Virus record (IMG/VR): IMGVR_UViG_2706796059_000001
DNA: 64,000 nt
Strand: one strand, 5' to 3'
Origin: a virus
Lineage: Duplodnaviria > Heunggongvirae > Uroviricota > Caudoviricetes > Straboviridae
Shown here: in pieces, positions 1 to 64,000 of the stretch
Numbering within the stretch: the stretch's first letter is position 1
Layout of the letters: every line of letters begins with the position of its first letter
Notes under the pieces: model-generated
The model's input: the letters and a program-made list of their open reading frames with translations, nothing else
What the model was told of the DNA's origin: nothing
The model's database searches: none
Position numbers and translations under genes: made by a program

Positions 1-406
1 CGAAGATCTGATGCGAGTACATCATCAAGCGAACCATCCCCTGCGATAATAGCTTTCGCAGATGTAACCGCGCTATCAGAAGCAGTCATGAAAAATTCAC
101 GACCACGACGGAATGGCAATGGCATTGGTTCAAATGATTCATCGATTGGTAGTTCTACTTTATCAACGACTTCAGTTTTCACTTCGGAAATTTCTTTAAT
201 TTCTTTGGTTTCATCTTTCGTCTCTACAAGAAGTTCTTCCCATGGTAGTTGTTTCAATGGCGTTTTACCTTCAGCTTCTTCTACAAGCTTCTTAGCCATT
301 GCGCCTTTTGATTTACGACGGTCAAGTTCGATGCCGTAATATTCTTTTGCAAACTCGTCTAGTTTTTCTTTAGTTAACGACTCTGCGTGTTTTTTCAATT
401 GACTCA
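1..406 (-). CDS. hypothetical protein, N-terminal part only (gene continues past window start)
   Basis: Reverse-strand ORF with ATG at 406-404 preceded by a GGAGA RBS. It begins MSQLKKHAESLTKEKLDEF. I recognise no family. Confidence 0.4.
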
Positions 407-502
407 TTGTGAATCTCCAAATTTAATCATTCGTTTATATTTAGACAGGTTGACTTATATTATTTAGTCTTGTACAGTATAGGTTCACATTGGAGAATAA
501 AA

Positions 503-1600
503 ATGAAAGCGAAAATGAACTTGATGCAAAAATACATTGTCGGGGGTGCAGTACGCGACTCCATACTGAAGCACGTAGATGGTTGGTCTAGCTTCCCGAA
601 AGATATTGATTACGTCGTCACTGGTTGTACACACGAACAAATGATGTCTATGTACGGTGAACCAATCGGCGTTGATTTCCCTGTTTGGCTCGATAAAGAC
701 AACAATGAAGTCGCGCTTGCTCGTGTAGAGCGTAGCACTGGCGGTAAAACCACTGACTTCACTTTCACAACTGAAGGTGTCACGTTAGAAGATGACTTAT
801 CACGACGAGATCTGACTATCAACTCGATGGCTATTCCTGACATGACGCCAAATAGTCTGTTTATGTTTGGGTCTACTGATGATGTAATCGACCCGTACGG
901 CGGTCTAGATGACTTGAAGAACAAGATTCTCCGTCATACAACTGAAGCGTTTGCCGAAGACCCGTTGCGTGTTCTGCGCGTCGCTCGTTTCTATGCTCGA
1001 TACTACAGCATGGGATTCACAGTCGCAGAAGAGACAGTTGATCTATGCAAGAAAATGATCAACGACGGTATGCTTGAGAATCTACCGAAAGAACGTGTTT
1101 GGCTTGAAACACAAAAAGCACTGTCAGAGAAAGACGCGCACATGTACTTTGTGTTTCTAAGTCAGATTGGGTTCTCACCGAGACCATATGCACATGAGAT
1201 TCATTCTCTCCGACACTTCAGACGAATGCCGTTTCACTGTGAAGATGATCAGTTGATGGCAAAATGGGCTGCGTTAAACCGTCGCCGACGTTTCGGGTCA
1301 TACTTCGGTGAAACTAAGAAATTCAGAAAGGCATCTGAGATTCTAATGAAGTTGGAATATGCAAGTGTTTTTGATGAAACAATCATTTTAATTCTCGAAA
1401 CAATAGGCGCATACAAAGGGCATCTACCATTTCAAGTTGCACTTTCTCAGATCACAGATGAAGTTAAACGAAATGTAATCACTGAAATAATCGACTTAAC
1501 TCGAAATGTCAAAGTTGACGTTGAACCGGGACCTGCATACGGCGAAGCTCTAACAGATGAACGTGTTAATATAGCCTACAAATATTTGCATAGTCTATAA
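503..1600 (+). CDS. cca: tRNA nucleotidyltransferase (CCA-adding enzyme), poly(A) polymerase family
   Basis: The N-terminal GGAVRD motif, a DID..V segment and RRDLTINSMA are typical of the class II nucleotidyltransferase head domain. ATG at 503 has a GGAGAA RBS. The track ORF starts at 470. Confidence 0.8.
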   Translation: MKAKMNLMQKYIVGGAVRDSILKHVDGWSSFPKDIDYVVTGCTHEQMMSMYGEPIGVDFPVWLDKDNNEVALARVERSTGGKTTDFTFTTEGVTLEDDLSRRDLTINSMAIPDMTPNSLFMFGSTDDVIDPYGGLDDLKNKILRHTTEAFAEDPLRVLRVARFYARYYSMGFTVAEETVDLCKKMINDGMLENLPKERVWLETQKALSEKDAHMYFVFLSQIGFSPRPYAHEIHSLRHFRRMPFHCEDDQLMAKWAALNRRRRFGSYFGETKKFRKASEILMKLEYASVFDETIILILETIGAYKGHLPFQVALSQITDEVKRNVITEIIDLTRNVKVDVEPGPAYGEALTDERVNIAYKYLHSL

Positions 1601-1605
1601 ACGCA

Positions 1606-1636
1606 AAAAGGGACTCCGAAGAGTCCCTTTTGTTGT
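1606..1636. terminator. bidirectional rho-independent terminator between cca and gp23
   Basis: aagggactc-cgaa-gagtccctt hairpin with an A-run 5' and a T-rich run 3'. Confidence 0.6.
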
Positions 1637-1656
1637 CTGTTTCAATTAAGAGTCTA

Positions 1657-3201
1657 TTATAGACCCTTAACGAATACACGACGGAAGTAAGCGTTTTTAC
1701 CCATTGAAGCTGCAACAGGCGCGCCGTTACCAACTTTTTCAGCAGACTTAGTAGGATCTGCGAATGGGTTAACTTGAATACCGTAACGAGTTTTGAAACC
1801 AATTACAGGTTGGAAGTTCTTGCTGTCTGAACCACGTAGTGGAGTCAGCGGTACGTAAGGTGAGTAGAACACACCAGCGTCCATTTCAGTAGAACCTTTG
1901 AAACCAACTGTGAAGTAATCGTTCACTGCGTATTGGTCGATGAACACTTTGAAGCGACCACCTAGAACACCCGCGAACACAGTTTGGTTTGTGTCAGTGT
2001 TCATTGAACCGTCTTGCATACCTTGTGCAGCAGGGCCAACAAGAGTATCAGTCATTGATAGTGCAGAAACTACGTTGCGTGATGCAATGATGAAGTTACC
2101 GTTACCACGACCAGTTTGACGACCGATTTCGTTCGCTTCTTTCTCAATTTGAATTAGTAGAGCTTTGTAAGCTTCACCAGCCCAACGAGCACCTTTAACG
2201 TCTACAGCGTCTGCGAAGTCGAATACACCCGCTGCGCCTTGACCTTGAGTCCAACCAGACTTACCGATTTGCGCTTGAGAGTTAACTAGGTTAACGATTT
2301 CGCGGTTAAGCTCAACCATAACTTCGTTAGCAAGAATACCGCTAAGTTCAGCGTCAGCGTCTAGACCGTGTACAGCACGTAGATCTTGTGCAAGCTCGAT
2401 TGAGTATTGAGCTTTCAATTGACGTGATTTCGCTTCAACAACTTGTTTGTCGATGCGGAATGACATCTCGTTCCACTCGTTGTTGCTTGAACCGTTGAAG
2501 TTCTCTTGTAGTTCAGCCTGAGATGTTGCCATACCAGCGTCGATCTCAACTAGAAGACCACCTGCAACTGCGTCAGTGTATTCTGTAGCAGTCATTTCAC
2601 CTGCAACTGCTAGAGTAACAGCGCCAAGTGCTAGGAAGTAACGAGTGTCAACGTCGCCACCAGAAGTAGTTACTTCAGCTTTGTACGGAGTACCGTCAGT
2701 TGCAGCACCAGTAGTTGGGAAATCTGCAATTGTTGATGCAGCAGCTTGACCAGAGAACGAAGCGTCAGCTTGACGAGTCGGGTGGAAAGCTTCTTTACCA
2801 GTTAGCGGGTCTTTACCGTATACTGAGCGAAGTGTGAATACTTGGCTAGTTGGGCCAGTCATTGGCTGAACACCAGCGATATCGAATGCGATAAGCTGAG
2901 GAATAGCACGACGAACCATACCCATTACAGTTGGACCGATGTTTGTTACTGCACCAGTAGTAACACCTTGAGCGATGTTAGACGGATCGTAACCATGGTC
3001 ACCGTTAACTACAGCTTCGTTTAGACCAGCATTGAATGCTTCGATTAGCTGTGGGTCACGGTACATTGGATCGTTGTTGATGTCGCGATCTTGGTTTTCA
3101 AAGATTTTCGACATGATTTTTTGCTTAGTTGCAGTCGCAATCTCTGGCATTTCCGCACCGTCTGCTTCAAGCAATTCTTTCCATTTTTCAGTTAGGTTCA
3201 T
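1657..3201 (-). CDS. gp23: major capsid protein gp23
   Basis: KWKELLEADGAEMPEIA...KIFENQ... GDHGYD... IGPTVMGMVRRAIPQLIAFDIAGVQPM closely matches the T4 gp23 N-terminus as I recall it. Length is 514 aa. Confidence 0.92.
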   Translation of the reverse strand: MNLTEKWKELLEADGAEMPEIATATKQKIMSKIFENQDRDINNDPMYRDPQLIEAFNAGLNEAVVNGDHGYDPSNIAQGVTTGAVTNIGPTVMGMVRRAIPQLIAFDIAGVQPMTGPTSQVFTLRSVYGKDPLTGKEAFHPTRQADASFSGQAAASTIADFPTTGAATDGTPYKAEVTTSGGDVDTRYFLALGAVTLAVAGEMTATEYTDAVAGGLLVEIDAGMATSQAELQENFNGSSNNEWNEMSFRIDKQVVEAKSRQLKAQYSIELAQDLRAVHGLDADAELSGILANEVMVELNREIVNLVNSQAQIGKSGWTQGQGAAGVFDFADAVDVKGARWAGEAYKALLIQIEKEANEIGRQTGRGNGNFIIASRNVVSALSMTDTLVGPAAQGMQDGSMNTDTNQTVFAGVLGGRFKVFIDQYAVNDYFTVGFKGSTEMDAGVFYSPYVPLTPLRGSDSKNFQPVIGFKTRYGIQVNPFADPTKSAEKVGNGAPVAASMGKNAYFRRVFVKGL

Positions 3202-3239
3202 TTGAATGATTCCTTAATTTGTTCTAAAATTTATAGATG

Positions 3240-3247
3240 TATTTATA
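3240..3247 (-). promoter_or_regulatory. T4-type late promoter (TATAAATA on minus strand) upstream of gp23
   Basis: tatttata on the plus strand, about 40 nt upstream of the gp23 start. Confidence 0.5.
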
Positions 3248-3271
3248 TAACGCTTTTTGACGTTTTATTGC

Positions 3272-4129
3272 TTATCGATTAGTACGAGCAGCTTTCAAGT
3301 ATGCAGCCATAGATGGTACTGCGGATTCTTTCATATCTTTGTCGTCTTTCTTGTCAGCGTCGTCTTCACCGTCTTTTTTATCAGCCGGTTTTTTGTCGTC
3401 ATCACTTGGCATATCTTCTTTCTCAGCAAGTTTGATGCCTGATGCGAACTTGATAACACTATTTAGATTGTCTTCAAAGTTCTCGTCGAAGCGAATTGAT
3501 TCAGCTAGGTCAGAAACTTTCTCTTTTTGAGAGTCAGCCATACCAGCAGTCACGCGCTCGATGATGATATTTTTTTCTACGTAGTTAGCGTATTCTTTGT
3601 GTTGACGGTTCTCGATAACAACTGTATCTAGACGACCTTCAAGATCTTGAATGTTTTCTTCAAGAGCTTCGATCATGTCGATCTTCTCGTCTGGGCAGTG
3701 AACGTTGTTCTCAATGAATACATTCTTCATGCCTTCCATCAACCCGTCGAACATTGAAACTTTTAGACCGTTTTCAACAGCTAGTTTGTTTTCAGTCATC
3801 CATGTTTCAACAACGTGGTCTAGATATGAATCTAGTTTATTCGACATTTGCTCTGCTAGATGTTCACCGTATTTTTCAGCGGCTTCATCAAGCTCTGCTT
3901 TGTGTTCGTTGATTACTGCTTCTGCCTTTTCAGCAGCTTCAGCGATATGTGCTTCAGCAAGCTCAACGGCTTTAGTTTTGATTACACTTTCGAAAACAGT
4001 GCTGAACTTATTACGAACATCTTCGGAAAGTTCAACTGATTCAAAAATGCCATCCAAAGCAGTAGTGATTTTTGCATCGTCTTGCGATACAGCTTCAAGT
4101 AGTTGCTCTTTGATTTGCATCTTCTTCAA
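3272..4129 (-). CDS. gp22: prohead core scaffold protein gp22
   Basis: Acidic, coiled-coil-rich 285-aa protein lying between gp23 and gp21 as in T4. Confidence 0.7.
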   Translation of the reverse strand: MKKMQIKEQLLEAVSQDDAKITTALDGIFESVELSEDVRNKFSTVFESVIKTKAVELAEAHIAEAAEKAEAVINEHKAELDEAAEKYGEHLAEQMSNKLDSYLDHVVETWMTENKLAVENGLKVSMFDGLMEGMKNVFIENNVHCPDEKIDMIEALEENIQDLEGRLDTVVIENRQHKEYANYVEKNIIIERVTAGMADSQKEKVSDLAESIRFDENFEDNLNSVIKFASGIKLAEKEDMPSDDDKKPADKKDGEDDADKKDDKDMKESAVPSMAAYLKAARTNR

Positions 4130-4149
4130 TTCCTTAAATATGTTTTATA

Positions 4150-4157
4150 TATTTATA
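4150..4157 (-). promoter_or_regulatory. late promoter TATAAATA upstream of gp22
   Basis: tatttata on the plus strand, immediately upstream of the gp22 start. Confidence 0.4.
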
Positions 4158-4794
4158 AGAGAGTTTTTAACGTTTCCGCTAGTTTCGCAAATTCAGCGTC
4201 ATTACTTTCTGTAATTTCTTCTGTTTTTACTGACTTAGCAGCTTCATTTGACTCAGTTACTGGTTTAACGTAAGCAGCAGGTGCACTAGGACCCCACACT
4301 ACATCAACGCCTACTGTAAGACGGAAATCTTGCACTTCGTTGATGCCGTCAACTTGCTTAACTGAACCAAGACCTCTTGAACTCACGCCCGGTACCCAAC
4401 CACCTTCGATTAGACCTCGAACTATTTGTCCCTTCGGTGTATTTAGTACGATAGCTTTACCCATTACGTTATCGCCGTCCCACCACAACTCAGTAATTCG
4501 AATCGCAGCTTCAGCGGGGTCAACGTTTGAACGACTTGGGTGATTAAGCTCGCCCAACGCTTGATTCGTGTTGACTTGTTCTTTCATGTATTTAGATACA
4601 GCATTTTCCATGACTTTTTTCGGGTATCGACGACCATTACGGTTTACGACATTCGATTGCATGAAAATACCTTCGATGTACAAGTCACCGCCCTTTTCCG
4701 TGGGCATTTTCGCTTCAACAAGAGGCTTTTCACCGAAGCTATCAGCGCAACCGCTAGATAAACCCCAGTCTTCAATTAAGAGTTGTAATTCCAT
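4153..4794 (-). CDS. gp21: prohead core protease gp21
   Basis: 213 aa (T4 gp21 is 212 aa), in the T4 position between gp68 and gp22. Confidence 0.7.
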   Translation of the reverse strand: MELQLLIEDWGLSSGCADSFGEKPLVEAKMPTEKGGDLYIEGIFMQSNVVNRNGRRYPKKVMENAVSKYMKEQVNTNQALGELNHPSRSNVDPAEAAIRITELWWDGDNVMGKAIVLNTPKGQIVRGLIEGGWVPGVSSRGLGSVKQVDGINEVQDFRLTVGVDVVWGPSAPAAYVKPVTESNEAAKSVKTEEITESNDAEFAKLAETLKTLL

Positions 4795-4796
4795 AA

Positions 4797-5288
4797 TTAA
4801 AGCCCCATTTGTTGACGCTTCTTCATCGACTTCTTACGCAATTTTTTTGCTTTACGATCTGCACTAGTGCCTTTCATACGCTTGCGTGTTTTAGCCGCTT
4901 TTCGCGCTGTTTTTTGTCTCTTCGATTTACTTAGACCAGTTGTTTGAGTCGCTTTTCGCGCTCTGGTTTTTCGGTCTTTGCGCTTCGTAATTAAACTACC
5001 GCCAGCTTTTTTGTTAGCAATAGAAACTTGCTTAACTAGCTTTTCGGAAAGTTCGAATTTTTCACACGCTTCATCGATTGATAACCCGTCTTCAAGAGAA
5101 CTTAGCACGTCAAGTACAACTTCAACTTCGTTCGTGATGTCTTTATTGCTGTGAACGCCGATATCTTCAGCTTCAGCAAACGCTTTGATAGTGTCGCTGA
5201 TATCTTGGCGATCTAACTGACCACCAAGAACTGCTTCTACCAAATCTTCGACGATTTTCTCTTGAACGGCTTCGGAAATGAACTTCAT
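4797..5288 (-). CDS. gp68: prohead core protein gp68-like with a Lys/Arg-rich C-terminal tail
   Basis: Position between gp67/gp20 and gp21. The last 60 aa are extremely basic (KRKDRKTRARK...). Confidence 0.5.
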   Translation of the reverse strand: MKFISEAVQEKIVEDLVEAVLGGQLDRQDISDTIKAFAEAEDIGVHSNKDITNEVEVVLDVLSSLEDGLSIDEACEKFELSEKLVKQVSIANKKAGGSLITKRKDRKTRARKATQTTGLSKSKRQKTARKAAKTRKRMKGTSADRKAKKLRKKSMKKRQQMGL

Positions 5289-5456
5289 TTAGTCCTCCTG
5301 ATTGATTTCACCGTCTACTGTAATTGAACGACCAAGTTCTTGCTTCATGTCGTCAATACGCGCCGCTACACGCTGACCGATTTCTTGGCGAAATTGAGAT
5401 TCAAAATCTGCCAATTTACCGTCTCGTGCCGCTGCTACCATTGTTTCTAAGCTCAT
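5289..5456 (-). CDS. gp67: small prohead core protein (gp67-like)
   Basis: 55-aa ORF (MSLETMVAAARDGKLADFESQFRQEIGQRVAARIDDMKQELGRSITVDGEINQED) between gp20 and gp68, as in the T4 order 20-67-68-21. It is below the track cutoff. Confidence 0.5.
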   Translation of the reverse strand: MSLETMVAAARDGKLADFESQFRQEIGQRVAARIDDMKQELGRSITVDGEINQED

Positions 5457-5469
5457 TATGTGCTACCTC

Positions 5470-7020
5470 TTAAAATCCGTGATCGTCTTGTTGGAACCTT
5501 GGGTTTGTCTCTTCTTCGTCAATCTCACTCTGCATAGCAGTGATTTGATCGTCAGACAAACGTAAAATGTTCTTCTGAATGTATTTATGACTGTAATATT
5601 TGCCCGCGTACTCTTGCACGTCGCGCATTGCGTTCATACGACTATTTAGAATCTCTAATTCCTTAGCTTCTTCAAAATACGAGTCTTGGTTGAAAACAAC
5701 ATACAGTTTTTCGTGGTTTGCATCCCACTCTTCTTCTGTTATGATGTTATTTACAATCAACTGATGTTTTAACGGGTCAGTGATTACAGTTTCGAATTTC
5801 GTCTGCAAACGCTTAACGAATTTCGTGAATTTCAGCTCATCACGCGAAATTTCAGTGCCTTGACCGAAGTTGATACCACCATTTTGATCTTCTGTCGCTG
5901 CGCGTGATGTAGGAATACGCATCGCTTTGTACAACTTACGATTGAAGTACAGAACGTCTTCGATGTCACCAAGTGACTGACCGCCAGGTAGTGTGCTTAC
6001 TTCTGTACCCTTCGAACCTTCTCGGCGAGGAAGATAGTAATCTTCAAGCATTGACATTGCGTTAGTCGTATTCTTGACTTTACCTGTTGATGTATCATAC
6101 ACAATGCGGTTTTTAACGTTTTGCATGATGCCGTTTACGTATTGCTGTGCTTTCTGAGTTGGCAAGTTACCTACGTCAACATAAAACACTCGACGTTCAG
6201 GTGCACGTGCTAGACGGTATATTACCAATGCGTCTTCTAGCATCTTCAACTGGTTCGCAGGTTTAATTGCGCGATCTAAGTAGCCGATAATATACGGCTC
6301 GTCAGCACATCCCTTCATTAACCCGCTGTGAGCAAATACGATAGCATCTTTCGGAATTCTGAATGATGATTGTGAGCGAGAAGAACCACTCATCCATGAC
6401 GGCATTTTGTAATCAGATTGCTTGTAAACGTAATACTCAAGCGTGCCCTTTACAACTTCAACACCATCAATAGTCTCTTTTTGAATTTCGCGAACTAGTT
6501 CCATTTTTGTCGGGTCTAGTGGGCGCAACTCAATGATATTATCTTCTTTGTCTAGAATTTTGTGAAAGTAGATTCGAGAATCAACGTACCATTTTCGAAA
6601 CCACTTGTAGCCGTGCTTACGCATCTGTAGTAAGCCAACCACTCGATCAAATTCTTCGTTAATTTTAGTCTTGATATTTTCTGAGAAGTCAGTGTTGTCT
6701 AAGTTCAACCACACAACTTCTTTATCGTTTTCATAAACGATAGCTTCATCGACGATTTCTTGAATAGCATCATCGACTTCGTGATATTCTGCTAGTGCTC
6801 GATATCCCTTTATCAACTCTTTTACGGGTACTGTCCCTTGAGCAGATTGACCGTCAGTCGGGATAAAGTTAGTTCCCATTTGAGGTGCTAATAAGTTAGT
6901 ATGAATCTCTTTAGCACCATCTACGTTATCTGGCGCAGAAAACGAACGAACAGGGTTTTTATCGATTTGTTGTATTTCCTGTTCTTCTTCTTTCGCCCAG
7001 AATTTCATAAACTCTAACAT
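5470..7020 (-). CDS. gp20: portal vertex protein gp20
   Basis: 516 aa (T4 gp20 is 524 aa), in the conserved position between gp19 and gp67. Confidence 0.8.
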   Translation of the reverse strand: MLEFMKFWAKEEEQEIQQIDKNPVRSFSAPDNVDGAKEIHTNLLAPQMGTNFIPTDGQSAQGTVPVKELIKGYRALAEYHEVDDAIQEIVDEAIVYENDKEVVWLNLDNTDFSENIKTKINEEFDRVVGLLQMRKHGYKWFRKWYVDSRIYFHKILDKEDNIIELRPLDPTKMELVREIQKETIDGVEVVKGTLEYYVYKQSDYKMPSWMSGSSRSQSSFRIPKDAIVFAHSGLMKGCADEPYIIGYLDRAIKPANQLKMLEDALVIYRLARAPERRVFYVDVGNLPTQKAQQYVNGIMQNVKNRIVYDTSTGKVKNTTNAMSMLEDYYLPRREGSKGTEVSTLPGGQSLGDIEDVLYFNRKLYKAMRIPTSRAATEDQNGGINFGQGTEISRDELKFTKFVKRLQTKFETVITDPLKHQLIVNNIITEEEWDANHEKLYVVFNQDSYFEEAKELEILNSRMNAMRDVQEYAGKYYSHKYIQKNILRLSDDQITAMQSEIDEEETNPRFQQDDHGF

Positions 7021-7059
7021 ATTTTTACCTCAATAAAGGGGCAATTAAGCCCCTAGTCT

Positions 7060-7560
7060 TTAGTCCATTGTGAAGTAGTCTAGGCTGAATGTTACTTCAA
7101 ACGTTTCGATTTCGTTGTTTGAGTCCCAATCAAGCGCAACTTCACCGACCATTGTTGGGAAGATACCGAATACAGTTGCTGAAGTAGTCGGGTCGCCATT
7201 ACGGTCTAATTGCGTGATTGTACCAGTACGCTTGTACTGATCTGGCGTCTCACCTGAAATGTCTTTACCTAAGCCTACTGCACGAGCTTGCCATGCCAAG
7301 ATAGCTTTACGAATGTCGTGATTCTCATCATTGTAAACCGTAACGTTCCAATCATCGAAAGTACGATCACCTGCGATGTTGTATTTACGGTTCTGATATG
7401 AGACCTCAAGCTTTTCAACGCTGCCCGGTGGCATAGAAGAAGCTCGACATTGGAATTTAAAATTTTGTCCCAGATACGGAATCTCAACTTCGAACAAGTT
7501 TGGACGAGCGAAATCACCGTTACTGAAAGCTCTTTTAATGTTGTCTACATTAAGTGCCAT
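7060..7560 (-). CDS. gp19: tail tube protein gp19
   Basis: 166 aa (T4 gp19 is 163 aa), between gp18 and gp20. Confidence 0.8.
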   Translation of the reverse strand: MALNVDNIKRAFSNGDFARPNLFEVEIPYLGQNFKFQCRASSMPPGSVEKLEVSYQNRKYNIAGDRTFDDWNVTVYNDENHDIRKAILAWQARAVGLGKDISGETPDQYKRTGTITQLDRNGDPTTSATVFGIFPTMVGEVALDWDSNNEIETFEVTFSLDYFTMD

Positions 7561-7611
7561 TTTCTCTTACCTTATTATTTAGAGGGGCTAAAAAGCCCCT
7601 CGTGATTGCTC

Positions 7612-9627
7612 TTAGCCGATGATTTCTGCAAAGTCAGCGTCAGTTGACGTTGCTACGAAGTTCAGCGTAATGTAGTTGATTGACTTAGCAGGTTTCACGT
7701 AGATACTTGCTACAAACTCGTTTCTGTCGATGACAGACCCTGGGTTGTTTGTCTCATCACATACAACACGGAAATCGTAAATACCGCCTAGATCTTGAAT
7801 GTTAGTCAAGTAAGCGTCGATTTCTGATTTGAAGCTTGAGCGTGTGAACTCATCGTTCAATTCGAATAGACGATACTTAGCAGCATCTGAGATCGCTTTC
7901 TTCAGCAAGTTAAACAGACGACGCACGTTAATGCGATCAAATGCACTTGCTTGCTGTGTAGCAGTCTTATCACCGTATAGTACGAAGCCTTGACCTGCAA
8001 AGCCCACTACAGGGTTAATACCGATTTGATATAGCGCATCACGGTGAGCACGACGTAGATCAACTGCTAGACGGTTTACGCCCTTGATTTGACCACGATT
8101 GAAGCCCGCTGGTGACATCCAAGGTTGAGAAACTTGGTCAGTATAAGCACATAGACCTGCAATATCACCCGCTAGAGGAACCCAACGATTGCGATCTGAG
8201 TACTTGTCGTACTGATACTTATAGTTACCGTCAACCACTGCATAAGTCGTGCTTACGTTTAGATTGTCAGTTACAGGTTGACCGTTAGTCGGGTCGATAC
8301 CCGTGCGCCAGCCTTGAATATTCGCTACTGCAACATGCGCTTGTTTGTTGATTACGTGAACACCCGGTGGCGATACGAAAACAACACAGTCTTGACGTAC
8401 ATTACCGACTGAGTCAATCGCGTATTTTTGAACAGTCGATGCAATTGATAGTTCTTCTGCCGCAGCATTACCCGCAATGATCAAGTTTGTGTAAAGAACT
8501 TCTGGGTCAGATAGCATATCTAGACCAAGCATCCAGTCGTCTGCGCCAGCGTTAGCGTCGTAACCACCACCAAGATTGTATGCACCTGAGCCAGTATTCC
8601 AACCTTCTGCAATCGCAGTGATGTACGCAGAACCGCTATTTTCAAAGTACTCGTCGATGAAAATAGATTGACCGTTCACGTCTTTGTCACCTGGGTTCGT
8701 AGAAACGATGAACGCTTCTTCAACTTCACCAGATACGCGAACAATTACAGCGTATTGGTTGCTGTTTGCAGGGCCGAAAGTGAAGTAACTAGCTAGGTTG
8801 ATTGAACGAGTACCACCATCTGGGTAGATTGGTAGATCGATATCGCCTAGTGTATGACCAGCCGCGAATGCAAATGCAGTCTGATAGTCGGAGTAGTTAA
8901 TCACTTCAACAGAAATGTTGTCACCATAGCTACCAACATAACGTGCAGCAATACGAGAGAAACCTTGCTTCTCGATTAGATCAGCGTATTTCAATGCACC
9001 GCCTTCAGTTTCAATCTCTGTTAACGCACCTGTTGACAATTCGATATTAGGGAAGTATACTGAACCAGTATCAATAATTTCAATCGCAGAAAGTGCAATA
9101 TCACCTTGAGTTGGTTGTAGTGTAACTGTACCCACGCCCGGGTAGTTCCCGTCAGCTTTAGCAGCCGCAACGATCTCTGCCGAAGGCAAGAAAATCTTAG
9201 TTGCTGCGTTGTTGTTACCCGCATCTACTTCAAGTACTTTACCCTTTTCAGTAAGCGAACCAACACCTGAGTAAGTAATCGTGATTTCATCACCAACAAC
9301 ACAGCCGTTTGATGCACCTAGAGTGTATTCAACAGCGTTGTATAATGCAGTCGCGTTCTGAGCACTTGACTCATCACAGATACGCACTAGACGTAGATCG
9401 TTACCATACTTCAAGAAGTTGTTCGCAGTCATGAATGATGCTGCGGTATAGTCGTTTGGACGACCGAAAATAGTAACCAAGTCGGACTCTGAAGTTACTT
9501 GAGTGATGCTGTATGCTGGACCCCACTCAAATTTCCCCACCATAGCAGCACGCCCTGTAGACGCACGACCGATAGCACTTGCAAGGTTAATCTCTTTATT
9601 TTCGACACCCGGAGATAAAAGAGTCAT
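7612..9627 (-). CDS. gp18: tail sheath protein gp18
   Basis: 671 aa (T4 gp18 is 659 aa), in the conserved position. Confidence 0.85.
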   Translation of the reverse strand: MTLLSPGVENKEINLASAIGRASTGRAAMVGKFEWGPAYSITQVTSESDLVTIFGRPNDYTAASFMTANNFLKYGNDLRLVRICDESSAQNATALYNAVEYTLGASNGCVVGDEITITYSGVGSLTEKGKVLEVDAGNNNAATKIFLPSAEIVAAAKADGNYPGVGTVTLQPTQGDIALSAIEIIDTGSVYFPNIELSTGALTEIETEGGALKYADLIEKQGFSRIAARYVGSYGDNISVEVINYSDYQTAFAFAAGHTLGDIDLPIYPDGGTRSINLASYFTFGPANSNQYAVIVRVSGEVEEAFIVSTNPGDKDVNGQSIFIDEYFENSGSAYITAIAEGWNTGSGAYNLGGGYDANAGADDWMLGLDMLSDPEVLYTNLIIAGNAAAEELSIASTVQKYAIDSVGNVRQDCVVFVSPPGVHVINKQAHVAVANIQGWRTGIDPTNGQPVTDNLNVSTTYAVVDGNYKYQYDKYSDRNRWVPLAGDIAGLCAYTDQVSQPWMSPAGFNRGQIKGVNRLAVDLRRAHRDALYQIGINPVVGFAGQGFVLYGDKTATQQASAFDRINVRRLFNLLKKAISDAAKYRLFELNDEFTRSSFKSEIDAYLTNIQDLGGIYDFRVVCDETNNPGSVIDRNEFVASIYVKPAKSINYITLNFVATSTDADFAEIIG

Positions 9628-9673
9628 TTATTTTTCCTTACCATTAAGTTGTTTGTTCATTTAATATTTATAA

Positions 9674-11984
<2,311 letters not shown>

Positions 11985-11994
11985 ACGTTCCTCT

Positions 11995-12020
11995 CTAAAA
12001 CGCTCTGTGAGCGTTTTTCA
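11995..12020 (-). terminator. rho-independent terminator downstream of the 12095..12643 ORF
   Basis: aaaacgctc-tgtg-agcgtttt hairpin followed by a T-run on the minus strand. Confidence 0.5.
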
Positions 12021-12094
12021 ATAATATGAGTACAAACACTCAATACAATAGACAAACGCTGCGTACGTTAAGCACACAGCGATATAAACAGGTA

Positions 12095-12643
12095 TTAAGC
12101 GTCAGTGTCTCCACGAACAGTAATAGTTGCAGCTTCTAATGCTGCCGCTGCACCTGCATTGATAGTACGTCTAACCCAAATTGCTCGATATTCGCCTGCT
12201 GCTAAATTACCGATATCAAGCCCAGATTCGAATGTCGAATGTTCACCGAATATAACTGTTGACAATTCAGTACCCGAATCAACTTCGTCATCTAGAGTGA
12301 TAAGCGAATCAACGCCGTTAAGCGCCACTGGGTCTAGACCTAGCTCGATAGTAGAATCTGCCGATGCTGTATTGGCAGACATATACACCATTGCATCATA
12401 CAAAGTTAGCGATGGGTGGTTATTTTTGACGTAAATTAAGCGATACTCAACACGACCTGAAGAAGCTTCAGATGAAGGTACCGCATCGAAAAGATCATGA
12501 ACTTGACCTGAAACTAGCTCGGTAGCACTGATACCACCACCCAGTGAATCAACTTCTTGATCGTTTGTGTTGCCGTTTCCCGGCGAAGCCGCAACTACGT
12601 GCAGACTTTTATTAAATCTTAAATCACCTGTTACGATAGGCAT
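12095..12643 (-). CDS. hypothetical protein inserted between gp15 and gp16 (no T4 counterpart)
   Basis: 182-aa Gly/Ala/Ser/Thr-rich ORF with its own terminator. T4 has gp15 directly adjacent to gp16. Confidence 0.5.
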   Translation of the reverse strand: MPIVTGDLRFNKSLHVVAASPGNGNTNDQEVDSLGGGISATELVSGQVHDLFDAVPSSEASSGRVEYRLIYVKNNHPSLTLYDAMVYMSANTASADSTIELGLDPVALNGVDSLITLDDEVDSGTELSTVIFGEHSTFESGLDIGNLAAGEYRAIWVRRTINAGAAAALEAATITVRGDTDA

Positions 12644-12695
12644 GATTTCTCTCCAAAAAGATAAGGACGGTCTTCATATTTAGAAGACCACCATA

Positions 12696-13757
12696 TTAGT
12701 TTTCAATGTTGTACGTCACGTCAGTAGAGCTAATGACAGATTCACGAGAATGATCCCAAACTACACCGTACGAGGCGCCCACTTCATCTCTGTTATACCA
12801 GTAGATGTTATAATCGCTATCAATTGTAGAGCGAGTAGACCAATCAAATTCACTCGATGCGCTCACTGAACTATATGTCGAATACTCAACATCAATATTA
12901 CCGCTCGTGCTAAATCGTCTCGACCAATCAACATCAAGGTCGCTACTTATATCACTACGTATATTCCAATCAACATCGTATGATGATTCGATTCTATATC
13001 GCCAGCTAATTGAACTAGCAGCATCGACTTGAGAACGAACGCTCCAATCAATGTCACATGAACTAGAAACAGCTTCACGTTCTGCATGAATGATTGATTG
13101 CTCTTCGTCTTGGAAGTTCAAGTAAATCGTTCTAATCTCACCGAACTGAGAATTTGTAGGTGGGTATAACCAACCTTTAAGACGCAAGTTCAATGTCCAT
13201 TCGATATGTCGCATATCGCCAGCCGCGCCTTCAAATGTCGCTTCGGGTACGGCTGATTCTAATATAATAGGAATATCACGCTCATCTACTACAACCTCAT
13301 TTTCATCAAGCTCTTTAATCATAGTGTTAAATTGTGGTTGAAAATAAGGAAGTATTTGTTCTATAATTTGAAATGCATCATCTTGATGACGTGTATAAAC
13401 ACTGACTTCAAATTCAAAGTCGTAAGGGACTGAGTTAAAGAGCTTATTCGATTTAGGTCGATCACCCGTATAATCACGTGTCAGCTTACGGTTTGAAACG
13501 TTAGTTTTTCTCGTCGCGTCATAAGTACACGACACCATGTCCAAGCCAATTCTTGGTAGCAGCGTAGCTACATTCGCTACGCTACCGTCGCCGTTAAGCT
13601 CTTGACTATTCAAAGATGCAACGAATTGCTCCTTTGAAGAAACTGTAATTGGCACCTTTCTATACGTATCTCCGCGAGATACGTATATGTTAGAGAACAA
13701 GTTTCCCATCAAGAGAACGTATTTGCGTATCGATCTGTGATAGAAATACCCTTTCAC
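12696..13757 (-). CDS. gp15: tail sheath stabilizer/completion protein gp15 with a C-terminal repeat extension
   Basis: The N-terminus (MKGYFYHRSIRKYVLLMGNLFSNI...PYFQPQFNT...WTLNLRLKGWLYPP) matches T4 gp15. It is 353 aa against T4's 272, with about 100 extra C-terminal residues of degenerate D-x-D-W-S/N-x-R-S repeats. Confidence 0.85.
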   Translation of the reverse strand: MKGYFYHRSIRKYVLLMGNLFSNIYVSRGDTYRKVPITVSSKEQFVASLNSQELNGDGSVANVATLLPRIGLDMVSCTYDATRKTNVSNRKLTRDYTGDRPKSNKLFNSVPYDFEFEVSVYTRHQDDAFQIIEQILPYFQPQFNTMIKELDENEVVVDERDIPIILESAVPEATFEGAAGDMRHIEWTLNLRLKGWLYPPTNSQFGEIRTIYLNFQDEEQSIIHAEREAVSSSCDIDWSVRSQVDAASSISWRYRIESSYDVDWNIRSDISSDLDVDWSRRFSTSGNIDVEYSTYSSVSASSEFDWSTRSTIDSDYNIYWYNRDEVGASYGVVWDHSRESVISSTDVTYNIEN

Positions 13758-13766
13758 GATGCCCCC

Positions 13767-14606
13767 TTAAAAACTGTCAAATGGATTACTGTTATTTACA
13801 CTAAACCCAACTGGTGCTTCTTGACGTGGGTCTGTTGGTTTAACATCACTACCCTGAGGCACAACTTGCTCAGATTCGTAGTATTTTTCAACTTCATCTT
13901 CGATTTGAGTAATTTCATCACCCTGCTCGATTCCGATGTCCCAGCGACCATCAAGTGAATTAATCTTGTCAATATCAATCATTTCGTCAGTATCTTGACC
14001 AAAGTTTAAAATGTCGTCAATCGAGTCAACAACTGCGTCTGGCTTCTCAAGATTGATTTCCTCACCAGAGTATACAAATTTCGTCATTTTCATCTTACGC
14101 ATAGGTAAAACACCATTCATATACCACGGGTCTTCTCTCTCAACCCAACTAATCTCAAATAGACTGTTAGCAAGCGGGAAATATATCAAGTCGCCCATTA
14201 GCGGTTGATTACCGTCGCCTTGTTGAGCGAACAGTTTTGGGTTGATACAGACATTCATTTCATCGTTAACTTGAAAGCCGAACTTACTATACCAATCGCC
14301 GTCGCCATCCCAGCCGTCAAATGATTCAACATACAACGCCATTCTGAAGTTCTTGGTAAATTTACTCAACGGGTCTTCGCCGAATACAAGATCGACGTTT
14401 TGCATTTCACGTCGAATGTAAACACATTCAACGCCACGGTTGATGATAGACTCTGCAACAAGCATGTCTGTTAAATTCTGTTCGTTGGTATGATTTACCC
14501 AGTTGAAATAAGGGTTGACTAAATGATCATTGTAGATCTTGTCAAACCCTTTTTGACTTTCCAACTTAGCGAACATACCACCTGTATTGTCGTCGTATGC
14601 TCCCAT
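13767..14606 (-). CDS. gp14: neck protein gp14
   Basis: FAKLE...DPLSKFTK...SFDGWDGDGDWYSKFGF...GDLIYFP..NSLFEISWVE closely parallels T4 gp14. Confidence 0.85.
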   Translation of the reverse strand: MGAYDDNTGGMFAKLESQKGFDKIYNDHLVNPYFNWVNHTNEQNLTDMLVAESIINRGVECVYIRREMQNVDLVFGEDPLSKFTKNFRMALYVESFDGWDGDGDWYSKFGFQVNDEMNVCINPKLFAQQGDGNQPLMGDLIYFPLANSLFEISWVEREDPWYMNGVLPMRKMKMTKFVYSGEEINLEKPDAVVDSIDDILNFGQDTDEMIDIDKINSLDGRWDIGIEQGDEITQIEDEVEKYYESEQVVPQGSDVKPTDPRQEAPVGFSVNNSNPFDSF

Positions 14607-14609
14607 AAA

Positions 14610-15539
14610 TCACCCCATGAATACGCCAAGCGGAACGGTCAGTGACATAAGTTCTTCACGCAAGCGATTCATTTCTTCTTCTGCCTCTGCGTAAATCTCT
14701 TTACCGTCTACTGTAATACCACCTGGTAATTGAAGCCCTTGGTGCTTCTTCAGAATCGTACCGTTAAGCTGTTTAACCATAGCAGTAGCCATGTCTTTAA
14801 CCCAACGCACCGAATATGCGTTCTGTTCAGCGAACTGGTTAGGGTTACCGATTGTGTTATTCTGTCTTAGAATCGCATACGGGTCATCCCAACGCTCTTG
14901 CGCTGTAGTGTCTTCATATGAACCAATTGTTGCTGCTTTGTTACCGATGATACCAGTCGCAGATTCAGAAACTAACAATGCACTAGGAACATATGCTTCG
15001 ACTACAACAACTTCATTCGGTTGCAAATTGGCATTGATGCGCAATTGTTTGTTAACACCATTATACCAGTAATCGTGTTCTGGTGACATTAAGTCCATCA
15101 TCAAACTTTTGTATGACATCAAGTTCCAATAATCACTTAAACCGCCACCACTACCACCTAACATACCTTGATGATACGAATTGCATGAACCTTGTCCTGC
15201 ACCACCCGCTAGACCTTGTAAAAAGTCGCTGAACCATGAGTATGTCGCAGTTCCGTCCATGGTGAAGAAGCTACTTTCACCGCGCAAAATTTTCGTGATC
15301 GCAGTCGCGGGGATATCAAGATCTATGATACCTGTTTGAGCTTGTTCTTCAGACAATGAAATGATAGAATATGTTTTGTTCACCCCATCTGGGTGATATT
15401 CAATGTAAAGTTCTAGCGCACGTGAAATGCAGTCGTATATCTGATCTTCAGACACTTCGACATTGACAATAGGCGCACCAAGGCGCCTTAAAATCAAATC
15501 TTTCATTTCACGAGGCGATGTAGCGTTATACGCTTGCAT
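14610..15539 (-). CDS. gp13: neck protein gp13
   Basis: 309 aa, the same length as T4 gp13. The N-terminus (NATSPREMKDLILRRLGAPIVNVEVSEDQIYDCISRALELY) is near-identical in pattern to T4. Confidence 0.9.
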   Translation of the reverse strand: MQAYNATSPREMKDLILRRLGAPIVNVEVSEDQIYDCISRALELYIEYHPDGVNKTYSIISLSEEQAQTGIIDLDIPATAITKILRGESSFFTMDGTATYSWFSDFLQGLAGGAGQGSCNSYHQGMLGGSGGGLSDYWNLMSYKSLMMDLMSPEHDYWYNGVNKQLRINANLQPNEVVVVEAYVPSALLVSESATGIIGNKAATIGSYEDTTAQERWDDPYAILRQNNTIGNPNQFAEQNAYSVRWVKDMATAMVKQLNGTILKKHQGLQLPGGITVDGKEIYAEAEEEMNRLREELMSLTVPLGVFMG

Positions 15540-15549
15540 AACTTACCCC

Positions 15550-17232
15550 TTATACTTTTAGTACAAATGATTCATGGTCGATAGTAACGTTAGCCGCTGT
15601 GCTAGCCAATACTCGAATCTCACTCAAGTCATCTAGATTCGCAACGTTAGTGATTGTAACTGGAGTAACTTGGTTTGCACGAAGCGTACGTGTTTTCTCG
15701 ATTGATGAGCTTGTGCCGTTATCATGGTCGAAATCAATTCGAATCGTGATTGTAGTGTTTATCGGTGAAACAACAACCCAGTGAATAGACATCGTTTTGC
15801 TCAGTGATAGACCGTTACGTGTCAATACACCCCCTGCATACGTGTAGCCACTTACATCTGTATCAACGTTGAATAAACTAAACACATCTGTCGGAGTAGT
15901 TGTAAGATCAACAGTGCTCGGGGTATCAGAAGTCAACAATGCATGATCAAGCTGTGATTCGAGTTCTAGAACACGCGCACGTAAGGTGCCCACTTCACTA
16001 TCACTCTGACCAACTACAGCCAATAGACCGTCAACGTCTGCTTGAGCAGAATCAACCAAACCACGGTTTTCTTGAATTGTGTACCATGCAGTAAATTCAA
16101 CGGGGTTTGTACGCTCACCTAGACTAGACTCAAGCTGTGACACTCTGTAAGACACTGTGCCAGTTTCTGCGTCAGTAGCCCCTAAACGACCCCACAAGCT
16201 ATTAATATCGTCGTTAAACGTCGATAGACGAGCTTTCATGCTACCAGAGTACACGTCACCTACTGCGTATGATCCGATATCAGTTGACACTTCAATATAT
16301 AAGTTAGTAACGGCGCCAATCTGTGACTGATTATCTGCAATTGTAACTTCATTCGCGCTAACGCGATCAAGTAGACCTGTAGTCGGTGTCTCAACTTCCT
16401 GTTGTAATAATGCAATATCTGATGCATTGTCTGAAATAGAACTTTCAGCATCATCAAGACGAAGATACACGGGACGAGCAGGGTCGGCATCTGCCGTTTC
16501 ACCTAGTTCATCACGAATCTGATCAACAGAACCAACTTGCGAGTTTTGCTCTAGTTCGTATAAACGACCGTTGATTGAAAGCGGGATTGCGTTCTCGCCG
16601 ATTTCAGCGTTGATCGTAGCTGTTTTGTTGTACAGATCTTCAATCTGATATTTCATACCAGTTGGGTTTGTACTAGGCGATGGGTTGCCATTGACATCGT
16701 AGTTACGATCATTACCAATACGACGCTTGATGAAATATAGGTCTTTACGAACTGTATCGTTGTTTTCAACTTCGTTTGGAATATCTAGGCTGTTACGAAC
16801 ACCAATATCTGCTTCAACATCTTCGATGCCTTTATGCAGACCTGTTGCAAGTACGTCAACACTACTCGGTACACCGATGTCATCAATGACGTTAGTCATT
16901 TGACCTTCAAGTACATCAATATCAAACTCGTTTTGTGACACACGAGAACCCAAGTTAGCGTCACCGCCACCTGTCAGTTCGTTAACAGTATCAACAAGTT
17001 CTTCAATTGCGCTTTGCTGTGCTTTTGTGTTGTAATGAGAGTTTAGAACGTTTTCTTGAATCTGTACTCCTGCGCGGTTTAATACACCGTCTGAAGTCGT
17101 GTCACCAGAAGCACCGTTGATGCTTTCACCGTTCTTAGCCCAATTGATTCGAGTCTGATCGGGACGTTGAGAAGGATCTGGTTGACCATTTACATATCTA
17201 AGCTCTTCAATGATAGGCTTTTGAATTGTCAT
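15550..17232 (-). CDS. wac: fibritin (whisker) wac
   Basis: The N-terminal domain TRINWAKNGESINGASGDTT matches T4 fibritin SRISWIKNGEEILGADT. A long coiled-coil-like Ser/Thr-rich region follows. The probable start is the second Met, at 17232. Confidence 0.75.
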   Translation of the reverse strand: MTIQKPIIEELRYVNGQPDPSQRPDQTRINWAKNGESINGASGDTTSDGVLNRAGVQIQENVLNSHYNTKAQQSAIEELVDTVNELTGGGDANLGSRVSQNEFDIDVLEGQMTNVIDDIGVPSSVDVLATGLHKGIEDVEADIGVRNSLDIPNEVENNDTVRKDLYFIKRRIGNDRNYDVNGNPSPSTNPTGMKYQIEDLYNKTATINAEIGENAIPLSINGRLYELEQNSQVGSVDQIRDELGETADADPARPVYLRLDDAESSISDNASDIALLQQEVETPTTGLLDRVSANEVTIADNQSQIGAVTNLYIEVSTDIGSYAVGDVYSGSMKARLSTFNDDINSLWGRLGATDAETGTVSYRVSQLESSLGERTNPVEFTAWYTIQENRGLVDSAQADVDGLLAVVGQSDSEVGTLRARVLELESQLDHALLTSDTPSTVDLTTTPTDVFSLFNVDTDVSGYTYAGGVLTRNGLSLSKTMSIHWVVVSPINTTITIRIDFDHDNGTSSSIEKTRTLRANQVTPVTITNVANLDDLSEIRVLASTAANVTIDHESFVLKV

Positions 17233-17329
17233 TTTTTGTTCCCTTGTATTGTAAATGAACATAGCTTACTACTATTTATAGCAATACAAAGAAACAGAGA
17301 GGGAATGTCTTTATGTGTTAATAATAGCA

Positions 17330-17445
17330 AGCATATTCATGGTATTAAACACGTATTTAATACTAATCATACTAATACTTCTAATATCACTAAAACCACT
17401 AATACTACTAAGATGAGACGGAATTTTTCCGCCTCTTGCCATTTC
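17330..17445. repeat. intergenic element of phased TTAGT/TTAGA motifs plus a 60-bp sequence repeated in inverted orientation at 43280-43390
   Basis: cactaaaaccactaatactactaagatgagacggaatttttccgcc here matches the reverse complement of 43283-43335. Both copies carry 5-7 TTAG(T/A) units at about 9-10 bp spacing. Confidence 0.6.
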
Positions 17446-17461
17446 TTCGCTGCGCTAATAC

Positions 17462-17497
17462 AAAAAAAGGGTGAGAAATCAATCTCACCCGTTTATT
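17462..17497 (-). terminator. rho-independent terminator downstream of gp12a
   Basis: gggtgaga-n-tctcaccc hairpin flanked by an A-run and a T-run. Confidence 0.6.
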
Positions 17498-17530
17498 AGC
17501 ATTGACTTTCAAGCTATAATATGCTTGTCT

Positions 17531-18958
17531 TTATGCAGTTCTTTCCCACATGTAAACAGTATAGTATGGCTGTACGTTATTATGTGGTTGACCACCACCT
17601 TCTGGTGATGAGTAATACAAGTAGTTGTCGTTATCAGTGCGACCTGAACCTGGGTTGCTTCTACCATATTCGTATGCAACTCCAAACCCTAGTCCGTTGC
17701 CACCGTAAGTCCAACGATCACCCCAACCCGCGTGTTTGTGAGTTGGCATTGTTTCTTCAGTTAAGATAACTTCGTATTCACCACCTGTTTGTCTTACGTT
17801 GAATGTTCTACCACCATGTGTACCTTCAGATACAAGCACGCGACCTTCTGCAATTCTAGACCATGTTCCGCCGAATAGCGTAGCTGGTGATGTAGATTCA
17901 AGTGACATGTAAATAGCACCGACAGGGTACATATTCAACATAGCTGATGATTCAATCAGACCATTTGTCATTAACTGAGTACCACTTACAGATTGAACAT
18001 CGTCAATTTTCAATGTACCAGTTACTGTCCCGCCTGAAACCCCAATCTTTTCATTATTCAACTTATAACCCATTGCAGCACTTAGTGCTTGAGTCGCGTC
18101 GTTTGTTGTTAGATTGTTTGCAAGTTTCGCAACACCGACACGTGAGCTAGTCGCAGTGAATAAATCTAATGTACCGACTGTGACTGCATGGTCATTAGAT
18201 GTACGCGCATTTGCAACTGTTGAGTTCGGTAGATAGAAACCTGCCTTTCTCGTAGTTGTCGCTGTGCGTTCATTGAATCGATACGGTGAAATTGCTAGAT
18301 TGTTTTCTGATGCTGATGTGCTGTTTACTTCAGTTGCATTTGCTAATCGAATCAACCCTTTCGTCGTTTCTGTAGCATCTGATGCGGTAGTATTCGCCCA
18401 CACGTCAAGCATTTCCTTAACTCGCTGTGGGGTCATAGCCACACTATTAGACAATGTGCCTGTTGTCGTTGCTTGTGCATATGTCGCTAGCCGTACAGCA
18501 CCCGGCGAAGATTCAGTTGCATAGAAACGAGTATTCAACGCGTAGTTCAATGTTTTAAGCGTGAATGCATGTTTCTGTGCTTCTTCTACTGCGGCTGTCG
18601 GGTCAATGTTATCAATCGTGCTGTTTGTAATCAGCTTCACAAAACCGTATTGAAGTTCTGTTGCAGTCGCGTGATTTTCCATCCAATAATTTAATGCAGA
18701 TGGTGTCACTGCGCTTGTGTTATTAAGCTCATCTGCGACTGCTGCATTATCACTTAACAATGTAATACCCGCGACAGATGTTGATGCTATAGGGTAATCG
18801 GGTAATGGTTGAAGTGCATGAGCTTGTACAAGCTCAAGACACGTTTGGAGATCGTTATTACCCCCAGTAAGACCATCAAAGGAAGTACCTTCGACTTCAA
18901 CTGTAACCGTACCCGCATCGTCAATCACGTGATTGAAAATTTGAGTTCCTTTACTCAT
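17531..18958 (-). CDS. gp12: short tail fibre gp12 paralog A
   Basis: The C-terminal HKHAGWG metal-binding-type motif is as in the T4 gp12 receptor-binding domain. The N-terminal region is Ala/Thr-rich. Length 475 aa. Confidence 0.7.
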   Translation of the reverse strand: MSKGTQIFNHVIDDAGTVTVEVEGTSFDGLTGGNNDLQTCLELVQAHALQPLPDYPIASTSVAGITLLSDNAAVADELNNTSAVTPSALNYWMENHATATELQYGFVKLITNSTIDNIDPTAAVEEAQKHAFTLKTLNYALNTRFYATESSPGAVRLATYAQATTTGTLSNSVAMTPQRVKEMLDVWANTTASDATETTKGLIRLANATEVNSTSASENNLAISPYRFNERTATTTRKAGFYLPNSTVANARTSNDHAVTVGTLDLFTATSSRVGVAKLANNLTTNDATQALSAAMGYKLNNEKIGVSGGTVTGTLKIDDVQSVSGTQLMTNGLIESSAMLNMYPVGAIYMSLESTSPATLFGGTWSRIAEGRVLVSEGTHGGRTFNVRQTGGEYEVILTEETMPTHKHAGWGDRWTYGGNGLGFGVAYEYGRSNPGSGRTDNDNYLYYSSPEGGGQPHNNVQPYYTVYMWERTA

Positions 18959-20493
18959 TTAACTCGTCTCCAAATGTAAACTGGGTAGTATGGCATCATA
19001 TTCTCATGCGGCTCATTACCACCAACTGCTTCGTTGTAATACATGTAATTATCACGATCAGTAGATTTCGAACCGGGATTATTACGCGAACCTGTTATAC
19101 CGAATCTCCAGTAACTGACAGTATTATATTCATCACAAGTATACGTTACACCATACGGACTTCGATGCGTTTCGTAGCGAATACACCCCTCGCGTGAGCC
19201 TGTATATGCTTCACCCCAACCTGCATGTTGGTGTTGTGGTAAATTACTCTCGTATAACTGAACACGGTCGATGTCACTAAACGAACCCGCTGCATAATAT
19301 CTGCGAGTGAACCCATCATCACCGATACCCTGCCCCATCATAGTTCGACCTGCTCTCATCTTATACCATACGCCACCGAAAATCTCATTCGGGTCAACTG
19401 ATGAAGTACAGTGAAAAATACTACCAACAGGGCGCCCTTCAAGACCGATCTTCGCGTCTAATTGATTGTTCGGGAACATTTCCCTCTGCTCTTGAACAGT
19501 TGTGTAATATGTTCCGCCATAACTGCTCTGCTTTTGACGAGAAATGATGTTTGTGTAAATGTTGTCACATTTCAAAACACCCGTAATTGTCCCACCGTCT
19601 GGGCCTAATAGTGTATTCAAATCAACGCCAAGTGCAGCACTTGTTGCTTTTGTTGAGTCGTTTACATACGAGCTTGGTAGTTCAAAGAACCCGTGTTTAG
19701 TCGGTGTCGCTATTAGATTGTCGATTGTACCGGGAGTTATAGCATATTCATCTGAATCGCTTGCATTGCGGTCATAGTTGTTCTGTGTTAATTTGAATGC
19801 ACCACGCTTAGATGTCGTCGCTTTAACGTAATTAAGACCTTTAACTGTAATTGCAATCGAACCGTCTGATTTATACCCGTCTCGTTCTGCTACAGTACGA
19901 AGCACACCCGTGTATGTTTCTGTCGCTTGAGCCCAAGGGTTTGGTATCTCTGCTTTAATTAAGTTCCACGTTCTAAGTGGAGAAATGAATCGGTCAGGGT
20001 TATATGCTAAAGTTTCGCTTAGATTTGCAAACTCAGCAAAACCTTGTGATTCGTTTGTTGTGTCATCTGCTAGTGCATTACGAGTCGTCATCATTTCATT
20101 TAGACGGCGATATGACAGCAAACGACTTGCATCTGATGACGAATATGTTCTTGTCAAATCAGTATTACGCAATTCTTGTAGATTACCTAACTGAGTACTG
20201 GTTGCTGGAGACACGAACTGGTCAACCCCGTCTAGTGACGCTGGTGTGATTACAGTTAATAAGTCGTCAAGTGCATTAGCTTCTGCTTGAGTTGCGTACT
20301 CAACAATACCAACCTCAGTCGTTGTCGCATACGGAAGTGACGGAAGTGGTGCTAATGCGCTATCGTCAAATAGCTCCATTATACTCTGCACATCACCGCC
20401 TGACTCAAACGCTGAACCAGGCGATGTGAAGGGCTGTAGGTAAACATATTGCGCTGCATCACTAGCGTGCGTGAATATGTTTGTTCCTGACAT
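18955..20493 (-). CDS. gp12: short tail fibre gp12 paralog B
   Basis: The C-terminal HQHAGWG motif and the N-terminal MSGTNIFTHASDAA parallel paralog A (MSKGTQIFNHVIDDA). The middle and C-terminus are divergent. Length 512 aa. Confidence 0.7.
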   Translation of the reverse strand: MSGTNIFTHASDAAQYVYLQPFTSPGSAFESGGDVQSIMELFDDSALAPLPSLPYATTTEVGIVEYATQAEANALDDLLTVITPASLDGVDQFVSPATSTQLGNLQELRNTDLTRTYSSSDASRLLSYRRLNEMMTTRNALADDTTNESQGFAEFANLSETLAYNPDRFISPLRTWNLIKAEIPNPWAQATETYTGVLRTVAERDGYKSDGSIAITVKGLNYVKATTSKRGAFKLTQNNYDRNASDSDEYAITPGTIDNLIATPTKHGFFELPSSYVNDSTKATSAALGVDLNTLLGPDGGTITGVLKCDNIYTNIISRQKQSSYGGTYYTTVQEQREMFPNNQLDAKIGLEGRPVGSIFHCTSSVDPNEIFGGVWYKMRAGRTMMGQGIGDDGFTRRYYAAGSFSDIDRVQLYESNLPQHQHAGWGEAYTGSREGCIRYETHRSPYGVTYTCDEYNTVSYWRFGITGSRNNPGSKSTDRDNYMYYNEAVGGNEPHENMMPYYPVYIWRRVK

Positions 20494-21197
20494 TATGCAA
20501 TCCTTCTGTAATAATACACAGGGTCTGTGAATGTAGTTGAATCAGTGTGATATAATTCCCACTCGCCGTAACCAAGACTCGTCTGACCGTCTGATGTACC
20601 CGTGACAACGCTTTTCGCTTGAATCCCAGTTGGTGCCCCTAAAGGGTCTAGAATGTCTGCAAACGTCGCTGTGTACGCTGTATTGTGCGGTCTTGAGCTT
20701 CGGTGCTTCAAAAGAAACGTGTTTGATGGTGGTACATGATCTGTCGGAACCATGTCAAACAGATCTGATTCTAGTAACGCAGTGAACACTTTCTCTGCAA
20801 TATCGTTATCAGAATCGCCTACTTCTAGTTGAACAGGAACACCGTATAGCGTTATGTATTCAACTCCCGATGTACCATTGTAAGTAATCGTTTCATTAAA
20901 TTGGTTTGTGTTGAATGGGTTCGAAGCGTCAGTTGAAGCAATGATTGTCCCTACTGGCATAATTGCTGCCATAGCAAGCTGCATAATCGCAGCTTGCACG
21001 TTTGGGTCCCACGCACCGTCTTGAATCTCATCGATTGTCGAATCGCCCAATACCGCACCGCGGAAATTGAAGCGATCACCCGGGAATAATCCCGAGTCGC
21101 TAATCGCATCTTGATCGAAAACTTTCATGCGTGAGTCATTACTCCACACTTGTGACGCATGTCTTGCTTTAGTCGTCATTATGCAGTCCTTATCCAA
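20493..21197 (-). CDS. gp11: baseplate wedge/short-fibre attachment protein gp11
   Basis: 234 aa, adjacent to gp10 and gp12. The C-terminal ...YYYRRIA resembles T4 gp11 ...FYHFERTA. Confidence 0.65.
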   Translation of the reverse strand: MDKDCIMTTKARHASQVWSNDSRMKVFDQDAISDSGLFPGDRFNFRGAVLGDSTIDEIQDGAWDPNVQAAIMQLAMAAIMPVGTIIASTDASNPFNTNQFNETITYNGTSGVEYITLYGVPVQLEVGDSDNDIAEKVFTALLESDLFDMVPTDHVPPSNTFLLKHRSSRPHNTAYTATFADILDPLGAPTGIQAKSVVTGTSDGQTSLGYGEWELYHTDSTTFTDPVYYYRRIA

Positions 21198-23425
21198 GTG
21201 TATGCAGTGATATATGGCTGAGTTACGTCAACCGCCTGAGCCACCTGACCATGATTGACCTTGATTGGCTCTTCTTTGTAGTAAGCTAGTGGCGTAGTGT
21301 TTTCAGGGTCGCCTAAACAACCATTCAAGTTAATGTCACCGCCTGAAGTAGCTGAACGTGCAACTAAACTGTATTGTTCTGTGATGTTGTTAATATCACG
21401 TGAAGAATCATTCGCGTAATCTGGGTTTGTTGTACTGATTAGCTCAGGGATATTCTCTTGAGTAAGAGTCACACCAATCGAACCACCCGTACCACCTGCT
21501 TGAACGATATTTTCATTGTTATTGTTTCGATGGAACTTACCGTCGTCATTTGGGTTCCAACCCACGACAGTACGCCCTTCTGCATATCGAACCCATGTAC
21601 CAAAGCCCATATAATCGGCTGGGTTATTCGGGTTGTTTGCATTTGTGTATACCGAACCAATAGGGAAGATACTTTCAAACAGTGATGTCAGCGTACCGCC
21701 CGGTGCAAACGTCTCAGGGTCTGGCAGAACTTCAGTTACTGCCGCTGATGGGTTTTGCGGGTCGGTGTACATGATCTTGTTTGAGCGTCGTACGTCTGCC
21801 CAGTCGTCACGTGAAACGAAAATCTCACGGGTTCTTTGTTGCAAGTTATCGTCGCCGTCATCCCACGTAAGCAATGTACCTATCACGTTGTCATACCAAC
21901 GAACTGTTACAATGTCGCTATCGATTAACGGGTCAGCGAAAACAATCGTATTCCAACGACCTTCCGAGTCTTGAATATAATCGTAATCATACTCACCGCC
22001 TGCTAGACTATCACCGTTACCTGCTGTATTCGACTTGGTTAACTGAGAACCATTGACTAATACTTCTAGTGTTTCGGTGTTAAACTGCGTATAATCAGGA
22101 AGACCGAAATCACTCAACGTGATTTGCATGTCAGGTACGAAATCTTTACGTACGATTTGTCCCGGTGATTCGTCTACCGCGTAGTTGTTTTGGTCGATTA
22201 CTTTAATTGATTTTAAAACGTAGCTACTACGGAAGCTCGACACGTCACTCAAGTATGTAATAAACGCAATTGGGTCAGCGTCATTTGCAGCCAAACGCAA
22301 ACGAATCGTTCTACCGTCAAGCGGAGCTAGATCATCGTTTGTCAACTGTCTCCAACGAGAATCAGCCGTTAGATCTGTATATCCCGATGCTGATGTATGT
22401 GAAATCAAACATTCAAATGTCTGAGAGTAACCATTGTGGTCTTGAGTTACGATATCACCAACTGCATATGCAGTACTACCCGCGTGGTCTACATACTCTG
22501 GGAAATCTGCGAATTCAGCCCATTTAGACTCTTCCCATGCGCCGATGCTGTTGTGTTCTTCTAGACATTGCCAGATGCGGTCATCACGACCTGTAACAGC
22601 GTCACCTCGTACTAAATCACCAACGTGATATGTTTCTGGGTTGTTTGATACCCATGCTTCAACAGTGTGAAGCGGGATTGAACCATAGTCGCTGAAGTCG
22701 CTAAGTTCGTCACCGAAGTATAACAAGTTACCACGACGATACACTTCTACCGCAGCTTGGTTGTATAACCCGCCATTTAATTCAAGTGATACGTTGAAAT
22801 CACGCTGGTCTTGTCGTGCGATGATTGCTCGACGTAGAACACTAGGAATGTCACCGAATGTCAAACCGTTTACGTATTTCTGTGCAACATATTCCCAATG
22901 ACGTGGTGGGGTGAATACAAGCTCAAGATCTTGATATGCATTCCCGAATTCCGCGCCAGAACCTAAGTCGTTTTGAGTTGAACCTGCGACACGTTTTATC
23001 GAGTCTTTAGGGTCTGGGTATACTGTTACAAGCTGCTTAGACCATGTACCTTTAACGTCACGCAAACGAATCGCTTTACCGTAGTCTGCTTCTTCAACAC
23101 CACTCGGTAGATATACATCAACTGGACCCAGTGACGTATCGATAGTCCATGATTCACCAAAACTTACGCGCAATTCAGGTCCCTGACCATCGCCGTTCTC
23201 GTCGAAATACAGTTCAGCGTTAGCAGGGTTGTACGATGTATCACCGTTTAGGTATGTAGATGCAAATTTCCAATTGCGCCAAGCACCGGCAGCATATAAT
23301 CTGCTACCGTCGCCTAATTGACTGTATATTTCGTCGAAGTTGTCACGGGTCTTAATGCCACCTACTCTTAGGTAATCACCAGTACCGTCATCAACAATTT
23401 GTCCGACGTTGATCGTCTGTTTCAT
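21179..23425 (-). CDS. gp10: baseplate wedge protein gp10
   Basis: The N-terminus MKQTINVGQIVDDGTGDYLRVGGIKTRDNFDEIY matches T4 gp10 MKQNINIGNVVDDGTGDYLRKGGIKINENFDELY. The C-terminal YITAYTWIRTA matches YITVYRWIRIA. Confidence 0.9.
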   Translation of the reverse strand: MKQTINVGQIVDDGTGDYLRVGGIKTRDNFDEIYSQLGDGSRLYAAGAWRNWKFASTYLNGDTSYNPANAELYFDENGDGQGPELRVSFGESWTIDTSLGPVDVYLPSGVEEADYGKAIRLRDVKGTWSKQLVTVYPDPKDSIKRVAGSTQNDLGSGAEFGNAYQDLELVFTPPRHWEYVAQKYVNGLTFGDIPSVLRRAIIARQDQRDFNVSLELNGGLYNQAAVEVYRRGNLLYFGDELSDFSDYGSIPLHTVEAWVSNNPETYHVGDLVRGDAVTGRDDRIWQCLEEHNSIGAWEESKWAEFADFPEYVDHAGSTAYAVGDIVTQDHNGYSQTFECLISHTSASGYTDLTADSRWRQLTNDDLAPLDGRTIRLRLAANDADPIAFITYLSDVSSFRSSYVLKSIKVIDQNNYAVDESPGQIVRKDFVPDMQITLSDFGLPDYTQFNTETLEVLVNGSQLTKSNTAGNGDSLAGGEYDYDYIQDSEGRWNTIVFADPLIDSDIVTVRWYDNVIGTLLTWDDGDDNLQQRTREIFVSRDDWADVRRSNKIMYTDPQNPSAAVTEVLPDPETFAPGGTLTSLFESIFPIGSVYTNANNPNNPADYMGFGTWVRYAEGRTVVGWNPNDDGKFHRNNNNENIVQAGGTGGSIGVTLTQENIPELISTTNPDYANDSSRDINNITEQYSLVARSATSGGDINLNGCLGDPENTTPLAYYKEEPIKVNHGQVAQAVDVTQPYITAYTWIRTA

Positions 23426-23434
23426 TATTGTCCC

Positions 23435-24403
23435 TTACGATAGTCTGATTGTTTCGATAGATTTGATAGCAATTGAAACATTGTCGTCGTTTGATGTAAT
23501 ATCAAGAACGATGTTGCCAGCGTCAACTCGCGGTTCAATCAGAATCAAGTTACCAAAATCTTTGTCTGTATTGATTACTGAGTATTCATCAATATAAACG
23601 TCTGTTATGTTATTTAGCAGCAACAATTCCGATGACATGCGTCGAGTAACAGCACCACCCTGTAGAGGGTCGCTATTCTCTGCATAAACCATCAATTTAC
23701 ATGCTGCATACGATTGAATATCGAATAGCGGCATTGTAACTGTCACCGTGTCTGGAATTGAGTAAATCGTGTCATTAACTGGCGCACCGAAGTCACCTGC
23801 AATTGGGTTGATTTTGACACCCCACTGCGGTGTTCCTGCTAATCCCGTACCGTCGTCAATAACAGTACATATGATATGACAGCGATTTGTACGAACAATT
23901 TGAGTTCCGTCAAGTTCAGGTGCACCTACAATAGCATCGCCAGATGATGGTGCTAATACAATCGGGTTTGTATCTAATGTTGCAGTTGTGTTCTGAAACT
24001 CGATTCGCTCACCACGTTTTGCCATCCCTGCTGTCGTGCCAATCTTCGGTAAATTCAACGTCATCGATGCACCGCCGCCTAATGATGACGTGTCGATGTC
24101 ATATTTACCACCTGTTACGATTGATGTCAGTAAGTTTGTATTGTTCGGACCACCCGAACCGCCCGCAGTAGAACTCGGTGGAATTCTCTGCCAATAACCA
24201 CCTGCATGAGGTCTAGGTGCGATGTCATTATATGCAGGGATATAGTTTTCACCTGCATCGGTTAGCTCAAAGTCTGCATTAATATGGTAAAACTCATCTG
24301 AGTTATCACGCAGCTTATTACCACCATTGTGAATTGTATCACCAGTACCGACCGAACCCGCCGTACCAGTTTCTAATCTATTACGTCCCATTTCTTTCTC
24401 CAA
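23435..24403 (-). CDS. gp9: baseplate wedge protein gp9 (long tail fibre socket)
   Basis: The N-terminus GSVGTGDTIHNGGNKL resembles T4 gp9 GNASTGDILFDGGNKI. Size and position fit. Confidence 0.7.
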   Translation of the reverse strand: MEKEMGRNRLETGTAGSVGTGDTIHNGGNKLRDNSDEFYHINADFELTDAGENYIPAYNDIAPRPHAGGYWQRIPPSSTAGGSGGPNNTNLLTSIVTGGKYDIDTSSLGGGASMTLNLPKIGTTAGMAKRGERIEFQNTTATLDTNPIVLAPSSGDAIVGAPELDGTQIVRTNRCHIICTVIDDGTGLAGTPQWGVKINPIAGDFGAPVNDTIYSIPDTVTVTMPLFDIQSYAACKLMVYAENSDPLQGGAVTRRMSSELLLLNNITDVYIDEYSVINTDKDFGNLILIEPRVDAGNIVLDITSNDDNVSIAIKSIETIRLS

Positions 24404-24444
24404 GAAAGGCGCATATGCGCCTTATGAGTTATTTACTGTATTTA

Positions 24445-25476
24445 TTAGAAGTTGTAGATCAGATTGAATTCTTCTACCTGGTCTAATGTTTTACGAATCG
24501 GCTGACGATTTTCCATGTAGATGATTTGACCTGTTCCTGCTTGTATCTCATGCGGGTCGTATCTAACTTCAGTCGCTTTCGTGTCTTCGGTATCACCTTC
24601 TTGACGAATCAATAATGGGTTCTGAACAAGTGAAATCTGACGATACCCGTTATTCCCGGGACCGAATAAGTGAATAAAGTCAGAGCCTGCTAATTTAGCT
24701 CGGAATCGTAACTGAACTGCACCTACGTTGAAAATAGTTTCGTCGTAGTTCTCGTTGAATACGATATTCTGATCAAGACCCCACGCAACTCGATTTTCGA
24801 TGATGTCGTTAGGGAACGGACAAACGATGTATTCTTTTGTCACGTTCGTTAAGACTTCATTCGGCGGGATAGTGTATAGATATTCCCATACGTAACCGTC
24901 ACCTGTTTCAATCGCATTCCCTGTACCATGAGGGATATTCTCTTGGTTACCGGGTGATGACGGTGCATTCCATTCACCCCCAACTGCTACACAATCATTT
25001 TTATTTGTGACTGTTGATATTGAACATGTACCACGAATGTTTGTGTTATTCGGGTCAGTCTCTGGAATATCGACACATCGATAAACCATATAGCCGTTCA
25101 ATGCGCTCGGGTGACTGTTGATTGACATCGTATTAACTGTCACGATATCGCCAAATGTGAAACGAAGTGAATCGTTTAGGTCAGGGTCGCCCCAGTCCTT
25201 GCGAGGAAGAACAGGGCGAAGCTGTGATTTCGGAATCTTAATCAGACCTAGCGCACGCGCCCAAACGTCTGCTTTCCCATCTGGGCTATCGTTTGGGTAA
25301 GGTGGCGCGAAGTTTATTTCATCTTCGCGGTCTGACCAAGGCTCGTTACGACCGAACATAAGGTAAATTGTGTTCTTGTCGTCGTCATCACCTACGTTTT
25401 CGTAGAAGTTCATCAAGTTATTAACTCGATATTCTGTTGTGATTGTTGATCTGTAAATTTTTGCCACTTTATTCAC
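24445..25476 (-). CDS. gp8: baseplate wedge protein gp8
   Basis: IYRSTITTEYRVNNLMNFYENVG..DKNTIYLMFGRNEPWS...FAPPYPNDS matches the T4 gp8 N-terminus. IIYMENRQPI also matches. Confidence 0.9.
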   Translation of the reverse strand: MNKVAKIYRSTITTEYRVNNLMNFYENVGDDDDKNTIYLMFGRNEPWSDREDEINFAPPYPNDSPDGKADVWARALGLIKIPKSQLRPVLPRKDWGDPDLNDSLRFTFGDIVTVNTMSINSHPSALNGYMVYRCVDIPETDPNNTNIRGTCSISTVTNKNDCVAVGGEWNAPSSPGNQENIPHGTGNAIETGDGYVWEYLYTIPPNEVLTNVTKEYIVCPFPNDIIENRVAWGLDQNIVFNENYDETIFNVGAVQLRFRAKLAGSDFIHLFGPGNNGYRQISLVQNPLLIRQEGDTEDTKATEVRYDPHEIQAGTGQIIYMENRQPIRKTLDQVEEFNLIYNF

Positions 25477-28400
25477 CTATTTGTTTTTGAGTCGGCGTTA
25501 CTGGGTCATATGGGTTACCAACGTTGTCTTTCAATCTGTAATCAGAATCTTCGTACATATCTGAAATACTCGTCGATGCTGCTGACCAGTCAAACATAAA
25601 TGCAGGAGCTCGTTCGTATGCCGTCATTCCCCAATATACCGACCCGTTTGCGTCTGCTGATTGAACTTTCGCCGTTGGGTTGTAATTGGGATTCAGAACA
25701 CGTTTCTTACCGCCCCATTCATCGTTGATATCACCCGTGTCTGTTTCTATATATCGTTGCTCGTCGATAGCTGAATACTCATCTAAAGCAATCACACGAT
25801 CATTAGCCCAGTAGTTGTTGTAGTCGATGATTGTAATACCCTGTGTATTAGTCAATCGATCTTGAATCGCATGATCAAGCGGGTCTTCTAGTGCTAACGG
25901 ATGTGGCTTCAATTGAAGTTCACCAAACGAGTTGTAAATTCTATCTTCGTTACCATCAAGCAATGAAGTTTCTTCAGTGAAGTTATTCCCTATACCGTTG
26001 TCATAGCGAATCAATCTGTATGAATCTACAATCGTTTCGTGATGATTGACTGAGATACCGTGATTAATCAATACTGTCAGCAACGTAATACCTAAGAACC
26101 CAAACCCAATTGGGTGTACAAATCGAATTACATCATCTTTGTACTGACTAAGCTGAATCTCAGAACGAATCTTCATAACGTAGTATGATTTGCTTCGATC
26201 AAGAAATTCATTTGAATCGTAGTCGATTCGTTCACCTTGTACGCGAGTAATCGCAGTTGCGGTGAATTCCAGACCGTCGATTTCTAACGTGTCGCCGATG
26301 TTCAACTCACCGATTAAGTTGTTCAAAGTCAATTTCCAGTAACGTTTACCTTCAATGTAATGACGGTCAACATATGTCACGTCTGCGTTGCCTGTCTCTG
26401 AATAAATTCTACGACCTACTACATCATCGGTTACGTCATTTGAGTTAACAACGATTGAATATTCAAACGTGTTAAGCGATTCTATTTCAACTTCAACATC
26501 TTCGTTGTATAGCAACTTGAACAAGAACTTGTATGAGTCTAAAATACCTTTAGTGCTGTAAAAATCTGCACGTCGTGCCAAGAAAAATTTAACAACTGCA
26601 TCACGTTTCTCTGGCTCTAGAATACGATTTCGCTCGTATACTAATTTGTGTAGATACTCAGTGTAATGGTCGTCAAGTGGGTTTTTGCTGTTAAGCAAGT
26701 TATACACGTTATTATAAGCCGTACCATCACCTTTACTGATGAAATCTAAGTAGTGCTTTGCAAAACTCTTGTAAAACCCGTCTGCATCGAGATAATTCTC
26801 TGGCATCATCTTGTAAATCAATGGTGTCAGAGTCGGGTCGAGCATACTTGTTGGGTCTTCTTCAGGCGGCTCGATAATTACAGGTGAATAATTCGACAAA
26901 CTAGCCGTGATTACACGACGCTCTGGAGACCAGCGAATTGGCGCTGTGATATCAACTCGGTATGGAAACTTGTAGTAACCTATTACCTTGTTGTCGTTCG
27001 CGCTGTGAATGATCGCACCTGCTGCATAACCATTAAACCCGAAAATCGATAGATTTGGAGCTTCTAGTTTGTATTCACCCTCGTCAAATGTCTCTTTCCA
27101 TTTATATTCGTCGAGATCTTCAAAGTCGCTTCTGAAAATTGACTCTTTCTTGTAGTACATGATTTCATTTGCCCAAGATTTCCAATCACGTGTTTCAGCA
27201 CGCTGCATCCAGTTGAAATGCGCGGATCCGTAATAATCTTGCGGCTTGTAGTACCAATCATCGCCGTCTTTCGTCGCGATGATCTGTGTCATCGGCTTAA
27301 CGTATGTTGTAAAGAACGGTTTAGTGAACATACGAACAGCTTCGTCAACTTCATCGTTGTCTGAAACTAGATACGGGTCATCTATTGTACCGTAGTTATC
27401 ACCCGCAGTTGAGTGGAAATTACCAGGTGCACCGCTAGACTCTTGACGATTGTCGTAAGCTGGGTTGCCTTCTTCACCGTAGTTCTTTGTTAGATCGTGA
27501 CCTACAATCAAATGAGTGTTGTCACGTGAAATAACTGAACGTTCGTTTAGAAGTTCGCGCTCTTCTTCAATGTTTCCGTATACACGTTCCCATGTCAAGC
27601 CAGTGTAACCAATAACGATACCATCTCTCAATGTCGCTGTGCGATTTAGTCGATAAACACCGCGAATCTCATTCGGGTCAGATGTACCGATTCGTTTACC
27701 GTTCTCGTCATGCTCCCACTCACCTATGACTAGCGCGAACATATTGCCGTCTTGATAATCGAGACCTTGCTCTGGGTCGTCGAAGTACTGAATTTTCTTA
27801 ACACACACATCTGCTGTGTTTTCATCAAAATTAGGTCGACTCGCGTCGTTTTTCACAATCTTATCTTCAAAGTAAACAGGTTCGTTGTTTAATTCGCCCG
27901 TTGTTTCGAAAATACGTTCGCCATATAGTTCTGATAATACGTTATCGAAAATGCGCGGGATCCTGTTGTTATGCCACACGTAGGTGTTTGCGTATGTTAC
28001 AACGGACATTACATCATCAACGCCGAAAGCGTCTGCTTTGTTACGCACTTGTGGTGGTAATATAGCCAAATCTTTGAAACGCTCAACATCGAACCCAAAC
28101 CCTAAGTCGAAGTCTAGTTTATCGAACGTCAAATCAACCGATGCATGTGAATATTCAAGCCCATTATCGTGCGAGTAATCAACGTCATTCGATTGTACGC
28201 CTTGAATAAGGTAATCATACCCTAGTAGGTAACTAAATGCGTTAGACTGCTTACAGATGCAATCATAGACTGGGTTCCCTAGTCTTGAGTTCGTTGCTTT
28301 ATATGTCTGCCATGTTCTACCGCCGTCGTTAGACACTTTACAAACTTGTTGCCAGCGTTCGAACGCATATATAACATCGTCTATAACAACAGGGATTACG

Positions 28401-28966
28401 CGATCAACGTTCTGACATACAGTTGGGACTTTGCCATAATTTGCACTAAAACCGGGATTTGTAACAAACCAATATGCCGCTGAATCGACGTTAAACATAT
28501 TAGGGTCAAATTCAAAACCTGGTCGCACTAGGGTAGCTTGTAGGTTGTTACGACTGTTTAGGTATTGGTCGTTGTCGTTATTCAAACGCTCTTCAATGAA
28601 TGAAGATGCGGGAATGAATTCGTCTTGAGTCGTGATGTCGTAATCGTTTGTGTCCGACGTATACCCGATATCAGATGTGACCCACTCACTCGGTTCAAAA
28701 CCCTTGTAAACAGAACGAATTCTCCATTGATAATAACGAACAGAACTGTTAATATTCGTAAACAGTCTCGTTTCGCTAGTAAACGGGTTAGGGTATAACG
28801 CTGTGAAACTTTGTGTTAGAAGAATTTCTGCACTAACAGCCGAACGAACATGAATCTCGTAGCGAAAGTTTTCACCTACGGTTGACCATGAAAGTTCAGC
28901 ATAGTTTCGCGTCAATTTGTCAATAGACACCCCCATAATTGGAGGTGCTTGTAATACGTTTGCCAT
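25469..28966 (-). CDS. gp7: baseplate wedge protein gp7
   Basis: 1165 aa, the largest wedge protein, between gp6 and gp8. N-terminal pattern resembles T4 gp7. Confidence 0.8.
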   Translation of the reverse strand: MANVLQAPPIMGVSIDKLTRNYAELSWSTVGENFRYEIHVRSAVSAEILLTQSFTALYPNPFTSETRLFTNINSSVRYYQWRIRSVYKGFEPSEWVTSDIGYTSDTNDYDITTQDEFIPASSFIEERLNNDNDQYLNSRNNLQATLVRPGFEFDPNMFNVDSAAYWFVTNPGFSANYGKVPTVCQNVDRVIPVVIDDVIYAFERWQQVCKVSNDGGRTWQTYKATNSRLGNPVYDCICKQSNAFSYLLGYDYLIQGVQSNDVDYSHDNGLEYSHASVDLTFDKLDFDLGFGFDVERFKDLAILPPQVRNKADAFGVDDVMSVVTYANTYVWHNNRIPRIFDNVLSELYGERIFETTGELNNEPVYFEDKIVKNDASRPNFDENTADVCVKKIQYFDDPEQGLDYQDGNMFALVIGEWEHDENGKRIGTSDPNEIRGVYRLNRTATLRDGIVIGYTGLTWERVYGNIEEERELLNERSVISRDNTHLIVGHDLTKNYGEEGNPAYDNRQESSGAPGNFHSTAGDNYGTIDDPYLVSDNDEVDEAVRMFTKPFFTTYVKPMTQIIATKDGDDWYYKPQDYYGSAHFNWMQRAETRDWKSWANEIMYYKKESIFRSDFEDLDEYKWKETFDEGEYKLEAPNLSIFGFNGYAAGAIIHSANDNKVIGYYKFPYRVDITAPIRWSPERRVITASLSNYSPVIIEPPEEDPTSMLDPTLTPLIYKMMPENYLDADGFYKSFAKHYLDFISKGDGTAYNNVYNLLNSKNPLDDHYTEYLHKLVYERNRILEPEKRDAVVKFFLARRADFYSTKGILDSYKFLFKLLYNEDVEVEIESLNTFEYSIVVNSNDVTDDVVGRRIYSETGNADVTYVDRHYIEGKRYWKLTLNNLIGELNIGDTLEIDGLEFTATAITRVQGERIDYDSNEFLDRSKSYYVMKIRSEIQLSQYKDDVIRFVHPIGFGFLGITLLTVLINHGISVNHHETIVDSYRLIRYDNGIGNNFTEETSLLDGNEDRIYNSFGELQLKPHPLALEDPLDHAIQDRLTNTQGITIIDYNNYWANDRVIALDEYSAIDEQRYIETDTGDINDEWGGKKRVLNPNYNPTAKVQSADANGSVYWGMTAYERAPAFMFDWSAASTSISDMYEDSDYRLKDNVGNPYDPVTPTQKQIGE

Positions 28967-30924
28967 TAAGAAATACCCTCAAGAACGATATCTGTGTATT
29001 GAGGACGAAGCTCGTTCTCATATACGATCAAGCTACCGTCATCTGTGTATATATTAGATCGAGTAGGCGAAGCTGATACAATCAAATTACCAGTCACATC
29101 CCAATCTGCTGAGTTTATCCCCAAGTTGATGAAATCATAGTCCATCATACCTGATGCGTAGTTGATAGTACCGATTCGGTAGTATAAGCTGCGCGAGCCG
29201 ATTACTTCACGATCAAAGTCGTTATCAGTATAAGCACCCGTAGGCAAGCCAGTTTCTGGGTCTAGCGGGTTTGTAATATCACCGGGTGCAAATGGACCCA
29301 ATAACATCGTACCGATATCTTCTTCAGTCGGTGCAGTTCGTGCGGCTGTCGTTCTGATCTGCACGTCATACCCGCCCGGGGTGAACATGATATCTTCTGA
29401 TTTTACAGAACGCTCGGTAATCGGGTTTAAGAAACTATACCCACTCATAGGCGTTTGAGCGAAATTCGCTAATTCACGAATTAAACTAATGTCACATCTA
29501 GAACCTAGAATTGACGGGTGAGCTTCATCAACATAGCTCAACATCTTAGAAACATGGAACGATGCATTGAAGATCTCAACATCATTGTAGTAATAATCTG
29601 AAATCGCATTGATGATTTGAGCTTTCAAATAATCGGCACCTTCAGCCAATGAACCTGTACGGTAGTTGATTCTTAGATTGTGTTTTACATACAAGTAATC
29701 TGGGTCAACAACTTTAGGTGTCACTGTAACAATATTGAATTCTTTCAAATATTCTTCGATGTCTTGTCGCGCTACTTGTGGAAGTGTCAACCCGCTCTTC
29801 GGCTTAATCGAGATAAACACATAACCTGGCTTATCTGAGCTTCCGAACGCCTGAACAGACTGAACGATGTTACCGAACTTCTGAGAAACAAATGTTTCAT
29901 AGTCAAGTTTAGTAACACAACGACGCTGCGACTCTCTGAAAATAGGGGCTAGTTCGCGAATACGCTCCGTGCCTTCAGCATAACCACCACCAATCGAACC
30001 AACAAAGTTTTCATCGTTATTCGGGTTATCGTCGATGTTTTTATCATCTAACTGGAAGTTAGGAATGTCATCTGCCCATGTGAATCGTTTTGAGCCGTTA
30101 GCAACTGGTCCCTGTGTTTTCACATATTGAACACGAATGCGCTGACCTTCGATTGGACGCAGACCGCCGATATAACCCGGGTCGTAAGCACCACCACTTT
30201 CTACAAAGTCAGTTAGTTCGCCTTCACCGAAGTAAACCTCAGTGTAACCATCTACAGTTTCACGCAGATAGAATACGTTTGAACCGCCTGTTACATTGAC
30301 TATCGATTTGTCTGTCCAGTTAGTCCATTCCGTGTTATCAACGAACACGCGCACATAGTTTCGATCTAAATCTGGGTCTTTGATCGTAATCGATTCGGTT
30401 TCACTAAATAGCGCCTCATATCGACCTAGAGTGCCTTGAACGAGGTCTATCTGGTCTTGATATACAAGCGGGCTTTGTGGGTCTAATGGGTCCTGCTTTG
30501 CACCGATTAGAATGTGAGGTTCCCACACGATGTAGCTGTAGTAATCAACCCCGTCAACGTCAGCACTGAAACGAGTACCCGTACCTAGCGTAATTTCAAC
30601 TGGGTTTTCAGCGTGATACGCTTTGATACCGATTGTATGTGTTGCTGCCGATAAAGAACTAGGCGCGTAACCCATATCTTGAGCGTGCTGAACTACACTG
30701 CTGTGTTTTTGAGCAGTGCGAATAAAACTCTCGAACAATGCTGCATTCGAGTAGTGCTGCATGTACATTGTGCTGTATGCAAGCAAATCTGTTAGTACGT
30801 TCAGACGACTTCCCTTGAAGTCATAATCCTTGAACTCGTCTTGACCTTTCAGATATTGAATAAGATCTTGCTTGATTGTCTCAAACGAGCCAGAACTAAC
30901 AGGCAAATTCGAGTTAGTTGTCAT
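28966..30924 (-). CDS. gp6: baseplate wedge protein gp6
   Basis: FETIKQDLIQYLKGQDEFKDYDFKGSRLNVLTDLLAY matches T4 gp6 FAEIKQNLIEWLNGQNEFLDYDFEGSRLNVLCDLLAY. Also matches: QRCVTKLDYETFVSQKFG and SLIVYENELRPQY. Confidence 0.92.
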   Translation of the reverse strand: MTTNSNLPVSSGSFETIKQDLIQYLKGQDEFKDYDFKGSRLNVLTDLLAYSTMYMQHYSNAALFESFIRTAQKHSSVVQHAQDMGYAPSSLSAATHTIGIKAYHAENPVEITLGTGTRFSADVDGVDYYSYIVWEPHILIGAKQDPLDPQSPLVYQDQIDLVQGTLGRYEALFSETESITIKDPDLDRNYVRVFVDNTEWTNWTDKSIVNVTGGSNVFYLRETVDGYTEVYFGEGELTDFVESGGAYDPGYIGGLRPIEGQRIRVQYVKTQGPVANGSKRFTWADDIPNFQLDDKNIDDNPNNDENFVGSIGGGYAEGTERIRELAPIFRESQRRCVTKLDYETFVSQKFGNIVQSVQAFGSSDKPGYVFISIKPKSGLTLPQVARQDIEEYLKEFNIVTVTPKVVDPDYLYVKHNLRINYRTGSLAEGADYLKAQIINAISDYYYNDVEIFNASFHVSKMLSYVDEAHPSILGSRCDISLIRELANFAQTPMSGYSFLNPITERSVKSEDIMFTPGGYDVQIRTTAARTAPTEEDIGTMLLGPFAPGDITNPLDPETGLPTGAYTDNDFDREVIGSRSLYYRIGTINYASGMMDYDFINLGINSADWDVTGNLIVSASPTRSNIYTDDGSLIVYENELRPQYTDIVLEGIS

Positions 30925-31009
30925 GTTATTCCCCTGTTGGTAAAATTATGTAAATTTCGTTTCTTATATTTAATATACAAAAAAGCCCACTCAATGAGCG
31001 GGCTATCGT

Positions 31010-31429
31010 TTATAGACGATTTACTAGTCTAGTTGACAAGGCAAACAATCTATCGAAGTTAGTTTTTAAGTGATACTGTATAGACACGTCATACGTGTTT
31101 TCATCATATACAGGGATGACATCAATTCGCTGAATAGCAACACGAGGTTCCCATCTTGAAATCGCATTTTCAATACTATATTTGATTGAGAACGCGCTTG
31201 CTGGGGAAATATTCTCAAACAATTGATTGTTAATGTCACAGCCGAATTCAGGGTTGAACGGTCGTTCTCCTTTATTCGTACTCACGATACCTACGATAGA
31301 TTCTTGTATTGCTTTTAAGTCATACGATGCGCTCAAGTCATTGTTTACAACACTTTTATTAAAGTTTGCAGGGATGTCACTGAAATAGAAACTCCCTGGC
31401 TTTAACGTGTTCAACTCTGCAATTGCCAT
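31010..31429 (-). CDS. gp25: baseplate wedge protein gp25 (lysozyme-fold, gpW-like)
   Basis: KGERPFNPEFGCDINNQLFENISP...EPRV...VIPVYDE matches T4 gp25 KGSRPFDPEFGCDLSDQLFENMTP...EPRI..VIPVYDD. Confidence 0.9.
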   Translation of the reverse strand: MAIAELNTLKPGSFYFSDIPANFNKSVVNNDLSASYDLKAIQESIVGIVSTNKGERPFNPEFGCDINNQLFENISPASAFSIKYSIENAISRWEPRVAIQRIDVIPVYDENTYDVSIQYHLKTNFDRLFALSTRLVNRL

Positions 31430-31571
31430 AGTTTTTTCTCCGATTTTAAATTTATTTATAGAAAAGTGTTGACAGGCATATCTTATTTACCTATTATGTA
31501 CTCCTCAGCGCAACGAAGCGCACAAACAAAATAGATTGTGATATTAACTTCATTAACTAAGAGAGCAAAAC

Positions 31572-32447
31572 ATGTTTAAGAAACTTGCAAAACTATTATC
31601 AGTATCTGCGCTCGGTCTAGCACTTGTAGGCTGTGGCACACCTGCTGAAATCCCAACGGGTTTCGTCGGTAAGATTCAAACGCCTAATGGCTTCAATTTA
31701 GAAGCAGAGCCGCGACAACCGTCTAAATTTCGTCTCGATTGGGCATGGCGCTACCCAGATCGTCTAGTACTTCTTGACGTATCTGACAGCTTCTACCAAA
31801 TGAACTTCAACACGTTCATGCCAAAAGATGAGCTTATGCTTGCTTACTCAGTCGAAATGACAATGGCGATTGACCCTGCGAAGTACAACTTCGTATTCGC
31901 TAAAGTGCCGTTCCGAGCACAAACAGACCAGCTAGGTGTAATTGATCAGAAAGACGTGTTTAAACGTTATGCGAAAGCTAAACTGAATACGATTGTACCT
32001 AGTATTGTAGCTGAATACAGCATCAAACAGGTTGCGTCTGAACGTCAAAAACTGAACTCGTTCGTTCTTAATCGCTTGAATCAAGAGCTGAAAGATACGC
32101 CGTTCGTTCTTAAAGTCGTAGGTGTTACTAACGTAGATTACCCTAAGACAATCACAGACGCACAAATCAAATCTGCTGAACGTCGTCAAGAAGAAGACAC
32201 AGTTAAAGCACAACGTAAGCTAGACTTGCTACAAATCGCAACACGTGAAGAAGTATCAAAGCGTCAGCGTGAAATCGAGCTGTACGAAGCTGAAACTAAA
32301 AAGTTAGTAGCTGACAAGCTGATGAACTCTAACGTGCGATTCATCGAAGAGCAAAAAACTCTACGTGAACTTGCGAAGTCGAATAACAAAGTGTTCGTAC
32401 CAACGAAAATGCTTGATGATATCGCAGTACAAACACCAATCAAATAA
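31572..32447 (+). CDS. lipoprotein with an SPFH/band-7-like domain
   Basis: Signal peptide with lipobox LVGC. The C-terminal region (IKSAERRQEEDTVKAQRKLDLLQIATREEVSKRQREIELYEAE) is typical of SPFH/prohibitin coiled-coil tails. It lies on the strand opposite the flanking baseplate genes. Confidence 0.6.
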   Translation: MFKKLAKLLSVSALGLALVGCGTPAEIPTGFVGKIQTPNGFNLEAEPRQPSKFRLDWAWRYPDRLVLLDVSDSFYQMNFNTFMPKDELMLAYSVEMTMAIDPAKYNFVFAKVPFRAQTDQLGVIDQKDVFKRYAKAKLNTIVPSIVAEYSIKQVASERQKLNSFVLNRLNQELKDTPFVLKVVGVTNVDYPKTITDAQIKSAERRQEEDTVKAQRKLDLLQIATREEVSKRQREIELYEAETKKLVADKLMNSNVRFIEEQKTLRELAKSNNKVFVPTKMLDDIAVQTPIK

Positions 32448-32450
32448 TAA

Positions 32451-32486
32451 CCACAAAGGGCAGTGTTTCACTGCCCTCTCTTAAAA
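32451..32486 (+). terminator. rho-independent terminator after the SPFH lipoprotein gene
   Basis: agggcagtg-tttc-actgccct hairpin followed by T-rich sequence. Confidence 0.55.
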
Positions 32487-32496
32487 AGGAAACGTA

Positions 32497-32856
32497 ATGG
32501 AATTTCTTCTACCTGTTTTGCCAATTATTGGCATGTTTGTAATATTACTTCTAATTCTAGCAGTGTCTTTCTTCATGGCGAAGATTTTCAAGCTAGACAT
32601 TAAACTACCTTACGGTAAAATCATCACTGCTGCACTTCTACTCACAGTTGCTGCGAGTGGTTTTAAAATTGCAACGTCGCCAATTACTCGTCCTACCATG
32701 AACGAAGCAGTCAACGACACAGCCAAGTACAAAGTAGACGAATTCACTGAGCTTGAAGCACCTGTACTAGAAGACAAGTCATTCAAAGCTGAAGATGTTG
32801 ATGTTACTACGCTAGACAGCGAAGAGCGTATCAAAAATCACACTAAGAACTTGTAA
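32497..32856 (+). CDS. small membrane protein (one or two TM helices, acidic tail)
   Basis: The N-terminus MEFLLPVLPIIGMFVILLLILAVSFFMA is hydrophobic. A second hydrophobic stretch is ITAALLLTVAASG. Confidence 0.5.
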   Translation: MEFLLPVLPIIGMFVILLLILAVSFFMAKIFKLDIKLPYGKIITAALLLTVAASGFKIATSPITRPTMNEAVNDTAKYKVDEFTELEAPVLEDKSFKAEDVDVTTLDSEERIKNHTKNL

Positions 32857-33139
32857 CCTTCCCTGCGCCCCCTGCAACCGTATCGCCACATGTTAGCGTG
32901 TCACCGATACGGATTGCATTACTCCCTTCTATAAACACCTTCGGGCTAAAAGTCGCTGCGCTACCTGAATGACAATCATAGTTCGGTACTGTATTACAGT
33001 GCGTTACGTGAACTAAGTTATCTTTAGACAACGCAGGCTTACCTTGCACTGTTACTTTCCCACTCCCACCCGTTACTACTGTTGGCGGGTATGTCCCGTG
33101 ACCTGTTGTTGGTTCATCTGCACCTGCTAGAGCTGGCAT
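32843..33139 (-). CDS. gp5.4: PAAR-repeat spike tip protein (gp5.4-like)
   Basis: 98-aa Gly-rich protein with conserved Cys/His (HCNTVPNYDCHSG...TLTCGD). T4 gp5.4 is 97 aa. It lies next to gp5. Confidence 0.7.
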   Translation of the reverse strand: MPALAGADEPTTGHGTYPPTVVTGGSGKVTVQGKPALSKDNLVHVTHCNTVPNYDCHSGSAATFSPKVFIEGSNAIRIGDTLTCGDTVAGGAGKVTSS

Positions 33140-33624
33140 TAGTTACCTCCTGCTGCTATATAATCTCTAAGTTGCTGCGCCCATGTATCCCACTTACCTT
33201 TAACGTTCTGAGTAAATGTTTCAACGAGCTGCCGCTCTTCAATTACTCCCGGTACAAGCGGGTCTTCGTATTCGTAATCAACTGTAACTGTATATGTGTA
33301 GTCAGTTGATAACACGCTCGGCGCTTCGAATCGATACACGTGACCATGTTCAGGGTTGTTCGGTAGATCGCTAAATCTACTCACTTCATGATAGCTATTG
33401 TCTCGTGTATCCCTGTATTTCAGACCACTAGGTCCCAGATCAAACGAATCTTGATACTGACCGTAATATCTTGCGCCTGAGACATTAATACCCGCATTCG
33501 CCCGATGATCAGTTATTGATATCTGAACAAGTGTCTCACCTTCGTCCATAACCGCGGAGAACGTCACATCGACGTTCTCCCCTTCTGTAATGATCGGTAA
33601 AGTGATTGGTGTAATACTAGCCAT
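33139..33624 (-). CDS. hypothetical protein co-transcribed between gp5 and the PAAR gene
   Basis: 161-aa ORF with start/stop codon overlap on both sides. No recognisable family. T4 has gp5.1 here. Confidence 0.4.
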   Translation of the reverse strand: MASITPITLPIITEGENVDVTFSAVMDEGETLVQISITDHRANAGINVSGARYYGQYQDSFDLGPSGLKYRDTRDNSYHEVSRFSDLPNNPEHGHVYRFEAPSVLSTDYTYTVTVDYEYEDPLVPGVIEERQLVETFTQNVKGKWDTWAQQLRDYIAAGGN

Positions 33625-33628
33625 TCAA

Positions 33629-34846
33629 TTACCCTAGGCTCACTGTTGAACCGTCTAATGCCGCAGCCCCTGCGAGACTAAGCGTTGCGCCACCACCGTC
33701 ATCACTAATTGATGACGCCGAACGTGTATAAGACGAACTAACGCTTTCTGACATCGAGCCACCGACTGTTATTGTGTAATTACCGCTGATATTCTGCGTG
33801 TAATCGCCCGTGACGTTACTTTGAACATTCCCGCCCACAGTTTGATTAACATTCCCGTCAACGTTCTGTGTGACGTTCTGATGCACTGTCTGACTAACAT
33901 CTTTATCAACTGTTTGAGTAACATTCATTTCAACATGCTGTTCAACATTACCCTTAACATGCTGCTTCAAATCACCATCAACTTGCTGCGTGACATTTTG
34001 CTGGCAATAGAACGTCGCGTCACCGACAACGGTTATATTCAAGTTCCCTTTGATAAAGACATTCTGATCTTTTTGAACAATCTCAAAATCATCACCAACA
34101 ATCTTTGTAACTTTACTGCCGTCAGGGTGAATTTCTTCAAATGTACCTGTTCGATGATACGTATGTAAACGCTCTGCACCCACAGTGTCATCAACCTCTC
34201 TGATGTGCCCAGATTCAGACTCGTGTACATGATTGAACGGGTACTGCGCTGCGTACGGCGTCTCTTTCTCGTTATAAACGGGACCGTTTTGATTATATCC
34301 CGCAATCGGAATGTCTTTCTCTTCGGCTGCGCGTTTACTAGCGATTATTTCATGTGGTCTATACACATAAGGCGCATCGCCACTATCAAAATCGCTCTGA
34401 GATTGATTTTCATCATACACATCGGGATCTACATCGTTTCGAGCTAAACGGTTTGTATCGGGCTCATTAAGTTTATCAGCTAACGGGTATTTTTCGTTTG
34501 GGTCATTAAACCCCTTACTGCCGTTAGCTAATTCTTCAGGTATACCAGGCAAAACACCCATCGCAATTGCATCTTGATGCAACTTATCTCTGAAAAAGCC
34601 GAATACCCATGTACCTTCAACTACCCCTATTGGTGTATTACCAATCCCGTTCATTGCAGCGTTATCAAGCGACTGCATAGGGTGAACCCAAAGAAGTTCT
34701 TCAGTTCGAATACCTTGATTTGAACTTTTCTTCTCGGGGTGAAACCCAATCATTCTGACTTTAATTCTACCGAGTTTGAGTGGGTCGTTTGTTCTATCTT
34801 CAACAACACCAGTCCACCAATCAAACCCATCTAATCCCATAAACAT
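33629..34846 (-). CDS. gp5: baseplate hub/cell-puncturing protein gp5 (OB-fold plus beta-helix, no lysozyme domain)
   Basis: The N-terminus DWWTGVVEDRTNDPLKLGRIKVRMIGFHPE matches the T4 gp5 OB domain. The C-terminus has VxxNVxQx octad-like beta-helix repeats. At 405 aa versus T4's 575 aa there is no room for the lysozyme domain. Confidence 0.8.
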   Translation of the reverse strand: MFMGLDGFDWWTGVVEDRTNDPLKLGRIKVRMIGFHPEKKSSNQGIRTEELLWVHPMQSLDNAAMNGIGNTPIGVVEGTWVFGFFRDKLHQDAIAMGVLPGIPEELANGSKGFNDPNEKYPLADKLNEPDTNRLARNDVDPDVYDENQSQSDFDSGDAPYVYRPHEIIASKRAAEEKDIPIAGYNQNGPVYNEKETPYAAQYPFNHVHESESGHIREVDDTVGAERLHTYHRTGTFEEIHPDGSKVTKIVGDDFEIVQKDQNVFIKGNLNITVVGDATFYCQQNVTQQVDGDLKQHVKGNVEQHVEMNVTQTVDKDVSQTVHQNVTQNVDGNVNQTVGGNVQSNVTGDYTQNISGNYTITVGGSMSESVSSSYTRSASSISDDGGGATLSLAGAAALDGSTVSLG

Positions 34847-36117
34847 TATTTCTTGCTCCCCGCAACTGCTACATTCATCGACGAATCACTTGATAATTCA
34901 AGCGTAGTAATGAATGAATTAGGCTCAACGCGATGCTTCAATTCATGAACAATCCATTTCCCTGACACATCAAGACTCGAATGGTTGTCACCAGTTACTG
35001 CGTGATAGTCAAGAAACACAACATCACCAACTGTAATGTTCGTATTACCTGGTATTTCTACAAGTATCTGTTTTGCATTCAAGTACGTTTCTTCCATTAA
35101 TGAAACGCCATGAACAGACCCCAAAGGGTGTTTATTGTCATGCTCGTAAAAGCCGTCGTTTGATATCAATTGAATGCTATTCAACGGTTGTTCGGTTACT
35201 GGAACTTCACTAGGAAATTCTGATTCACTCGTGTACATATGAGCTTTGTCATTTAAAATCCCAACCTTTTCAATATAATCACCACGACGAACATCTTTAG
35301 TCGTCAACTTTTTGCGAATTAAACTATGAGAATATGTTCTAGAACCGAATAAACCACTAGAAATCTCATGCATATTAGACTGTTCTTTCACTACAACGCG
35401 CAATGCTGTGATTGTTTTACCGCGACCCGATGTCCATTTACCATCACCCGTGTCAGCACCTTTACGAATTATATAATCGTAATCTTTGTTTCTAATCGTG
35501 CCAAGAGACGCGAATTTAACTGAGTCTCGATCTTCGTAAAACATGAACTTACAACTGTTGTTCACGTCAGTGCTTGCATGGTCTACAAGACTGCTGATGA
35601 TGTCGTAAGGTTTACCGATCTTAGTCACGTAATCGCGTTGATATAGAGAAGATTCAATTTCATACACGGGCTTCTCATCACCCAAATTGTCTAAAATCGT
35701 TTTGATTATGTTCGATATACTAGTTTTCTTGAACACATACGGGCGTTTAACGTAATCATTCAATGTCAATAGATTATTAGTAAAACGAACAATTATAGTT
35801 TCGAAACCACCAGTCGTTGACGGCATTCTTGATATGCCAGTAGCACGAAACGTTTTTCGATATACCTTGTTTGCTTGCTCCCCGACATATGAAGCAAAAT
35901 CAACATCGATAGCTTCAAACCCCGTCATTCGAACGGTGTCTACGATTCCGACTGAATCTGTGAACATGAACATGCCCGAAACTAACCCGTCAAGCGACTC
36001 ATAAATTTCCATGTGTGTGATTTCATTTTCAACAGCCGAGGCGAAATCAACACCACGAATGTGAATTTTGCTAACCACAAAGTTCTCAATTGGGTTAGCG
36101 GAGCGCATTTCAAACAT
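34846..36117 (-). CDS. gp27: baseplate hub protein gp27
   Basis: 423 aa immediately upstream of gp5, as the gp27-gp5 hub pair. T4 gp27 is 391 aa. Confidence 0.6.
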   Translation of the reverse strand: MFEMRSANPIENFVVSKIHIRGVDFASAVENEITHMEIYESLDGLVSGMFMFTDSVGIVDTVRMTGFEAIDVDFASYVGEQANKVYRKTFRATGISRMPSTTGGFETIIVRFTNNLLTLNDYVKRPYVFKKTSISNIIKTILDNLGDEKPVYEIESSLYQRDYVTKIGKPYDIISSLVDHASTDVNNSCKFMFYEDRDSVKFASLGTIRNKDYDYIIRKGADTGDGKWTSGRGKTITALRVVVKEQSNMHEISSGLFGSRTYSHSLIRKKLTTKDVRRGDYIEKVGILNDKAHMYTSESEFPSEVPVTEQPLNSIQLISNDGFYEHDNKHPLGSVHGVSLMEETYLNAKQILVEIPGNTNITVGDVVFLDYHAVTGDNHSSLDVSGKWIVHELKHRVEPNSFITTLELSSDSSMNVAVAGSKK

Positions 36118-36118
36118 G

Positions 36119-36697
36119 TTATACCCCTGCTAATTTCATAAACGTGCTGATGTATGTACTAATATCGTCACGCGAAAGAATGTTAATCACGCGATTCGTT
36201 TCATTCTTATTGAACTCAAACTCATCAACTGATACTGGAATCATAACGCCGTGATACAACAGTTCTCGAAAATCTTCCTGACCTTCTTCAGGGACATTAT
36301 TTTCCCAGTCGAACTTGTTATACCAATTACGCGGGTTTTCAGGGTCTTCAATCATATCAAACCACCAACGACCTTGTTCATCGACGTGATGATGAACTTG
36401 CTCATTCCCACCAATATACTGATAACGATAAATAGCATTCTCAGCTACAGATTCATTGGGCTGAACCCAATCATAAAACGGGTCAACGCGCTGATTGAGA
36501 AGTAATATCAACCAATACAACGACGTGTCGCCGTACAATTCATATGCAATTTGTTCAGGGCGATAATCGCCCCTTATTTTATACTGAATAGTCGTAAACG
36601 ACGGGATGATCTGCTTATGATAATAATTCAAATTCTTGAATATGTCCGCAGTTTCAACCCCTTGATAATCAGTCTTTTCAAATATCGAAAAAATCAT
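36119..36697 (-). CDS. gp53: baseplate wedge protein gp53
   Basis: TDIFKNLNYYHKQ...YRPEQIAYELYGDTSLYWLILLLNQRVDPFYDWV matches T4 gp53 TDIFRNYKDYFKR...PRPEELANAIYGNPQLYWVLLMCNDNYDPYYGWI. Confidence 0.85.
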   Translation of the reverse strand: MIFSIFEKTDYQGVETADIFKNLNYYHKQIIPSFTTIQYKIRGDYRPEQIAYELYGDTSLYWLILLLNQRVDPFYDWVQPNESVAENAIYRYQYIGGNEQVHHHVDEQGRWWFDMIEDPENPRNWYNKFDWENNVPEEGQEDFRELLYHGVMIPVSVDEFEFNKNETNRVINILSRDDISTYISTFMKLAGV

Positions 36698-37830
36698 TTA
36701 ATCAATCCCTCAATATCACCAAAGAACGAACCAGAGTTTGTATTACTACCACTAGCCGTTTGCGTTCCACTGTCATAACCTCGAACATTACTGTTAAGAT
36801 CGCGTTGATACATAGCACGATCAAGTGGGATAAGTTCGCTAAATGTAATCTCAAGTTCAATACCCGCTGGGTCACCAGCCGTACCTCTAAATGTGCGCCA
36901 GTACTGATCGGGTGTACGATTTAACTTCACAGATGTGATACCCGCTGGACCGAAAATAAAGCGAGGTGTGTATCGCGTCGCGTCTGTGTCTGACACTTCT
37001 TCAATCATCCATACAGGCGGAGTTTTCAATAACGTCGCGTATTTCGCAAAACCTGCTGCAAACCCCGAGCCTAAATTTGCTGTCCCTGTATCTAATAACT
37101 GCGAATCAATCTGACCTTTCACTGGTAACGATAGCCCATAGAACGTTTTTATAATCTCTGCAACTACTTTCAGTTCGTCTAACGACTTAGGGTGGAATTG
37201 ATATACCATTGTTTGTGTACGCTGCGCTGTACCTTTATACGCAGTTACAGTTACGTTGTCTGTTACGACGCTGCTGTTCTTCTCCAACTGCCCTGCTGCA
37301 TTCGATTGAATGAATGAACGTTTAATCTGAGCTAGTGTTGCACCTGCTGCTGTCGCAACTGCACGTTTACCACGATCAACGCCTTCAGACACTGTATCTG
37401 AGCCTGCTGCTGAAGCCGCACTAGCAAGAAAGTCATTTAATACTGAAGTCGGTGTTTTATCATATTCGTGAGACACTTCTTCAACGATATTAGGCGCGTA
37501 AAGTGCAAGCGTAGCTTTCAATTCGCTTGGAACTTCACCAGATTGTTCATTTTCAGTTTGCGCGGCAGTAAACGAACTACGCATGTCCGTATAGTGTTGT
37601 TTTGTTGTGTGTGCCAAGTCATACGCTCTAAAAATAAAGAAATTCGGGTGTCCAGACTCAGCCCCTAAATTAAGCGGGTATGTCAATGCTACATTATTCG
37701 AGTCACGACCGAGTTTAGTAACATCTTCACCTGTCGAAAGCTCTTGTGTAGTACTTTGAACTCCTCCTGATATTGTTTCTACTAGAGTGCTACTTTTTGC
37801 AGCGATTGTACTAGTAAGACTCATTTTCAT
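36694..37830 (-). CDS. gp48: baseplate tail-tube cap/initiator family protein (gp48-like)
   Basis: 378 aa (T4 gp48 is 364 aa). Its C-terminal ...FFGDIEGLIK resembles the gp48 end. The assignment is tentative. Confidence 0.45.
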   Translation of the reverse strand: MKMSLTSTIAAKSSTLVETISGGVQSTTQELSTGEDVTKLGRDSNNVALTYPLNLGAESGHPNFFIFRAYDLAHTTKQHYTDMRSSFTAAQTENEQSGEVPSELKATLALYAPNIVEEVSHEYDKTPTSVLNDFLASAASAAGSDTVSEGVDRGKRAVATAAGATLAQIKRSFIQSNAAGQLEKNSSVVTDNVTVTAYKGTAQRTQTMVYQFHPKSLDELKVVAEIIKTFYGLSLPVKGQIDSQLLDTGTANLGSGFAAGFAKYATLLKTPPVWMIEEVSDTDATRYTPRFIFGPAGITSVKLNRTPDQYWRTFRGTAGDPAGIELEITFSELIPLDRAMYQRDLNSNVRGYDSGTQTASGSNTNSGSFFGDIEGLIK

Positions 37831-37897
37831 GATCTCCTTTTTAAAAATATATATCTGTATTTAGATGCGATACTAAATATATGAAAGGAGGCGCTAC

Positions 37898-38353
37898 ATG
37901 GCATATTCTGGAAAATTTGTTCCGTCGAACAAGTCGAAATACAAAGGCAATTATCAAAAGATTGAGTATAGAAGCTCATGGGAATTGTCGTTTATGCGTT
38001 GGTGTGACAACAACCCACACGTAGTTCGCTGGAATTCTGAAGAGATTGTAATCCCATATGTTAGTTCTGCTGATGGAGGGAAAAAACGTAGATATTTTAT
38101 GGACTTTTACGTGAAGTTCAGTGATGGGCGCGAATTTATATTTGAAATTAAACCGCACAAAGAAACGATGCCGCCTGAGAAGCCACAGAGGCTTACTGAA
38201 AAGGCTAAGAAACGTCTTTTAAAAGAAGTGTATACGTTTCAAGTGAATCAAGATAAATGGGCTGCTGCGATTAAATTCGCAAAGCAGAAAGGTTGGCAAT
38301 TCAAAGTCTTGACTGAACACGGACTAAGAAAATTGATAGGACTGAGAGTGTAA
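37898..38353 (+). CDS. hypothetical protein (151 aa), possible head-completion gp4-type by size and neighbourhood
   Basis: 151 aa, basic. T4 gp4 is 150 aa and lies in the 3-2-4-53-5 cluster. I cannot confirm sequence similarity from memory. Confidence 0.3.
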   Translation: MAYSGKFVPSNKSKYKGNYQKIEYRSSWELSFMRWCDNNPHVVRWNSEEIVIPYVSSADGGKKRRYFMDFYVKFSDGREFIFEIKPHKETMPPEKPQRLTEKAKKRLLKEVYTFQVNQDKWAAAIKFAKQKGWQFKVLTEHGLRKLIGLRV

Positions 38354-38354
38354 T

Positions 38355-38951
38355 ATGGCTAGACCAGAAAGAGCAAAGAAGAAAAAAGAAAGTTTGCTTG
38401 ATAGTTTCAAAGCTCAAACGCACGAGCTTGGTCGTCAACCAATCGCGAAGAATCAACGCAAATCATTAGCATGGTTCAAAAAGCGTGTTCATGATGCAAT
38501 ACGTAGTCGAAAAGTACAGCGACCACACAAAGGCAACATGTATGTATTCGCATATGATGCTAAACACAAAGACAAACTTCCGTATTGGGATAAATTCCCG
38601 TGTATTATCTGTCTCGGGGTCGAAAAGGGATATATGTTAGGCTTGAACTTGCACTACATCCCACCGAAAGATCGCGAGAAGTTTTTAACAATTTTACTAC
38701 GATACGCAACTACAAAAACAGTAAGTAACACAACTCGACTATCGGTTGATTGGGGTCGAGTGAAAAACATTAAGTTCAGTAAACATATGGTTAAATTGTA
38801 CATTCTAAAGCGAATTAAAGGTTCACTTGAAGAAGTCAAACCACATGATTGGTACAATGTTATTCACATGCCACTACAGCAATTCGTTGCTAAAAATGGT
38901 CGTAACATTTCTGCTGTTCGTGCGTACGATGATCGTTATAGAAGGAGATAA
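38355..38951 (+). CDS. hypothetical basic protein (198 aa), possible gp2/gp4-neighbourhood virion protein
   Basis: Very basic N-terminus (MARPERAKKKKE). Conserved-looking YVFAYDAKHKDKLPYWDKFP segment. Confidence 0.3.
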   Translation: MARPERAKKKKESLLDSFKAQTHELGRQPIAKNQRKSLAWFKKRVHDAIRSRKVQRPHKGNMYVFAYDAKHKDKLPYWDKFPCIICLGVEKGYMLGLNLHYIPPKDREKFLTILLRYATTKTVSNTTRLSVDWGRVKNIKFSKHMVKLYILKRIKGSLEEVKPHDWYNVIHMPLQQFVAKNGRNISAVRAYDDRYRRR

Positions 38952-38954
38952 CGA

Positions 38955-39701
38955 ATGGCAATCGGTATTGACGTTAAAAAGTTCTTATCTCAGATCAATA
39001 AGAACGATTTAGCAAGACAAAACTTGTATGCGGTGCGTTTTGCATCGCTGCAAGATACAGCAAAGCAGTTAATGAACACTGGTGAAACGTTCTCGAATGC
39101 TGCATCGACTAGAGTAAACGGTATCGGGGTTAAAGATGCATTAGCCTCGACTGCTGCGTTATTCGGTAGTGGGTTTGAATTCGAGCGAAACATCGGGATG
39201 ATGGTTAAATCAGTAAATATACCTGGGTCATCATATGAAACAGATATTGATAGATCGAGAAGACGTCCGCATCATGTAATCAAAACGAAAACTGATGAAA
39301 CGGTAACGATGTCGCTGTATCTTTCACCATCACACCCCGAGCGTAAAATGCTATTAGGTTGGTTCAAACAGATTTATTCAAACGATTCTGCACAAGTCGG
39401 GTTCTTCTCGAATTACGCACGCACTATCGAGATTTACACGTACGACCGCAACGCGAACATGGTTACTATGACCAGTTTAAAAAATGCGTTTCCTATTCGA
39501 GTAGGTGGGGTTCAGTTGGGCTATGAAAATAGCAATGCAGTTGCCGAATTCGAGGTTGAATTTGTTTACGAAAGTGCAACGTACATGACTGAAGATTTAT
39601 CTAGCACAATCGCAGACACGTTAGATATAACACAGAATTTCGAAAAAACATATAACAGCATTTACAATACTGCGGCAGAAACATTTCCAAACTTATTTTA
39701 A
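38955..39701 (+). CDS. gp54: baseplate tail-tube initiator gp54-like (gp19 fold)
   Basis: PGSSYETD..R and ...AEFEVEFVYES parallel T4 gp54 ...LSYETDWN... and TTFDVTFAYRV. Length 248 aa. Confidence 0.5.
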   Translation: MAIGIDVKKFLSQINKNDLARQNLYAVRFASLQDTAKQLMNTGETFSNAASTRVNGIGVKDALASTAALFGSGFEFERNIGMMVKSVNIPGSSYETDIDRSRRRPHHVIKTKTDETVTMSLYLSPSHPERKMLLGWFKQIYSNDSAQVGFFSNYARTIEIYTYDRNANMVTMTSLKNAFPIRVGGVQLGYENSNAVAEFEVEFVYESATYMTEDLSSTIADTLDITQNFEKTYNSIYNTAAETFPNLF

Positions 39702-39713
39702 GGCAAAAATATC

Positions 39714-40562
39714 ATGACAAAACCATTTGATTTGAGCGTACTTGCTGCGCCTCAATATACTGTAAAACTACCATCTACTGGCGAAGAGATCAAGTTACGT
39801 GCCATGCTTGCAAAAGAGCATAAAACACTGTTGATCGCTAACGAATCAGATGAAAAGGTTGATGCAATCGAGCAATGTCTTGAAAACTGTATTGTTTCAG
39901 ACATCAAGATTGAAGATCTAACGGTTGGTGATGCTGAATACTTGTTCATGCACATGTATATGAACAGTAATGGCGTAACTGAAATTCAAGCGGAATACAA
40001 CTGCTGTGCAGATAAGCCAGAAGAAGAACTCAAGCAGCTAGACGCGCAAGAAGAAGCTGAACTTGAGAAATCTGCTGATGACTTGTTCGCAGAAATTGTC
40101 AATCAATCAAACGAAGAAGCAATCGAAGCAGTATTCGCACCTGACAAGCGCCTATGTGGTGAACGAATCACCGCAAATATAGACTTAAACGCTGCGTTTG
40201 TGCCTGCATTCACGGGTGAAGATACAGTTCGTGTTAACAAACAAGTATTAATCAAACTGCAACACCCGAATATTCGCGTGTATGAGAACAACGACCCTAA
40301 CACACCTGAAGGTCTGTTCAATATTGCTGTTGAATCAATTAAAGAAGTTCACGTTGGTGATACTGTGTACAGCAAAGAAGAGCTTGCAGCACAAGGTCAG
40401 TTGATCAATATCATGGGTGAACTAGACACTGCTGCATTCAAGAAAGTTCAAACTTTCGTCGATGCAGTACCGCGAATCACCACTTATGTTGACGTTAAAT
40501 GTCCTAAGTGTGGTAACGCAGAGAAAGTAACTCTACGAGGCATCGAAGATTTTTTCGTATAA
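39714..40562 (+). CDS. hypothetical acidic protein with a C-terminal CxxC zinc-ribbon-like motif (possible gp28-position hub protein)
   Basis: 282 aa, immediately upstream of the gp29-like gene. The C-terminus reads CPKCGNAEK. Confidence 0.3.
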   Translation: MTKPFDLSVLAAPQYTVKLPSTGEEIKLRAMLAKEHKTLLIANESDEKVDAIEQCLENCIVSDIKIEDLTVGDAEYLFMHMYMNSNGVTEIQAEYNCCADKPEEELKQLDAQEEAELEKSADDLFAEIVNQSNEEAIEAVFAPDKRLCGERITANIDLNAAFVPAFTGEDTVRVNKQVLIKLQHPNIRVYENNDPNTPEGLFNIAVESIKEVHVGDTVYSKEELAAQGQLINIMGELDTAAFKKVQTFVDAVPRITTYVDVKCPKCGNAEKVTLRGIEDFFV

Positions 40563-40728
40563 TGCTCGGTAGATACTCACTCGAAGAGTATTACAAAGAA
40601 AACTTTGCCATGATCACTCATGGCAATTTTTCGCTATACGATTTAGAGACAATGGTTCTATTCGAGCGCGAAATCTATGCCGCACAGCTTATACATCACA
40701 TCAAAGAAAAGAATAAGGAACAACAATA

Positions 40729-42702
40729 ATGGCGGCTGATGAAAAAAAGATGAATGAGATAATCGGAAGATTAGATCATTTGATTCTCCAACAAGAAGAC
40801 CGACCTGAAGTTTACACGATGCAGCGTGTGGCTCGTCATATCAACAACATTGATATAACAACGTCAACGATGCTCGAAACAATGCAATCGGTCTTCAAAA
40901 CTAACGAAAAGGCAGTTGCACAACAGAAAAATCTATTTCAGCGCGTTATTGAAAACTTCGAACAGACATCAAACAGAGTCCGCGCTTCGATTATATCACT
41001 AACTGATATCATCAAAACTACTTTAGATTTCAAAGGTCACTTGTCTAGAATTGATCGCGGTATTCAAGAAATGCGCCTGACTGCAAAAATGCAGTTTGCT
41101 CGTATGCAGGAGGGGTTTACTCGATGGTTTGAACGACTAATCTTCAGAGTCAACGACATGAAGCGAATAATCGGGCTTCAGAAGACGACTGCCGACGATT
41201 TAAATAGCTTCTTGACGAACGGTGCGGGTAACAACTCTCCGCTTACTGTGGGCTTTATAAGCGCGTTATACAAGAAGATATTTGCATATCAAGTCGTTAC
41301 TGATACTCGTGCTCGTAAAACTGAGCAATTTCGTTACAAAGAAAACATGAAAGTGCAACGCAACCAAGCGAGTGATCTACGTCGAATCGCGAATCACCTA
41401 ACAGGCGAAAAGCTAGGGTGGATTGCCAAGTTGTTTAGACTAGTTGGTGTAGGTCTAGTAATGCTAGGCGGTCAATTAGTAACGTTTTCAACATCTATGG
41501 CAGCGGCTGCATCAACGGCTAGTAAATTTGGTAAACTAGGTCGAATCGCTTCAAGCATTCTCTTAGGGTTTGGTAAGTTTAGCCAAGGGACGGGTAAAAT
41601 CGTTCAAGAACTTGCAACTGACATGAGAGGCACGGTCAAAAAATGGATGTGGGCAGTTGTTCGTCAAACATTCTTAGGTCTAGGTCGTATGATTTCAATC
41701 ATGTTAAACCCAATCGCATTGGCTGGTATGCTTGCGGGTTATGGTATTTACAAGTTATTTGAAGAAGAAATCGACCGAATCTTCGTTGCATTGAAGAGTA
41801 TTTTCAGTGACCCCGAAAAACGGGAAATGTTGTTTAATATAGTGTCGAACTGGTTTAGCGATATGGTTCGAGGTATCGGAGAATGGTTCGGTATTGTCAG
41901 TGAAAATATTCAAGAAGCAGTACCAGAAGGTGCAGTTGATGGAATTGTATCTGGCTTCAATGCAGTGACATCTTTCGTTAAGAAAGCTTTCCGAATGTAC
42001 GTTAATGCAATTAACAAAATCATAGCTGGTTGGTTATCAATTCCTGATTCGTTTAGATTGCTTATGTTAGCAATAGATGACTTGATGTTAAACGTTAAAT
42101 CATTCGTAGTTGATGCATTAGATGCATTACCAGACTGGATGCGTTCAGAAGGCATGGACAAGTTCATAGCCGATGCTGACATTGAAGGTAAAAGAGCGAA
42201 ACTAGATGCTGACAAAGCTGAAGTTCGTGAAAGACTCAATGCGCGTTATCAAACAGACTATCTAGGCAAAGCTGGGGATATGATCGTTGATGGGGCTAAG
42301 AATACAGCACAAGCGGTTATAGACGGTGCTAAGAACGCTGCTGATGCTATCAAAGACCCTGCTAAGAATTTAGCAACGTCTGCCGAATCTCTTGACAAGT
42401 TCTTGCAAGCTGAAGTTGAGAAGAAGCAAATAGCAGAAGACGCAATTGTAGCGGCTGAACGTCAACGTATGATCAATGAGGGGATCATTAAGCCAATGCA
42501 AGAAGTTAAGCGTTCAATCATCTTAGAAGCTGTCGCAGCGCGAGAAGCAGCATTCCGAGCAGCACAGCAAACGAAAGAGGTTGGAACTAACTTCGTGAAC
42601 AATGCGGTCAATTCAGTTCAGAATACAACGAACTTCAATAGACCGTTAAGCGTAAACAGTGAAGCGAAAGTGCCTTCACCAAATAGAAGAACGGTGAATT
42701 AA
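40729..42702 (+). CDS. gp29: baseplate hub/tail length tape-measure protein gp29-like
   Basis: 657-aa helical protein with a central hydrophobic/Gly-rich segment and a coiled-coil C-terminus. T4 gp29 is 590 aa. Confidence 0.55.
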   Translation: MAADEKKMNEIIGRLDHLILQQEDRPEVYTMQRVARHINNIDITTSTMLETMQSVFKTNEKAVAQQKNLFQRVIENFEQTSNRVRASIISLTDIIKTTLDFKGHLSRIDRGIQEMRLTAKMQFARMQEGFTRWFERLIFRVNDMKRIIGLQKTTADDLNSFLTNGAGNNSPLTVGFISALYKKIFAYQVVTDTRARKTEQFRYKENMKVQRNQASDLRRIANHLTGEKLGWIAKLFRLVGVGLVMLGGQLVTFSTSMAAAASTASKFGKLGRIASSILLGFGKFSQGTGKIVQELATDMRGTVKKWMWAVVRQTFLGLGRMISIMLNPIALAGMLAGYGIYKLFEEEIDRIFVALKSIFSDPEKREMLFNIVSNWFSDMVRGIGEWFGIVSENIQEAVPEGAVDGIVSGFNAVTSFVKKAFRMYVNAINKIIAGWLSIPDSFRLLMLAIDDLMLNVKSFVVDALDALPDWMRSEGMDKFIADADIEGKRAKLDADKAEVRERLNARYQTDYLGKAGDMIVDGAKNTAQAVIDGAKNAADAIKDPAKNLATSAESLDKFLQAEVEKKQIAEDAIVAAERQRMINEGIIKPMQEVKRSIILEAVAAREAAFRAAQQTKEVGTNFVNNAVNSVQNTTNFNRPLSVNSEAKVPSPNRRTVN

Positions 42703-49553: not shown

Positions 49554-49590
49554 AAAAGATGTTTACAACGATATAAACATCATGTACAAT
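49554..49590 (+). promoter_or_regulatory. tandem second copy of the early promoter, about 85 bp downstream
   Basis: aaaaaaagatgTTTACAacgatataaacatcatgTACAATag. This is a near-exact duplicate of the upstream promoter. Confidence 0.6.
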
Positions 49591-49600
49591 AGAGAAGAAC

Positions 49601-49819
49601 ATGAATGACATAATTAAAGATGTGTCAAAGTTGACACTGAAAGAAAACGAACGTGTAGTGTTTAGAGTTGATGTCGGTGATTTACCAGCATCGAAAGCTA
49701 ATCAGTATATACAAAATTTAGTCGATTTATTGAAAGAAGCGGGAATTACTAACTCAATTGTTATTCCGTCATCAATAGAAATTTCCGTAATCGATGAAAA
49801 CGAATTAATGCGCAAGTAG
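49601..49819 (+). CDS. hypothetical protein (72 aa)
   Basis: ORF downstream of the tandem early promoters. Its stop codon overlaps the first bases of the next tRNA. Confidence 0.5.
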   Translation: MNDIIKDVSKLTLKENERVVFRVDVGDLPASKANQYIQNLVDLLKEAGITNSIVIPSSIEISVIDENELMRK

Positions 49820-49887
49820 CCCAATCTGGCAGAGGCACTGGTCTTAGAAACCAGAAGTTAAGAGTTCGAATCTCTTCTTGCGTACCA
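49810..49887 (+). tRNA. class-I-shaped tRNA with anticodon TAG (Leu CUA/CUG codons), A73, CCA encoded
   Basis: GCGCAAG TA GCCC AATCTGGCAGA GGC A CTGGT CTTAGAA ACCAG AAGTT AAGAG TTCGAAT CTCTT CTTGCGT A CCA. The variable loop is 5 nt. Confidence 0.7.
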
Positions 49888-49888
49888 T

Positions 49889-49963
49889 GCACCCTTAGCT
49901 TATCAGGAAAAGCGGCGGATTGAAGTCCCGCAGTGCTCGGTTCGATTCCGAGGGGGTGCACCA
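49889..49963 (+). tRNA. tRNA-Phe (GAA), CCA encoded
   Basis: GCACCCT TA GCTT ATCAGGAA AAGC G GCGGA TTGAAGT CCCGC AGTG CTCGG TTCGATT CCGAG GGGGTGC A CCA. Confidence 0.8.
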
Positions 49964-50051
49964 TATTATAGCTTGTTTGTAAGAGTTAAATCAAGCAAGG
50001 GATTTTAGTTTTGAGTTATTTAGCAAACGCTCTTAACGTGAAAATCAAATT

Positions 50052-50126
50052 GGGTCGTTAGTATAACGGTAGTACATCTGGCTTTTAACCAGAAGGGTGA
50101 GAGTTCGAATCTCTTGCGACCCACCA
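50052..50126 (+). tRNA. tRNA-Lys (TTT) copy 1, CCA encoded
   Basis: GGGTCGT TA GTAT AACGGTAGT AC A TCTGG CTTTTAA CCAGA AGGGT GAGAG TTCGAAT CTCTT GCGACCC A CCA. Confidence 0.85.
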
Positions 50127-50137
50127 GTTTTTATAAT

Positions 50138-50214
50138 GCGTCGGTAGCTCATCATGGAAGAGCAGGGAGCTTTTAACTCTCAGGTGTCTGGTTCGAGTCC
50201 AGAGCGGCGTACCA
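50138..50214 (+). tRNA. tRNA-Lys (TTT) copy 2, divergent backbone with a 7:66 mismatch, CCA encoded
   Basis: GCGTCGG TA GCTC ATCATGGAA GAGC A GGGAG CTTTTAA CTCTC AGGTG TCTGG TTCGAGT CCAGA GCGGCGT A CCA. Confidence 0.75.
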
Positions 50215-50277
50215 AATTAGATACATTGTATATCGCTTTGCAAGTTAGATAGCTTGCAAATCAATATACAATTTAAT

Positions 50278-50352
50278 TCTCCCGTGGACTAACGGTAGGT
50301 CATCACCCTTTCAAGGTGAAGTGCGCGAGTTCGAATCTCGTCGGGAGAACCA
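50278..50352 (+). tRNA. tRNA-Glu (TTC), CCA encoded
   Basis: TCTCCCG TG GACT AACGGTA GGTC A TCACC CTTTCAA GGTGA AGTG CGCGAG... TTCGAAT CTCGT CGGGAGA A CCA. Confidence 0.8.
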
Positions 50353-50358
50353 TATTCT

Positions 50359-50444
50359 GGAGCGTACGTCTCAAGGTGAGACAGGGGACTGTAAATCCCT
50401 GACCCTTAACGGGTAGAGAGGTTCGATTCCTCTACGCTCCACCA
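50359..50444 (+). tRNA. tRNA-Tyr (GTA), class II with a long variable arm, CCA encoded
   Basis: GGAGCGT ... GGGGA CTGTAAA TCCCT GACCCTTAACGGGTAG AGAGG TTCGATT CCTCT ACGCTCC A CCA. Confidence 0.85.
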
Positions 50445-50546
50445 GTTTTAGCTTGCATACTGCAATTTAACTTAATCTATTGATCGCTCGGCGGGCATTG
50501 CTCAGACAGCGATAAACAGACCAAAGAACGCAAGCTGTTGAATAAT

Positions 50547-50619
50547 TGCGGAGTAGAGCAGCGGTCAGCTCGCCAGTTTCATAAGCTGGAGGTCAGTGGT
50601 TCGAATCCACTCTCACGCA
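50547..50619 (+). tRNA. irregular CAT-anticodon tRNA (Met/Ile2-like) with a one-nucleotide bulge in the acceptor stem, no CCA encoded; possible pseudogene
   Basis: GCGGAG-T TA GAGC AGCGGTCA GCTC G CCAGT TTCATAA GCTGG AGGTC AGTGG TTCGAAT CCACT CTCACGC A. The 5' GCG-GAG pairs with 3' CTC-A-CGC only if the A is bulged. It is preceded by a CGCAAGCTGTTGAATAATTGCG hairpin sharing ACGCAAGCTGTT with tRNA-like gene 2. Confidence 0.5.
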
Positions 50620-50630
50620 TCCAAACAAAT

Positions 50631-50729
50631 GGAAGGCTTAGCCGAAAGATTCTGGGTAGCGGCAACGGTCTTGAAAACCGTCGGTCACCGGGAGGTGATG
50701 TTAGGGTTCGAATCCCTAGTCTTCCGCCA
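50631..50729 (+). tRNA. tRNA-Ser (TGA), class II, with an unusually long D-region (99 nt), CCA encoded
   Basis: GGAAGGC TT AGCC GAAAGATTCTGGGTAGC GGCA ACGGT CTTGAAA ACCGT CGGTCACCGGGAGGTGATG TTAGGG TTCGAAT CCCTA GTCTTCC G CCA. Confidence 0.7.
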
Positions 50730-50792
50730 ATTGGTTAACCGGGAAGTTTAGTCACTTAACCGATTAACAGTGCGCTGAAATGCGCACACTTT

Positions 50793-50866
50793 AGTCCCTT
50801 AGCTCAACGGTAGAGCGTGCGACCGATAATCGCTTGGTAAGAGTTCGATTCTCTTAGGGACTACCA
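50793..50866 (+). tRNA. tRNA-Ile (GAT), CCA encoded
   Basis: AGTCCCT TA GCTC AACGGTA GAGC G TGCGA CCGATAA TCGCT TGGT AAGAG TTCGATT CTCTT AGGGACT A CCA. Confidence 0.85.
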
Positions 50867-50872
50867 AATTTT

Positions 50873-50946
50873 AGGGGCATGATGTAAAGGCAGCATGACG
50901 GATTCCAAACCCGTTCGTTAGAGTTCGAATCTCTATGCCCCTGCCA
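50873..50946 (+). tRNA. tRNA-Trp (CCA), CCA encoded
   Basis: AGGGGCA TG ATGT AAAGGCA GCAT G ACGGA TTCCAAA CCCGT TCGT TAGAG TTCGAAT CTCTA TGCCCCT G CCA. Confidence 0.8.
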
Positions 50947-51020
50947 GTTTAAGTAATCTTACAGCAAACAATACAAAACTTTTATTTGGAAAAAGCAAAA
51001 AGGATTACTGTTTAAATTTA

Positions 51021-51096
51021 GGATCGCTAACTCAATGGTTAGAGTGCTCGCCTGTTAAGCGAGGAGTTCCGAGTTCGAGTCTCGGGCGGTCCGCCA
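51021..51096 (+). tRNA. tRNA-Asn (GTT), CCA encoded
   Basis: GGATCGC TA ACTC AATGGTTAGA GT G CTCGC CTGTTAA GCGAG GAGTT CCGAG TTCGAGT CTCGG GCGGTCC G CCA. Confidence 0.85.
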
Positions 51097-51165
51097 AATT
51101 CGGAGAGTCACTACCGTTAAGTGTGAACTTGAAAAAACAAAGCAACTACTTTAAGTTGTCTTTGG

Positions 51166-51241
51166 GGAGCCGAGGTGTAAAAGGTTGCATGTCTCCCTGT
51201 CACGGAGAAGGTAGCGGGTTCGAAACCCGTCGGTTCCGCCA
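51166..51241 (+). tRNA. tRNA-Asp (GTC), CCA encoded
   Basis: GGAGCCG AG GTGT ... G TCTCC CTGTCAC GGAGA AGGTA GCGGG TTCGAAA CCCGT CGGTTCC G CCA. Confidence 0.8.
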
Positions 51242-51260
51242 AAGATAATTTAAGAACAAT

Positions 51261-51334
51261 TGGGGATTGGTGTAAAGGCAGCATAACGTACTTTGAATGC
51301 GTTGGTATCAGTTCGAATCTGTTATCCCCAGCCA
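51261..51334 (+). tRNA. tRNA-Gln (TTG), CCA encoded
   Basis: TGGGGAT TG GTGT AAAGGCA GCAT A ACGTA CTTTGAA TGCGT TGGT ATCAG TTCGAAT CTGTT ATCCCCA G CCA. Confidence 0.8.
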
Positions 51335-51357
51335 AATACCATAGAGTGTTTTCAGCA

Positions 51358-51428
51358 AACAATTTACTAATATTCTTCTGATGAAAAGAAAAGTTCGGGG
51401 TTCGATTCCTCTTCAGTGTCGGTATCAC
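51358..51428 (+). other. third copy of the TTCAGCAA-N-CAATTTAC-NN-ATAT element, followed by a T-arm-like minihelix fragment
   Basis: ttttcagcaaacaatttactaatattc at 51356-51382 resembles tattcagcaaccaatttacgcatatca at 45571-45597. It is followed by CTGATGA...GGGG-TTCGATT-CCTC-TTCAG. Confidence 0.45.
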
Positions 51429-51463
51429 TGGTCTGGACGACGCTAGTAATAACACTCAGTTAC

Positions 51464-51538
51464 GCTCCTGAAGCATTGATGGCGATGCAGCGGTCTTGTA
51501 AACCGCAGAATTCGGTTCGATTCCGAACGGGAGCACCA
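51464..51538 (+). tRNA. tRNA-Thr (TGT), CCA encoded
   Basis: GCTCCTG AA GCAT TGATGGCG ATGC A GCGGT CTTGTAA ACCGC AGAA TTCGG TTCGATT CCGAA CGGGAGC A CCA. Confidence 0.85.
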
Positions 51539-51601
51539 TATTGATTAGAGAGTGTTATCATGATATAAATATTCATGTAACTACATTTTAGAGGTAATAA
51601 C

Positions 51602-51877
51602 ATGTCTATTAAAACATTTTCTGAATATCTTAACGAAGCAAAGCATCGTGGGTCTGGCGTAGACACTCATGACGGGAAGATTCCGTATGTATACGCTGAC
51701 AGTAAAGACGCTGCTGCATTTGCTGATTTCGTATCGTCAATAGGTATGAAGCTTGATTCGAACGGTGAATTGAAGCTTTCTACACGAGATAAAGTACGAA
51801 AGTTCTTCTCAGAGCTTGATCAAGAAGCAACTAATTTCATGCTTCATGGCAACTTTGATATTATTGAATATATGTAA
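51602..51877 (+). CDS. hypothetical protein (91 aa)
   Basis: ORF with RBS gaggtaataacATG. Confidence 0.5.
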   Translation: MSIKTFSEYLNEAKHRGSGVDTHDGKIPYVYADSKDAAAFADFVSSIGMKLDSNGELKLSTRDKVRKFFSELDQEATNFMLHGNFDIIEYM

Positions 51878-51914
51878 AAATTGGTGATTGTAATGGTATA
51901 TATTTCTGTATGGT

Positions 51915-52103
51915 GTGAATATGACATTGGTGGGGATTTCGGTGGCAACAATAACGAAGATGTTTTTTTCCGTTAGTGAAGAATTATCTAATGAAGAAGT
52001 TGAAGCAAAAGTTGCTGAATATATTTCTGACATTGTTGGTGAGCCGATTGAAGAACTTGAAGGTTTATACGGTTGGGAATATATTTCAATCACACAGTTG
52101 TAA
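51915..52103 (+). CDS. hypothetical acidic protein (62 aa)
   Basis: Short ORF. Weak support. Confidence 0.3.
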   Translation: MNMTLVGISVATITKMFFSVSEELSNEEVEAKVAEYISDIVGEPIEELEGLYGWEYISITQL

Positions 52104-52110
52104 AAAATAT

Positions 52111-52185
52111 GGGCCGTTAGCTTAATTGGGAAAGCGCCTCACTTGCAATGAGGAAGATAGGGTTCGACTCCCTGCGTGTCCACCA
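52111..52185 (+). tRNA. tRNA-Ala (TGC) with G3:U70 but a poorly paired acceptor stem (positions 5-7), CCA encoded
   Basis: GGGCCGT TA GCTT AATTGGGA AAGC G CCTCA CTTGCAA TGAGG AAGA TAGGG TTCGACT CCCTG CGTGTCC A CCA. Confidence 0.6.
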
Positions 52186-52259
52186 AATTTCGAACACATG
52201 AGCGTAGACTCTCTTTACTACCATCGTCTACACTAGCTCATGGTTCGAAACTTTTCAAT

Positions 52260-52335
52260 GCGCTGTTAGCTCAATTGGAAGAGCACGTCCCTTCTAAGGA
52301 TGGGGTTATGAGTTCGAATCTCATACGGCGTGCCA
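52260..52335 (+). tRNA. tRNA-Arg (TCT), CCA encoded
   Basis: GCGCTGT TA GCTC AATTGGAAGA GC A CGTCC CTTCTAA GGATG GGGTT ATGAG TTCGAAT CTCAT ACGGCGT G CCA. Confidence 0.8.
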
Positions 52336-52857
52336 TATTAAGCTCTTATCATGTGACGAATGATACTTTGCTTCGGCATATCACGAGCATGGTGAGAGAG
52401 ACAATATACAGCAAACAATTGAAATTACTTAAAAGAAGTGATGATCTTAACCTGGGCTGATTTTAACCTGAGCTTGCTTGGGCGCAGCTTGAAAGGAAAG
52501 ATTCTCTCTGTCTAGAAATAGTCAGATAGGCGCGTCGCTGAAACAGACGATATTTGCTTATTGATTCTCAATAAGCTAGTCAACTCCGATTTATGCAAAA
52601 GACGAAAAAACACTTCGGTATTGTCTGTACTTAATTCGTCGGAAACGACACTGTAGCCGAAAGGCAAGTTTACTAACTTAGTTGTTAGTCGTGATACAGG
52701 AAGTATCATGTGGCATTATTATGAACGTTTCTAGTCATCGTCATGTAAAACAATCAAAACTAAGCAGAGGTAACAGTACCCACTATGTGGTTCCTCACTC
52801 AGACCATGAATATATGGTGTCAGCCAGTGTGCGATTAAATGAGTAATTACTGCAATT

Positions 52858-52933
52858 GGTGACGTAGCTCAAGTGGCAGAGCCACGCTTTCATACGGCGT
52901 AAGATCCGATTTCGAGTATCGGTGTCACCTCCA
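52858..52933 (+). tRNA. tRNA-Met (CAT), third CAT tRNA, CCA encoded
   Basis: GGTGACG TA GCTC AAGTGGCAGA GC C ACGCT TTCATAC GGCGT AAGAT CCGAT TTCGAGT ATCGG TGTCACC T CCA. Confidence 0.8.
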
Positions 52934-52958
52934 AATTCAAACAAAGAGGTTAAGAAGC

Positions 52959-53116
52959 ATGACTACTTTACACTAAGCAAGGGCAACATACGCGATAAGA
53001 TTCGCTGTGTTGAAAATCGTCTCGCAGAAGAGACCAACCCGTTCTTTATAAGAACACTTACTGTAGAGCTTACGAATCTACGTGCAATACGTGATTTGTT
53101 CGACGCTTCAGATTAA
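52959..53116 (+). CDS. hypothetical small protein (52 aa)
   Basis: ATG at 52959 with RBS aagaggttaagaagcATG. The track ORF starts inside the tRNA. Confidence 0.35.
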
Positions 53117-53120
53117 CAAT

Positions 53121-53194
53121 GCGGGTATGATGTAATGGTAGCATGACGTCCTTCCAAGTCGTTCGTCTCGGTTCGAGTCCGTGTACCCGCTCCA
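53121..53194 (+). tRNA. tRNA-Gly (TCC), CCA encoded
   Basis: GCGGGTA TG ATGT AATGGTA GCAT G ACGTC CTTCCAA GTCGT TCGT CTCGG TTCGAGT CCGTG TACCCGC T CCA. Confidence 0.8.
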
Positions 53195-53200
53195 AATTTT

Positions 53201-53274
53201 GGTCCCTTAGTATAATGGCAGTACGTCTCTTTTACACAGAGAAAGAAGTGGCTCGATTCCACTAGGGACTACCA
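53201..53274 (+). tRNA. tRNA-Val (TAC), T-loop CTCGATT, CCA encoded
   Basis: GGTCCCT TA GTAT AATGGCA GTAC G TCTCT TTTACAC AGAGA AAGA AGTGG CTCGATT CCACT AGGGACT A CCA. Confidence 0.8.
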
Positions 53275-53297
53275 TTCTTTATGATGAGAAATAAATT

Positions 53298-53537
53298 ATG
53301 ACGCCTGCATTACTTGAAACTCATGAATACGTAAACCACAACCAAATCGAAAAGCTACAGCAAATGGACAGACTTATGTTTGATTGTTGGCGTGCTGGGT
53401 ATAAACGTGGCAAGATTTTAGAGCTTGCATTGTCGATTGAGTCTTCAACAACCGAAGCAGACATCGAAATTTATTTCAAAAATATGTTTACAAGAGAACT
53501 ATCGGCTGATAGTATCTACTTAAAGAAAACTGTATGA
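53298..53537 (+). CDS. hypothetical protein (79 aa)
   Basis: ORF with RBS gatgagaaataaattATG. Confidence 0.45.
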   Translation: MTPALLETHEYVNHNQIEKLQQMDRLMFDCWRAGYKRGKILELALSIESSTTEADIEIYFKNMFTRELSADSIYLKKTV

Positions 53538-53689
53538 CGGAGTAGTGCTCCGACCGAATGACACACGCAAATGAGTCCGGTTGACAAACGTTATATGTCC
53601 CAAAGTATTGCAGGTAGCGACGGCGGTGTTGCTAGTAGATTTATCTATTTCTCCAAGACATAATGCAAGCTTTTAAAGTGTACTTTGGT

Positions 53690-53766
53690 GTGGCAGTGGG
53701 TGAAGTGGAAATACCCCCGGGTTGTGATTCCGGAAGATGCGGGTTCGATCCCCGTCTGTCACCCCA
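53690..53766 (+). tRNA. tRNA-His (GTG), C73, CCA encoded; the genomic -1 position is T, not G
   Basis: GTGGCAG ... CCGGG TTGTGAT TCCGG AAGAT GCGGG TTCGATC CCCGT CTGTCAC C CCA. Confidence 0.75.
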
Positions 53767-53776
53767 AAGTACATTT

Positions 53777-53861
53777 ATGCTCGAATCGTATAATGGCAGT
53801 ATGACGGATTGCAAATCCGCAGGTCAGGGTTCGATTCCCTGTTCGAGCTCCAGAAAAGACG
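53777..53861 (+). tRNA. tRNA-Cys (GCA), CCA encoded
   Basis: GCTCGAA TC GTAT AATGGCA GTAT G ACGGA TTGCAAA TCCGC AGGT CAGGG TTCGATT CCCTG TTCGAGC T CCA. Confidence 0.8.
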
Positions 53862-54060
53862 ATGCACAAGTTGGATGTGCAAAGGGGTCGGTTATGGTTC
53901 AACGCTTTATGCGTATAGGGTTAATCGCCTAGAACTGAGCATGTTTGAGTTGCTACTCACGAATGTAGTGATGAGTGCGTAAGAAGCCCGTAGCTAGTAT
54001 AATGAGTTGATAACTCGGCAGCCTAGCAGTGTCGCCAACATCGACATAACGACACATAAT

Positions 54061-54137
54061 GCGCACGTGGTCCAATTGGCAGAGGCATGAGGCTTAAAAT
54101 CTCAGGGATGGCGGTTCGAATCCGCCCGTGCGTACCA
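54061..54137 (+). tRNA. class-I-shaped tRNA with anticodon TAA (Leu UUA/UUG codons), A73, CCA encoded
   Basis: GCGCACG TG GTCC AATTGGCAGA GGC A TGAGG CTTAAAA TCTCA GGGAT GGCGG TTCGAAT CCGCC CGTGCGT A CCA. The variable loop is 5 nt. Confidence 0.7.
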
Positions 54138-54252
54138 AATTCTAGCATAAGCCGCATTCTAACGAAGCTAGACTACCGCCGTTGAAAAACGGTCTCAGCC
54201 GAGCGAAAGCTGACAGGCGTTAGGGATTAAAGAGTTGCGGCAGCTTATTCAA

Positions 54253-54329
54253 GCCCAACTAGTCCAATTGGCAGAGGCGCTAGTTTCAAACACTAGATGA
54301 TCCGAGTTCGAATCTCGGGTTGGGCACCA
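54253..54329 (+). tRNA. class-I-shaped tRNA with anticodon CAA (Leu UUG codon), A73, CCA encoded
   Basis: GCCCAAC TA GTCC AATTGGCAGA GGC G CTAGT TTCAAAC ACTAG ATGAT CCGAG TTCGAAT CTCGG GTTGGGC A CCA. The variable loop is 5 nt. Confidence 0.7.
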
Positions 54330-54497
54330 AATTCACTTAGCAACGCGAATCGAAAGAGAGTGGATAGACCTGCTAAGAGTCCCGCTAGGTCTTTAAATTA
54401 TCTAAAGTGGATCTGCGAAGCGCGTGGCACACGTCAGCAATAAGAGCAAATATGTGTCTGAGCATGAGAGCAGCATGCCACTAATTGATGAGACGTT

Positions 54498-54586
54498 GGA
54501 AGCATGGTCTAAAGGTATGACAGCACCCTGCTAAGGTGTCGGACGTTAATAGCGTTCTCTGGGTTCGACTCCCAGTGCTTCCGCCA
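54498..54586 (+). tRNA. tRNA-Ser (GCT), class II, CCA encoded
   Basis: GGAAGCA TG GTCT AAAGGTATGA C A GCACC CTGCTAA GGTGT CGGACGTTAATAGCGTTCT CTGGG TTCGACT CCCAG TGCTTCC G CCA. Confidence 0.85.
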
Positions 54587-54852
54587 AATTCGCAATAAGA
54601 CATTGTACAGCAATCATTACAAATCAAAGCAAACTTTAATAGTAATGAGGCGCACTAGCTGCTTTCTCAGTGATGACGTGAGCCTGTCGCATTCTCGTGG
54701 TAGGAAATGACCATTAAGACGGTGTTCGTACTGTCAAACGAAATAGGACTCATGCCGAATCATGGGTATTTTTCCGATGAGAAACATCGTTATAGTCAAT
54801 TGAGATTTAAGGAAAGACGATAAAACACTTCTCGAATGTCTGTGTATTGCAC

Positions 54853-54884
54853 AAAAAAACCTGCCGTGAGCAGGTTTTTTTTGT
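54853..54884. terminator. bidirectional rho-independent terminator at the end of the tRNA island
   Basis: aaaaaaacctgc-cgtgag-caggtttttttt. Confidence 0.7.
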
Positions 54885-54896
54885 TTCTTCAAAATA

Positions 54897-54918
54897 AAAA
54901 GAGCCTTTCGGCTCTTTT
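54897..54918 (-). terminator. terminator for the minus-strand fibre-like gene
   Basis: aaaagagcc-tttc-ggctctttt. Confidence 0.6.
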
Positions 54919-56632
54919 ATCGACTAAGCATAAACTCAACCGCAGGGGCTAAGATTGTATTGCCTGAGCTTGTTGTATAAGGCCCAAACGTATCAACTGA
55001 AAAATCATCACCATTTAAATTACGCAATCTAATGCGATAGTAACGACTTGAGTTCATATTCAGAATCGTATCAATTAGAAACATCGAACGATCAGTTTGA
55101 AGGTCATCCATTCTGAACGCTGAGGTTTCTTGAGTAAATGCTGATGCTGTTGTTGTATCAGTAGCCGCAGATTCAACCCACGCTATAATTTCAGGATCTG
55201 AACCTCCACCTGAACGGTCTATACTAACTCTTAGATTTATATGCATCGGTTTATCTTCGAGCGGTCTGAAGTTGTCGGATGTCGATGAATACTCAAACAA
55301 TGCCCCTGTTTCATTTGTTGCTGAAAGTGGGATTGTACCTTCAGAACCAGTTGCATTCAATGTAAGAACGTTAGTATCAGTGTTACTTGATTTTTGGAAT
55401 ATGATATCTTTGTCAGATATGTACCCTGCGTCATTACTCAATTCAGAAATATTATCGCCTGCTACTAACGCGTTCGTTTCCAATGCAGTCACGCGAGTGT
55501 CCACTGCGTCTAATTCTGGTTGAATTACTACTGACTCATCTACGAAACTTCGTATTGTCGGTTTGTTCCATGGAACTGATGTACTTGCGTTACCCCAAAC
55601 TACAACATCTACATTCGGATTTCTCAATTCGACTTCTAGTACGTCCTGTGCTCTTATGTCAAACGGTGGTTCTATTAGAACATCAAATTCACCCGGCGTG
55701 ACATTTATAATCTTAGTTTGGTAATATTCTATTGAATTTTTATATACGATTACATCAACTTCCCCATATGCGTTGACGAAATCAACCACGACTGAGTATA
55801 GCGTGCGATTGTTTGGCATCTGGGCGAGTTCCCAACGTGGATTTGACAGTTGTGCCGACTTGTCAGAATATTCAGCGACTACTTCTGCGGAACGAACTCT
55901 AACTATACCAGTATTTCCTTCATCGTAAGTTTGCCATAATGGATGAAAGCTTATATTGTCAATTATATTTGTGACTGCGATGTTTTGACCTGATGATGAT
56001 ATCTTGTGTGCATTTGCAAGATATAAGTCACCGCTTCCCGACTGTACAGCCGCTAACGAGAATTTGTTTGGGTCATATGCTACTGGGTCGTTTGCGCCGC
56101 GCCAATAGTATGAGCTTGCACGACCTGCGAACTCTTGTACGAATACAGGTAGCCCATTTTTCAATAGCGACTTATTCCCTGAAGTAGAAAAGAACGAGTC
56201 TCTTTCTGCAATTGACGCAAATGGTGGTATAGAACCTTCGCCTGATGGGCCAACTGGACCCGGTATTCCCTCGACAATTCTCTGCGAAATCCACTGCGTT
56301 CCTGTGTATGTTTGTCTTTCTGCTACTGTACCCCCGAGCGAAACGTCTTCATATACGAGGTCAATTGATGATGTAGGGTTATTGACGTAGTAAGCAACCC
56401 ATGATGGGTTTGATGACGCATGAGCGTCTCTTAGAGCTATTGCTGCGTCTCTGTCTCCTGTACCTGCGTCAAATGAATTTGGAGTAATCCCAAGTGGGAA
56501 TGGGGTTAATGAATCCTCTGGGATTATTTCCCATTCTTCATCCTTTCGCCCGTATAATAATCCGTTTACAGGGGCTTCTTCGATATATTGTGGTAGTGAT
56601 TGCCCACCGCCGGGTAAATTAATCGAACTCAT
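54917..56632 (-). CDS. fibre/adhesin-like structural protein with a short collagen-like segment
   Basis: 571 aa. The GIPGPVGPSGEG Gly-X-Y run is collagen-like. The protein is Ser/Thr/Asn-rich and beta-rich, on the strand opposite the tRNA island. Confidence 0.45.
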   Translation of the reverse strand: MSSINLPGGGQSLPQYIEEAPVNGLLYGRKDEEWEIIPEDSLTPFPLGITPNSFDAGTGDRDAAIALRDAHASSNPSWVAYYVNNPTSSIDLVYEDVSLGGTVAERQTYTGTQWISQRIVEGIPGPVGPSGEGSIPPFASIAERDSFFSTSGNKSLLKNGLPVFVQEFAGRASSYYWRGANDPVAYDPNKFSLAAVQSGSGDLYLANAHKISSSGQNIAVTNIIDNISFHPLWQTYDEGNTGIVRVRSAEVVAEYSDKSAQLSNPRWELAQMPNNRTLYSVVVDFVNAYGEVDVIVYKNSIEYYQTKIINVTPGEFDVLIEPPFDIRAQDVLEVELRNPNVDVVVWGNASTSVPWNKPTIRSFVDESVVIQPELDAVDTRVTALETNALVAGDNISELSNDAGYISDKDIIFQKSSNTDTNVLTLNATGSEGTIPLSATNETGALFEYSSTSDNFRPLEDKPMHINLRVSIDRSGGGSDPEIIAWVESAATDTTTASAFTQETSAFRMDDLQTDRSMFLIDTILNMNSSRYYRIRLRNLNGDDFSVDTFGPYTTSSGNTILAPAVEFMLSR

Positions 56633-56641
56633 GATATTTCC

Positions 56642-56980
56642 TTAATATACTAATGTGCAACCAGAAATTGAACTGAACCAAATTCTAGTGTTAGTGTTGA
56701 ATAGATTGCCTTGCGCCTCATAGTGCCCGTTGTTGGCAACTAATATGAAATCTTCGGGAAACAACGGCAACGGGTCTTCTGGGTCTTCTGGTCTTGTTTT
56801 TTCATACCATCTCCCGCCAAACGCAATTTGAACGTCACCGTATGTCGCGAGTACTGAAAAATAGTTCCCGTCTCGTTGTTGTGGGTGAGTCATGTCTAGA
56901 TCTGCATAATACTGACCTGCTGGTATATAAATGCTTCTTCGACTTCGCTTCTCAGGGAGGTTAACTTTAGTGAAAGCCAT
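56642..56980 (-). CDS. hypothetical protein (112 aa) co-transcribed upstream of the fibre-like gene
   Basis: ORF with RBS taaaagaggtgtaacATG. Confidence 0.45.
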   Translation of the reverse strand: MAFTKVNLPEKRSRRSIYIPAGQYYADLDMTHPQQRDGNYFSVLATYGDVQIAFGGRWYEKTRPEDPEDPLPLFPEDFILVANNGHYEAQGNLFNTNTRIWFSSISGCTLVY

Positions 56981-57048
56981 GTTACACCTCTTTTATGTTT
57001 ACTTCTGTTATTTATTATCATAGAGTGAACGTATGACATAGGAGCAAT

Positions 57049-57429
57049 GTGATGTACAAAAACAGAAAACGAGTTTCAATTTACAAGATGAAACGTGTCG
57101 CACAAAAGCCTGATGCTGATGTATTCTTTCAAATGAGTCAGTATGAGCATTTGAACAATAACAGCGTTAAGATTACGAATAAGCTAACAGCCTTCGTGAT
57201 TCATGGTCTATTTCTTTACAGAACCGTCGTAGACCGTTCTCAAGCCGATGACCCTCATACTATGTGTGAAAGACTTGAATTCGTCTCACAAGACGCTCTA
57301 TCGCGTTATATGAGCATGGGTAATAGACGACGTAAGCGATTCAGTTTAGATGATGTTCTTTACGGAAATGACCAATGTGCATTCGATAAAGAAATCGGGT
57401 TGACTATAGCTTACTCTAGGTTATTCTAA
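57049..57429 (+). CDS. hypothetical protein (126 aa)
   Basis: ORF. Start uncertain. Confidence 0.4.
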   Translation: MMYKNRKRVSIYKMKRVAQKPDADVFFQMSQYEHLNNNSVKITNKLTAFVIHGLFLYRTVVDRSQADDPHTMCERLEFVSQDALSRYMSMGNRRRKRFSLDDVLYGNDQCAFDKEIGLTIAYSRLF

Positions 57430-57449
57430 ATACAGTTGAACTCAAACAA

Positions 57450-57668
57450 TTGGAGATAGCCATGAGTGATAAAACATTCGACAAGTTCATGTCTGAACTA
57501 CAAGAACAGCAACCTGAAGACAAAAAGAAAAAGAAGCGTTCTGTTAAAGATCGTGTGAAGTCAGGTGCTAAGAAAGCAGGTAAAGCTGCTAAAACTGGTG
57601 CTAAAGTAGCCGCTGGTGCTGCTGCGGTAGGTCTTGCAACACAAGTAACGAAGAAATCTAACGAATAA
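57450..57668 (+). CDS. small Lys/Ala-rich basic protein (histone-like composition)
   Basis: The KKKKKRSVKDRVKSGAKKAGKAAKTGAKVAAGAAAVG segment is low-complexity. Confidence 0.45.
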   Translation: MEIAMSDKTFDKFMSELQEQQPEDKKKKKRSVKDRVKSGAKKAGKAAKTGAKVAAGAAAVGLATQVTKKSNE

Positions 57669-57901
57669 TGAAGAACATTCATCAAAAGACTCATGCTCGT
57701 GAAGGGCGTGGTTCTGGCAATGGGTATAATGAAAATTGGCGCAATGCACCTCTTTGGAAGAACATTGGTCCCAATGCTGAAAAGATTAAAAAGGAAGCAG
57801 AAACTGAAGACGCAGAGAAAGACGAAGAGGTTAAGAAACCAAGCCTCGATGAGTTATCGCAGCGTGAGCGTATGCGCCGTTTACAAAGCATAGCGCATTA
57901 A
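57668..57901 (+). CDS. hypothetical basic/acidic small protein (77 aa)
   Basis: ORF overlapping the previous stop. Confidence 0.4.
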   Translation: MKNIHQKTHAREGRGSGNGYNENWRNAPLWKNIGPNAEKIKKEAETEDAEKDEEVKKPSLDELSQRERMRRLQSIAH

Positions 57902-57925
57902 TCTGAATTGGCGTAACTTCTCAGT

Positions 57926-57971
57926 GGGAGATATGTGGTCAAGGCAATAGGTTCGATTCCTGTGTCTCCCG
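57926..57971 (+). ncRNA. armless tRNA-like minihelix (acceptor stem plus T arm, about 46 nt)
   Basis: GGGAGAT ATGTGGTCAAGGCA ATAGG TTCGATT CCTGT GTCTCCC G. It has a 7-bp acceptor-like helix and a canonical T arm. No anticodon arm. No CCA. Confidence 0.4.
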
Positions 57972-57999
57972 TATTCTATTAACTAAGAGGTGAGCAATC

Positions 58000-58212
58000 A
58001 TGGAAATACTTTCTGAAGAAACACTAAAAAGCATGGAATTGTCTGAAGTTTGCAAAGTACGCAAAACGCTTAATAAATTTATTGCACGTCTGCGCAAAGA
58101 TTTTCGAGACTTTCAATGTAACCGAGTTGATGAGAAATATTATAAAGAACATCTTATGTACTCCACGATTGTAGATCGAATGATCGAAAAAAAGTTACGC
58201 CATTCACACTAA
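58000..58212 (+). CDS. hypothetical protein (70 aa)
   Basis: ORF with RBS aagaggtgagcaatcATG. Confidence 0.5.
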   Translation: MEILSEETLKSMELSEVCKVRKTLNKFIARLRKDFRDFQCNRVDEKYYKEHLMYSTIVDRMIEKKLRHSH

Positions 58213-58213
58213 C

Positions 58214-58245
58214 AAAAAAGCCCCTTAATTGGGGCTTTTATTTTT
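58214..58245. terminator. bidirectional rho-independent terminator
   Basis: aaaaaagcccc-ttaatt-ggggcttttattttt. Confidence 0.7.
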
Positions 58246-58615
58246 ATAGCTTATGTTGAATCATTAGCTCATGTAAACCTTCAACTGCAAAATCATTCAG
58301 CCTATCTAGCTCGACATCTAACTTGTCCATTGCCATTCTTAGTTCATCACTAATACCTTTCTTATAGCGTAGCTTATTGATCAGCCTCTTCGCGTCTAAC
58401 ACGTTCATCTTGATGTGTTCGTAATTATATCGCACTGCTTCATATCGATATTTGTTTTGCTTGGCTTTCTGTTCGATATGCAACAATTTAGTGTGCATCT
58501 TGGCTAGTTTCTTAATGCTGCGCGAGTCAGACCCTGCTTTGTATCTAGACCATTGTCTTTCAAACCAACCTTCGTTTAGGTACTCTTCAAAAGATTTTAT
58601 TTTTTCGTCATTCAT
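58244..58615 (-). CDS. hypothetical protein (123 aa), helical and basic
   Basis: Minus-strand ORF ending at the bidirectional terminator. Confidence 0.45.
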   Translation of the reverse strand: MNDEKIKSFEEYLNEGWFERQWSRYKAGSDSRSIKKLAKMHTKLLHIEQKAKQNKYRYEAVRYNYEHIKMNVLDAKRLINKLRYKKGISDELRMAMDKLDVELDRLNDFAVEGLHELMIQHKL

Positions 58616-58681
58616 GTGTTGACTTCCTGTTGTTAAACCTGTATCATGTATTTATCGGAAATAACTAACGAGAAATTTACT

Positions 58682-59029
58682 ATGTTTGTAATGATTGATG
58701 ATATGCGTGATATCGATAAGTTCACTGCGCCTGAAATTTCCGCAGATCAGAAGCTTGTTTTGCGTACGTATGAAGACGGTATGAAATTCGTCAAACATAC
58801 GAATCTTACAGATATTACTTTATTCATGGACAATGATCTAGGCGGTGCTCTTGGTCATGAGGGATATGATATTCTCTCTCATGCAATTGATCATCGTAAC
58901 TTCCCACGCACAGTTGTTCTAGTAACGAGTAACCCTGTTGCTCACTCTAAGATGACTATAATGTTGATGAACACACTTCAATATAAACGTGTGGGTTCTA
59001 TCTTTATGAGGCAAGATACATGCACTTAA
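58682..59029 (+). CDS. stand-alone CheY-like receiver-domain protein (candidate)
   Basis: Features resemble a CheY receiver: an MFVMIDDMRD acidic pocket, LFMDNDLGG...GYDIL around the putative phospho-acceptor Asp, VVLVTS, and AHSK. The call is by pattern only. Confidence 0.35.
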   Translation: MFVMIDDMRDIDKFTAPEISADQKLVLRTYEDGMKFVKHTNLTDITLFMDNDLGGALGHEGYDILSHAIDHRNFPRTVVLVTSNPVAHSKMTIMLMNTLQYKRVGSIFMRQDTCT

Positions 59030-59385
59030 ACGTAATTTCTGCTGCTGCAAATGCAATTAGAGTCACTTTACCAAATGGCGAAGAGAGGGATATTGTTGTT
59101 GCAGATAGCTGCCATTTTGGTCGAAACATGCAAGGCGTGTTTAAGCTATTGAAAGAACTTGGCTGTACATATGAACATCGAAGCGAACTTGGTGATCGTG
59201 GACAGGGATTCATCAATTATTGTGGTGAATACTTCAATCGCGCTGATGCTTATGAACTCGCGAAAGAAAGCGGTCAACCATTCAATGATGGGTACACGCT
59301 ACCAGATATTGACGGTGATGGTCGTCTGCGTCTCGATAGTTCATGCATTCGACATTTTTCAAAACCAATTAAGGAATATCTATGA
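59020..59385 (+). CDS. hypothetical protein (121 aa)
   Basis: ORF overlapping neighbours in operon-like fashion. Confidence 0.4.
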   Translation: MHLNVISAAANAIRVTLPNGEERDIVVADSCHFGRNMQGVFKLLKELGCTYEHRSELGDRGQGFINYCGEYFNRADAYELAKESGQPFNDGYTLPDIDGDGRLRLDSSCIRHFSKPIKEYL

Positions 59386-59717
59386 GCAATCTATATGATA
59401 TTTTAACTCAACGAGTCAAGCAGAATCGTTCAAAACGCGAAGAATTGTTCGTCGTTGAAATGCGTAAATCAATTGAGCGTAAGATCGGTGGTGTTTCGGG
59501 ATTTCAGTTCCCGATTACGATTCAAGTTAATCTTGAACGAAATGAATGTTGTGATGAAATGATGACTCTCATCAAGAGTGTCATGCGACGTGAGGGATTT
59601 CACAATTTCGATGCACAGTTCGGTCATTATTCTGGCGACCCTCGTGATGTGAGAGACTATTCATATTCTTTTGTGAAATTGACAATTCGAGAAAATAAAC
59701 AAGCGGGGTTTCAATGA
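59382..59717 (+). CDS. hypothetical protein (111 aa)
   Basis: Start overlaps the previous stop (ATGA). Confidence 0.4.
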   Translation: MSNLYDILTQRVKQNRSKREELFVVEMRKSIERKIGGVSGFQFPITIQVNLERNECCDEMMTLIKSVMRREGFHNFDAQFGHYSGDPRDVRDYSYSFVKLTIRENKQAGFQ

Positions 59718-60028
59718 TGCTTAGTCATGACGAACTTTCAAAACAAATTAATCAACGAGAGCAAATAGCTCGTAAAGTTCTTAGCGAACATTATAATGGC
59801 GAGTGTGAAAAAGAATTCACACATGCAGTTGAAAACGGGGCTTTTTTCCCGATTAAAATCAAAGTACCAATTCACATTAGTGATTGTGATAAGAAAGGTT
59901 CTGGTTTCATTCGTGCATTCTTTGAACAGTACGGCTACCGAAATTTACGCACTTGCTATGAATCTGGTGGTTATGTATCTGTTGAGATATACAAAAATGG
60001 TACGAATATCAGTCGTAATTATCGATAA
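59714..60028 (+). CDS. hypothetical protein (104 aa)
   Basis: Start overlaps the previous stop (ATGA). Confidence 0.4.
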   Translation: MMLSHDELSKQINQREQIARKVLSEHYNGECEKEFTHAVENGAFFPIKIKVPIHISDCDKKGSGFIRAFFEQYGYRNLRTCYESGGYVSVEIYKNGTNISRNYR

Positions 60029-60119
60029 TTGAAAAAAAAAGTGTTTACACGCATTAAAATTCGCGTATAATCACTTCATCAAAGACATTTTACAGCAATT
60101 AATTATGAGGAAATGAACA

Positions 60120-61556
60120 ATGTCAGTATTTATGAACGCAATGCAAACAAACGATTCACGCACAGCAAACGGTGCAGTTACTCACAGCACTTCAGGTAAC
60201 GAGTGTCTAAACTTGTTCTTCGGTATTGCTGCTATGCGTGGCAACGATCAGTCTAAAACACTGTTCGGTCGTGCGTTTGCAGAAAACCCAGAACTAGCGA
60301 CACGCATTCTTTTGTGGTCTCGTGATGTTCGCGGTGGTGCGGGTGAACGTGGTACTTTCCGTACTCTATTCACTAAACTTTGTAATGAACAGCCTGACGT
60401 AGCTCGTGCTGTAATGTCGAAAATTCCAGAACTAGGTCGTTACGATGACTTAATTTCTGCTTTCGGTACACGTCTTGAACAAGATGCGATCACAATGTGG
60501 TCGAACGCAATTGTCAATGACAAGAATGGTCTTGCTGCGAAGTGGTTCCCACGTGAAAACAGCAAAAACGGTCATGTGTTCAAGCGCACAATCAAGTCTC
60601 TTGGCGTGACTGCGAAGCAGTGGCGTAAGATTCTGTCGCTTCTGTCTGACACTGTTGAGCAGAAGATGTGTGCGCAAAAATGGGATGCAATCGACTTCGG
60701 TAAGTTGCCTTCTGTAGCGTCTGCTCGTTATCAACAAGCATTCGGTCGTAACGCTTCAGCTCGTTACACAAGCTACATCGAGTCACTTCAAAAAGGTGAA
60801 GCGAAGATCAACGCTGGCGCATTGTTCCCATACGATGTCGTTAAGAGCGTTAGTCACGGTAATGCGTCTGTAGCGAACGAGCAATGGAAAGCTCTGCCAA
60901 ACTACATGGAAGGTTCTGATGAGCGCATCATCCCTGTTGTTGACGTGTCTGGCTCTATGAGCACGCCAATCAACGCAGGTACTGATCATTCAGGTGTGAC
61001 TTGTAAGCAAGTTGCAATGTCTCTGGGTGTATATGTTGCTGAACGCAACGAAGGCATCTTCAAAGATCAATTCATTTCGTTCTCAAGCGACCCGCACTTC
61101 CACCAGTTGCGCGGTAGCTCATTGAAAGAGCGTCTTGATAACATGAATCGTTCAGGCGAAGACATGAGTACGAACATCGGTAAGTGCTTTGATGTTCTGC
61201 TAGAGCGTGCGAAGCGTGCAAATCTTTCACAAGAAGATATGCCAACCAAGTTGCTTATCATGAGTGACATGGAATTCGATCAAGCAAACACTGGTGGTGG
61301 TTGGTACGGTCGCGGTGAACCTGCGAACTTCGATGCAATCAAAGCCAAGTACGCACGTGCTGGTTATGAAATGCCACAACTGGTCTTCTGGAACATTCGT
61401 GGTCGTCTTGGCAACGTTCCGGTTAAAGCTGGTGAAGCGGGTACTGCACTGGTATCTGGTTGTAGCCCATCTATCTTGACTTCACTGTTGGGTGGTGAGC
61501 TTGAGCCAATCAAGATCATGATGAAAACTGTAGGCGTCGAACGCTACAGCTTTTAA
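60120..61556 (+). CDS. vWA-domain protein of the DUF2828-like phage family (possible Ro60/TROVE-related architecture)
   Basis: 478 aa. The C-terminal MIDAS-type VVDVSGSM...T...D fits a vWA fold. The N-terminal helical region has LLWSRDVRGGAGERGTFRTLF. RBS aggaaatgaacaATG. Confidence 0.45.
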   Translation: MSVFMNAMQTNDSRTANGAVTHSTSGNECLNLFFGIAAMRGNDQSKTLFGRAFAENPELATRILLWSRDVRGGAGERGTFRTLFTKLCNEQPDVARAVMSKIPELGRYDDLISAFGTRLEQDAITMWSNAIVNDKNGLAAKWFPRENSKNGHVFKRTIKSLGVTAKQWRKILSLLSDTVEQKMCAQKWDAIDFGKLPSVASARYQQAFGRNASARYTSYIESLQKGEAKINAGALFPYDVVKSVSHGNASVANEQWKALPNYMEGSDERIIPVVDVSGSMSTPINAGTDHSGVTCKQVAMSLGVYVAERNEGIFKDQFISFSSDPHFHQLRGSSLKERLDNMNRSGEDMSTNIGKCFDVLLERAKRANLSQEDMPTKLLIMSDMEFDQANTGGGWYGRGEPANFDAIKAKYARAGYEMPQLVFWNIRGRLGNVPVKAGEAGTALVSGCSPSILTSLLGGELEPIKIMMKTVGVERYSF

Positions 61557-61566
61557 ATAAGTGATA

Positions 61567-61592
61567 AGGGCGGCATTGTGCTGCCCTTTTTT
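61567..61592 (+). terminator. rho-independent terminator
   Basis: agggcggc-attgt-gctgccct followed by tttttg. Confidence 0.65.
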
Positions 61593-61605
61593 GTAAGAGG
61601 TGAAA

Positions 61606-62130
61606 ATGTTCGATTGGGAAGCGATAGAAACAGCTATCAATAACAGTCATCCAAATAGCACAATATACGTTGGGTGTGATAGTAAGCGTAAAAGTGACAT
61701 GATTAGTTACGCGACTGTGATCATAATTCATCTTGAAGGTAGTAAAGGTGCTCAAGTGTTTAAAGCAGTTGAGACTGAACCTGCATACTTATCATGTAAA
61801 GATGGTATCAGAAGTCGATTGATGAATGAAGTATACAAAGCGGGTGAAACTGCACTAATGGTTAAGCCAATGTGCGGTACTAGAGGCTTTGAAGTTCACG
61901 TTGACATCAACCCTGACCCCACACACAAATCTCACGTTGCCTATAACGAAGCTAAAGGTACTATATTGGGATATGTTGGTCAAGAGCCCGTGTTCAAACC
62001 TGATGCGTTTGCTGCGTCTTGTGCTGCTGATTACGACGCAGTTCGAAGGGCAGATAAAATCGCTAAACGAAAAGAACTTAGACGAGCTAAACGAAAAGCA
62101 AAGAAACAAAAAACAAAAGGGCGCAAATAG
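61606..62130 (+). CDS. hypothetical protein with a Lys/Arg-rich C-terminal tail (possible RNase H-like fold)
   Basis: IYVGCDSK...YATVIIIHL...D pattern is weakly RNase H-like. C-terminal KRKELRRAKRKAKKQKTKGRK. Confidence 0.3.
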   Translation: MFDWEAIETAINNSHPNSTIYVGCDSKRKSDMISYATVIIIHLEGSKGAQVFKAVETEPAYLSCKDGIRSRLMNEVYKAGETALMVKPMCGTRGFEVHVDINPDPTHKSHVAYNEAKGTILGYVGQEPVFKPDAFAASCAADYDAVRRADKIAKRKELRRAKRKAKKQKTKGRK

Positions 62131-62147
62131 CGCCCTTTTTTACGGCT
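62118..62147 (+). terminator. rho-independent terminator
   Basis: aaagggcgc-aaata-gcgccctttttta. Confidence 0.65.
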
Positions 62148-62197
62148 ATACTAAATACTGTCATATATTCTAATTTCACATACATGGAATAACGCTA

Positions 62198-63736
62198 ATG
62201 GCAGAATTAAGATCAACTACCGCAATAGGCGGTAAACTAGTTTGGCACGGAGGTAATTTACGATTTGACCCACAAGGTGAAACTGTTCTTTACAACGGCT
62301 ACAAAATTTATACAGAACATGACAAGCCAGACCCGCATACCGATTTAACCGAATCTGTTGTTAAGCGTGCTGGTGATTCAATGTCGGGTGAATTGAAAGT
62401 TAATGCACTCGGCGAAGTAATGAGATTTGATGGTGGTTACTCGGATGGTCAAGGTGACAATCTTGGGGGCGCTGACGCATGGATTTATATAGGTAATAAT
62501 GCATATGCGTGGAATTTGAAATATCGTGGTACTTCATCTGGCAATGACGGCAACGAATTCATGATTGAATCTGATCAATCAGGTAGATACTGGTCGTTTG
62601 ATCATCTCGGTAATATGGAATATTACGATGGTTCAACTCATCGAACTATGCTGCATACCGGGAATCAGTCTTTACTTGACGGTCGATTTATAAATGCGTC
62701 TGGTGATTCAATGACGGGTGTTTTCAATACGTTGACTGCGCCAGAGACTAACGAAGGGTCTAGACAACTTCGTTTCCCTTCATCTAGACCGTGGAACTTT
62801 CAGACTCGCGGTATCGGTGCTGGGGCGGTGTTATATCTTTCAAGTGAAAGTAGCGACAAAGCATTCAAAATCGAAGATAGTAGTCAGATAACTGCATTGA
62901 CAGTTGGTGTTGGTGCAAATTCATATGTGGACGCTGAACGTGAATTGAGGGAACGAGGTAATCGAGTATTCAGCCCAAATAACAGAAACATCACTGACTC
63001 GGTTAGCACAACAAGCTCGACTGTATATGCATCTGCGACTGCCGCTAAGACAGCAAATGATAACGCGAATACTCGTGTTCTTAAATCAGGTGATACGATG
63101 TCTGGGCATTTATTGTTTGATGTGGGATTTGGTATTCGTCGAACAAGCGAGTACTTCTTAGATTTCAATAGTACTGATATTCACATGTCATCTATTGGTG
63201 ACATTACAATTGAAGCTGACTCAAACGACAATGAAACGACTCGTCATTTGAACTTGATTGCTGGGTTAAACTCGTTGACTATTGATGGTGGTGCTCAGAA
63301 CAGTGCAAGTGCATTAAAGTTCAATTCTAATACTGTACTACACACTGGAAACTACACGACAAATCTAGACGGTCGGTACGTAAACGCCGCTGGCGACTCG
63401 ATGACTGGTAACCTGACGATGAATGAAAATCTCATTTACGGTTCATCTACAAGTCGCTATCTGAAGTTAAGTAGTGACACTGAACTTGTTACTCCTGCAA
63501 GCGTGTTTATTTCAGCGGATACCGACTCTAGTAGCACTGTAGAAGCGGTTAATTTAGAAGCGGGTGTTAACATATTAAAAATCAAGTCAAACGCTGCTGC
63601 GACGCATACAGACAATATAACGTATAACGGTAGCGTAGTTCAGCACGATGGTCGAAGTGAAATGAAATTCGACGACGGTGCAGCGTCGATTGTGTATAAC
63701 TCAACGAGTGAATCAATCGACTTTATTTTCTCATAA
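62198..63736 (+). CDS. tail fibre protein with GDSMTG-type repeats (long-tail-fibre family)
   Basis: Recurring AGDSMSGEL, SGDSMTGVF, SGDTMSGHL and AGDSMTGNL motifs are characteristic of T-even gp34/gp37-family fibre shafts. Confidence 0.6.
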   Translation: MAELRSTTAIGGKLVWHGGNLRFDPQGETVLYNGYKIYTEHDKPDPHTDLTESVVKRAGDSMSGELKVNALGEVMRFDGGYSDGQGDNLGGADAWIYIGNNAYAWNLKYRGTSSGNDGNEFMIESDQSGRYWSFDHLGNMEYYDGSTHRTMLHTGNQSLLDGRFINASGDSMTGVFNTLTAPETNEGSRQLRFPSSRPWNFQTRGIGAGAVLYLSSESSDKAFKIEDSSQITALTVGVGANSYVDAERELRERGNRVFSPNNRNITDSVSTTSSTVYASATAAKTANDNANTRVLKSGDTMSGHLLFDVGFGIRRTSEYFLDFNSTDIHMSSIGDITIEADSNDNETTRHLNLIAGLNSLTIDGGAQNSASALKFNSNTVLHTGNYTTNLDGRYVNAAGDSMTGNLTMNENLIYGSSTSRYLKLSSDTELVTPASVFISADTDSSSTVEAVNLEAGVNILKIKSNAAATHTDNITYNGSVVQHDGRSEMKFDDGAASIVYNSTSESIDFIFS

Positions 63737-63747
63737 GGTGAATTTAT

Positions 63748-64000
63748 ATGTCATTAATTGCATGGTACCCTTTACATAAAGATCTTAAAGACTGGAGTGG
63801 CAATGAAAACCACTTGAGTGTTTATAACGATAGCGGTGCAATCGTAGATAGTCAAGGTAAATTGGGTATGTGTCAAGAGCGCACAGTTTACAATACTACT
63901 GACCATTTACGAAGTGAGCGCAAAGTTAATCTAAACAAAGATTTCACGTTGGCAGCGTGGATCAGACCAATGGGGAATTATCATCTTTCAACTGCGAATG
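63748..64000 (+). CDS. LamG/concanavalin-like lectin-fold protein, N-terminal part (continues past window end)
   Basis: MSLIAWYPLHKDLKDWSGNENHL... is the typical N-terminus of laminin-G-like jelly-roll proteins attached to fibres. Confidence 0.4.
   Translation, partial: MSLIAWYPLHKDLKDWSGNENHLSVYNDSGAIVDSQGKLGMCQERTVYNTTDHLRSERKVNLNKDFTLAAWIRPMGNYHLSTAN

Follow-up and report, generated by a model that had tools for sequence, protein, structure and literature searches.

The three tRNAs with leucine anticodons in Vibrio phage ValKK3 are built without the long variable arm, and they are the only leucine tRNAs in its genome. Taken together, their sequence features and their relatives suggest that they are most likely genuine leucine-accepting elongator tRNAs of a widespread arm-less lineage, charged by the host LeuRS. 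In textbooks and recent reviews, the long variable arm counts as the hallmark of tRNA-Leu outside animal mitochondria, and the searchable literature discusses a single bacterial exception, a Streptomyces gene that is called rare there.

ValKK3 encodes only class I leucine tRNAs

The stretch of DNA analyzed here (the window; 64,000 nucleotides) belongs to ValKK3, a KVP40-like Schizotequatrovirus (100% identity). ARAGORN placed tRNA-Leu(UAG) at 49810..49887 (78 nt), tRNA-Leu(UAA) at 54061..54137 (77 nt), and tRNA-Leu(CAA) at 54253..54329 (77 nt), all on the plus strand and with class I architecture. An earlier sequence-only reading had described the trio in these terms, with 5-nt variable loops, and the ARAGORN coordinates and bracket output agree with it (loops AAGTT, GGGAT, and ATGAT for UAG, UAA, and CAA, respectively). 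We also retrieved the remainder of the 248,088-bp genome and ran it through ARAGORN and Rfam (gathering threshold). There was no tRNA outside the window and no further tRNA-Leu, class II included, across the 248 kb; the phage is therefore without a class II tRNA-Leu, as had been claimed. We looked for a long arm hidden within the trio as well and found none: the arm of class II tRNA-Leu (>10 nt with a stem; 12–15 nt in the T4 and Escherichia coli comparators) is absent from all three.

The island as a whole is not arm-less. Class II tRNAs with retained long arms, also recognized in the sequence-only reading, provided internal comparators on the same strand: tRNA-Tyr(GUA) (50359..50444; 86 nt), tRNA-Ser(UGA) (50644..50729; 86 nt), and tRNA-Ser(GCU) (54498..54586; 89 nt). 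According to ARAGORN and Rfam, every Leu codon box is served by a phage anticodon, and tRNAs are present for nearly every amino acid. Aberrant tRNA-like genes also occur in the island (46133–46246, 46257–46378, 48269–48381, 50548–50619, and 52111–52182), none of which is a tRNA-Leu; the KVP40 annotation has five pseudo-tRNAs. tRNA-Phe(GAA) (49889..49963, plus strand) lies 1 nt downstream of tRNA-Leu(UAG), resembling the T4 tRNA-Gln/tRNA-Leu pair, likewise 1 nt apart. tRNA-Cys(GCA) (53779..53852, plus strand) lies upstream of tRNA-Leu(UAA), an order that mirrors the E. coli cysT–leuZ operon; the corresponding gap in KVP40 is 2 nt.

All three leucine tRNAs fold into perfect cloverleaves, with U33, 7-nt anticodon loops, canonical T loops, a 3-bp D stem, an 11- to 12-nt D loop, an encoded CCA, and A73, the last already noted from the letters (ARAGORN). 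They scored 62.3 (UAG), 53.5 (UAA), and 53.3 bits (CAA) with the Rfam tRNA model RF00005, for which the gathering score is 29. The D arm is GCC-CAAUCUGGCAGA-GGC in tRNA-Leu(UAG), with a 12-nt loop, and GUC-CAAUUGGCAGA-GGC in both tRNA-Leu(UAA) and tRNA-Leu(CAA). All have the Leu-type D arm of class II tRNAs (3-bp stem, 11-nt loop, A14 A15, G18G19, A20a), except that the UAG loop has 12 nt, and all combine A73 with a Leu anticodon (A35). The UAG loop is one nucleotide longer than that of VH7D; in ValKK3 and KVP40 the additional nucleotide sits 5' of G18G19, the location of which is reported to be important in the literature on LeuRS identity. Within the window, 3-bp D stems are present in the three Leu tRNAs, Tyr, and Ser(GCU), and by the ARAGORN parse also in Asp, with 4-bp D stems in the remaining class I tRNAs, and the Leu D loops are the longest in the island. 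The genes differ in detail. tRNA-Leu(UAG) has G1:U72 and the anticodon loop CUUAGAA, and its A37 (G37 in E. coli leuW) may give it decoding properties different from those of leuW. tRNA-Leu(UAA) has G1:U72, as in E. coli leuZ, and the anticodon loop CUUAAAA (A36A37A38); the acceptor stem of tRNA-Leu(CAA) is all Watson–Crick.

Conservation among phages

tRNA-Leu(UAG) and tRNA-Leu(UAA) are 100% identical to their KVP40 copies, and tRNA-Leu(CAA) is 100% identical in KVP40, nt-1, and phi-pp2. Across KVP40 and nt-1 the three Leu genes are 97%–100% identical, above the 87%–91% (at 59%–70% coverage) of the surrounding 6 kb, a pattern that indicates purifying selection on these genes. Farther afield, tRNA-Leu(UAA) aligned over 74 nt with tRNA-Leu of Klebsiella T5-like phages at 81%–85% identity. 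Among 20 phage homologues, 99.3% of cells were paired and 18/20 pairs had compensatory (both-sided) changes, the 3-bp D stem included (0/500 shuffles as high). The variable loop behaves differently: orthologues alternate between ATGAT, AAGTT, GAGTT, AACGT, and AATGT, with U48 as the sole constant position, which speaks against the earlier suggestion that ATGAT derives from the variable arm of T4.

A family of arm-less leucine tRNAs in phages and bacteria

We scanned two collections, bacterial genomes and IMG/VR viral contigs, with the motif CAATTGGYAGAGGY-N27-GTTCRA, which combines a D arm of the Leu type with class I spacing. Because the motif was taken from the phage trio, part of the D-arm conservation among the hits is built in; the motif does not specify the anticodon, N48, or N73. 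Every one of the 121 motif-bearing bacterial tRNAs had a Leu anticodon (UAA, CAA, UAG, CAG, or GAG), with A73 in 119/121 and U48 in 120/121. The viral contigs gave the same picture (Leu anticodons and U48 in 120/120; A73 in 113/120). Joined, the collections had Leu anticodons in 241/241, with each of the six types represented and no non-Leu anticodon.

Bacterial members (n = 89) had 99.3% of cells paired, with 391 double-sided changes (0/500 shuffles as high). A covariance model built from these 89 alone, with the phage trio left out, scored the UAG, UAA, and CAA tRNAs at 75.4, 77.8, and 77.1 bits, compared with 57.1 bits for the best non-Leu tRNA of the island and 50–58 for E. coli and T4 class II tRNA-Leu. 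The trio has the marks of the family: a 5-nt (rarely 4-nt) variable loop with terminal U48, the D arm G-Y-C-C-AAUUGGYAGAGGY, class I spacing, and a Leu anticodon. Judged by sequence and covariance, it is part of an extensive family of arm-less tRNA-Leu, little discussed so far, in phages and Actinobacteria. Demerecviridae, Vequintavirinae, Streptomyces phages, and Gordonia phages share this architecture, and many Actinobacteria carry members as solitary chromosomal genes. The uniqueness implied by the sequence-only reading does not hold, given how common such tRNAs are in unrelated phages and Actinobacteria and that the one from Streptomyces coelicolor has been leucylated (PMC6614811).

Viral loci with short versus long variable regions numbered 178 and 21 for Leu, 2 and 76 for Ser, and 5 and 29 for Tyr. 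Arm loss is thus specific to Leu, and arm-less Leu is over-represented among phage tRNA clusters.

Predicted charging and decoding

The E. coli LeuRS identity set comprises A73, A14:U8, A15:U48, G18:U55, G19:C56, U54:A58, and A20a (PMC9976931, PMC6614811). All three phage tRNAs carry the bases concerned (U8, A14, A15, G18G19, A20a, U48, U54, U55, C56, A58, and A73), so the base part of the set is complete in each; residue 47n, which is unpaired, sits at the foot of the long arm, and counts by its position, has no counterpart without that arm. Leucylation is reportedly uncorrelated with the sequence and fold of the long arm, and minimal arm-less tRNA-Leu are reported to stay active (PMC9976931, PMC6614811). 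The type I tRNA-Leu(CAA) of S. coelicolor accepts leucine in vitro from that organism's single LeuRS, and E. coli LeuRS, which is also stated in print to charge only type II tRNA-Leu, reportedly leaves it uncharged (PMC6614811). That failure means that acceptance by a gammaproteobacterial LeuRS is not guaranteed; the S. coelicolor substrate is, however, described with C48 (variable loop ACAGC), as against U48 in the phage trio (PMC6614811).

We propose that in these tRNAs a 5-nt loop with U48 at its end has taken the place of the long variable arm, and that the features which an E. coli-type LeuRS is known to read are still there: the A15:U48 Levitt pair, the elbow formed by G18G19/U55C56, A73, and the D arm of the class II type. 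The annotation of the ValKK3 genome has no aminoacyl-tRNA synthetase, which makes the host Vibrio LeuRS the likely charger, and since these features are retained, the three tRNAs are most likely expressed and charged with leucine by that enzyme. During infection the UAA and CAA tRNAs would decode UUA/UUG, and the UAG tRNA would decode CUA plus related CUN codons; across 184 long ValKK3 ORFs, 61% of the Leu codons are TTA, TTG, or CTA (CTA alone, 19.8%). The arm could be lost in Leu, and not in Ser or Tyr, most likely because it is dispensable to LeuRS alone.

Alternative explanations

The sequence-only reading had left two options, charging by the host LeuRS without a long arm or some other identity or function. 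The identity set, the Leu D arm, and the 241/241 Leu anticodons favor charging, and the other option found no support. If the trio were class I tRNAs that belong to a different amino acid and had drifted in their anticodons to Leu codons, they would insert the wrong amino acid at those codons, or none. Class I length is indeed atypical of bacterial tRNA-Leu, and identity to arm-removed E. coli and T4 class II Leu (0.69–0.71) is not above that to some non-Leu tRNAs. However, the D arm is of the Leu or class II type and not of class I, the same body comes with a Leu anticodon throughout the recovered set, A73 and U48 are retained, G3:U70 (Ala) is absent, SerRS would have no long arm to read, most other synthetases read the anticodon, and a homologous type I tRNA-Leu has been charged with leucine in vitro (PMC6614811). 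We regard such a drift as highly improbable and, with the Leu D arm and identity set retained, conclude that by sequence these are not anticodon-switched class I tRNAs. Only slightly less improbable is that the genes are non-translational mimics, such as decoys for tRNA-targeting defenses, or decaying pseudogenes. Aberrant tRNA-like genes in the island and the KVP40 pseudo-tRNAs would be in keeping with this; decay or mimicry fits poorly with intact cloverleaves bearing U33, 7-nt anticodon loops, encoded CCA, and canonical T loops, with near-identity in diverged relatives and compensatory preservation of every helix, and with three complementary anticodons that jointly cover the Leu boxes.

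Another possibility concerns why the arm was lost. Arm-less tRNA-Leu might escape nucleases that recognize or cleave the class II long variable arm, either host defense effectors or agents of a phage-induced attack on host tRNA-Leu, so that Leu decoding by the phage survives while host class II tRNA-Leu is destroyed. T5 tRNA-Tyr owes its resistance to a distinct variable loop (PMC13096335; see also PMC12673091), human SLFN11 reportedly cleaves type II tRNAs, the near-complete phage tRNA set, with all Leu boxes, fits independence from the host pool, and arm-less Leu is over-represented in phage clusters. However, our literature search turned up no bacterial nuclease reported against the tRNA-Leu variable arm, the bacterial Schlafen that has been studied cleaves class I tRNAs in the anticodon arm, it is hard to see phage-type selection acting on the solitary chromosomal genes of many Actinobacteria, and neutral loss of a dispensable element accounts for the data equally well. 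We consider an adaptive origin unlikely. The fuller scenario, in which the long arm is a point of attack for PtuAB/Septu-like or phage-induced nucleases and arm-less tRNA-Leu forms a nuclease-proof private decoding channel, accepted by gammaproteobacterial LeuRS against what is in print for the E. coli enzyme, is similarly doubtful.

Discussion

Working leucine tRNAs charged by the host thus remain our preferred reading. In KVP40-group phages tRNA-Leu is exclusively arm-less, and the same architecture is common in the tRNA clusters of Enterobacteria, Vibrio, and Actinobacteria phages and on actinobacterial chromosomes. The family would offer natural, evolution-tested confirmation that bacterial LeuRS does without the arm that SerRS and TyrRS need, and it clashes, in a way that lends itself well to testing, with the published claim that type I tRNA-Leu goes uncharged by E. 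coli LeuRS. It also carries a warning for annotation, as isotype models that expect a long arm may under-score genuine phage tRNA-Leu. Should arm loss guard against variable-arm nucleases, it would be a new tactic in the arms race between phage tRNAs and tRNases.

Comparison with known systems

The type I tRNA-Leu(CAA) of S. coelicolor shares with the trio a 5-nt variable loop, in which the number of nucleotides matters and their identity does not (PMC6614811, NAR 2019), and a cytoplasm that also contains class II tRNAs (PMC6614811). It differs in being an actinobacterial chromosomal gene beside type II Leu isoacceptors (PMC6614811), and in having C48, with A73 not a determinant, where the phage tRNAs have U48 and A73; the trio, unlike it, has no other Leu tRNA beside it in the genome and must work with a gammaproteobacterial LeuRS. 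T4, a related member of Straboviridae, encodes tRNA-Leu(UAA) within its tRNA cluster; this tRNA shares A73 and the UAA anticodon. The D arm of the trio had been read as T4-like, and the two are nearly equal (GGTCAAATTGGTAAAGGC in T4, GGTCCAATTGGCAGAGGC in ValKK3); T4 tRNA-Leu is nonetheless class II (87 nt, with a 15-nt variable region and a 4-bp stem), and its type is found mostly in Tequatrovirus and its relatives. The core of the ValKK3 Leu tRNAs is closer to arm-less tRNA-Leu of unrelated phages (identity 0.75–0.80) than to T4 (0.71).

Animal mitochondrial tRNA-Leu(UUR) is likewise a natural class I tRNA-Leu that takes its identity from A73 and A14, but it has a reduced, floppy organellar body, a dedicated mitochondrial LeuRS, and an unrelated sequence and setting. 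T5 tRNA-Tyr is, like the trio, a phage version of a class II tRNA with a variable region unlike that of the host; its arm is altered, not removed, and its benefit, escape from retron-Eco7/PtuAB, has been demonstrated experimentally, whereas for the Leu trio a benefit of this kind is hypothetical. E. coli leuZ, leuW, and leuX have the same D arm as the trio (3-bp stem, 11-nt loop, A14 A15 N N G18 G19 N A20a) and share A15:U48 and A73 with it, leuZ also G1:U72, but these natural isoacceptors are 85–87 nt long and have long arms. Arm-less constructs remain substrates given A73 and the D/T-loop interactions (Larkin 2002, Asahara 1998, as summarized in PMC9976931); the arm-less tRNA-Leu of E. coli are laboratory constructs, whereas the phage trio is natural.

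Arm-less tRNA-Leu genes in the ValKK3 tRNA island

The 49000–55000 region of the window matched positions 198580–204580 of the Vibrio phage ValKK3 record (NC_028829.1) at 100% identity, and KVP40 at 91% identity. ValKK3 belongs to the KVP40-like phages of the genus Schizotequatrovirus (Straboviridae). The ValKK3 record carries zero annotated tRNAs. ARAGORN recovered 26 tRNAs from the window, all within 46766–54586 (the tRNA island), including three short plus-strand genes with leucine anticodons: UAG (49810–49887), UAA (54061–54137), and CAA (54253–54329). Their orthologs, 77–78 nt each, are named tRNA-Leu-1, -2, and -3 in the KVP40 GenBank record. The ARAGORN bracket output gives all three the same stem lengths: 7 bp in the acceptor stem, 3 bp in the D arm, and 5 bp each in the anticodon and T arms. 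The D loop has 11 nt (12 nt in UAG), the anticodon loop has 7 nt, and the T loop reads TTCGAAT; A73 is present, and CCA is encoded, in every gene. The sequence-only reading had reported 5-nt variable loops, which the brackets confirmed (AAGTT in UAG, GGGAT in UAA, and ATGAT in CAA). The general Rfam tRNA model scored the genes at 62.3 (UAG), 53.5 (UAA), and 53.3 bits (CAA), with a gathering score of 29.

Every other descriptive point of that reading also held, including the presence of proper class II (long-arm) tRNAs in the island, namely tRNA-Tyr (86 nt) and both tRNA-Ser (86 and 89 nt), and the absence of class II tRNA-Leu. Outside the window, the ValKK3 genome comprises a further 184 kb, in which ARAGORN found no tRNA, and neither did Rfam at its gathering threshold. 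Five further tRNA-like matches in the window were found by Rfam and missed by ARAGORN; they have inserts or defects in the anticodon arm or acceptor stem, and none of the five is a long-arm tRNA with a Leu anticodon. With the rest of the genome free of tRNAs, ValKK3 therefore lacks a class II tRNA-Leu. The annotation of the whole ValKK3 genome lists no aminoacyl-tRNA synthetase, and a CCA-adding enzyme is encoded at window positions 503–1600.

The D arm of the trio (G-Y-C C-A-A-U-U-G-G-C-A-G-A G-G-C) has the layout seen in Escherichia coli leuZ, leuW, and leuX and in T4 tRNA-Leu: A14, A15, two nucleotides, G18G19, N20, and A20a. Within the island, the three Leu tRNAs, Tyr, and Ser(GCU) have D stems of 3 bp, as does Asp in ARAGORN's parse; all other class I (short-loop) tRNAs have 4-bp D stems, and the longest D loops are those of the Leu tRNAs. 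The reported determinants of E. coli LeuRS are A73, A14, A20a, U54:A58, the Levitt pair A15:U48, and G18G19 together with U55C56; leucylation is reportedly uncorrelated with the sequence or fold of the long arm, and arm-less constructs reportedly retain activity (PMC9976931, PMC6614811). All of these identity nucleotides are present in the three phage tRNAs and are invariant across an alignment of 20 arm-less phage tRNA-Leu.

In the anticodon loop of tRNA-Leu(UAG), CUUAGAA, G36 is followed by A37; the corresponding residue of E. coli leuW is G37, which TrmD modifies to m1G37. A37 also occurs in arm-less UAG tRNAs of tRNA arrays and of Streptomyces phage JXY1, and solitary actinobacterial UAG genes have G37. 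A37 may reflect TrmD independence or a different way of keeping frame on CUN codons.

Coupling of tRNA body and anticodon

We scanned bacterial and archaeal genomes (185,579 species) and IMG/VR viral contigs for a Leu-type D arm in class I spacing (CAATTGGYAGAGGY, 27 nt, GTTCRA), leaving the anticodon free. The bacterial and archaeal collection yielded at least 120 loci. Among the matches listed, all 121 motif-bearing tRNAs had Leu anticodons (70 UAA, 21 CAA, 20 UAG, five CAG, and five GAG), with A73 in 119/121 and U48 in 120/121. IMG/VR likewise yielded at least 120 loci; there, 120/120 motif-bearing tRNAs among the matches listed had Leu anticodons (62 UAG, 24 CAA, 23 UAA, five CAG, four AAG, and two GAG), 113/120 had A73, and 120/120 had U48. 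The tRNA body of the arm-less family is thus a leucine body, occurring with all six Leu anticodon types and no other in 241 cases among the matches listed.

A home-made covariance model, R1, built from 89 distinct bacterial members only, scored the phage trio at 75.4–77.8 bits. The next best island tRNA reached 57.1 bits and the rest 17–53 bits; class II tRNA-Leu of E. coli and T4 scored 50–58 bits. With the variable region and anticodon masked, arm-less phage Leu tRNAs also ranked at the top by global pairwise identity, a measure that did not tell class II Leu (0.69–0.71) from some non-Leu tRNAs (0.70–0.71). For this reason overall identity was set aside as an isotype test, and isotype was based on D-arm architecture, anticodon coupling, and the family model.

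The fold is supported by covariation: Among the bacterial members, 99.3% of cells were paired, with 391 double-sided changes (0/500 shuffles as high), and the phage set also had 99.3% of cells paired, with compensatory changes in 18 of 20 pairs, including all three D-stem pairs.

Conservation and gene context

Within the KVP40 group the trio is better conserved than its surroundings. tRNA-Leu(CAA) has identical copies (100%) in KVP40, nt-1, and phi-pp2, as does tRNA-Leu(UAA) in KVP40, and tRNA-Leu(UAG) shows 97%–100% identity across the group; the surrounding 6-kb region shows only 87%–91% identity at 59%–70% coverage. The more distant relatives D480, F86, PVA8, and 1.081.O, a comparison proposed by the sequence-only reading, carry compensated stem changes in their Leu tRNAs, and their sets hold only arm-less Leu alongside long-arm Ser and Tyr.

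The UAG gene lies 1 nt from tRNA-Phe, comparable to the Gln-Leu pair of T4. tRNA-Cys is followed by tRNA-Leu(UAA) at 53779–54137, the order of the E. coli cysT-leuZ operon, with a 2-nt spacer in KVP40, and the phage tRNA-Leu(UAA) shares G1:U72 with E. coli leuZ. These likenesses hint that the Cys-Leu pair may have been captured from a bacterial operon. The Cys-Leu order also occurs in Cronobacter phage CR3 (the loci given with the window pair are L001, 8287–8439, and L015, 816–988). A BLAST search of tRNA-Leu(UAA) against 5426 E. coli genomes returned no match at E up to 1, a result of no weight with so short a query and a 28-Gb database.

Distribution across phages and bacteria

Full-length ungapped BLAST matches revealed 74- to 79-nt genes annotated as tRNA-Leu in many unrelated phages: T5-like Demerecviridae of Klebsiella, Serratia, and Vibrio; Vequintavirinae (Cronobacter CR3 and Escherichia 4MG); Salmonella phage 41; and phages of Streptomyces, Gordonia, and Pseudomonas. 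The T4-type 87-nt gene was found in 580 records, nearly all Tequatrovirus-like. At the viral motif-scan loci, among the matches listed, Leu tRNAs were mostly short (178 vs. 21 long), and Ser (76 long vs. two short) and Tyr (29 long vs. five short) were mostly long, which argues that the arm was lost specifically where the synthetase can do without it. Bacterial TyrRS contacts the long arm.

Arm-less tRNA-Leu was solitary at 102/120 of the bacterial loci among the matches listed, with hosts mostly Actinobacteria (Nocardia, Gordonia, Mycobacterium, Corynebacterium, and Arthrobacter); the other loci had additional tRNA genes, with as many as 30 in one 8-kb locus. The solitary genes (within L018–L137; for example, L047 in Nocardia asteroides and L061 in Corynebacterium tuberculostearicum) are mostly UAA, also CAA or UAG, and have an invariant D arm, GCCCAATTGGCAGAGGC. 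Type I (short-loop) tRNA-Leu has been described as a rarity of some Streptomyces, almost all bacterial tRNA-Leu being type II (PMC6614811), a statement with which these widespread actinobacterial genes are at odds. That paper was the only one on type I tRNA-Leu outside organelles found by full-text search, and the same search, whose coverage did not extend to the KVP40 genome paper, found none remarking on arm-less tRNA-Leu in phages.

Other tRNA-like genes and neighboring loci

Three of the Rfam matches are tRNA-shaped genes of 113–122 nt at 46133–46246, 46257–46378, and 48269–48381 (56, 50, and 50 bits), named tRNA-Pseudo-5, -4, and -3 in KVP40. Their acceptor, D, and T arms are normal; the anticodon arm contains a 42- to 54-nt insertion, which in each gene has a hairpin bearing the common motif CUGAYAAG. 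An Asn-type loop, AUGUUAA, precedes the insertion in 46257–46378. In 48269–48381, CUGUUAA follows it, and the 3′ half matches tRNA-Asn of other phages; the counterpart in phi-Grn1 is annotated as tRNA-Val. This gene is 100% identical in KVP40, VH7D, phi-Grn1, and R10Z and is thus more conserved than its flanks. The long genes occupy a place equivalent to that of rnaC and rnaD in T4; homology with these was considered and gave no convincing alignment. Stable regulatory RNAs and intron-like tRNAs are possible interpretations.

Two further matches were missed by ARAGORN in ValKK3. The tRNA-Ala(UGC)-like gene at 52111–52182 (44.9 bits; KVP40 tRNA-Pseudo-1) has G3:U70 and an imperfect acceptor stem. 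In D480 and F86 this position is taken by a clean tRNA-Ala, and a tRNA-Ala would complete a 20-amino-acid tRNA set. The CAU-anticodon gene at 50548–50619 (55.1 bits), whose KVP40 ortholog is called tRNA-Met by ARAGORN, seems to have one extra base in the acceptor 3′ strand.

About 1.3 kb upstream of the island's first tRNA-like gene (46133) lies a plus-strand ORF with a strong Pfam match to Acb1 (anti-CBASS; 44384–44839, E = 6.8e-46), labeled "RNA ligase/cyclic nucleotide phosphodiesterase" in ValKK3. On the downstream side of the island, at a distance of about 6 kb and again on the plus strand, a 478-aa "RNA-binding protein" with Pfam DUF2828 and DUF7788 (60120–61556) is followed by a DUF458/RNase H-like protein (61600–62130). 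A subthreshold Rfam match to YrlA (Y RNA-like) at 46218–46282 (32 bits; gathering score 69) overlaps the boundary between the long genes at 46133–46246 and 46257–46378. Any connection of the DUF2828/DUF7788 protein with the unusual tRNA-like RNAs is pure speculation.

Discussion

On the best-supported reading, the trio probably represents working leucine tRNAs of an arm-less lineage. Host LeuRS would charge them through A73 and the D/T-loop core, and they would supplement decoding of A/U-ending Leu codons. In 184 long ValKK3 ORFs (41.2% G+C), the codons directly read by their anticodons make up 19.8% (TTA), 21.6% (TTG), and 19.8% (CTA) of Leu codons. The sequence-only reading had offered another identity or function as an alternative to charging by host LeuRS; the coupling to Leu anticodons, the identity nucleotides, and the way the genes are conserved all contradict it.

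Given the class-II-type layout of its D arm, the lineage may descend from a class II tRNA-Leu. Deletion in situ from a T4-type gene is not favored, the closest relatives being arm-less genes of unrelated phages. Nor did the proposed origin of ATGAT as a vestige of the T4 arm CGGAATGATTTCC survive: The loop varies among orthologs and paralogs (ATGAT, AAGTT, GAGTT, AACGT, and AATGT), with only U48 fixed, and ATGAT itself recurs in a UAG paralog of phage PVA8. Neutral loss of a dispensable arm is the default explanation. Escape from nucleases acting on the class II variable arm has precedent in PtuAB of retron-Eco7 and Septu, which act on tRNA-Tyr and which T5 tRNA-Tyr escapes with a different variable loop, and also in VapC52 and human SLFN11; we consider it improbable here because our literature search found no variable-arm nuclease for bacterial tRNA-Leu.

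The generality of the arm-less pattern was the surprise, and it bears on LeuRS specificity and on variable-arm nucleases. The main caveat to charging by host LeuRS is whether an E. coli-type enzyme would accept such tRNAs: Streptomyces coelicolor tRNA-Leu(CAA), with a 5-nt loop, was shown to be charged by ScoLeuRS and by the human mitochondrial enzyme, whereas E. coli LeuRS reportedly failed on it (PMC6614811). The Streptomyces substrate is described with C48, however, whereas the phage trio retains A15:U48, a pair required by E. coli LeuRS. Carriers of arm-less tRNA-Leu include phages of E. coli K-12, Klebsiella, Salmonella, and Cronobacter, which would be hard to explain if enterobacterial LeuRS were unable to use them. 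Known LeuRS identity rules account for the trio, whose family is large but barely documented. The trio is no new kind of system but a new, phage-borne case of type I tRNA-Leu, a kind already known.
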